A DNA stretch of 34,031 nt from Methanothrix sp. (GCA_040770465.1 JAXGJB010000032.1:1-34031); one strand, 5' to 3'; counted from the stretch's first letter, positions 1-34,031 are shown. Numbers and translations are program-made. The notes: generated from the letters alone by a model not told the origin.

Positions 1-26
1 ATTAAACTACTGGCAGATCATTCAGT

Positions 27-968
27 TCAATCGGTTTCGGCGTAAATCCTCGCATCGTACCCCAGATGCTGAAGGGCGTACCAGACGATGGAAGCCTCGC
101 GGACGTCGTCGGAATAGACGATCACGGGGCTATCATCTTCGAGATCGATGAACATCCCGGTGAGGGCTGAGTCATCCTTGATCCAGTCGCCTTCGATGAG
201 GCTGTTGAAGTCGATGTTCACCGCTCCATCGATGTGATCTGCTGCGAACTGATCTGGAGCTCTCGCGTCGACGACCACAAACTCGCCTGAGGTGACGGAA
301 TCGTAATCGGCGAGAAGTTCAGGGACCGGATCTTCTAAGTAGATTGCAGCATGCTTCGTCGTAGTAGTCGATGCCGTAGGTAGGCCGGTCGCTGGTCCCT
401 TGAGGATTCGGACGTTCTGATGGCCCAGGTACTTCATCATCCATAAGACGAAGGTCTGATCGCCGCAGGAGAAGCAGTCCCCGTATACCACCACCACATC
501 CTCCTCGGTGATCCCGGCGTCTCCCAGAGCCCCGGCCAGGCCGGAGACGGATTTCAGCACCTCATCTCCAGAATCGTCTTTCTGGATGAACCGATCTGAC
601 GAAAGATTCATCGATCCATCGATGTACGAGGACCCCTGAGGAGGGTTGATGCTGACGTAGGCGATGAGGGGTTTCGTCTCACTTACAAGCATCTCCTCCA
701 GCTCCTCTGCAGACATGAAGGAGGTGTCGATATAGTAGGCGATATGTTCATCCTCATCTGAGACCGTTTCGGGCTCCTCAACCGCTGTATCGACACTCGT
801 GTCGGACGTGGCTGAGTTGCTCGATTTCTGGCTCGTCGAAGCATCAAGCCATGATTGAGCGCCCCAAGCACTAGGACTAAATGTGCCGTGGGGACATGCT
901 TCTATCCCGCTTGTAAGAGCGATAATAATTATCAGCAACGCTCCGCTCTTCGCCAGTATACTTCGCAT
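27..968 (-). CDS. Secreted tandem-rhodanese (sulfurtransferase-like) domain protein
   Basis: N-terminal hydrophobic signal and a Ser/Thr/Glu-rich linker. Rhodanese motifs LGDAGITEEDVVVVYG, VVDARAPDQFAADHIDGAVNI and PVIVYS...LGYDARIY. The second domain has no Cys in its active-site loop; the first has CFSC. Confidence 0.85.
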   Translation of the reverse strand: MRSILAKSGALLIIIIALTSGIEACPHGTFSPSAWGAQSWLDASTSQKSSNSATSDTSVDTAVEEPETVSDEDEHIAYYIDTSFMSAEELEEMLVSETKPLIAYVSINPPQGSSYIDGSMNLSSDRFIQKDDSGDEVLKSVSGLAGALGDAGITEEDVVVVYGDCFSCGDQTFVLWMMKYLGHQNVRILKGPATGLPTASTTTTKHAAIYLEDPVPELLADYDSVTSGEFVVVDARAPDQFAADHIDGAVNIDFNSLIEGDWIKDDSALTGMFIDLEDDSPVIVYSDDVREASIVWYALQHLGYDARIYAETD

Positions 969-1379
969 TTATCATACACTCCTTGAAAGCACCATGCTTT
1001 TGAAATATAACCACGTTTACGAGGCTTATCAGGACCTGAACCTCTCCCCAGAGGCCCGATCACTGCCGCGAAGGCCTTGCCGGATTTATTGCTCCCTATG
1101 GAGCGGTCAACCCGGATCTTCTCATGCGGACATGGTTCATGAAGGTAACCCTTCGACTCTCTCGATGGACAGCTTTTCAAGGAGACGAATTACTACGACC
1201 CCGATGAATTTTCAAGCGGATATTAAATCGCATCATCCGTGAGTTTTAATTATGTAATTAAATAATATACTCAGCCTTTGCCGCTAAATAAGATCTCACG
1301 CCCTATTATTTCAAGCTCTATTAAAATTCGAGCAAAGAAGATGGCGCAGAAAGGGTTTTGGACGCGCCTGAAACTCCGT

Positions 1380-1787
1380 TCAGGCGGTCATCTTGGACTT
1401 GGCTATGTACTTGATCATGTCGGGTGATAGTCTGGTGTTCATCTGGACTTGAGCTACAGCATCGTCGATGCTCTCGCCGCTGGATATCAGGTCACCGATC
1501 CGCTCGATAGCGCCTTCGTCGACCATGTAGTACTCGTCGATATCCTTTCTGTGTCCCCATACATCTCCCTCAAGCAGGTCGATGCCCTGCATCTGGAGGA
1601 ATAACCTGATGGCCTTGGAGAGGGTCTTGTTGTAGGATGGAGGTACCTGGATCGCTCTGAGCCTGGGACACGCCTTGATCAGGTCCAAAAGATCGACGTT
1701 GGACGGTCTGAAGGCTATGTGGACCATCCTCTCGCTGGGGCTCAACTCGGTTATCTCACTTCTTTGACTCACTACTCTGATCTTCAT
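1380..1787 (-). CDS. DUF1699-family protein (methanogen conserved hypothetical)
   Basis: MKIRVVS...HIAFRPSN..D...CPRL..IQVP.SY..TLS...LLEGDVWGHRKDI.EYY is the family pattern as I recall it. Confidence 0.8.
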   Translation of the reverse strand: MKIRVVSQRSEITELSPSERMVHIAFRPSNVDLLDLIKACPRLRAIQVPPSYNKTLSKAIRLFLQMQGIDLLEGDVWGHRKDIDEYYMVDEGAIERIGDLISSGESIDDAVAQVQMNTRLSPDMIKYIAKSKMTA

Positions 1788-2324
1788 GCGATTTCACCTT
1801 TACAATTGAAGAGATGTATACTGGGTATTAATAGACATTTGTAGTGGATGCTAATGTACATATCGATATCCTCAAACCCGAATATCGTTGAAATAGACAA
1901 AATTTGACCGGAAAGACCAGAATGTTATGGCTGGATCTTATTGGAATGTAGGTGTCGGGAAGATATCGAGAATTTAACGTCTCAGCTCAGATTTGAGTTT
2001 GAGATCGCGCCGGCAAAAATAACCCCCACCACCACCGTCGATGGGGCAAAATTCACATCAGCTTACCAGATCGGAAGAATCCTTGAACGAATGCCATGAG
2101 GGATGGTTGAACAACCATACCCTAAATTTGAAAGATGACGAGCCATAGAAAGAGTCTTTCTGGTCCTGAATCCTCGTTTATCAGAATTTGTTTTCATTTA
2201 TCGGAATCTGTTTAGAGGATCATGACGGAAAACGGAGTTCAGATTATCTTGAACAGGATTTTTAAATAAGATGAGGACGATGATCTGCATAGATCTTCGC
2301 AATTGTTCAATCTGAGGTATAATA

Positions 2325-4370
2325 ATGAGAGACGTTTTAATTGGAATAGCCATACTCGCCCTTCTATCGATGGGAGGTTGGGCTGAAGAGTCGGACTCGG
2401 CGTATGAAGAGATGCCGGCGGGAGATGCTGATACGCTCATACCGCGAGAACTGCTCTTCGGCAATCCCGACAAGATCACAGTTCGAACGAGCCCCGACGG
2501 GTCCAGGATCAGCTATCTCGCCCCCAAAGACGGGGTCCTGAACGTCTGGGTGGGACCGATCGACGAGCCAGAAGCTGCCAGGCCCGTCACCAACGACACC
2601 TATCGAGGCATACGCTCCTACTCGTGGAGCTACACCAACGAGCACATCCTCTATATCCAGGACAAGGACGGCGACGAGAACTGGCGGATCTACAGCGTCA
2701 ACCTGAGCTGTGGTGAGATAAAAGACCTCACGCCCTTCGAGGACGTCCAGGCCCTAATCGAAAAGACCAGCCTCAACTTCCCTGAGGAGATAATCGTTGG
2801 CCTCAACGACCGCGATCCTGAGTACCACGACCTCTACCGGCTGAACATAAAGACCGGGAACATGACCTTGATCCAGGAGAACAGATATTTCTCGTCTTTC
2901 GACATTGATGACTATTACAACGTCAGGTTTGCGACAAATATGACGTCCGACGGCGGTTCTGAGATCTTCAAGCCGACGGGAGACGGCGGGTGGGAGACCT
3001 TCTCGGAGATCCCGATGGAGGACATGATAACGACGGGATCGGTTGGGTTCAACAAGACCGGTGAGATACTGTATATGACCGACAGCCGCGGCCGGAATAC
3101 TGCGGCGCTCTATGCCATGGATGCGGATACCGGTGTCGAGACTCTGGTCGCAGAAGATCCGATGGCGGATTTCAGCGGCTGGATGAGACATCCGACAGAG
3201 AAGAACGTCCAGGCCGTCGCCTTCACCTACGAGCGGAAGCACTGGCAGGTGCTCGACGATTCGGTTGCCGACGACCTGGAATTTCTGGAGACGGTTGACG
3301 ATGGCGACATCGAGGTTGTGAGCCGGTCTCTCGACGACAATACCTGGATCGTCGTCTACGTCGTAGACGATGGACCCTTCAGATATTACCGCTACGATAG
3401 CGAGAATAAAGAGGCCGAGTTCCTCTTCACCAATCGGAAGGATCTCGAAGATAAGCCCTTCGCCAAGATGATGATCCCGGTGGTCATCAGCTCGCGCGAC
3501 GGTCTGGACCTCGTGAGCTATTACACTTTGCCTCTTGGAAGCGACCAGGATGGTGACGAAAGGCCAGAAGAGCCTCTCCCAATGGTGCTGTACGTTCACG
3601 GCGGTCCGTGGGACCGGGATGTCTGGGACTACAACTCGGTACATCAGTGGCTTGCCAACCGGGGCTACGCCGTCCTGAGCGTCAACTTCCGCGGATCGAC
3701 GGGGTTCGGGAAGGATTTCGTCAATGCAGGCAACCTGGAGTGGGGTGGTAAGATGCACGACGACCTGATCGACGCCGTCGATTGGGCGATCGAAGAGGGG
3801 ATCGCAGATCCCGATCGCGTCGCGATCATGGGCGGAAGCTACGGAGGGTATGCGACCCTGGTGGGGCTCACCTTCACTCCGGAGGTCTTCGCCTGCGGCG
3901 TTGACATAGTGGGTCCATCGAACCTCACGTCGTTGATCGAGACGATACCTCCCTACTGGCAGCCGGAGATCGAACTCTTTGCGACTCGAATGGGCGATCA
4001 CAGGACTGAAGAGGGCCGGGAGCTCCTCTTCGAGCGGTCTCCCATCAACTATGTCGAGAATATAGAGAGGCCTCTTCTCATTGCTCAAGGAGCCAACGAT
4101 CCCCGGGTCAACCAGAACGAGTCCGACCAGATCGTCGAGGCGATGCAGGAGAGGTCGATTCCGGTGACCTACGCGCTGTATCCGGATGAGGGGCACGGCT
4201 TCGCCCGGCCGGAGAACAGCATATCGTTCTTCGCCGTTGCTGAGGCCTTCCTCTCAGAGCACCTGGGCGGACGGTTCGAGCCTGTAGGCGACGACTTTGA
4301 GAATTCGACCATCACCGTGCCAGTCGGGGCCGAGGAGGTACCAGGCCTCGCGGAGGCTCTTTCGGTCTGA
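2325..4370 (+). CDS. Secreted S9-family (prolyl oligopeptidase/acylaminoacyl peptidase-like) serine peptidase
   Basis: Signal peptide, VHGGPW, nucleophile motif GGSYGG, catalytic Asp in QGANDPRV and His in DEGHGF. Confidence 0.95.
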   Translation: MRDVLIGIAILALLSMGGWAEESDSAYEEMPAGDADTLIPRELLFGNPDKITVRTSPDGSRISYLAPKDGVLNVWVGPIDEPEAARPVTNDTYRGIRSYSWSYTNEHILYIQDKDGDENWRIYSVNLSCGEIKDLTPFEDVQALIEKTSLNFPEEIIVGLNDRDPEYHDLYRLNIKTGNMTLIQENRYFSSFDIDDYYNVRFATNMTSDGGSEIFKPTGDGGWETFSEIPMEDMITTGSVGFNKTGEILYMTDSRGRNTAALYAMDADTGVETLVAEDPMADFSGWMRHPTEKNVQAVAFTYERKHWQVLDDSVADDLEFLETVDDGDIEVVSRSLDDNTWIVVYVVDDGPFRYYRYDSENKEAEFLFTNRKDLEDKPFAKMMIPVVISSRDGLDLVSYYTLPLGSDQDGDERPEEPLPMVLYVHGGPWDRDVWDYNSVHQWLANRGYAVLSVNFRGSTGFGKDFVNAGNLEWGGKMHDDLIDAVDWAIEEGIADPDRVAIMGGSYGGYATLVGLTFTPEVFACGVDIVGPSNLTSLIETIPPYWQPEIELFATRMGDHRTEEGRELLFERSPINYVENIERPLLIAQGANDPRVNQNESDQIVEAMQERSIPVTYALYPDEGHGFARPENSISFFAVAEAFLSEHLGGRFEPVGDDFENSTITVPVGAEEVPGLAEALSV

Positions 4371-4530
4371 TCCGGCCGAACGGGTTTCCGATAGCGAATG
4401 TGGTGAGGCGCGAAGTTTGGGTGGGGAGGAGAGCGCCCCACCACTCCCCCGGCGCCTCGTCCTCTTTTTTCTCAATTAATCCGTAACCGATATATAGAAT
4501 CAGATCGATATTTTTGTAAGGTGATATGGT

Positions 4531-5067
4531 ATGAAGAACGCAGCATTGTTGGTTCTGATCCTCGCTGGGATCTTCGCCGCGGTTGCCTCAGGCCAGGGAA
4601 ACGGCAACGGAAACGGAATGGGACCCCAGGCAGGAGTTCACGAGGCTGGAACCGGACTTGTGGAGCCCGATCTGAAGGAAGAGGCTCAGGGGACTGGACA
4701 GGGCTTGACCGACGTCGAGGAGATGGATATGGATGCTGGAAGCGAGGTCGTCGCGTTTGATCTGACCGGTGACTGGGGCTCTGACGGTGCAAACTTCTAC
4801 ATCCGACAGGTAAACGACACCATCTGGTGGTTCGCCGAGGATTCGGCTGAGGAGCCTGCCTGGACCAGCGTCGCCCGCGGCACCATCGAGGATAACACTG
4901 TGAGCGTGACCTGGGTCGATGTTCCCAAGGCCAACGCCACGATAATGGGCACCGCCGTGCTGAACGTCACGACTGAAGATGAGCTTCAGCTCATAAACCA
5001 GACCGGCGGGTTCGGCGGCGAGGACTGGGAACAGATTAAGATAATAAGGATCAACAGCGGTTTCTGA
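4531..5067 (+). CDS. Secreted hypothetical protein with a C-terminal beta-rich domain
   Basis: Signal peptide and acidic low-complexity linker, then DLTGDW...YIRQ...WW...WVDVPK, a motif I recognise from uncharacterised small beta-barrel domains. Confidence 0.7.
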   Translation: MKNAALLVLILAGIFAAVASGQGNGNGNGMGPQAGVHEAGTGLVEPDLKEEAQGTGQGLTDVEEMDMDAGSEVVAFDLTGDWGSDGANFYIRQVNDTIWWFAEDSAEEPAWTSVARGTIEDNTVSVTWVDVPKANATIMGTAVLNVTTEDELQLINQTGGFGGEDWEQIKIIRINSGF

Positions 5068-5107
5068 TATCGGGTTAGAGCGACCCCAAAGATCCGAAGC
5101 ATGGCGA

Positions 5108-5413
5108 TCAAAAGGGCCATAGCCTTCGGTTGATCTCATCTATTTTTTTGGTGTAATTCATCGAAATAGGCGGAGCCACAAAATGGGCGACGTAAGTCCG
5201 AGCCTTCAGAGCTTTGCCAAGCTTGGCCAGAGTCGAGGCTCGCTCATCGTTTTTGGAGTCATCTCTTCCTTTCAACCTCATCTGGTCGATCGAGCAGTCG
5301 TCGACGGGTTTGTCTTCTCGAGTCCTCAGGAAGACCGGCGCCCTCAGATGCCCATCACGAGTCAGCTCCAGGGCCTCCACCTCCATTTCAGGCGCGAGCC
5401 ATGGTGCACTCGA
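5108..5413 (-). pseudogene. C-terminal OB-domain fragment of an ATP-dependent DNA ligase (LigD-like)
   Basis: The frame reads WLAPEMEVEALELTRDGHLRAPVFLRTREDKP, matching ligase motif VI (WV.PELVVEV...T.DG.LR.PVF.RLR.DK). The adenylation domain is missing and homology ends at the terminal CRISPR repeat. Confidence 0.8.
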
Positions 5414-5414
5414 T

Positions 5415-6631
5415 CTTTCAATGGGGCCACGACCCGGAGGTCATGGTAAGTATGACGAAAACTCCACCTATGTGGAAGGGGTATATGGGTTTCAATGGGG
5501 CCACGACCCGGAGGTCATGGTAAGCATGATCGAGCTTGGATAGACATCTACGACGCCGACCAGGTTTCAATGGGGCCACGACCCGGAGGTCATGGTAAGA
5601 CGTCGATCGATGCGGGACCAGGAGCGACGATATATAGCCGTTTCAATGGGGCCACGACCCGGAGGTCATGGTAAGGGCTTGGCTATTAGTTGGTTCTTGT
5701 CGCGCGAAAATTGGGTTTCAATGGGGCCACGACCCGGAGGTCATGGTAAGAGGAGATCTCCAGCATCAAGGAGGATGCCTATCAGGAGTTTCAATGGGGC
5801 CACGACCCGGAGGTCATGGTAAGTGGCCCTTAGCGTGGCCTTTGGCGAAGAAATCCAAAAGTTTCAATGGGGCCACGACCCGGAGGTCATGGTAAGCCGA
5901 ATTAACCTACGTAAAGTTTTCCGGGGACAACGGAGTTTCAATGGGGCCACGACCCGGAGGTCATGGTAAGGATCTCCATCTCCTCGCCGTCAGTCCAGTC
6001 GCTAGAGTTTCAATGGGGCCACGACCCGGAGGTCATGGTAAGTCAAAGAGTCCCCATTCTCAAGGAATTTCTTGAGATAGTTTCAATGGGGCCACGACCC
6101 GGAGGTCATGGTAAGGCTCCAGAGGTACTCAGCGAACTCTTCAGTGAAGGGGTTGTTTCAATGGGGCCACGACCCGGAGGTCATGGTAAGCAACCTGAAG
6201 GTTATTGATGGCCAGGACTACTACGACTGTTTCAATGGGGCCACGACCCGGAGGTCATGGTAAGATTAGGAGGATTTTGTAATGGAAAGAAGGCCCATAA
6301 TTCGTTTCAATGGGGCCACGACCCGGAGGTCATGGTAAGGGAATAATTTGGGCTGTCCGCAGCCTTGAACAAACATGTTTCAATGGGGCCACGACCCGGA
6401 GGTCATGGTAAGAGGACGCCGAGAAAAAGATGTCGATCACCTTCAACGATGTTTCAATGGGGCCACGACCCGGAGGTCATGGTAAGGTCGCAGAAGGCAG
6501 TATCCCCGGAGGCGACGCCGAGTTTCAATGGGGCCACGACCCGGAGGTCATGGTAAGGACTGACCGTGTGTCCATAGAGCACCATGACAGGTTATGTTTC
6601 AATGGGGCCACGACCCGGAGGTCATGGTAAG
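5415..6631 (-). CRISPR. CRISPR array, 17 repeats of 36 bp and 16 spacers of 35-40 bp; no cas genes in the window
   Basis: Plus-strand repeat GTTTCAATGGGGCCACGACCCGGAGGTCATGGTAAG starts at 5415 (G>C variant), 5489, 5564, 5640, 5715, 5788, 5861, 5935, 6007, 6080, 6155, 6229, 6304, 6377, 6451, 6522 and 6596. The reverse complement ends in ATTGAAAC and holds the hairpin CCATGACC-TCCG-GGTCGTGG. The only degenerate repeat is at the left end, so transcription is right to left. Confidence 0.99.
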
Positions 6632-6830
6632 AGCTAGCATTTTACGGCCTTAATGCATAGCGAAAAAAATCCATTTTGCACGAACCTCCGGCACTTCTGC
6701 GATTCAATGCAGAAGAGCGCCCGATTTTTTGCCGTTTTCGATATGCAAAGACACTGCACGGACGATTTTTTCTAATGTGCCAGCAGATATCGATGGGTTT
6801 TTTGAAGGGAGGTTCGTGCAAAAATCTCGG
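6632..6830 (-). promoter_or_regulatory. CRISPR leader
   Basis: Non-coding stretch with A/T tracts next to the non-degenerate end of the array. It contains a perfect 16-bp inverted repeat at 6674-6689 and 6808-6823. Confidence 0.8.
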
Positions 6831-7019
6831 CCTTTTTCAGGGCCTCATGGAATTTTCGATATCGGGAGGCTGCCACATCGATGCATATCGATTCTTCTTG
6901 CTGTGCCCTGGGCTGGGCACGGCTTTATCCATCCGTCTGGATCGAACGGCCTTTGAGATTTCGTCAAAGGGGCTTATTAACCCAGATGCCTTTGTTGTAT
7001 CCAGTGGATTTGACTGCTA

Positions 7020-7145
7020 TTAAACATTTCTCCCATCCACCGTCCCCTCCTCACCCTCCGCTATGAACCTGAAGACGAAGGCCGCCTCCTCCCAGGCCTT
7101 CTCGATGATCGTCCCGTAATAATTGAGGGCGAACTCGAAATCCTC
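7020..7145 (-). pseudogene. Probable extreme C-terminal fragment of a family-B (PolB2-like) DNA polymerase
   Basis: My translation is EDFEFALNYYGTIIEKAWEEAAFVFRFIAEGEEGTVDGRNV*. It resembles the FD..YY..LLEKAW.E.AFVF ending I recall for Methanotrichaceae PolB2-type proteins. There is no start codon and an in-frame stop lies upstream. Confidence 0.45.
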
Positions 7146-7217
7146 ACCCGATGGTTCGATCCTGCCGGATGACTCATCGCCCGATGATCCGATCTGCTTA
7201 TCGTCTGCGAGTCAGAT

Positions 7218-7256
7218 CTCCAAAATAGCCTACACTCCAAAATAGCCTATTTTGAG
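7218..7256. repeat. 15-bp direct repeat overlapping a palindrome
   Basis: CTCCAAAATAGCCTA at 7218-7232 and 7235-7249. The second copy is part of CAAAATAG-C-CTATTTTG (7238-7254). Confidence 0.8.
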
Positions 7257-7420
7257 AACCGTTTTATACTTTCCCGAAGAGCCCGGACGAGAGAGGCGGG
7301 CGGCCTCGCCGGCCGTCCTCTCCCGGCGCCGATGAAGAGAAAAGTTCCCTGATTCGATGATGAGCCCTATGAGTCCTGAGGCGTCCGGGGACCTCTCGGG
7401 CCCCGTCAATCGCTCCCGGC

Positions 7421-7732
7421 TCAGGCCTTCTTCGCCTTGGACTGTGCCCAGCGGTCAACGTGGTCGATGAGGTTGAACTCGATGATCTTCTTCGCGTCGC
7501 TGAGCATCTCCGCCACCTCGCCGATGGTGAATTTGGCGGTGTTCCCCGCTCGGTTCACCACCTCTATCTCCTCCTTGAGGTCGATCGCCTTCCCGGAGGC
7601 GAGGATCGCCGAGAGGTCCTGGCAGGCCTTCTTCAGGTACTCGATCGAGTAATCGGCCATCGATTCTCGGTCCTGGAGGTTCCTGTTGACCTCCTTTATG
7701 GACCAGCACATGGTAATGACTTTCTCGTACAT
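7421..7732 (-). CDS. Hypothetical protein
   Basis: Strong GC3 codon bias. ATG at 7732 is preceded by GGTGGAG; alternative starts are 7759 and 7711. Confidence 0.75.
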   Translation of the reverse strand: MYEKVITMCWSIKEVNRNLQDRESMADYSIEYLKKACQDLSAILASGKAIDLKEEIEVVNRAGNTAKFTIGEVAEMLSDAKKIIEFNLIDHVDRWAQSKAKKA

Positions 7733-7793
7733 CTCCACCAACCGCCGCTTATATCGCATCTGGATATTTAAGAGCTGCCATCGTCAAAAATAG

Positions 7794-7970
7794 TGGGGCT
7801 GGTGCGATTCGAACGCACGATCGACGGGTCTCTCCGATACCGAGAGCGATTCTCTCAGTGCTCCAACGGATCATCAACGGCCTCCCCGTCGAGAGGCCTC
7901 AGCAGACCCGTTGCTCATCATCAATCATACCGCTGGAGCCCGTCGCCATACCTGACTAGGCCACAGCCCC
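7794..7970 (-). tRNA. tRNA-Trp(CCA) with a 103-nt intron at position 37/38
   Basis: Acceptor stem GGGGCTG/CAGCCCC-A, anticodon arm ACGGG-CT-CCA-G^A-CCCGT and T-loop TTCGAAT. The intron spans 7830-7932. Confidence 0.95.
7830..7932 (-). ncRNA. Intron-encoded box C/D guide RNA of pre-tRNA-Trp
   Basis: TGATGA (C), CAACGGGTCTG-CTGA (D'), TGATGA (C') and CCGTTGGAGCA-CTGA (D). The guides are complementary to the tRNA's own anticodon-arm sequences, as known for euryarchaeal tRNA-Trp. Confidence 0.9.
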
Positions 7971-7976
7971 TCAAAG

Positions 7977-8050
7977 CGGGCCGAGAGGGATTTGAACCCC
8001 CGACCTAAAGGTTAAGAGCCTTTCGCTCTGCCTGACTAAGCTACCGGCCC
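7977..8050 (-). tRNA. tRNA-Lys(CTT)
   Basis: Acceptor stem GGGCCGG/TCGGCCC-G, anticodon arm AAAGG-CT-CTT-AA-CCTTT and T-loop TTCAAAT. It lies 6 nt upstream of tRNA-Trp, so the two are probably co-transcribed. Confidence 0.97.
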
Positions 8051-8169
8051 GGACTTTCCATATACGATGCTGGTTAAATACGTTTCGGCTTTGAAGGGAG
8101 TTGGCCGCCGCGGGCGGCCCCATCTCCAAGAGCCGTTTTTTGGCTCGGCTCAGCCGATTCAGAGATCGA

Positions 8170-9495
8170 TCAGATCGTGTTGATGTACCTCTCGACCTCC
8201 CAGGGGTGGACGTGGTTGTTGTACATCTTCCACTCGATGGAGCCGAGCCGGCTGAAGTTGGCGTAGACGTGCTCGCCGAGGGCGTCTCTGATTACTTTAT
8301 CCTCCTCCAGACAGTCCAGAGCCTCCCGGAGGTTTGAGGGGAGGGTTCTGATCCCGAGCCGGTCGCGCTCATCGTCGGAGAGGTCATAGATGTTCATGTC
8401 CACGGGGTCGCCGGGGTCGATCTTCCTTTTGACGCCGTCTAGCCCCGCCGCCAGGACCGCGGCAAAGCCGAGGTACGGGCTGCAGGATGGGTCCGGCGAC
8501 CGGAACTCAAGCCTGGTGCTCAGGCCTCTGCCGCTTGGAACTCTGATGAGAGACGACCTGTTCGGCCCCGACCATCCGATGTAGACGGGAGCCTCAAATC
8601 CTGAGACGAGCCGTTTGTAGGAGTTGATCAGGGGGTTTGTGATGGCGGTTATGGCGGAGGCGTGCTCAAGAAGACCTCCTACGAAGTAGCGGGCGAGGTC
8701 TGAAAGCTGCATCTTCGCTTCTGGATCGAAGAAGGCGTTCTCGTCGCCCTTGAAGAGGGATATGTTGACGTGCATCCCGGAGCCTGCCGCGCCGTAGATC
8801 GGTTTAGGCATGAAGGTGGCGGCAAGCCCGTTCTTCATGGCGATCGTCCTCGTTACGTACTTGAAGGTGACCACGTTGTCGGCGGTCTTCAGCGCCTCGC
8901 CGTAGGTGAAGTCGATCTCGTGCTGTCCCTTTGCCACCTCGTGGTGAGATGCCTCGATGTTGAAGCCCATCTCCGTCAGGGCGAGGACGATCTCCCTTCT
9001 TATGTCCTCGGCCAGGTCCACGGGTCCGAAGTCGAAGTAGCCGGCGAAGTCGTGGGGCTTTGTGGTGGCCTTGCCGTTCTCCATATTGAAGAGGAAGAAC
9101 TCCAGCTCGGGGCCGACGTTCATGGTGTAACCCATATCCTCGGCCTTCTTCGCCGCCCTCTTCAGGACGTAACGCGGATCGCCCTCGAAGGGCTGGCCGT
9201 TCGGCTTGTAGACGTCGCATATGAGCCTTGCGACGTTCTTGTTCTCTCTCGCCCTCCATGGGAGGATGGCAAAAGAGGAGATGTCCGGTCGGAGGACCAT
9301 GTCCGACTCCTGGATCCGCGCGAATCCCTCGATGGAAGAGCCGTCGAAGGCGGTCCCCGAGTCGAGGGCCTTACCGAGCCTGGTGGCTGGGATCGATACG
9401 CTCTTTACGAGCCCCTGGATGTCGGTGAACTGCAACCTGAGAAACTCGACGTTTTTGTCGCGGATCGTCTCTAACAGCTGGTCTATTGAGTACAT
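8170..9495 (-). CDS. glnA: Glutamine synthetase type I
   Basis: FDGSSIEGF, ESDMVLRPD, GPELEFFLF, HHEVAKGQHEI, ATFMPKP...GSGMH, NRS.LIRVP, RLEFRSPDP. Confidence 0.98.
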   Translation of the reverse strand: MYSIDQLLETIRDKNVEFLRLQFTDIQGLVKSVSIPATRLGKALDSGTAFDGSSIEGFARIQESDMVLRPDISSFAILPWRARENKNVARLICDVYKPNGQPFEGDPRYVLKRAAKKAEDMGYTMNVGPELEFFLFNMENGKATTKPHDFAGYFDFGPVDLAEDIRREIVLALTEMGFNIEASHHEVAKGQHEIDFTYGEALKTADNVVTFKYVTRTIAMKNGLAATFMPKPIYGAAGSGMHVNISLFKGDENAFFDPEAKMQLSDLARYFVGGLLEHASAITAITNPLINSYKRLVSGFEAPVYIGWSGPNRSSLIRVPSGRGLSTRLEFRSPDPSCSPYLGFAAVLAAGLDGVKRKIDPGDPVDMNIYDLSDDERDRLGIRTLPSNLREALDCLEEDKVIRDALGEHVYANFSRLGSIEWKMYNNHVHPWEVERYINTI

Positions 9496-9541
9496 GATTG
9501 GTCATACACCCCTTTATTCAGGTCTATTGAGCTGGCGACCT

Positions 9542-9589
9542 CCGCCCCTCGCCCTCCGAGGCCGGTCCGGCCGGAGGGCGAATTGGCGG
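9542..9589 (-). promoter_or_regulatory. GC-rich stem-loop in the probable glnA 5' leader
   Basis: Minus strand reads CCGCC-AAT-TCGCCCTCC-GGCCG-GAC-CGGCC-TC-GGAGGGCGA-GG-GGCGG. It lies between a TATA-like TATATTAAA (~9629-9637, minus) and the start codon. Confidence 0.45.
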
Positions 9590-9723
9590 CGGCAGATTCC
9601 TCTAAAGACTCCAGATGACCCGACCTCCTTTAATATAGTCATCGGCCCGAGGTCGAGATCCCTCCATCAATTATCAATTACCCTTATCTATTGGCTTATC
9701 CCACGAACCTGTCGGTAGATCAA

Positions 9724-11154
9724 ATGTCTGGTGCAAAGGTTCTGGTTGTTGATGCCGGCGGCAGGGGGAACGCCATAGCCCACGCCTTCGCGAGAAGCCC
9801 TCTGGTGGAGCGGGTGTACGTCGCCCCGGGAAACGCGGGAAGCTCGATTTTGGAGAAGTGCGAGCTCGCTTCGAGGAGGGGAAGCCCCATCAAGGATATC
9901 TCCGATCTCGCCATCTTCGCCAGGGAGGTGGGGATTGACCTCACCTTCGTCGGCCCCGAGGGTTATCTATCCGACGGGATAGTCAACGTCTTCTCCGAGG
10001 AGGGGCTTCGTATCGTCGGTCCGCGACGGGAGGCGACGATCCTAGAGGGGAGCAAGTGCGATACCAAGGACTTTCTGAAGACCATCGGGGTCCCCATCCC
10101 CCGCCACCAAAACTTCAGCGACGCCGGGGAGGCCGAGGAGTACGCCGTCGCCTTCTATCGGGAGAACCCGAAGAAGAACCTGGTGGTGAAGGCCGACGGC
10201 CTCGCCGCGGGGAAGGGGTCGATCGTCTGCGGCTCTGCGGAGGAGGCGGTCTCGGCGATCGAGAGGATCATGGTCGAGCCGAAGATCTTCGGCGATGCCG
10301 GTCGGCGAGTCGACATCGAGGAGAGGCTCGCAGGAAGGGAGCTGATGTTCTTCGCCGTCACCGACGGGCGGACGGTCCTCCCCCTGGAGTCGGCGATGGA
10401 CTACAAGCGGGCCTTCGGACCCGACGAAGAGGTGGCGATCCGCCTCTTCAACAAGCTATCGGGAAACCCCAGCCTCGAGAACAACCCCAACACCGGAGGG
10501 ATGGGCGGCTACTCGCCCCACCCCTGGCTCGACCGGGATCTGACGGAGACGATCATGGAGACGATCGCCGTGCCCACCATCAGAGGATTCAGGGAGGCTT
10601 TTGGCGTCGAGTACAGGGGCATGATCTACTTCGGCCTGATGATCTGTGAGGAGGGAGGAAAGCGGGTCCCGCGAGTCCTGGAGATCAACGTGAGGCTCGG
10701 CGACCCCGAGGCGGAGGTGATCCTCCCAAGGCTTGAGACTGACATGTACCTCCTCTCAAGGGCGATCCTGGACAAAGATCTCGACTCCATAGACCTCAAA
10801 TGGTCGCCTGACACCTGCGTCGGGGTCTGCGCCATCAGCGGGCGTGTGGTCAAGCCGGTGACGAGCGGCGGAGTCGGGGAGGAGCGGCCCGGTTACCCCG
10901 GCCCCCACTACACCAACATGCCGATCAGGGGCCTGGATGAGGTCGACCCCGAAGTCCTGGTCTATCACAACGGGACGGCCTTCGGAAAAGATGCCCAGGG
11001 AAACGATCAGCTCTTCACCACCGGAGGTAGGGTCCTCACCGTCGTCGGCCGGGGCGAGAGCCTCGATTTGGCGAGGGAGAAGGCCTACAGGAACATCCGG
11101 AAGATCAGGTTCAACGGGATCAGGTACCGGCGGGACATCGGTCTATCCGTCTGA
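9724..11154 (+). CDS. purD: Phosphoribosylamine--glycine ligase
   Basis: VYVAPGNAG, FVGPE, LEGSK, VVKADGLAAGKG, NTGGMGGYSP, EINVRLGDPE, TTGGRVL. Start moved to the ATG at 9724. Confidence 0.96.
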   Translation: MSGAKVLVVDAGGRGNAIAHAFARSPLVERVYVAPGNAGSSILEKCELASRRGSPIKDISDLAIFAREVGIDLTFVGPEGYLSDGIVNVFSEEGLRIVGPRREATILEGSKCDTKDFLKTIGVPIPRHQNFSDAGEAEEYAVAFYRENPKKNLVVKADGLAAGKGSIVCGSAEEAVSAIERIMVEPKIFGDAGRRVDIEERLAGRELMFFAVTDGRTVLPLESAMDYKRAFGPDEEVAIRLFNKLSGNPSLENNPNTGGMGGYSPHPWLDRDLTETIMETIAVPTIRGFREAFGVEYRGMIYFGLMICEEGGKRVPRVLEINVRLGDPEAEVILPRLETDMYLLSRAILDKDLDSIDLKWSPDTCVGVCAISGRVVKPVTSGGVGEERPGYPGPHYTNMPIRGLDEVDPEVLVYHNGTAFGKDAQGNDQLFTTGGRVLTVVGRGESLDLAREKAYRNIRKIRFNGIRYRRDIGLSV

Positions 11155-11183
11155 GCTTTGTGAAATGTTTGCGAAATGAATGA

Positions 11184-12260
<1,077 letters not shown>

Positions 12261-12378
12261 ATGGAAGGCTTTACATCGGATGTTGGACTATCATGGCGTC
12301 TGAGGTCGAGGGGGGAGGTGCTTTCCAGGTCGGCCTCCTGCCCCAGCCGGTCTCTCCTGTTGCGGCATCTTTCCTCCC

Positions 12379-12660
12379 CTAACCCTGCGACGTCTTTTCG
12401 ATCTCGCTCAACCGGAACTTGCCCCCACGCTCGTCTCCCAAAAACTCCGCCTGCCCAGTGACTACGTCTCCTGACGAGAGAGACGGCATGGGGTCAAAGG
12501 CAAATCCCTCAGCCCTCTCGCCTACGTGGGCAAAGTCAGGTCCGCTCAAACTCTTCGACTCGATGATCTCCAGATCGATGATCCATTTATCAGGATGATC
12601 AGAAGACCGTTCAAGAGACAACACCTTCGCCTTGATCTGGGATCGGTTGGGGGCTGCCAT
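12379..12660 (-). CDS. Small beta-rich hypothetical protein (possible OB-fold), last gene of the M6 protease cluster
   Basis: RBS GAGGTG before the ATG. Alternating hydrophobic strands (IKAKVLSLE, WIIDLEIIE, GDVVTGQAEF, FRLSEIE). No signal peptide. Confidence 0.75.
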   Translation of the reverse strand: MAAPNRSQIKAKVLSLERSSDHPDKWIIDLEIIESKSLSGPDFAHVGERAEGFAFDPMPSLSSGDVVTGQAEFLGDERGGKFRLSEIEKTSQG

Positions 12661-12752
12661 GACACCTCTAAACTCGAGCGCTATAACTAGACCTCCTACA
12701 AATCGGCAAAATGGGAGGAAGAAGTGGCCTAAAAAAAGCCACTCAAATCCCT

Positions 12753-13187
12753 CTAACCTTTATTTTTGCCCTCGGGCTTCTCTTCGGGCGTGGGAATTTC
12801 AGCCGTCTTCAGCTCGCTCAGCGGCTCTGGTCTGGGAATCGCCCCAGCCTCTCCAGAGACCTGCACCGGAGACGTCGGTATAGGTGCGGCTCCCAATGCG
12901 CGAACTTCAAACTGGCTCAAGGTTTCCGGTGTGGGCAAATCCTCCATCGTCTCCGCAGCCTTCATCTGAGCTTCGATCATCGAAGGGACGGGAAGCCCGG
13001 CGGTCAGAGCAGTTTCTAAAGCTGCTGCTCCCGCCATTGCCTGTGTCTGTTCAGGCACAGGCAAATTCGTCAGGCTGAGTGAGCCGGTAGTGGCGCCCAG
13101 TGACTGCCCCAGTTCTGATGCTACTGGTGCAGGCGGAGAGCCGGTTCTTTCCGGCGTTGAGATCTTGATCGTCACTTCTGGACCCAT
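12753..13187 (-). CDS. Pro/Glu/Ala/Thr-rich, probably disordered protein with repeated xPxP motifs
   Basis: ATG at 13187 follows GAGGT. A short N-terminal strand EVTIKIS is followed by LPVP, LPVP, LPTP, APIP, IPRP and IPTP. Confidence 0.75.
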   Translation of the reverse strand: MGPEVTIKISTPERTGSPPAPVASELGQSLGATTGSLSLTNLPVPEQTQAMAGAAALETALTAGLPVPSMIEAQMKAAETMEDLPTPETLSQFEVRALGAAPIPTSPVQVSGEAGAIPRPEPLSELKTAEIPTPEEKPEGKNKG

Positions 13188-13210
13188 AATATAACCTCGT
13201 CCGACATCGA

Positions 13211-13435
13211 TCAAAGCAGATACGCCGTGATGATCAGCCCGCTGTCGTCGATGTTCACGTTCACCTGCCGGTTATTCGCTTTGGCGGCGCACATCAAGAT
13301 GAAAAGATTTGTGACGCCGTCTGCCGAACCGTCCTTGATCCGTCTCCAGCCGACCCCGCTTATATCCGCCCACGCCCACTGAGTGGTGTGGTGAACGAAG
13401 GTCGAATTTACAGTCCGATTGTTGTACCAGACCAT
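13211..13435 (-). CDS. 74-aa protein, stand-alone copy 2 of the M6 protease C-terminal domain
   Basis: RBS GAGGTGA then ATG 13435. It has 9 nt differences in 225 from copy 1, giving one amino-acid change. Confidence 0.9.
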   Translation of the reverse strand: MVWYNNRTVNSTFVHHTTQWAWADISGVGWRRIKDGSADGVTNLFILMCAAKANNRQVNVNIDDSGLIITAYLL

Positions 13436-13486
13436 TATCCTCACCTCTCAAACAAGATATCTTTTCCGAATCCTATCATACATCGA

Positions 13487-13717
13487 TCATAGCAGATACG
13501 CCGTGATGATCAGCCCGCTGTCATCGATGTTCACGTTCACCTGCCGGTTATTCGCTTTGGCGGCGCACATCATGATGAATAGGTTTGTGACGCCGTCTGC
13601 CGAACCGTCCTTGATCCGTCTCCAGCCGACCCCACTTATATCCGCCCACGCCCATTGGGTGGTGTGGTGAACGAATGTCGAATTTACAGTCCGATTGTTG
13701 TACCAGACCATCTTCAT
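13487..13717 (-). CDS. 74-76-aa protein, stand-alone copy 1 of the M6 protease C-terminal domain
   Basis: RBS AAGGAGG, start at 13717 or 13711. About 44 of 74 residues are identical to the protease C-terminus by hand alignment. Confidence 0.9.
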   Translation of the reverse strand: MKMVWYNNRTVNSTFVHHTTQWAWADISGVGWRRIKDGSADGVTNLFIMMCAAKANNRQVNVNIDDSGLIITAYLL

Positions 13718-13756
13718 ATCCCTCCTTTAAAGCCCAACTTTGATCAAACTGCCGTC

Positions 13757-15334
13757 CTAGACGAGATACATAGTGTACAAGAACTCGTTGTCTACGTAGA
13801 CGTGCGCCTGCTTGTTGTTTGCGACAGCCTCGCAGCAAGCGTTGAAGATGTTGGTTACGCCGTCAGCCGAGCCGTCCTTTATACGTCTCCAACCGAGGGT
13901 GTCGATGTTTGCCCACGCCCATTGTGTTGTATGGTGAGCGAAGGTTGACAGTACCTTCTTGTTGTAGTACCAGGCCTTCACCGCCGCCCCTCCAACGTTG
14001 ATATTCGCCTTTATGTCGTCACCAGAACGCTGTATGTCTGTCACACTCACTTTTGAATCCGAGCCGCTGTACGCCTTGCTGCTTGGATTGCTGGTTGCAG
14101 TAAATTCTGAGCTGGTTGAGGGGAACATATCTGCGGCATTGCCGCTGTTGATGTTCTTATTCAGCTCGAATTTACCGTCAGCTTGCTCCACATCTACAAG
14201 GTAGTGGTTCTGGTCGTTGTTGTTCAGCTGATTCTCGTCAACGTGAAGTATCGATAGACCCTCACCAGGAAGATCCATCTCGAATCCAGTCTTCTTTCGA
14301 TTTGAGAGGAGGAAGTACTCCTTGCTGTTGATATCTCCGACGGGAAGCTTGTAGACCTGTGCGTTGGTGGCGTACGGCTTGATGGTGACAGCCTGCTGTG
14401 CGTTGAATATCGTCACCGGGTTGACCCAGCCGAGTTTCGTCTTACACCAGCTGGTTGGATGAGCAGGATTACTGCCGCCTCCGTTCCAGCTTCCACCGGC
14501 CATCAGACACCAGCGGCCAACTCCGGCGGAGTCGTAGTCGTAGTCGTACAAGTCTGGCAGACCGAAGACGTGCCCCAGTTCGTGGCAGAATACTCCGATC
14601 TTTCCGTCCTCAGGTTCCATGGAGTAGCTGCTGACCTTCACCCCATCAACGGTCTTTGGATTAATTCCCCATTGATGCGACCATATGTGATCGACGTTCC
14701 CCGTGGTCTCGGCTCCAGGACCCGCGTGCACGATGAAAAGAGCATCGACCACCCCATCTCCATCGTTGTCGTAATTGGCGAAGTTCACGTGAGGGGCGGC
14801 GAGATCTACCGCATCTTCGACCAGCTTTTGAGCGTTTTTGGGATATGTCCCAAATCCATACTCGCCGTTTGTGTAGTATGTATACGCCTGGGGTGCCCGA
14901 TACCAGCCTGCGGTTGGGCCACCTTCACCGCTCACATCACCGGTTACAGTGAGCTTATTGTAGGATGCCTCCCAGTAGAAGTCCCTCAGGCTTTTTGTCG
15001 CCCCTCCGCTTGAGAACAGCATGTCTGCAAAATGTCCCTTGCTCTGGGTGGCGGTATTATTAGAGAAATCTACCAGTAGAACAAGGGCCTTCCTCGTTCC
15101 AACTACCGGAGCAAGTTTTGCCTCTCTGGAGATGAGGGTATGGGATCGAGTTCTCATGGGACGGGATGTTATCAGCTGAAAACTTCTGAGATCCAGGACG
15201 TCTACTGTAGTCGTTGATGGCAAAGCTTCTTTAGCACTGAACATCTTCTTCGTTTTGATAATTTTTTTCTCCAATTCAGGAGATGGCGGCACTATACGTG
15301 GTTTAGAAGCCATTTTCATAAACCAATCCTCCAT
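13757..15334 (-). CDS. M6-family (immune inhibitor A-like) zinc metalloprotease with no signal peptide
   Basis: ALVLLVDFS, SLRDFY.EASY, YDNDGDGVVDALFIVHAG.G.E, IWSH.W, zinc motif HELGHVFGLPDLYD, Met-turn WCLMAGGSW, LGW, EYFLL.NR. The N-terminus is hydrophilic with a PPSPEL pro-region. Confidence 0.93.
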   Translation of the reverse strand: MEDWFMKMASKPRIVPPSPELEKKIIKTKKMFSAKEALPSTTTVDVLDLRSFQLITSRPMRTRSHTLISREAKLAPVVGTRKALVLLVDFSNNTATQSKGHFADMLFSSGGATKSLRDFYWEASYNKLTVTGDVSGEGGPTAGWYRAPQAYTYYTNGEYGFGTYPKNAQKLVEDAVDLAAPHVNFANYDNDGDGVVDALFIVHAGPGAETTGNVDHIWSHQWGINPKTVDGVKVSSYSMEPEDGKIGVFCHELGHVFGLPDLYDYDYDSAGVGRWCLMAGGSWNGGGSNPAHPTSWCKTKLGWVNPVTIFNAQQAVTIKPYATNAQVYKLPVGDINSKEYFLLSNRKKTGFEMDLPGEGLSILHVDENQLNNNDQNHYLVDVEQADGKFELNKNINSGNAADMFPSTSSEFTATSNPSSKAYSGSDSKVSVTDIQRSGDDIKANINVGGAAVKAWYYNKKVLSTFAHHTTQWAWANIDTLGWRRIKDGSADGVTNIFNACCEAVANNKQAHVYVDNEFLYTMYLV

Positions 15335-15666
15335 TTATCCCAATTTAGTTCTGAATGTACTCTACCAGAGTAATTCAACTTTTAGTATCTACATCTAATC
15401 ATACATCTTAATATAGTTTACGATCCAAATATTAAATAAAAACTCAATTGTAATTAATAAAATATATAAATATTTTAAGTGATTATTCTCAATTTTATTT
15501 GGAAAAAACATCATGCGGGTTATATCCAGATATTTTATTAAGGATTTGAGATATATGCAACAAATTATTCATAAAACTTTTACCGAGTTCGCCTCGCGTC
15601 TCAGCTTCGCAAAAAGCAGGGTTGAGAAATTTCCGGACGGAAAATTAAGTTCTAATAGTTGGGTTC

Positions 15667-15792
15667 ATGACCGGAGAGCGCGCTGCCTTCACCCAGACCT
15701 CGGCCATCACCGGCCTCGGCGGCGCCGGCAAGACCCAGCTCGCCATGGAGTACTCCTACCGCCACGCGAACGATTACAAGGTCATCGGTTAA
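15667..15792 (+). pseudogene. Remnant of an NB-ARC/STAND NTPase (P-loop segment only)
   Basis: My translation is [41 protein letters not shown], matching the AI.GLGG.GKTQLA.EY.YRH...Y..V.W start of NB-ARC-TPR proteins. Confidence 0.85.
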
Positions 15793-15805
15793 GCCCACCA
15801 CTTTC

Positions 15806-15937
15806 AGCGAGAGCTTCCAAGCGGTGGAGAAGGAGATCGAGCTGATGAGCCCGAAGGCGGCAGCAAGGGTGAGGGAGGCCGCGGAGCTGATGGACGCGTG
15901 CACCGCGAAGCTGGAGGAGGCGAAAGATCAAATATGA
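15806..15937 (+). pseudogene. 3' half of a small helical His-rich (HWIEHN-type) protein gene
   Basis: SESFQAVEKEIELMSPKAAARVREAAELMDACTAKLEEAKDQI*. Positions 15805-15861 match 18489-18545 at 52/57 nt. Confidence 0.65.
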
Positions 15938-16452
15938 TTTTCAATTATTCAGTAGGGCGATATTTAATTTCGCCGCAAGGATTATTGGTCGTCTCATATA
16001 GTCACACATCTTCAAATTTTAAGATAATCTCATAATTGTCATCTATACTTATCGTGACCTTAGTAGGATAGGAAAAGGGTATTTTGGCGACTATTTTTTC
16101 GCGCCGCATATTCGCATCACCATCCTTTACAAGACTTTTGCTCATAGGGTTCGTTCTTATTCATCATTATATAAATTTTTTAAATTATACGATATATAAA
16201 GATATTTAGCAATATAAATTCCTTAATTATATTATAAGTTATTATTATCTAAATACATATAACATTTTACTTCAAAAGGAGATCCATCTATTGCGCTTGT
16301 ATCGGTTCTATGAGCGCAATTTTAAATCAACTTATACTGTAAGAAACCGATAGTTTTAAATAAGTTTAATACGAAATAGCTAGACCATTGAGCAGTTTAA
16401 TTTAGAAGATTTAGTTTAATTCCAAAATATGTGCTTTAAGGAGGGGGCGAAG

Positions 16453-17703
16453 TTGAAATCAAGATACTTCTTGGTATTATGCCTAGCACTCGTAGTAGGC
16501 GTGGCATCTGGATCATCCGTTTATCAGCTGATTGGAACGGGTGGTTCCGATAAATTCGATCTAAATTTGAACAGCACTCAGAAAAACGATAGCCTATATG
16601 AAATATATCTCGCTCAACCGGTTATCTCAACGTTCTACATCCCGCAAAACTATTCCAGTGATATCATCGCATATATATATGACGACGAAATCACTTTAAA
16701 TGGTGGGCATGTTTTTGAATTTGAAGGCCATATGGAAGTAGAAAACGACCATGATACATATAGTATAGAAGTTCCAGGGCCATCGAGAATCATTGTAGAA
16801 AATTTTGGAGATATAACCTGTTCAGAACGGTATAATAGTCGTCCCCAAGTATGCTACATCAAGTCGACAGGTTATTTGGTAGATGCTGATCACAATTTAC
16901 ACCGCATCGGAAATGTGAAGATTATCACAGATAAGGGATCTTCGTTTGAATATTTAGGAACTAGATGCCTTCTTCGGTTCCAACGTGTTCGAATCGTCAC
17001 TGAAGACGGCTTAACGGACCCAAAATACGTCCCGGATCCCGGCGACATGATCATAACTTGGTCTGGTGTTGAACGGCGACCAATTTTTATTCCACCTACG
17101 ATACCTTCCGATTTTGCGATTATCTCTCTCATTGACGTCTCGCAGATCTATATGACAGCTGGAGCATCTGGGGATATAACTAACGTGACTTACAGCATCA
17201 CAGCGAGTAACACCGGTGAAACTAAGCTAAAGAACGTAACCTTGACTGACATGTTGCCTCCTGGCATGGAATTTCACGATGCAGTATACTCCAGCGGTGG
17301 GGAACCTGACCTGCTGTCATTGAAACGTACGAAACTTGACTGCGAATGGCTGGTGAACGTCGTTCTGTACCTCGGCGACTTGGACACCAGCGAGAGCAAA
17401 TTGCTCCTTTTAAACGCATCTCATGAAGGCTCGGAAAAGGAAGAGGATTATTACGGCAATAATAGCGTCATCGTTTTCGGAGAAGCTGCAGATATGCTTA
17501 AAGTAAATGCATCAAGCGACACAGCCGAACCCATTAATAATGCAACCGGGAACGAAACCGACGAAGATGGAAATGGAAATGAGACCGAAACCAGTGAACC
17601 ACTTGAAAATGAGACGGAAAGCAACGAAACCGGAGCGTCGGACAATCAATCAGTAAACATAGTTCTCACCCCGCTGACGTTAATGACTGCACTGTGTCCC
17701 TAG
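16453..17703 (+). CDS. Secreted/surface protein with a DUF11-type Ig-like domain and an acidic N-x-T-rich tail
   Basis: Signal peptide after TTG 16453 (RBS GGAGGGGG). VTYSITASNTGETKLKNVTLTDMLPPGMEF is the DUF11 pattern. The tail has repeated NET/NAT sequons. Confidence 0.8.
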   Translation: MKSRYFLVLCLALVVGVASGSSVYQLIGTGGSDKFDLNLNSTQKNDSLYEIYLAQPVISTFYIPQNYSSDIIAYIYDDEITLNGGHVFEFEGHMEVENDHDTYSIEVPGPSRIIVENFGDITCSERYNSRPQVCYIKSTGYLVDADHNLHRIGNVKIITDKGSSFEYLGTRCLLRFQRVRIVTEDGLTDPKYVPDPGDMIITWSGVERRPIFIPPTIPSDFAIISLIDVSQIYMTAGASGDITNVTYSITASNTGETKLKNVTLTDMLPPGMEFHDAVYSSGGEPDLLSLKRTKLDCEWLVNVVLYLGDLDTSESKLLLLNASHEGSEKEEDYYGNNSVIVFGEAADMLKVNASSDTAEPINNATGNETDEDGNGNETETSEPLENETESNETGASDNQSVNIVLTPLTLMTALCP

Positions 17704-17765
17704 AATCATCACCAGTGATGAGATGGAGAACTCAAAGAAGTAGATCAGGGGAATCTGACAGTAAG

Positions 17766-17811
17766 AATCTGCCTCCGGATTATACCGAGGGGCAGATTAG
17801 TATAATTTTTT
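17766..17811 (+). terminator. Stem-loop followed by a T-tract
   Basis: AATCTGCC...GGCAGATT (17766-17798) then a T-run, about 60 nt after the stop of the upstream gene. Confidence 0.5.
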
Positions 17812-18379
17812 AGATAGTAATAATCTTGTTCACCATTCGGAGTGACTGTGGCTGGATTCGTCATGTGCTCTCGGGCCCACGCCCCGGAAAGTCCTCCTCC
17901 TACCCCCCTTCGCAGGTCCTTGCTAATCGAACCATGGGGGTCGGTCGTCTCCTTCAGATCCCAGGAACAAGAAAGAGCCTTGACTCCTGGTCCACCACCA
18001 CGGAGTCGCGTAGAGAAGGCTTGCCTGGAAGATCTGCCCTGGAACGCTGAGGCGGTGGAGGTGGCAATTTGAGATTTGTCCTGGTGTCGTTAGCCCGGCG
18101 GGGATGGCTACATAGAGCCCAGGGAGGGGTCCCCGGCTATTATTAATACTTGATGTGCAAGGAAAGCTCGGAGGCCAGGGCCTGCTGCTGGAGATCTCCG
18201 ACTACATGATAAGCTGGAGTTATATTCCATAAACCGACCAAAGGAATTCGTGACTCTTGTGCCGATCTACCGAAGGCTGGCGGGTCGGCCAGCAGCCGAA
18301 GTACGCAAAGTGACTCGTTTCTGAGGTAGCGGGGCAAGTTTAGGAGCAAGGTTGAGATCAGGATAAGGAGGCGTTCAAA

Positions 18380-18561
18380 TTGCACGAGCATGATGAACTG
18401 CACAAGCACGATTTGCACAAACGCGAACTAAATGCGCACGAGATCTAGCTACCTTTTGGAGCACTGAATCGAGCACAACAAGAGCTACCAGCGAGAGCTT
18501 TCAAGCGATGGAGAAGTAGATCGAGCCGGTGAGCCCGAAGGCGGCGGGAGAGGTGTGAGGG
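18380..18561 (+). pseudogene. Degraded 5' portion of the same His-rich HWIEHN-type gene
   Basis: RBS GGAGG and TTG start. Reads MHEHDELHKHDLHKRELNAHE / SYLLEH*IEHNKS / SESFQAMEK*IEPVSPKAAGEV* with two frameshifts and nonsense codons. Confidence 0.65.
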
Positions 18562-18582
18562 CTAGTCCCCCACTTTCCCTCC

Positions 18583-20286
18583 TTACTCCGTTTCTGTAAT
18601 AGTTGCCTGGCTGGTGACTATTATTCTCTCGGACCCGTATGCGAATATACCCTCCACGACGACTTTATTGTCGTCGGTGCTACCCAATCCCTTATCATCT
18701 ATACTGGCATCCATGTAGATATATACATTTTCTCCGCTATTAAGGGTACCCAACTCCCAGGTTAGGTTAAATGCAGTATCAGTACTGCCAGATTCTGTCA
18801 GGCGTGAGTATACTTTTGGTTGGATATCACTTCCTCCAGAAGGCCAGCCGTTATCGACACCATCATTCACATCATCAGGCACCAGTCCTTCATCACCATA
18901 TATGTCTATCAAACGATCTATATTTATAGATATATCAACATCACTGTTGTATACTTGAGAATAGTTGAATTTGAGGTATTCAGGTAAGATATCGACGACT
19001 TTGACATCTACAAGGTCAGTATTACCAACATTGTGAATCCTGATCATGTAATTTACCGTATTGTTTACTTTATCGAAATCATCAACTCTCTTGAATATCT
19101 CTATACCAGGTCCATCCTGGCCAGCTGGACTTGATCCGGTTCCTTGTCCCGCCCCCGGTGAGGAATATCCATATCCTTCATCCAAATCGGTATAGATGCA
19201 TTCATATCCCTCAGCACATTCTGTATCTGTAGTATTGCATTCCGTATAATTCCGATCGTTTGGAATATTGCGAATAAGGTTATTCGAATATCGTTCGTAC
19301 TCGCTTGAGAGTCCGATATGCGCTATGTCAATTGAATATCGTCTGTACTCGTCAGAACGTCCCAGGTTTTGGATTGGCAGCATCTTCGAGTTTGGCAGTA
19401 TAATATCGGGGTCTAACGTATAATAAACGCCACTATTTGGCCAATATCCCGCTGTTAGCCCTATTGAACAATTTCCGTTTCCTCCTGGACAAGATGGCAC
19501 TATGGGGGGATTACCGCCGATGCAACATGACAACCAGTCGTCATCACCGGCTGCCGGGATGAAAACGCCCTCTGCAACCAATTTATTTACAGCGGTGAAA
19601 TTCCCTTTCATCAGAGCCGTCTGTTCCCAGTCTACCCTCTTGCCACAGGTTTCATTTGTCCACCCTGTTGAGTCCCAGACCTCTAAAGCGCCATTTTTAA
19701 CATCTGCATTGTAATCGAAATAGTAATCAAATGGCTTTCCAGTCTCGTTCATCGGACCCATTCCTATATCTGTATTAGCTTCAACATTCATGGGGCCGTA
19801 TTTTTCTCCGACTCGATAGGCATATCTATCTGTATCGCTTATCTTGGTTACATCATACCACATTTCTGTATATCTTATTTTTTTCCATGCTGATAAGGCT
19901 CTGTTATTCGGGAAGTATCCTTTCGCATATATTTTTGCTATTGCTTTGTCGCCTTCGAAATCAACCTTCTGTTCTCGCTGCAATGCCGAAGAATAATTTA
20001 CATAAGGTTCATTATGAGTGGCATCTTTCAGGCCGTCGTAGTAACTTATATAATCACGAAAATCAATATCGCCATTTTCCAAATATACTAAAGTTCCAGT
20101 CTTATACCCTTCTGAATAACTGCATTTTTCAAGTTTAGGTTCTTCTATATAATTATAGTAAGTCATTGTTGCACTATCATTTTCCGTGCTTTTGCACTCA
20201 AAAGTGCTTGTTATAGTAGTAGCCGAAACTGTAGCGCAGAATACTACAACTATCAAAAATAATTGGATTGTGAATCTCATAATCAT
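18583..20286 (-). CDS. Secreted Cys-containing protein with a C-terminal DUF11-type domain
   Basis: Signal peptide. IEIFKRV...VNYMIRIHNVGNTDLVDVKVVDILPEYLKF...LTWELGTLNSGE...NKVVVEG is the DUF11 pattern. Low GC. Confidence 0.8.
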   Translation of the reverse strand: MIMRFTIQLFLIVVVFCATVSATTITSTFECKSTENDSATMTYYNYIEEPKLEKCSYSEGYKTGTLVYLENGDIDFRDYISYYDGLKDATHNEPYVNYSSALQREQKVDFEGDKAIAKIYAKGYFPNNRALSAWKKIRYTEMWYDVTKISDTDRYAYRVGEKYGPMNVEANTDIGMGPMNETGKPFDYYFDYNADVKNGALEVWDSTGWTNETCGKRVDWEQTALMKGNFTAVNKLVAEGVFIPAAGDDDWLSCCIGGNPPIVPSCPGGNGNCSIGLTAGYWPNSGVYYTLDPDIILPNSKMLPIQNLGRSDEYRRYSIDIAHIGLSSEYERYSNNLIRNIPNDRNYTECNTTDTECAEGYECIYTDLDEGYGYSSPGAGQGTGSSPAGQDGPGIEIFKRVDDFDKVNNTVNYMIRIHNVGNTDLVDVKVVDILPEYLKFNYSQVYNSDVDISINIDRLIDIYGDEGLVPDDVNDGVDNGWPSGGSDIQPKVYSRLTESGSTDTAFNLTWELGTLNSGENVYIYMDASIDDKGLGSTDDNKVVVEGIFAYGSERIIVTSQATITETE

Positions 20287-20306
20287 CGTCCTCCGCCATT
20301 CTAAGA

Positions 20307-21251
20307 TTAAACAAATATGAACTTAATATCTGTTCCTTTGGTTCTAATCTTCTTCGTTTCGGGATCCCAATAAATGGGATTGGGCATGAGTTTTCCGTCC
20401 ACATCCTTTTCTCTTCCACTGTTCCAGATGGCAAGGACAGAATTTGACCCACCTTTCACATCGTCTGGACTGATTATTCCTACACCGACTGGACATCCTG
20501 GATAATCGCGGCGCACATGAACAAAATACCAAAGCGCCTTATCATAATCGTGCCAGTTTTCCTTAAAAGTTATACGATCAGCTGGTGTTTCTGATTTATG
20601 ATGCTTATCCATATCAGGGCATTTTCTAAAACCTCTTTCAAGATAATCTAATATCCCGTTATTTTGCTTCCTCAAGGGATAAATTAGACGTTTATTATCA
20701 AATATCAAAAAATCTTTATGTGACTTATCTCCAAGTTGATATTTGGGATGACCTGTAAAAAGCTGTCCAACTGGCTTATCGCATATTGGAAATGCCACTG
20801 TTGACATGACACTATGGAATCCTGTTTGATTATTGAGCTTGACCTCTCCATGCGCTTTTATCGGATCGTAGAGCACCAGCTTGAGTTTATTATCTTCTTT
20901 TACAAAAAACATAACAATAGCATGGTCTTGGTTTTGCATATATGCGGCTTTTCCTGAAATCACTCCAATGGGATACCCTGGAATAGCATTCCGAACATGA
21001 GCCGCGCCCCAAAAAGCTCTGTCTTCGCAGTCATAAAACTCTGGTACATAAGTACCATAATGGAGGCTCTCCAAAATATCTATTACTGCTTGTTTATCCT
21101 GCAATATATTCATATCTTTGAAATCGGTATCGAACATGGTTGTTCCGCCAGCCACGCCAAAGAAGCCTGAAGGCTTTGGAATTACTGATACCTCTTGGTC
21201 CGGACAAATGATGGGGGCCATGTTTTTGCTCTTTAATTCATTGCAAGTCAT
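20307..21251 (-). CDS. Tandem-domain protein with one papain/transglutaminase-like Cys-His-Asp domain and one degenerate copy
   Basis: Domain 1 has YDCEDRAFWGAAHVR..IPGYPIGVI...DHAIVMF...LYDP. Domain 2 has HDYDKALWYFVHVRRDYPGCPVGVGII...NSVLAIW...YWDP. Confidence 0.6.
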   Translation of the reverse strand: MTCNELKSKNMAPIICPDQEVSVIPKPSGFFGVAGGTTMFDTDFKDMNILQDKQAVIDILESLHYGTYVPEFYDCEDRAFWGAAHVRNAIPGYPIGVISGKAAYMQNQDHAIVMFFVKEDNKLKLVLYDPIKAHGEVKLNNQTGFHSVMSTVAFPICDKPVGQLFTGHPKYQLGDKSHKDFLIFDNKRLIYPLRKQNNGILDYLERGFRKCPDMDKHHKSETPADRITFKENWHDYDKALWYFVHVRRDYPGCPVGVGIISPDDVKGGSNSVLAIWNSGREKDVDGKLMPNPIYWDPETKKIRTKGTDIKFIFV

Positions 21252-21740
21252 ATGCTGGTATTATACTTTATCATATTTTAACTTTCCGCCTTATTTTAAT
21301 AATCAGGTAATTAATACAAACCACGGAAAGGAAACCGGATAATATGAAAATATAAAAATTAAAAATAATTTTAAACTTCTATATATATAATTTTCACGAG
21401 ATTATATCTGAATTCGATATCTAATGATGAGTCAGATTTCGAGTCATCAGAAGGATGCGATCTGATCCAAAATACAAATTTTATACATTGCACTTGATCA
21501 TATAAAATATCTTCGACAAATACCATAATATTTTCTCTATTATTTTCTTTGCTTCAAGGGATCACTTAAAGCCTTTTTGCTTGCGCATGACCGGTGTAAT
21601 TATGAGAATTGCTGCAACCAGTTATCCAATCACTTATAAATCACAGCAAATGTCAAGAGGGAAATAGCAATTTCGTTGGCTTCTCATCAAACCCCGCCTT
21701 CCAAAAGACAAATAAGCTTTCCCTCCCACCCGAAGACCTG

Positions 21741-23222
21741 ATGACGCGATTCATCGTGGTCCTGGGTACCACCTCCCACTCCGGAAAGAGCACCATCGTC
21801 GCCGCCCTCTGCAGGATCCTCCGAAATCGAGGCCTCAAGGTAGCCCCCTTTAAGTCCCAGAACATGTCCCTCAACTCCTGGGTCACCCCAGGGGGCAAGG
21901 AGATGGGGATCGCCCAGGCGGTCCAGGCCTGGGCCGCGGGGGTAGAGCCCTCTGAGCTGATGAACCCGATCCTCCTCAAGCCGAAGGGGGACAGGACGAG
22001 CCAGGTGATCGTCTTCGGGGTCCCCGTCGCCGACAAGTCGGCGGAGGAGTACTACCGGGAGATCGATGGGTTGAAAGGGGACGTGGACCGGGCCATCCAT
22101 GAATTGTCTCGGGAGTACGACTACATCGTCGTCGAGGGGGCGGGTGGGGCGGCCGAGATCAACCTCTTCGACCGGGACATCGCCAACATCTACGTCGCCG
22201 CAAAGCTCGGGGCCCCCATCATCCTGGTGGGGGACATCGAGAGGGGCGGGGTCTTCGCAAGCCTCTACGGAACGGTGGCGCTTCTCCCCCCCGAGATCAG
22301 GCCCCTTGTCCGGGGGCTTGTCATCAACAAGTTCCGGGGCGACCCCGCCATCCTGGAGCCGGGGCTACAGATGCTGGAGAAGCTGACGGGCGTTCCCGTC
22401 CTCGGTGTCATGCCCTACCTCGACCTGAACCTGCCATCCGAGGACTCCGTCTCCCTGGGGGACAAAAGGGCCGATGTCGGGGGCGAAAAGGTCGAGATCG
22501 CTGTGGTCAGGCTTCCGAGGATCTCCAACTTCACCGACTTCGAGCCCCTGGAGCGGGAGGCACGGGTCCGGTACGTCGCCCCCGGCGAAGCTCTGGGAAG
22601 CCCCGACGCCGTCATCATCCCCGGGACGAAGAACACCGTCGCGGACCTCGAGGAGATGCGGGCGAGGGGGACCGACCGGGAGATCCTGGCCCTGCGGGAT
22701 GCCGGGGTTCCGATCCTGGGGATCTGCGGCGGCTACCAGATCCTGGGCAGAACCATCGTGGACCTGGGGATCGAGAACACCACCGACACCGTTCCGGGCC
22801 TCGGCCTCCTGTACCTGGAGACCCGGTTCGACCGGTACGAGAAGAGGACCGTCCAGGTGGAGAAGACGGTCACCGGAGACGGCCCGATCCTGGGCCCTAT
22901 AAAAGGGGAGAGGGTATGGGGCTACGAGATCCACATGGGCATCACCGCCTCGCGAGAACCCCCCGCCTTCGGGGACGACGGGGCGGTGGCCGGCGACGGG
23001 CTGGTCATGGGAACCTACCTCCACGGGATCTTCAACAACCAGAACTTCAGGGACGCCTTCCTGGACTACCTCTATTCGAAAAAGAACCTGGTCCGGGGAT
23101 CGGCCGGAGCGGGCGAAGGGTATGACGAGCTCGCCGCCGCCACGGAGAAGTACCTGGATATGGAGAAGATCTGGAAGATGATCGACGTCGAGCCGCAGTC
23201 GAGCCCGGATGAGGCGGATTAG
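21741..23222 (+). CDS. cobQ: Cobyric acid synthase
   Basis: GTTSHSGKS, APFKSQNMSLNS, MNPILLKP, EGAG..AEINL, DIERGGVFA, ISNFTDF, GICGGYQ.LG, GYEIHMG, GTYLHGIF. Start moved to ATG 21741. Confidence 0.97.
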   Translation: MTRFIVVLGTTSHSGKSTIVAALCRILRNRGLKVAPFKSQNMSLNSWVTPGGKEMGIAQAVQAWAAGVEPSELMNPILLKPKGDRTSQVIVFGVPVADKSAEEYYREIDGLKGDVDRAIHELSREYDYIVVEGAGGAAEINLFDRDIANIYVAAKLGAPIILVGDIERGGVFASLYGTVALLPPEIRPLVRGLVINKFRGDPAILEPGLQMLEKLTGVPVLGVMPYLDLNLPSEDSVSLGDKRADVGGEKVEIAVVRLPRISNFTDFEPLEREARVRYVAPGEALGSPDAVIIPGTKNTVADLEEMRARGTDREILALRDAGVPILGICGGYQILGRTIVDLGIENTTDTVPGLGLLYLETRFDRYEKRTVQVEKTVTGDGPILGPIKGERVWGYEIHMGITASREPPAFGDDGAVAGDGLVMGTYLHGIFNNQNFRDAFLDYLYSKKNLVRGSAGAGEGYDELAAATEKYLDMEKIWKMIDVEPQSSPDEAD

Positions 23223-23335
23223 AAAGGAAGATGTCGATGGATTGGTTGTTGGGCAAGAGAAAGATTCTGGACTTAAAATATATACCTGCAGGATCTGAAA
23301 GGAGGGGGTGTAGGGTGAGGTGGAAGGGGAGCCTG

Positions 23336-23668
23336 TCACTTCTCGGATCTCAGCTCCTCCATCCTCGCTTTTATGCTCTTCAGCTGGGCTTCGAGGCTCT
23401 CGGCCATGCTCTCTAGATCCGCCATCTCCACCTCCGAAGAGGGGGCTGGTGGGTAGGGTCCAAAGGCGGCAACAGGCCAGTTGGGCCAGAAGCGAAGGCA
23501 TCGACCTCGACCTCCACCACGGCCACGCCCACCGCCCCTGCCGGCGCCGAAGGGCCCGCCGAACCCAGCGTTGAAGTATCCAGGAGCATCAGATCCCGAA
23601 CAGTATCCCATGCCCCTTCCGGTTCTCGGTCCATATCCCGCAGGTCCAGTTCTATCTCCGCCTGGCAT
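23336..23668 (-). CDS. DUF5320-family Gly/Arg-rich protein
   Basis: MPGGDRTGP.G.GPRTGRGMGYC, an RGG-rich middle and a C-terminal coiled coil. Confidence 0.88.
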   Translation of the reverse strand: MPGGDRTGPAGYGPRTGRGMGYCSGSDAPGYFNAGFGGPFGAGRGGGRGRGGGRGRCLRFWPNWPVAAFGPYPPAPSSEVEMADLESMAESLEAQLKSIKARMEELRSEK

Positions 23669-23814
23669 ATCTCATTCACCTCGTTTTGACACATCTTGGC
23701 GGCTGCTACGCCGCCCAGCAAATTCGACTGATTAGTCTCTTATGAGATCTAATATTTAAACGTTTCCGGAATACCAGGAAATTTTCAAATACAAAGTCCC
23801 AGATACGACCATTT

Positions 23815-24276
23815 ATGGGCCCATGCAGAGGCCGACGTCGCGGCCAGAGATGGATAACGGAGATCCCCGAAACGAGGCGGTTTGAGCCAGAGGGAGAAAA
23901 GAAGGGCGATGACGTCTTGATCACCCTGGAGGAGCTGGAGGCTATCCGCCTCGTGGACCTTCTGGAGCTTCAGCAGCAGGAGGCCGCCCTCTACATGGGA
24001 GTTTCGAGGAAAGCTCACTGGAATGACCTTCGGAGCGGGAGAAAGAAGATCGCCTCAGCCCTGGTTTACGGCCTGGGAATCAGGATCGAGGGGGGAAGCT
24101 ACATCCTCAGAGACGCAGGGGCACAGCCGAGCCATCCGGATGGGGCGAAGTCGGAGAATACGCCTCCGATGGAGGATCAACTCCGACTCCTGGAGCTGGA
24201 GATGGCCGCGATCGAAGATAGGCTGAAAGGCATCAGGTCGAGGATGAAAACGCTGAAAGAAACGACCGAACCATAG
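23815..24276 (+). CDS. DUF134-family predicted DNA-binding protein
   Basis: EELEAIRLVDLLELQQQEAALYMGVSRK....DL.SGRKKIA.ALV.G..IRIEGG with a coiled-coil extension. Divergent from the DUF5320 gene. Confidence 0.9.
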   Translation: MGPCRGRRRGQRWITEIPETRRFEPEGEKKGDDVLITLEELEAIRLVDLLELQQQEAALYMGVSRKAHWNDLRSGRKKIASALVYGLGIRIEGGSYILRDAGAQPSHPDGAKSENTPPMEDQLRLLELEMAAIEDRLKGIRSRMKTLKETTEP

Positions 24277-24352
24277 GCCGCCCGTCCGCCGGTCGCCCGC
24301 TCCATCTGACGAAGGTTCCGGCTGCAGATGGGATCTTTCTTGCTCCGCCCTC

Positions 24353-24817
24353 TCAGCCCGGACTTAAAAATCGGCGCAGATATTCCGGGTATGATGGGAG
24401 GTTCGGCAGACGACGGCTGGAATTCTCAGAACTCCCGTTCAAAAACCGGCCCAGGTAATCCGGGTATGATGAGAGGTTCATCAAACCTCTGCGGCTCAAA
24501 TTCTCGGAGCTCTGGTTAATGAAAGTCTCGAAGGCGGGAGAATATAGGCTGTAATTGAGGCTGTAGTTCGTCACCGTCGGCCGGGGTCCATTCTCCAAAA
24601 AGTGGACGAGGTGTTCAGGATATGAAGATAGGCTTCTCTCGGCCCCAGCACTGCCCATGAACTCCTCAAAGGCCGATCCATACTCAGAGTAGTTAGCCCC
24701 TCTCATGGTCCCGGATGGTCCGATGACATCCAGGTACCCTTCTCCTTCCGCGACCGCAAATGCCGAAACGGCCAGGATCGCGAAAAAGACATGAAGAAAC
24801 GACGACATCATGATCAC
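24353..24817 (-). CDS. Secreted hypothetical protein with five short helical repeats
   Basis: Signal peptide and repeats of (N/S)-x-(S/P)-x-Y-x-x-x-(F/L)-x-x-F. Confidence 0.7.
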   Translation of the reverse strand: MIMMSSFLHVFFAILAVSAFAVAEGEGYLDVIGPSGTMRGANYSEYGSAFEEFMGSAGAERSLSSYPEHLVHFLENGPRPTVTNYSLNYSLYSPAFETFINQSSENLSRRGLMNLSSYPDYLGRFLNGSSENSSRRLPNLPSYPEYLRRFLSPG

Positions 24818-24988
24818 GGATATATTTTCGATAACAAGCTATAAAAATCTTGCTGGGATTGATCTGAACAGTCGATGGATCAGCAAGAAGTATCCGGCAT
24901 CAAGCCACCAATATCAGCAGCGCGTTTCGAAAAGGTAGATAAGGGTGGACAGAAATTCAGTCCTCTCAGCCGGGGAGAGAGACAAGAG

Positions 24989-25876
24989 ATGATCGATTAC
25001 CTGAGAATGCTTCGGATAAAAGACTGGATCAAGTTCTATCCATTATTTCCGCTGGCGGGAGCCGTTCTTGCCGGCGGGAGCCCGGATCAGACGCTCCTTG
25101 TTTTGATCGCGTACATCTGCCTCATAGGCTACGCCTTCGCCGTGAACAACTACTTCGATGCCGAGATCGATAGAATGCACCGTCACAAGGTGGCTTCGGG
25201 AACAAATCCCATGGCCGCGGGAAAGGTCGGCAGAAGGGGGGTCGTGGTGCTGATGCTGGCCCTGGTCCTGCTCCCCATCGCCATCTCCATCCGCCTGGAC
25301 CCGACGGGTGCCCTCTTCGTGGTCATCAACCTGCTATTCTTTACCGGCTATTCCGCAAGCTTCGTCCGGCTGAAGGAACGATATCTATTGGACGCCACGA
25401 GCCACGGCCTGATGTTCGGAGCGCTGCCCTTCCTAGCGGGTTTCCTCCTCTGTGGGGGAGAGCTCTCTTGGGGGACAATATTGATATCTCTGCTATTCTT
25501 TATAGTCGGTTGCGAAGCCCTTATAGCCCATCAGATAGTGGATTATGCGGAGGACCTGGGATCTACCACCACCACAGTAACGAGAATTGGACCGAAGAAC
25601 GGCCTTCTGATGCTGGGAGGCCTGGCAGCCATCTCCCTGGCATTCACCTTCGCGGCGGCCCGCCTCTTTCAGCTCTCCCTGGCTGTGGCGGCGGCTTCGG
25701 CCCTTTATCTGATGGTCTATCCGACCTATTCGGTCAGAGGTATGTTGAATGATATCAGTGATCGTTCCCGCGCTGAACGAGGCGGAGCAGATAGAAGCGA
25801 CCCTAAGGTCCCTTGCAAGCCAATCCCTGGGAATAGAGAGCTACGAGATCATAGTAGTCGATGGGGGCTCAGATGA
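24989..25876 (+). CDS. UbiA-family prenyltransferase
   Basis: YLRMLRIKDW, NNYFDAEID, NPMAAG, RLKE, HQIVDYAED and multiple TM segments. Start moved to ATG 24989. Confidence 0.88.
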   Translation: MIDYLRMLRIKDWIKFYPLFPLAGAVLAGGSPDQTLLVLIAYICLIGYAFAVNNYFDAEIDRMHRHKVASGTNPMAAGKVGRRGVVVLMLALVLLPIAISIRLDPTGALFVVINLLFFTGYSASFVRLKERYLLDATSHGLMFGALPFLAGFLLCGGELSWGTILISLLFFIVGCEALIAHQIVDYAEDLGSTTTTVTRIGPKNGLLMLGGLAAISLAFTFAAARLFQLSLAVAAASALYLMVYPTYSVRGMLNDISDRSRAERGGADRSDPKVPCKPIPGNRELRDHSSRWGLR

Positions 25877-26528
25877 CGGGACCGTCGAGATCGCTCTGGA
25901 GTACGCTGACAGGGTGATATTCCAGACCCACCCCGGGATAGGCGGCGCCAGGAGGGACGGGGCCGAGGCTGCACGAGGCCGGATCCTGGCCTTCACCGAT
26001 GCCGATACGGCCTTTCCACGAAGCTGGCTTGAGATCTTGAGCAAAAACCTCAAGAGGCACGACGCCAGCACGGGGCCGGTGATATTCCAGGATAGAGACC
26101 TGAGGACCGAGATTCTCCAGGCGTGGCGAAGCTCCTACAAGCTCCTCAAAGCCTTCAACTTCTGCTACATGATCGGCTCCAATATGGCCATGAAAAGAGA
26201 GACCTACCAGCGGGCCGGCGGCCACAGGGACATATCCCTCCTGGACGACTACGACCTGTCGGTGAGGCTCTTCAAGATCGGGGCCGACGCCGTCTACGAC
26301 CCACGTCAGGCGGTCTATACGTCGTCTCGGAGGGCCCACAAGCTCCTCACATACGGCGTTACGGTTGCCTACGGCCACTACAACTACGCCGTCACAAAGG
26401 ACTACGATAAGCTTCTCAACTACCCGAAAGTGGACGATATGACCGTTAAAGACCTCCTGAACGGGATCCGCTGGGGAAGAGGCGTGGTATCGGCGGTGGA
26501 GACGGTCCAGTCCACCCTGAAGAAGTAG
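25749..26528 (+). CDS. GT2-family glycosyltransferase
   Basis: ISVIVPALNE, EIIVVDGGSDDGT, ARRDGA, FTDAD (DxD), DDYDLSVRL, TSSRR. Confidence 0.93.
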   Translation: MISVIVPALNEAEQIEATLRSLASQSLGIESYEIIVVDGGSDDGTVEIALEYADRVIFQTHPGIGGARRDGAEAARGRILAFTDADTAFPRSWLEILSKNLKRHDASTGPVIFQDRDLRTEILQAWRSSYKLLKAFNFCYMIGSNMAMKRETYQRAGGHRDISLLDDYDLSVRLFKIGADAVYDPRQAVYTSSRRAHKLLTYGVTVAYGHYNYAVTKDYDKLLNYPKVDDMTVKDLLNGIRWGRGVVSAVETVQSTLKK

Positions 26529-26611
26529 CTTCCGGCGAGGCCATCGCCTGCCGCTCGGGAGCTGCGTCACCGACATCTTTATTTGATAGGTCTGCGTATG
26601 CCCCGCCCAGC

Positions 26612-26683
26612 GGGCCGGTAGATCAGGGGTAGATCGCTACCTTGGCATGGTAGAGGCCTCGGGTTCAAATCCCGACCGGTCCA
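26612..26683 (+). tRNA. tRNA-Ala(GGC)
   Basis: Acceptor stem GGGCCGG/CCGGTCC-A with G3:U70, anticodon arm CTACC-TT-GGC-AT-GGTAG and T-loop TTCAAAT. A TATA-like TTTATTTG lies at ~26578. Confidence 0.97.
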
Positions 26684-26901
26684 TGGGGCTTTTCCGCCGT
26701 CCTTCCCGATCAAAATGCTTCTTGTTCATTCTCATCTTCATATCCGGCGCATTTTGGCTTGAAGGCTGCGTTTTCATCCCGACGGGATCCGAATCCGATC
26801 CGTTTGGACCAAAGACCGAATTCTATCCGAAAATGTCCGCATTCAGCAGCGCCGAACCGGGTCGAAAGGTTCAGATACCATAGAAAGTCTGGTAGACGGA
26901 T

Positions 26902-27519
26902 ATGCACGGGGCGGTCGAGACATTAATTCTGGCCTTCACCATCGGTCTTACGGGAGCCCTGGCCCCCGGCCCCACCCTGGTGGCCACCATAAATTCGTCT
27001 CTTCAGAGGGGTTGGACGATGGGGCCGAAGGTGGCGGCGGGCCACGCCATCACCGAGGTGGCGGTATTCCTTCTCATCGTTGTGGGGCTGGCAGCGGCGG
27101 CAGAAGAGCATACTGCGATCGTAGCCCTCACCGGCGGGTCGGCCCTCATACTCTTCGGTCTTTTGACCCTGAAGGGGAGCAAAACAGCAACAATGAAGGT
27201 CTCTTCGAATGACGCCTCATCGAATCCCTACCTTGCGGGAGCCCTCACCAGCGTCGCCAACCCGTATTTCTGGGTCTGGTGGCTCTCCATCGGGTCCGCC
27301 CTGGTTCTGGCGGAGCTTCGGGAGGGGCTCATTCTCGCGATGATATTCATGATCGGCCACTGGGGCGCCGACTTCGGATGGTACACCCTCATCTCAACGA
27401 GCCTGGATCGGGGGAGGACACTCCTCTCCGAGGCGAACTACAGGAGGACCCTCGCCCTCTGCGGCGCCTTTCTCATCCTCTTCGGAGCCCGATACCTGGC
27501 GGATGCCTGGGCCGTCTGA
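26902..27519 (+). CDS. LysE-family translocator
   Basis: GLTGALAPGP, GPKVAAGHA, NPYFWVWW and about six TM segments. Confidence 0.9.
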   Translation: MHGAVETLILAFTIGLTGALAPGPTLVATINSSLQRGWTMGPKVAAGHAITEVAVFLLIVVGLAAAAEEHTAIVALTGGSALILFGLLTLKGSKTATMKVSSNDASSNPYLAGALTSVANPYFWVWWLSIGSALVLAELREGLILAMIFMIGHWGADFGWYTLISTSLDRGRTLLSEANYRRTLALCGAFLILFGARYLADAWAV

Positions 27520-27603
27520 AAGGGAGAAACGATCGAAGACCTCCTTACGAAAATCGCCAGAATCTTATACGATGCCGGAGGGTGGGAGGGGAGGAGGTCT
27601 CGA

Positions 27604-28224
27604 TTGAGCTGGAAAGAAGACGTTTCATACCTCAAGTCCATCCGCCCTTACATATTCCTCTCAGTATGGCTGTTCCTGGCGTCGGCGGCCCTAGGGTTTA
27701 TCGTATCTCTTAAAAAACCCGATCTTGCGGCCTCCTACGTCGGTGATGTCGCGGAGAAGCTGCAGTGGATACTGGACCTCTCCCCGCCCGCGATGATGAT
27801 GGCGATATTCCTCAACAACCTATTCGCATCGGCGGTGGCACTCCTCCTGGGGGTGGGATTTGGGATCGTCCCCGCCATAGTGGTCGTCATAAACGGCCTG
27901 GTGGTGGGGCTCGTCGTCCATCAGGCGATGCTCGCCGGGGGTCTCGGATTCGTCATAGTCGCGATCCTCCCCCATGGCGTCATCGAGCTTCCCACAGTCC
28001 TCGTCTGCATAGGCGTCGGGTTTCGGCTGGGCCACCTCATGATAAACGCCCTCCTGGGGAGGGGCGGCGACCTGGAGGGCGAATTGAGGACGGCGTTACG
28101 CCTCCTCCGGTGGGTCGTCATCCTCCTTTTCGTCGCGGCGGCGATCGAGACCTTCATAACTCCCGTCCTCATCCAGCCTTTCATCCAACCTTCCGATTTA
28201 CAATCATTATCGGTGATGGAATGA
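27604..28224 (+). CDS. SpoIIM (stage II sporulation protein M)-family membrane protein
   Basis: [33 protein letters not shown] start after GGAGGT; the stop overlaps the proS start (ATGA). Confidence 0.9.
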
Positions 28225-29642
28225 CCGAGTCCAAACTGCCGAATAAAGAGAGCTTCAGCGAATGGTATCACGAGCTATTGAAGTCGGGGGAGATCATCGA
28301 CGTCCGGTATCCCGTCAAGGGGATGTGCGTCTGGTATCCCTTCGGCTTCGCCCTTAGAAGGAACGTCTACGACCTGATGAGGGAGCTCCTCGACCCCGAC
28401 CACCAGGAGACCCAGTTTCCTCTTCTGATCCCCGAGACCGAGTTCATGAAGGAGGCAGAGCACATCAAGGGGTTCGAGGACGAGGTATACTGGGTGACCC
28501 ACGGCGGGACAAGCCCCCTGGAGATCAAGCTCGCGCTGCGGCCCACCAGCGAGACGGCGATCTACCCCATCTTCAAGCTCTGGGTGAGAAGCCACGCCGA
28601 CCTCCCCCTCAAGATCTATCAGATCGTCAACACCTTCAGGTACGAGACGAAGCACACCCGCCCCCTCATAAGGCTCCGAGAGATCACGTCTTTCAAGGAG
28701 GCGCACACCGTCCACGCGACCTGGGATGAGGCTGCCGAGCAGGTGGAGGCTGCCCTCACCATCTACGCCGACTTCTACCGGCGGCTGGCCATACCCTTCT
28801 TATTTGCAAAGCGCCCCTCCTGGGACAAGTTCCCCGGATCCGACTACTCCATCGCCCTGGACACGGTGATGCCGGACGGGAGGACGCTTCAGATCGGGAC
28901 GGCGCACCTCCTCGGGACGAACTTCGCCACCACCTACGGGATCACCTTCGAGAACGAGGCTGGCGAGCAGGAGTTTGCAAACCAGACCTGTTACGGCGTC
29001 TCCGAGAGGTGTATCGCCGCCCTGATCTCCGTCCACGGCGACGACAAAGGCCTCGTCCTCCCCTGGTCGGTGGCCCCAGTCCAGGTGGTAATCGTCCCCA
29101 TCCTCTTCAAGGAGAAGGAGGCGACTCTGGAGGTCTGCCGAAACATCAAGGCGAAGCTCGCCGCGGCCGGGATCAGGGTTGAGATCGACGAGAGCGACGA
29201 GAGGCCGGGGGCGAAGTTCTACAAGTGGGAGATGAAGGGCGTACCCATCAGGATCGAGATCGGGCCCCGGGACATCAAGAACGGGGTCGCGGTCCTGGCA
29301 AGGCGCGACGACAAAAAGCTGACCGTCCCCCTCGACGACCTCCTGGCAACGATCCAGGCCGAGGCTGCCGACCTCCACGAGGCGATGCTGGCGAAGGCCC
29401 AAGCCTTCCTCGCGAGCAAAGTGAAGGACTGCGAGACGGTCGAGGAGGCTAGGGTCCAGACCGAGGCTGGCGTCGCCCGGGTCGGGTGGTGCGGCTCGGT
29501 GGAGTGCGGCCACAGTATCGAGGACGAGGTCGGCGCGGCCGTCCTCGGCGAGCCCTGGCGCGCCCAAGAGACCTACCAGGGAAGCTGCATCGTCTGCGGT
29601 GCCAAGACCGAGAAGTGCGCCCTTCTCGCGAGGCAGTACTGA
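28221..29642 (+). CDS. proS: Proline--tRNA ligase (archaeal type)
   Basis: [60 protein letters not shown] and C-terminal Cys clusters. Confidence 0.98.
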
Positions 29643-29694
29643 AATACCAATCGGAAATCCCGATCAGAAGCAGCAGAAGAGAGCAGCGAGGACC

Positions 29695-30627
29695 ATGAAG
29701 ATTCTGATCGCCGAGTACGCCGTCGCCACGGGTCTTCCGGGGACCTACGCGGTCGAGGGGAGGGCGATGCTCTCCATCCTCGCCCGAAGCTTCGAGCGGC
29801 TCGGCCACGAGGTCGTCTACCCGACGGCGGGGCCCTCCATCGGCGCCGGGCGGGGAATCGTCCTCGGCGGCAGGACTGACGAGGATTTCGAAGATTTTCT
29901 CGCCGGGACAAACGCCGACGCTGGGCTTGTGATCGCTCCCGACGATCTGTTGCCCGGATTTCTGGAGACCCTGGAAAAAAACACCATAAACCTCGGATGC
30001 TCCCCCGCCGCTGCGAGGCTATCCGCCGACAAGCTCGCCTGCACCCGCCGTCTCGAAGAGGCGGGCGTTCCCGTCGTCGAGATCGCCGATTCGAATGACG
30101 ACGGCCCCTTCGTCCTGAAGCCGCGGTTCGGCTGCGGCTCTGAGAGGATGGAGCTGGTCGATGAGTTGCCTGAAAACCTGGGCGACCGGATCGCGACGAA
30201 GTACCACCGGGGCGAATCCCTCAGCGTGAGCCTCGTCGCCGCTGGCGATCGGATCCTTCCCCTTACCGTCAACAAGCAGCTCGTCAGTGTCGAGGCGGGC
30301 TTCGAGTACCAGGGTGGGATCGTACCATACCGCTCGGGCCGGGAGGAGGAGGAGATACTGAAGGCGGCGAAGATGGCGGCGCTGGCCCTGGACCTTCGAG
30401 GATACGCCGGGATCGACCTCGTCGTCGGCGACCTCCCCCGGGTGGTGGACGTGAACCCCCGGCCCACCACCTCTATCGTGGGGATCGCAAAGGTGATGCG
30501 CGAGGAGCTGGCGGATTTGATCTTGCGGGCGAGGTTTGCGAGCTTGCCGGAGAGGGTGGCTGTGGAAGGGGAGTGCAAGTTCAGGAAGGGAGAGCTGGAA
30601 CTGTCTCTTACGAGCACGGAGACCTAG
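29695..30627 (+). CDS. mfnD: ATP-grasp ligase, probable tyramine--L-glutamate ligase of methanofuran biosynthesis
   Basis: MKILIAEYA, EGRAML, GLVIAPD, NLGCSP, DKL, KPRFGCG, NKQ, GYAGIDLV, VDVNPRPTTS. Confidence 0.8.
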   Translation: MKILIAEYAVATGLPGTYAVEGRAMLSILARSFERLGHEVVYPTAGPSIGAGRGIVLGGRTDEDFEDFLAGTNADAGLVIAPDDLLPGFLETLEKNTINLGCSPAAARLSADKLACTRRLEEAGVPVVEIADSNDDGPFVLKPRFGCGSERMELVDELPENLGDRIATKYHRGESLSVSLVAAGDRILPLTVNKQLVSVEAGFEYQGGIVPYRSGREEEEILKAAKMAALALDLRGYAGIDLVVGDLPRVVDVNPRPTTSIVGIAKVMREELADLILRARFASLPERVAVEGECKFRKGELELSLTSTET

Positions 30628-30643
30628 GCCGAAAGCGGATCGG

Positions 30644-30877
30644 TCATCTTCTGTCGTCGTCACCCCGCGTCAGCTTCCAGAAATCCTCTTCAGAAATGCC
30701 GAGCTGCTTGAGGATCTCATAAAATAGCCATCCGCCAATTTCGCTGTTGCCGTGGATGGGGATGGTCGTCGCTCGTCCATCCGGATGCTTCCAACGGGCG
30801 TGGCTGCCTTTTTGTCGGATCTTTTGAAATCCGAGCTTTGCGGCTGCCTTTTCCAGGTCCTTAGCTTTGGCAGGCAC
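30644..30877 (-). CDS. hicA: HicA-family mRNA interferase toxin
   Basis: LGFQKIRQKGSHARWKHPDGRATTIPIH...ILKQLGIS; GTG start. Confidence 0.93.
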   Translation of the reverse strand: MPAKAKDLEKAAAKLGFQKIRQKGSHARWKHPDGRATTIPIHGNSEIGGWLFYEILKQLGISEEDFWKLTRGDDDRR

Positions 30878-31088
30878 AGACCGCCTCCAGGTCGACGTCC
30901 TGGGGCAATTGCCTTCCTTCTTCTCTGTATTCTTCTTTGATCATCTCGAAGACGTTGGCGATCTCAGCCTGCGCCTCTTCGGGAGTTCGCCCCCATGCAT
31001 GGCACCCTGGGATGGCGGGTACGTAGGCTACAAAGGTGCCGTTATCGTCCGGACGAAGGACGATTGTATAGTCGTGAAGGCGCTTCAT
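30861..31088 (-). CDS. hicB: HicB-family antitoxin (short form, no C-terminal DNA-binding domain)
   Basis: YTIVL..DDNGTFVAYVPAIPGCHAWGRTPEEA. Upstream of hicA and overlapping it. Confidence 0.93.
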   Translation of the reverse strand: MKRLHDYTIVLRPDDNGTFVAYVPAIPGCHAWGRTPEEAQAEIANVFEMIKEEYREEGRQLPQDVDLEAVCACQS

Positions 31089-31150
31089 CGGAGGTTATTT
31101 TCGCTTTTCAGAATATAAATCTTCTCTGCAAAAGGATGCCTGGTGTCATC

Positions 31151-31463
31151 TGTCGAGGCGGGCTTCGAGTACCAGGGCGGGATCGTCCCCTACCGCTCGG
31201 ACCGGGAGGAGGAGATATTGAAGGCCGCGAAGATGGCGGCCCTGGCCCTCGACCTTCGAGGCTACGCCGGGATCGACTTCGTCGTCGGCGACCTCCCGCG
31301 GGTCGTGGACGTGAACCCCCGGCCCACCACCTCCATCGTCGGGATCGCCAAAGTGATGCGCGAGGAGCTGGCGGATTTGATCTTGAGGGCGAGGTTTGCA
31401 AGCTTGCCGGAGAGGGTGGCGGTGGAGGGGGAGTGCGTTTTTACCAAATTTGAGCTTATATAA
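31151..31463 (+). pseudogene. Orphan C-terminal third of an mfnD homologue
   Basis: Open frame VEAGFEYQGG...AVEGEC nearly identical to MfnD, but with a different tail (VFTKFELI versus KFRKGELELSLTSTET) and no N-terminal domains. Confidence 0.9.
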
Positions 31464-31547
31464 TCTTGTGAATGTTAACATGGCGATTTCATATAGTCGC
31501 CACTTCTAGTTTGCCTAATTGGCGAAAGAGAATTATTCTAGATATAG

Positions 31548-32018
31548 CTATACACTGCCAAAAAAGCGATCACATGCATCTTTAACACATAAAACTGTAA
31601 TAGACATGTTTCCCTCCAAGAATTGTTTAATATTTTCATTGTAATCAGAATCCTCTGTAACTAATGTCTTATTTTTTGACCTAAAACAAACTGCAACAAA
31701 TTTTCGATCATCTGGATCAAATACTAATCGATCTAATTCCCTTTTTTGTCGCCGTGTCAGACTACCGTCGTAAATTTTAAATGACCTACTTACAAACTTT
31801 CCGAATAATATTTTGGATAGTTCGCATCCAGGGTATGTCCTCTTTTCGCGTTCCATTACCTCTAAACAAGTCCGATACTCTCTTTCTATATTTCTTTGAA
31901 TATCTACAGAAATCCTGTCATTGTTATGTAATATATTCATCAAAAGTGTTATGGCATCAGTTTCGTTCTTTCCTACAGCATAAAATAGGCAAGTGTCTAT
32001 TGTCCATTCATAGTTCAT
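31548..32018 (-). CDS. PIN-domain-like nuclease
   Basis: WTIDTC (Asp after strand 1), IEREY, DPDDRKFVAVC and LVTEDSDY give the PIN acidic tetrad pattern. AT-rich. Confidence 0.75.
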   Translation of the reverse strand: MNYEWTIDTCLFYAVGKNETDAITLLMNILHNNDRISVDIQRNIEREYRTCLEVMEREKRTYPGCELSKILFGKFVSRSFKIYDGSLTRRQKRELDRLVFDPDDRKFVAVCFRSKNKTLVTEDSDYNENIKQFLEGNMSITVLCVKDACDRFFGSV

Positions 32019-32028
32019 CTAGATCATC

Positions 32029-33336
32029 TCATGAAGTCGATTCTGATATAGCCTTAAGATGCTCAAAAGCTTCTATGACATCCTCCTCAAAAAAACCTTC
32101 TGGAAATGATTCATATTGACCTTGATCATTTAAAGTTACTCTTTGTATTTTTGTACCTTCAGGTGTGGGCTTAAAATAATAAATTGCAATATCACTTGCA
32201 TTAATTTTATTTTCAGCAATGCGACGGCGTACGCGGGATAGCATATGCTCGCTATGAGTTTCGACAATAAATGTGCGGTTATTTTCTTTAGTAGCCTTAA
32301 TAAATAAATCTCCAAGAATAGATTGGGCCTTTGGATGTAAATGTATCTCGGGCTGTTCTATTAAAATTACGCTGTCCGATGGTGCATAAAAACTCTCAAT
32401 AATGATAGGCAATGTCTGGGATGCCCCGAAGCCAATATCCGCGATGTTCACCTCGGTTTCCGTCTGAGGGTCTACGATGTTTACTATATAGTAATTACCT
32501 TTCCTAACTCTAGTTAATTTTATATCCTGCGCTATATCGAATTTCTTTAACCAATTTCGAACTTCATTCTCAACTTTGCTATCGCTTCGATGAGATAGCC
32601 ATAATACATCAACTGCGCGTTCACCCCTTATTCCTACATCAGGAGGTGATTGCCCGCTAGTTATATAAAACCTTCTAGGATAATCACGAAGCGGGCCTAA
32701 GTAGAAAAAATCACGGAGGACATCTTCGATTATTAAATTCAATTTCCAATATATTCTAGGTGGAAGTCGTCCCTTCAAATTTTCTTCAAATGTTTCACCT
32801 TTTTTTAGCGATGGGACGAAATTATAGAATTTCAATGGGAATACATTATTATATTTTGTTATATTTTGTTCACCATTGTTTTTGTACGTGATTTTTGCAT
32901 AATATTCATTCCTATTTTTTTTATGGATAATCTGCAGCTTATATTCTTCCCCTGCAGAAATTTCTGATTTATCTAATTCGATTTGGGTCGTCTTATGATT
33001 ATATTTTAGGCTAAAATTAAAACGTATGTCACCAGGAATTTCCATTTTATCGAATCTAGCTGGCGTAGTTAATTCCATCGAAATACTTATGTTTCTCTTA
33101 CTCTCGCCTTTATATACAAATTCAGGATAAGCACCAAGCTGAATCCAGTTATCATTTGCTATTAAAGCGTTATGAAAATCAGTGCTATCTACAGTTTGTT
33201 TTAATGTGAGTAGCATTTTTAAGAGACTGCTCTTGCCCGATGAATTCGGTCCTACCAGGAAAGTTAATGGACAAATCTCTAATTCATCAGTATCCTGAAA
33301 ACATTTGAAATTTTTTATACGGACCGTCTTTAGCAC
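32029..33336 (-). CDS. ABC-superfamily (AAA_15/AAA_21-like) ATPase with a DUF3696-type C-terminus
   Basis: IKNFKCF, Walker A GPNSSGKS, YLGPLR, signature IGFGASQTLP, Walker B LIEQPEIHLHP, ETHSEH and the tail GQYESFPEGFFEE. GTG start at 33336 after GGTGA. Confidence 0.9.
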   Translation of the reverse strand: MLKTVRIKNFKCFQDTDELEICPLTFLVGPNSSGKSSLLKMLLTLKQTVDSTDFHNALIANDNWIQLGAYPEFVYKGESKRNISISMELTTPARFDKMEIPGDIRFNFSLKYNHKTTQIELDKSEISAGEEYKLQIIHKKNRNEYYAKITYKNNGEQNITKYNNVFPLKFYNFVPSLKKGETFEENLKGRLPPRIYWKLNLIIEDVLRDFFYLGPLRDYPRRFYITSGQSPPDVGIRGERAVDVLWLSHRSDSKVENEVRNWLKKFDIAQDIKLTRVRKGNYYIVNIVDPQTETEVNIADIGFGASQTLPIIIESFYAPSDSVILIEQPEIHLHPKAQSILGDLFIKATKENNRTFIVETHSEHMLSRVRRRIAENKINASDIAIYYFKPTPEGTKIQRVTLNDQGQYESFPEGFFEEDVIEAFEHLKAISESTS

Positions 33337-33682
33337 TGTAATCACCCAGTGTACCAATCAGATATCCATATATTTGAGAGTATTGGCGTGAGGCCAAAAA
33401 CGCCGAACATCACCTATCGGCGCTAGATAAAGCCGAGCCGCCCTTTGGATCCAGACATGAGGCGAATATCAGCGCCCCCGCTGCCCATCCCCATCACCGC
33501 GCCGGTCGGGCGCATCATCTCCAGCGTCCCGAAACCCACGCCGCGCGCCTCCCGGCCGATCGGTCCTCGGGCGCCCTCGACCCGCGGGCGGCGTGCTCGG
33601 CCACAAAATGATCTGACCACGAACGAAAGTGCGTAAGAGGACTTTGAGAGGATGCCAGAAAGGGGGGGGTACTTTTCCCAGG

Positions 33683-34031
33683 TCAAGAGGGATCGTCGCC
33701 CTCAAGTCTGATAATGGCCTCCATCTCGTTGAGCACGTCCTCAACGAAGACTTCCCGGCACTCCGAGACGTTCTTCTCGCTCTCGATATGAAGATGATGC
33801 GGGAAGGTCTTCACCTATGGCCAGTGGGGAGCGTTGTCCCACCTTCGCACCATATTCTCCTCTTTTTGAACGTGGTAGGAATAACGCCTGAAGTCCCTGC
33901 CCAATGCTTCGTTTATGTGGAGGACGTATCCACCCTCGAGCTTTGCAACGGCCCGGAGCGCCTGTCTTCCGGGCTCCTGGACCAATACAACAACTTCCAT
34001 CTCCTCGACGACCTCGCTGGAAGAGAGGGCG
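33683..34031 (-). pseudogene. DUF6516/TumE-like gene with an in-frame TAG; 5' end lies outside the window
   Basis: RYSYH...RRWDNAPHWP*VKTFPHHLH...EDVLNEME. The family motif continues in frame past TAG at 33815-33817 to TGA at 33683-33685. Confidence 0.8.

Follow-up and report, generated by a model that had tools for sequence, protein, structure and literature searches.

A compact cluster of five genes in Methanothrix sp. encodes an M6 zinc metalloprotease together with free copies of the protease's own C-terminal domain, a predicted OB barrel, and cassettes of this kind recur in archaea and in bacteria. The cluster occupies positions 12379–15334 of the 34,031-nucleotide stretch of DNA analyzed here (GCA_040770465.1 JAXGJB010000032.1:1-34031; hereafter, the window). 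Across the family, the compact cassette couples one OB domain to five unrelated peptidase families. We propose that it may form a self-contained, cytoplasmic protease unit built around an OB-fold adaptor domain.

Five co-oriented genes without signal peptides

All five genes lie on the (–) strand, separated by 45, 51, 23, and 92 nt when counted from their preferred starts. The M6 (InhA-type) zinc metalloprotease (13757–15334, 525 aa) carries the fused OB copy as its last 72 residues (13757–13975). Beside it lie two free copies recognized by homology: copy A (13487–13717; ORF from 13717, likely ATG at 13711, 74 aa) and copy B (13211–13444; ORF from 13444, likely ATG at 13435, 74 aa). We preferred the ATGs at 13711 and 13435 because the DNA identity of the two copies begins exactly there. 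A disordered Pro/Ala/Glu-rich repeat protein (12753–13214, likely ATG at 13187, 144 aa) and a 93-aa protein (12379–12660) complete the cluster; the latter is, by its AlphaFold2 model, a second OB-fold protein and a candidate M6 inhibitor.

The interval separating the repeat-protein and 93-aa genes holds an inverted repeat (AGTGGC/GCCACT around a seven-T run, 12723–12743) that is possibly a transcript end. RNA-library contigs on the repeat-protein gene stop at 12754–12776 in four of four runs; since all four come from a single study, these ends near the inverted repeat give only a weak hint. Contigs from the same runs, at low depth and with DNA carry-over possible, fell on parts of four of the five cluster genes, including 13242–13437 within free copy B, and left ~13542–13943 and 14480–15551 without cover. 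In the window and six further loci that were scanned, flanking genes vary, and no secretion genes, modification genes, or adjoining NTPase, vWA, or GTPase core genes were found. The window also holds a 41-aa P-loop remnant upstream of the cassette.

The protease is matched by PF05547 (E 3.9e-28, 99 bits against a cut-off of 22) and TIGR03296 (E 5.4e-76, 256.2 bits against a cut-off of 110.8), and a profile of 32 protease relatives matched the solved InhA chain 4yu5_A at 3.4e-31. H251, E252, and H255 of the HExxH motif and the downstream D261 do not vary across the 32 aligned relatives. Judged by its sequence, the catalytic domain belongs to peptidase family M6 (InhA) and has an intact zinc motif. 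InhA-type M6 enzymes are typically secreted, and they carry other kinds of C-terminal domain. The window protease shares the catalytic domain with immune inhibitor A but differs by having an OB tail and no signal peptide.

As a signal-peptide check, we took the highest N-terminal 12-residue Kyte-Doolittle mean. The five window proteins scored 0.66–1.0 (the protease itself, 0.69), against 2.68 and 3.04 for two domain relatives with obvious signal peptides that served as positive controls (P0135 and P0200). All 32 M6-OB relatives stayed below 2.0, and the remaining fused peptidases that were inspected had no N-terminal hydrophobic stretch either. An earlier note on this DNA had described five co-oriented genes without signal peptides, and this description is confirmed here.

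The small domain is a predicted OB barrel without a named family

The AlphaFold2 model of the free copy (pLDDT 94.6) has the topology b1-b2-b3-helix-b4-b5 and is a predicted OB barrel. Structural comparison gave Z scores of 10.1 for LT-IIb B, 9.7 for pertussis S5, 9.0 for cholera toxin B, 8.5 for typhoid PltB, and 8.2 for Stx2 B; LT-IIb B, pertussis S5, cholera toxin B, and PltB align with the predicted model over all 76 residues. TM-scores from Foldseek against AB5 B subunits were 0.76–0.79, and its list also holds 4l63 ('Apo form of AB5 holotoxin'), which we take to be an entry of EcxAB. Proteins other than toxins matched as well, namely SilF (Z 9.3), the protein-glutaminase pro-domain (3a54_A, Z 9.1), and CipA (Z 9.1). 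SilF is a monomeric metal-binding protein. The match to the AB5 B-subunit fold is thus non-specific, given a Z of 9.3 for SilF against 10.1 for the best toxin subunit, with the others within 1 Z.

Searches by sequence returned no name for the domain. No Pfam family matched at E up to 1, there was no NCBIfam family, and the small-domain profile found nothing below E 0.5 among solved chains. PADLOC matched no family to the protease, free copy A, the repeat protein, or the 93-aa protein. In a protein atlas, both small proteins fell only into unnamed clusters, with named leads at chance level; leads to SLT_beta and subtilase B were rejected on this ground (score 0.76–0.77, chance level). A tblastn search of plasmids and phages with the free copy gave no match, and the openly available full-text literature searched yielded no description of the domain or the cassette. 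A profile search recovered 287 representative clusters of the domain in 1.84 billion proteins. The family defined here is an unannotated OB-fold domain family for which neither a Pfam nor an NCBIfam model exists.

The cassette recurs in two domains of life

We found the cassette in archaea, Chloroflexota, Actinomycetota, Thermomicrobiota, and Pseudomonadota; it moves between archaea and bacteria and is horizontally spread. When genome contigs were searched with a profile from a 15-row alignment, all 13 genome loci (six taxon labels) had an M6-OB gene 58–70% identical to that of the window, accompanied in 12 of 13 by a free copy and in 12 of 13 by a 93-aa homologue. Pooling the searches and merging rows with identical OB sequences left 26 M6 lineages, with a free copy directly downstream in 22, a Pro-rich ORF in 19, and the 93-aa gene in 15. 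Five bacterial genomes have exactly one fused and one free copy each. A further 400 genomes sampled from the phylum of locus L006 gave one more match; the rarity of the family among the genomes searched there explains why that search yielded no S8, M10, or M12A loci.

Two loci have a fused domain but no free copy, with at least 2 kb downstream examined (L055 and the broken L031, a decaying cassette). In L071, of the C1 type, a DUF6345 protein comes next and there is no free copy, and in L011, also lacking a free copy, the repeat-protein ORF follows the protease directly.

Other peptidases carry the same domain. Among 42 longer domain-bearing proteins, we counted three M6, two S8, two astacin, two matrixin, and three papain C1 proteins, one Kelch protein, and 29 unassigned. 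The domain is C-terminal in peptidases of five families (M6, S8, M10, M12A, and C1), and a free copy also adjoins the fused gene in the C1 and L027 types. The ~290-aa head of the L027/P0157 type has no match in Pfam, NCBIfam, or solved-structure sequences; its GHG...NSCQVHN motif resembles, as we read it, the clan-CD His/Cys pair.

Free and fused copies are old, separate lineages

Free copies A and B are each 59% identical to the last 74 residues of the protease, in agreement with the ~60% of the earlier note, and the fused copy matches the free copy at E 4.3e-27. A genome-wide search found only these three OB copies in the 2.54-Mb assembly. The coding parts of copies A and B differ at nine bases, by our reading eight synonymous and one changing M to L, and two free copies are present only in close relatives of the window (L036–L040). 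By its sequence, copy B is a lineage-specific, recent tandem duplicate of copy A.

The split between free and fused forms is old. All 32 M6-type free copies form one clade (support 94/96) without any fused copies, and the window's fused copy groups outside it, among fused copies from other M6 cassettes. Label changes between free and fused numbered five on the tree, against a mean of 24.7 after shuffling, and none of 500 shuffles was that low. For the C1 and L027 types, the grouping on the tree follows cassette type for free and fused copies alike. Moreover, each of the two clades holds conserved differences of its own, for example in the last strand. Collectively, the sequence comparisons show old, separate, co-inherited lineages that are under purifying selection.

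These data bear on one alternative, in which the genes have no joint function and the free copies are left-overs of a local duplication of the protease 3' end. The window copies did arise by a recent tandem duplication, and L031 does show a cassette in decay. Nevertheless, 22 of 26 lineages, archaeal and bacterial, have free copies of one old clade, the profile search found 287 representative proteins, and the changes between the window copies are eight synonymous to one non-synonymous. The conservation data already contradict this alternative, and we give it practically no credence.

Free and fused copies may co-assemble

The earlier note had suggested that the small domain is an oligomerizing subunit and that its fused copy lets the protease co-assemble with free subunits into what might be a ring, a filament, or a shell. 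Free copies occur in other genomes as well, and their recurrence with a conserved neighborhood across two domains of life favors co-assembly. The predicted OB fold, best matched by pentamer-forming B subunits of AB5 toxins, and the old, co-inherited paralogue clades are in its favor too; the non-specific fold match counts against it. We also ran a complex prediction on four free copies plus the fused domain, using our own alignments and five chains, a setup that differs from the tool's calibration. The score of 0.60, against 0.03 for the best of three controls, falls in the weak band, and neither an interface nor an assembly geometry was obtained. For comparison, 58 of 80 solved complexes and two of 110 mismatched pairs attained that mark; only seven of these solved complexes scored 0.60 or less, as did both of the mismatched pairs that passed. 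Our runs agreed in at least 96% of contacts, with a partner pLDDT of at least 84. Co-assembly of free and fused copies is plausible. Fused and free copies would bind homotypically, in the manner of AB5 B subunits, and each assembly would then contain a few protease heads among free subunits. If so, the cassette would offer a simple natural way of setting the number of enzyme heads in a small assembly, and its domain might be a cytoplasmic relative of AB5 toxin B subunits.

Alternatively, the free copy could be a regulator that competes, as a decoy or anti-adaptor, for the docking site of the fused OB domain on the catalytic domain or on a target, and so sets activity. A free copy number ranging from zero to two, the protein-glutaminase pro-domain among the fold matches, and the clade-specific differences in, for example, the last strand would all suit such a role. 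On the other hand, a single small domain would have to control peptidases as different as metallo-, serine, and cysteine enzymes, a separate class-matched (candidate) inhibitor gene is already present in the M6 and C1 cassettes, and the complex prediction places the fused domain against free copies well above the controls. We regard regulation by the free copy as distinctly unlikely.

Also suggested earlier, a toxin particle has no direct support here: we found neither an export signal on the proteins nor secretion genes in the vicinity, and the flanks differ between loci. In its strictest form, this would be a true exported AB5-type toxin with free copies as the receptor-binding pentamer and the protease as the A part, released by lysis or another route. 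The top fold matches are indeed AB5 B subunits, and A subunits that are a serine protease or a putative metzincin are known (PMC11610972). Signal peptides are present in the domain relatives P0135 and P0200, and a cognate cytoplasmic inhibitor would suit a dangerous exported enzyme. However, an N-terminal hydrophobic stretch is found in none of 32 M6-OB proteases, and the hosts include a methanogen-lineage archaeon and monoderm taxa, with no periplasm for assembly. Nor is there a Pfam B-subunit family at E up to 1 or a sequence match to a solved chain, the conserved neighborhood does not extend to the flanks or include secretion genes, and the A part is fused to the B-like domain rather than threaded through a pore. 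An exported AB5 toxin thus seems very unlikely to us.

The repeat protein is a candidate scaffold

In the repeat protein, six [LIVMA]PxP motifs (residues 42, 65, 84, 101, 117, and 131) follow an N-terminal strand motif, PEVTIKIST. For 19 of 26 M6 lineages, as for the L027/L028 type, the gene immediately downstream of the free OB gene encodes a counterpart of this protein. A motif-plus-proline filter passed 21 of 2619 six-frame ORFs, all of them directly downstream of cassette OB genes, following the free copy or, in L011, the protease. Six further cases (L030, P0215, P0216, P0217, P0219, and P0222) have a free OB domain with a disordered Pro/Glu-rich stretch fused ahead of it. The motif itself differs between M6-type and C1-type cassettes. 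By these counts of homologous ORFs, the repeat protein is nearly as conserved as the free copy. We propose that a Trp-rich surface of the OB domain also binds the [hydrophobic]-P-x-P repeats, in which case the disordered protein would be a multivalent scaffold or tether, or possibly a substrate.

The last option has a fuller version. The repeat protein would be a multi-core precursor or substrate, recognized by the OB domain of the protease, which would dock on PxP motifs. Cleavage would fall between repeats, and free OB proteins would carry, protect, or compete for the released peptides, with no need for OB-OB assembly. Such peptide processing would fit the six evenly spaced repeats, a gene present in 19 of 26 lineages and conserved nearly to the level of the free copy, and a repeat motif that changes with OB type. 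The repeat-protein gene is also the only gene with RNA contigs in all four runs, and PMC7159879 describes the pairing of a zincin-like peptidase with a precursor that is small and diverges fast. Yet the fused and free OB pair persists in L033 and L034, where no clear repeat-protein gene is present, and a suitable cleavage specificity would be required of each of five unrelated peptidase families. Genes for modification or export are also absent from the surroundings, and the old free/fused paralogue split would be left unexplained. We consider peptide processing unlikely, and favor a scaffold or tether.

The 93-aa protein is probably a class-specific inhibitor

In its AlphaFold2 model (pLDDT 88.9), the 93-aa protein has five strands and no helix. 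The best fold matches are ssDNA-binding proteins (SSB/PriB, Z 8–9.5). Foldseek returned PriB and NTR-type domains at E ~1e-3, including the C3 C345C NTR domain 6xzu_B (E 8.7e-4, TM 0.72), which SSB/PriB equal or better, and the NTR domains of PCOLCE and meteorin near E 1e-2. Profile-profile comparison of the two OB families gave a probability of 0.1, so no relationship between them is detectable by sequence, and no Pfam inhibitor family matched the protein. The extreme N-terminus, M-A-A-P-N, is the most conserved stretch of the family, all 26 sequences sharing P4 and N5, and there is no conserved Cys, the N-terminus included.

The family was seen only with M6 cassettes and in no non-M6 cassette examined; it was not found in the genome (G065) that hosts the L027 type. 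The gene is dispensable: it is missing in six of 21 judgeable lineages, and from the whole genomes G100 (94% complete) and G014 (99% complete). In the papain-type cassette L030, a chagasin I42 gene follows the OB genes (PF09394, E 9.1e-18, 64.8 bits against 27.2), and this inhibitor in the corresponding position led us to read the 93-aa protein, by analogy, as probably a class-specific M6 inhibitor. We infer this role from position, class specificity, and the conserved N-terminus.

Staphostatin-staphopain and Inh-serralysin are operons that pair a peptidase with its own inhibitor. As in peptidase-inhibitor operons (chagasin I42 with papain-like C1), the 93-aa gene takes the place of the inhibitor in M6 cassettes; unlike their inhibitors, the protein belongs to no known inhibitor family. 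In TIMPs, the free N-terminus is the most conserved part, the N-terminal Cys binds the catalytic zinc, and disulphides are conserved; both TIMPs and the Inh proteins of Serratia and Pseudomonas insert the N-terminus into the active-site cleft. The 93-aa model shares an OB-type barrel with TIMP/NTR inhibitors of metzincins, but the protein differs in having no N-terminal Cys, no disulphides, and no helices. We suggest that its free N-terminus (A-A-P-N after Met removal) might enter the M6 active-site cleft as that of a cognate inhibitor would, and that this inhibition would hold the protease, which has no export signal, inactive in the cytoplasm of its producer. To our knowledge, no dedicated protein inhibitor exists for M6 peptidases; if the reading is right, the 93-aa protein would represent a new family of M6 inhibitors.

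Taken together, the cassette with OB-OB binding, a PxP scaffold, and a 93-aa inhibitor is a reading to which we give a little short of an even chance. A bolder version, a cytoplasmic counterpart of AB5 toxins, would have a ring of one protease-borne and approximately four free OB domains, stapled by PxP motifs (five to six repeats), capped by the inhibitor, and bearing exchangeable protease heads (M6, subtilase, astacin, matrixin, papain, and one unassigned type). Such a ring strikes us as quite unlikely; if it did exist, it would be a new family of modular protease particles, and possibly the kind of ancestor behind exported AB5 toxins with protease heads.

Comparison with known systems

Subtilase cytotoxin SubAB and EcxAB/CfxAB are AB5 toxins with protease A subunits (PMC11610972). 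Common to these toxins and the cassette is a peptidase gene beside a small OB-fold subunit, predicted in our case, present in several copies. In AB5 toxins, the A and B subunits have Sec signal peptides and come together outside the cytoplasm, five B subunits make up a ring, and the B subunit recognizes host glycans. The cassette differs in having no signal peptides, no sequence similarity, and environmental archaeal or bacterial hosts. Moreover, its protease is covalently fused to the B-like domain instead of sending a tail through the pentamer pore, and it has extra conserved genes for the PxP-repeat protein and the second OB protein.

A second parallel is with the effector-associated domains (EADs) of prokaryotic conflict systems (Kaur et al., 2020; PMC7159879), which are proposed to couple partners by homotypic contacts. 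The available text mentions an OB fold only for S1-like and cold-shock RNA-binding effector domains, not for EADs. The EAD partner copy sits on an NTPase, a vWA protein, or another core component, whereas that of the cassette stands alone or is joined to a disordered stretch, and scans of the window and six other loci found no core gene for an NTPase, a vWA protein, or a GTPase linked to the cassette. Nevertheless, like EADs, which are described as one small domain found on varied effectors, peptidases included, and again in an adjacent gene, the cassette domain is shared among M6, S8, M10, M12A, C1, and Kelch fusions and recurs as an adjacent free copy.

A five-gene cluster in which the protease tail is also encoded as free proteins

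Five genes lie at short spacing on the minus strand of the window. The first (13757–15334, minus) encodes an M6 zinc protease of 525 aa (PF05547, E = 3.9e-28; TIGR03296, E = 5.4e-76). A profile of the protease family (32 relatives) matched the solved InhA chain 4yu5_A at 3.4e-31, and the HExxH motif and D261 do not vary across 32/32 relatives; by these sequence criteria, the catalytic domain belongs to family M6. Two free copies of its C-terminal domain, A and B, follow, each 59% identical to the last 74 residues of the protease. Inter-copy DNA identity begins exactly at the ATG codons (13711 and 13435, minus), hence we assigned 74 aa to each; nine bases differ between them, with one non-synonymous change. 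These three copies, one fused and two free, are the only ones in the window's assembly. The fourth gene, from an ATG at 13187 (minus), encodes a Pro/Ala/Glu-rich repeat protein of 144 aa with six [LIVMA]PxP motifs, and the fifth (12379–12660, minus) encodes a 93-aa protein. No signal peptide was found in the five window proteins by a simple hydrophobicity scan, which did flag two secreted relatives serving as positive controls. The earlier note's description of a five-gene cluster, with a protease tail resembling two free small proteins and no signal peptides, is therefore confirmed.

Contigs from four metatranscriptome runs of one anaerobic-digester study, which are of low depth and report presence rather than expression level or strand, with DNA carry-over possible, covered parts of the protease gene (14023–14402), free copy B (13242–13437), the repeat-protein gene (12754–13258, 4/4 runs, one contig reaching 44 nt into copy B) and the 93-aa gene (12423–12646). 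A T-run at 12731–12737 separates the last two genes, and the 93-aa gene may have a promoter of its own beyond it.

Archaeal housekeeping genes surround the cassette (those for glutamine synthetase, PurD, Kae1, CobQ, ProRS and DUF1699). We also noted short broken ORFs upstream of the protease gene and divergent from it (15513–15845, plus, especially 15667–15792), with RNA-library contigs at 15659–15800 in two runs. One of these ORFs contains a P-loop-like GLGGAGKT and weak Pfam matches (KaiC, 0.019; AAA_25, 0.063), and may be the remnant of an NTPase gene. Positions 16000–22000 have a low GC content (35–49% versus 58–64% in the flanks; the protease cluster is at 53%) and encode two large DUF11-domain proteins (16429–17703 and 18583–20286) and a 314-aa ORF without assignment; this stretch resembles an acquired surface-protein island. 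Another low-GC stretch, ~17 kb away from the cassette (31548–33357, minus), holds an AAA_15/AAA_21 ATPase with DUF3696 (442 aa) adjoining a weak PIN_3-like ORF (156 aa), a pair that looks defence- or toxin-antitoxin-like.

The small domain is a predicted OB barrel at the C-terminus of diverse proteins

No family for the small domain was found in Pfam, NCBIfam or PADLOC. AlphaFold2, given a 43-row alignment, predicted an OB barrel (pLDDT 94.6) with strands b1–b3, a 16-residue helix, then b4–b5; four Trp are among the most conserved residues. The top Foldseek matches of this model were the B subunits of heat-labile, cholera and pertussis toxins (TM 0.76–0.79, E ~1e-2). An exhaustive aligner likewise returned LT-IIb B (Z 10.1), pertussis S5 (9.7), cholera toxin B (9.0), typhoid PltB (8.5) and Stx2 B (8.2), together with the non-toxin proteins SilF (9.3), the protein-glutaminase pro-domain (9.1), CipA (9.1) and SSB-type folds (~7). 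On these scores the fold is clear, whereas a kinship with toxin subunits is not.

A word-indexed search identified 42 free relatives among 42 candidates and 38 longer relatives among 51, 35 of the 38 with PF05547. Against 1.84 billion representatives, the small-domain profile gave 287 matches at E ≤1e-3 and 122 at ≤1e-10. In nearly all of the 150 matches listed, the domain either stands alone or sits at, or no more than about ten residues from, the C-terminus; a few partial matches (for example, P0163 and P0190) are the exceptions. By Pfam, the 42 longer matches comprise 3 M6, 2 subtilase S8, 2 astacin M12A, 2 matrixin M10, 3 papain C1 and 1 Kelch protein, and 29 without family, many of which are contig-end fragments. 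Others of these 29 are full proteins in which a disordered Pro/Glu-rich stretch precedes the OB domain (P0215, P0216, P0217, P0219 and P0222), and P0161 has the domain twice in tandem. None of the fused peptidases examined has a signal peptide. Two other relatives, P0135 and P0200, begin with a clear N-terminal signal peptide and then a Pro-rich linker, hence some family members are exported.

The cassette recurs across archaea and bacteria

When one genome was scanned for each species, 13 cassette loci emerged, in records labeled Methanosarcinales, Pseudomonadota, Chloroflexia, Ca. Ribeiella, Thermomicrobiales, Nocardioidaceae/Nocardioides and Acidimicrobiia. At each of the 13, the M6-OB protease has 58–70% identity to that of the window; 12/13 have a free copy directly 3' of the protease and 12/13 a 93-aa homologue, placed downstream or, in divergent orientation, upstream. 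L011 is the exception, its contig stopping 304 nt past the protease. Contig G013:C170, from a genome of the window's family, shares this layout with the Methanosarcinales record, with identical scores for the fused and free OB ORFs, and we treat the two as one contig. With 20 loci from a metagenome scan and nine more regions from the window's own order, and with rows of identical OB sequence merged, the tally across all scans came to 26 distinct M6 lineages.

A free copy is present in 22/26 M6 lineages. In the other four, the contig stops too early (L054), a repeat-protein ORF directly follows the protease with no free copy (L011 and its twin L046), or no free copy lies within 2 kb (L031, with its protease broken into two ORFs, and L055). 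In each of five bacterial genomes there is a single fused copy and a single free one. The flanking genes vary from locus to locus; no secretion, phage or NTPase-core genes stand beside the cassette in the window and the loci scanned, and no matches on plasmids or phages were found. The family is patchy, occurring in 9/105 genomes from the order to which the window belongs (a count with G000 in it), 0/15 other genomes of its genus, and 2/401 sampled genomes of the phylum of locus L006 (query genome included). The earlier note had inferred a multi-component assembly, and had named free copies confined to this genome, in no conserved neighbourhood, as contradicting it; free copies and gene order recur across archaea and bacteria, in favour of that inference.

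At L031, in a same-family relative (G005:C46, 5283–6872), the M6-OB gene is split into ORFs of 136 and 391 aa and the OB domain has diverged; the cassette appears to be decaying. Locus L042 has an extra papain-type free OB copy (2402–2632) 0.8 kb upstream of its M6 cassette and an IS1-family transposase downstream (6821–7594).

Sister cassettes carry other heads

Papain C1 heads replace the M6 head at three loci: L030 (G040:C90, 4755–6791) runs from C1-OB to a protein joining a disordered stretch to a free OB domain, and then to a chagasin I42 gene; L029 (G013:C47, 3146–5141) from C1-OB to a free OB copy, a four-repeat protein and a second, identical free OB copy; and at L071 (G276:C555, 114–2912) C1-OB is followed by a 548-aa DUF6345 protein (E = 8.6e-18), not a free OB copy. 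In L027 (G065:C195, 3649–5463) and L028 (G085:C10, 4872–6639), a head of ~290 aa without family match precedes a free OB copy and a PxP-type protein, with no 93-aa gene. The L027-type head contains a GHG...NSCQVHN motif, which resembles a His/Cys peptidase pair.

In an OB tree of 73 rows (near-duplicates L032, L037, L039, L040 and L053 and the broken L031 left out), all 32 M6-type free copies formed one clade (support 94/96), separate from the fused copies. The free/fused label changed 5 times on the tree versus a shuffled mean of 24.7, a value as low being reached in 0/500 shuffles. The fused copies compared have 72 residues and the free copies 73, each with its own conserved ending. Free and fused copies are thus old paralogues, and the two forms have persisted together since before the cassette passed between domains of life. 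Free and fused copies of the papain and L027 types cluster together by type, hence each cassette type keeps its own matched pair.

Possible assembly of free and fused copies

The earlier note had proposed that the small domain oligomerises and that the fused copy lets the protease co-assemble with free subunits. We predicted a complex of four free copies with protease residues 450–525, using our own alignments and five chains, a set-up that departs from the one on which the tool was calibrated; the score was 0.60 (runs 0.66, 0.43 and 0.60) versus 0.03 for the best of three controls. The runs shared 96% or more of their contacts, with partner pLDDT of at least 84. The mark was reached by 58/80 solved complexes and 2/110 mismatched pairs in calibration, and only 7 of the 80 solved complexes scored 0.60 or below, as did both mismatches that passed; the verdict was weak support, and no interface was returned. 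Co-assembly thus has weak support from modeling, and the note's proposal overall is partly supported. The boldest reading, a cytoplasmic AB5-like ring stapled by the repeat protein and bearing exchangeable protease heads, we regard as improbable.

The repeat protein and the 93-aa protein

Given room on the contig, a Pro-rich repeat-protein gene lies directly 3' of the free copy (19/26 M6 lineages), and 17 of these 19 ORFs share an N-terminal strand motif. A motif-plus-proline filter passed 21 of 2619 six-frame ORFs, all directly downstream of cassette OB genes, including that of L011, sited directly after the protease. The repeat motif differs between M6-type and C1-type cassettes, the L029 repeats being of the P-x-D-F-x-P-x-E-V-x-A-L kind; L030 and five metagenome proteins have a comparable disordered stretch joined to the N-terminal side of a free OB domain. 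These points suggest that the repeat protein partners the OB domain. Known modules bind proline-rich peptides through aromatic-rich surfaces, and the OB domain, with its four conserved Trp, may bind the PxP repeats.

The 93-aa protein is a second predicted OB barrel, with no sequence relation to the small domain. Its best fold matches were SSB and PriB (Z 8–9.5), and Foldseek also returned NTR-type modules (6xzu_B, E = 8.7e-4, TM 0.72). The most conserved stretch is the extreme N-terminus, M-A-A-P-N, with P4 and N5 invariant in 26/26; an apparent upstream extension in some gene calls overlaps a ribosome-binding-site-like GAGGTG. In genome G089 the gene is cut by a contig end (C57/C64), with the remainder at the end of another contig, and a further partial match lies at G089:C64:7383–7526. 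The 93-aa family was found with M6 cassettes only, and the papain-type cassette L030 ends with its chagasin gene (E = 9.1e-18). Mainly because inhibitor class tracks protease class, we read the 93-aa protein as an M6 inhibitor, tentatively and with slightly less than even confidence. The gene is present in 15/26 M6 lineages and missing in 6 with adequate flanks (21 judgeable); neither the genome carrying the L027 type nor two M6 genomes, 94% and 99% complete, contain it.

Comparison with known systems

No published account of the small domain or cassette was found in the main text of the open-access articles searched. The window cassette has neither the signal peptides nor the sequence similarity that would place it among the AB5 toxins with protease A subunits, represented by SubAB and EcxAB/CfxAB (PMC11610972). 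Effector-associated domains (PMC7159879) are proposed to couple effectors by homotypic contacts of a fused copy with another encoded by an adjacent gene; the window cassette differs in lacking their NTPase or vWA core, and falls outside this group as well. These are the two known kinds of system that the cassette's architecture most resembles in its working.
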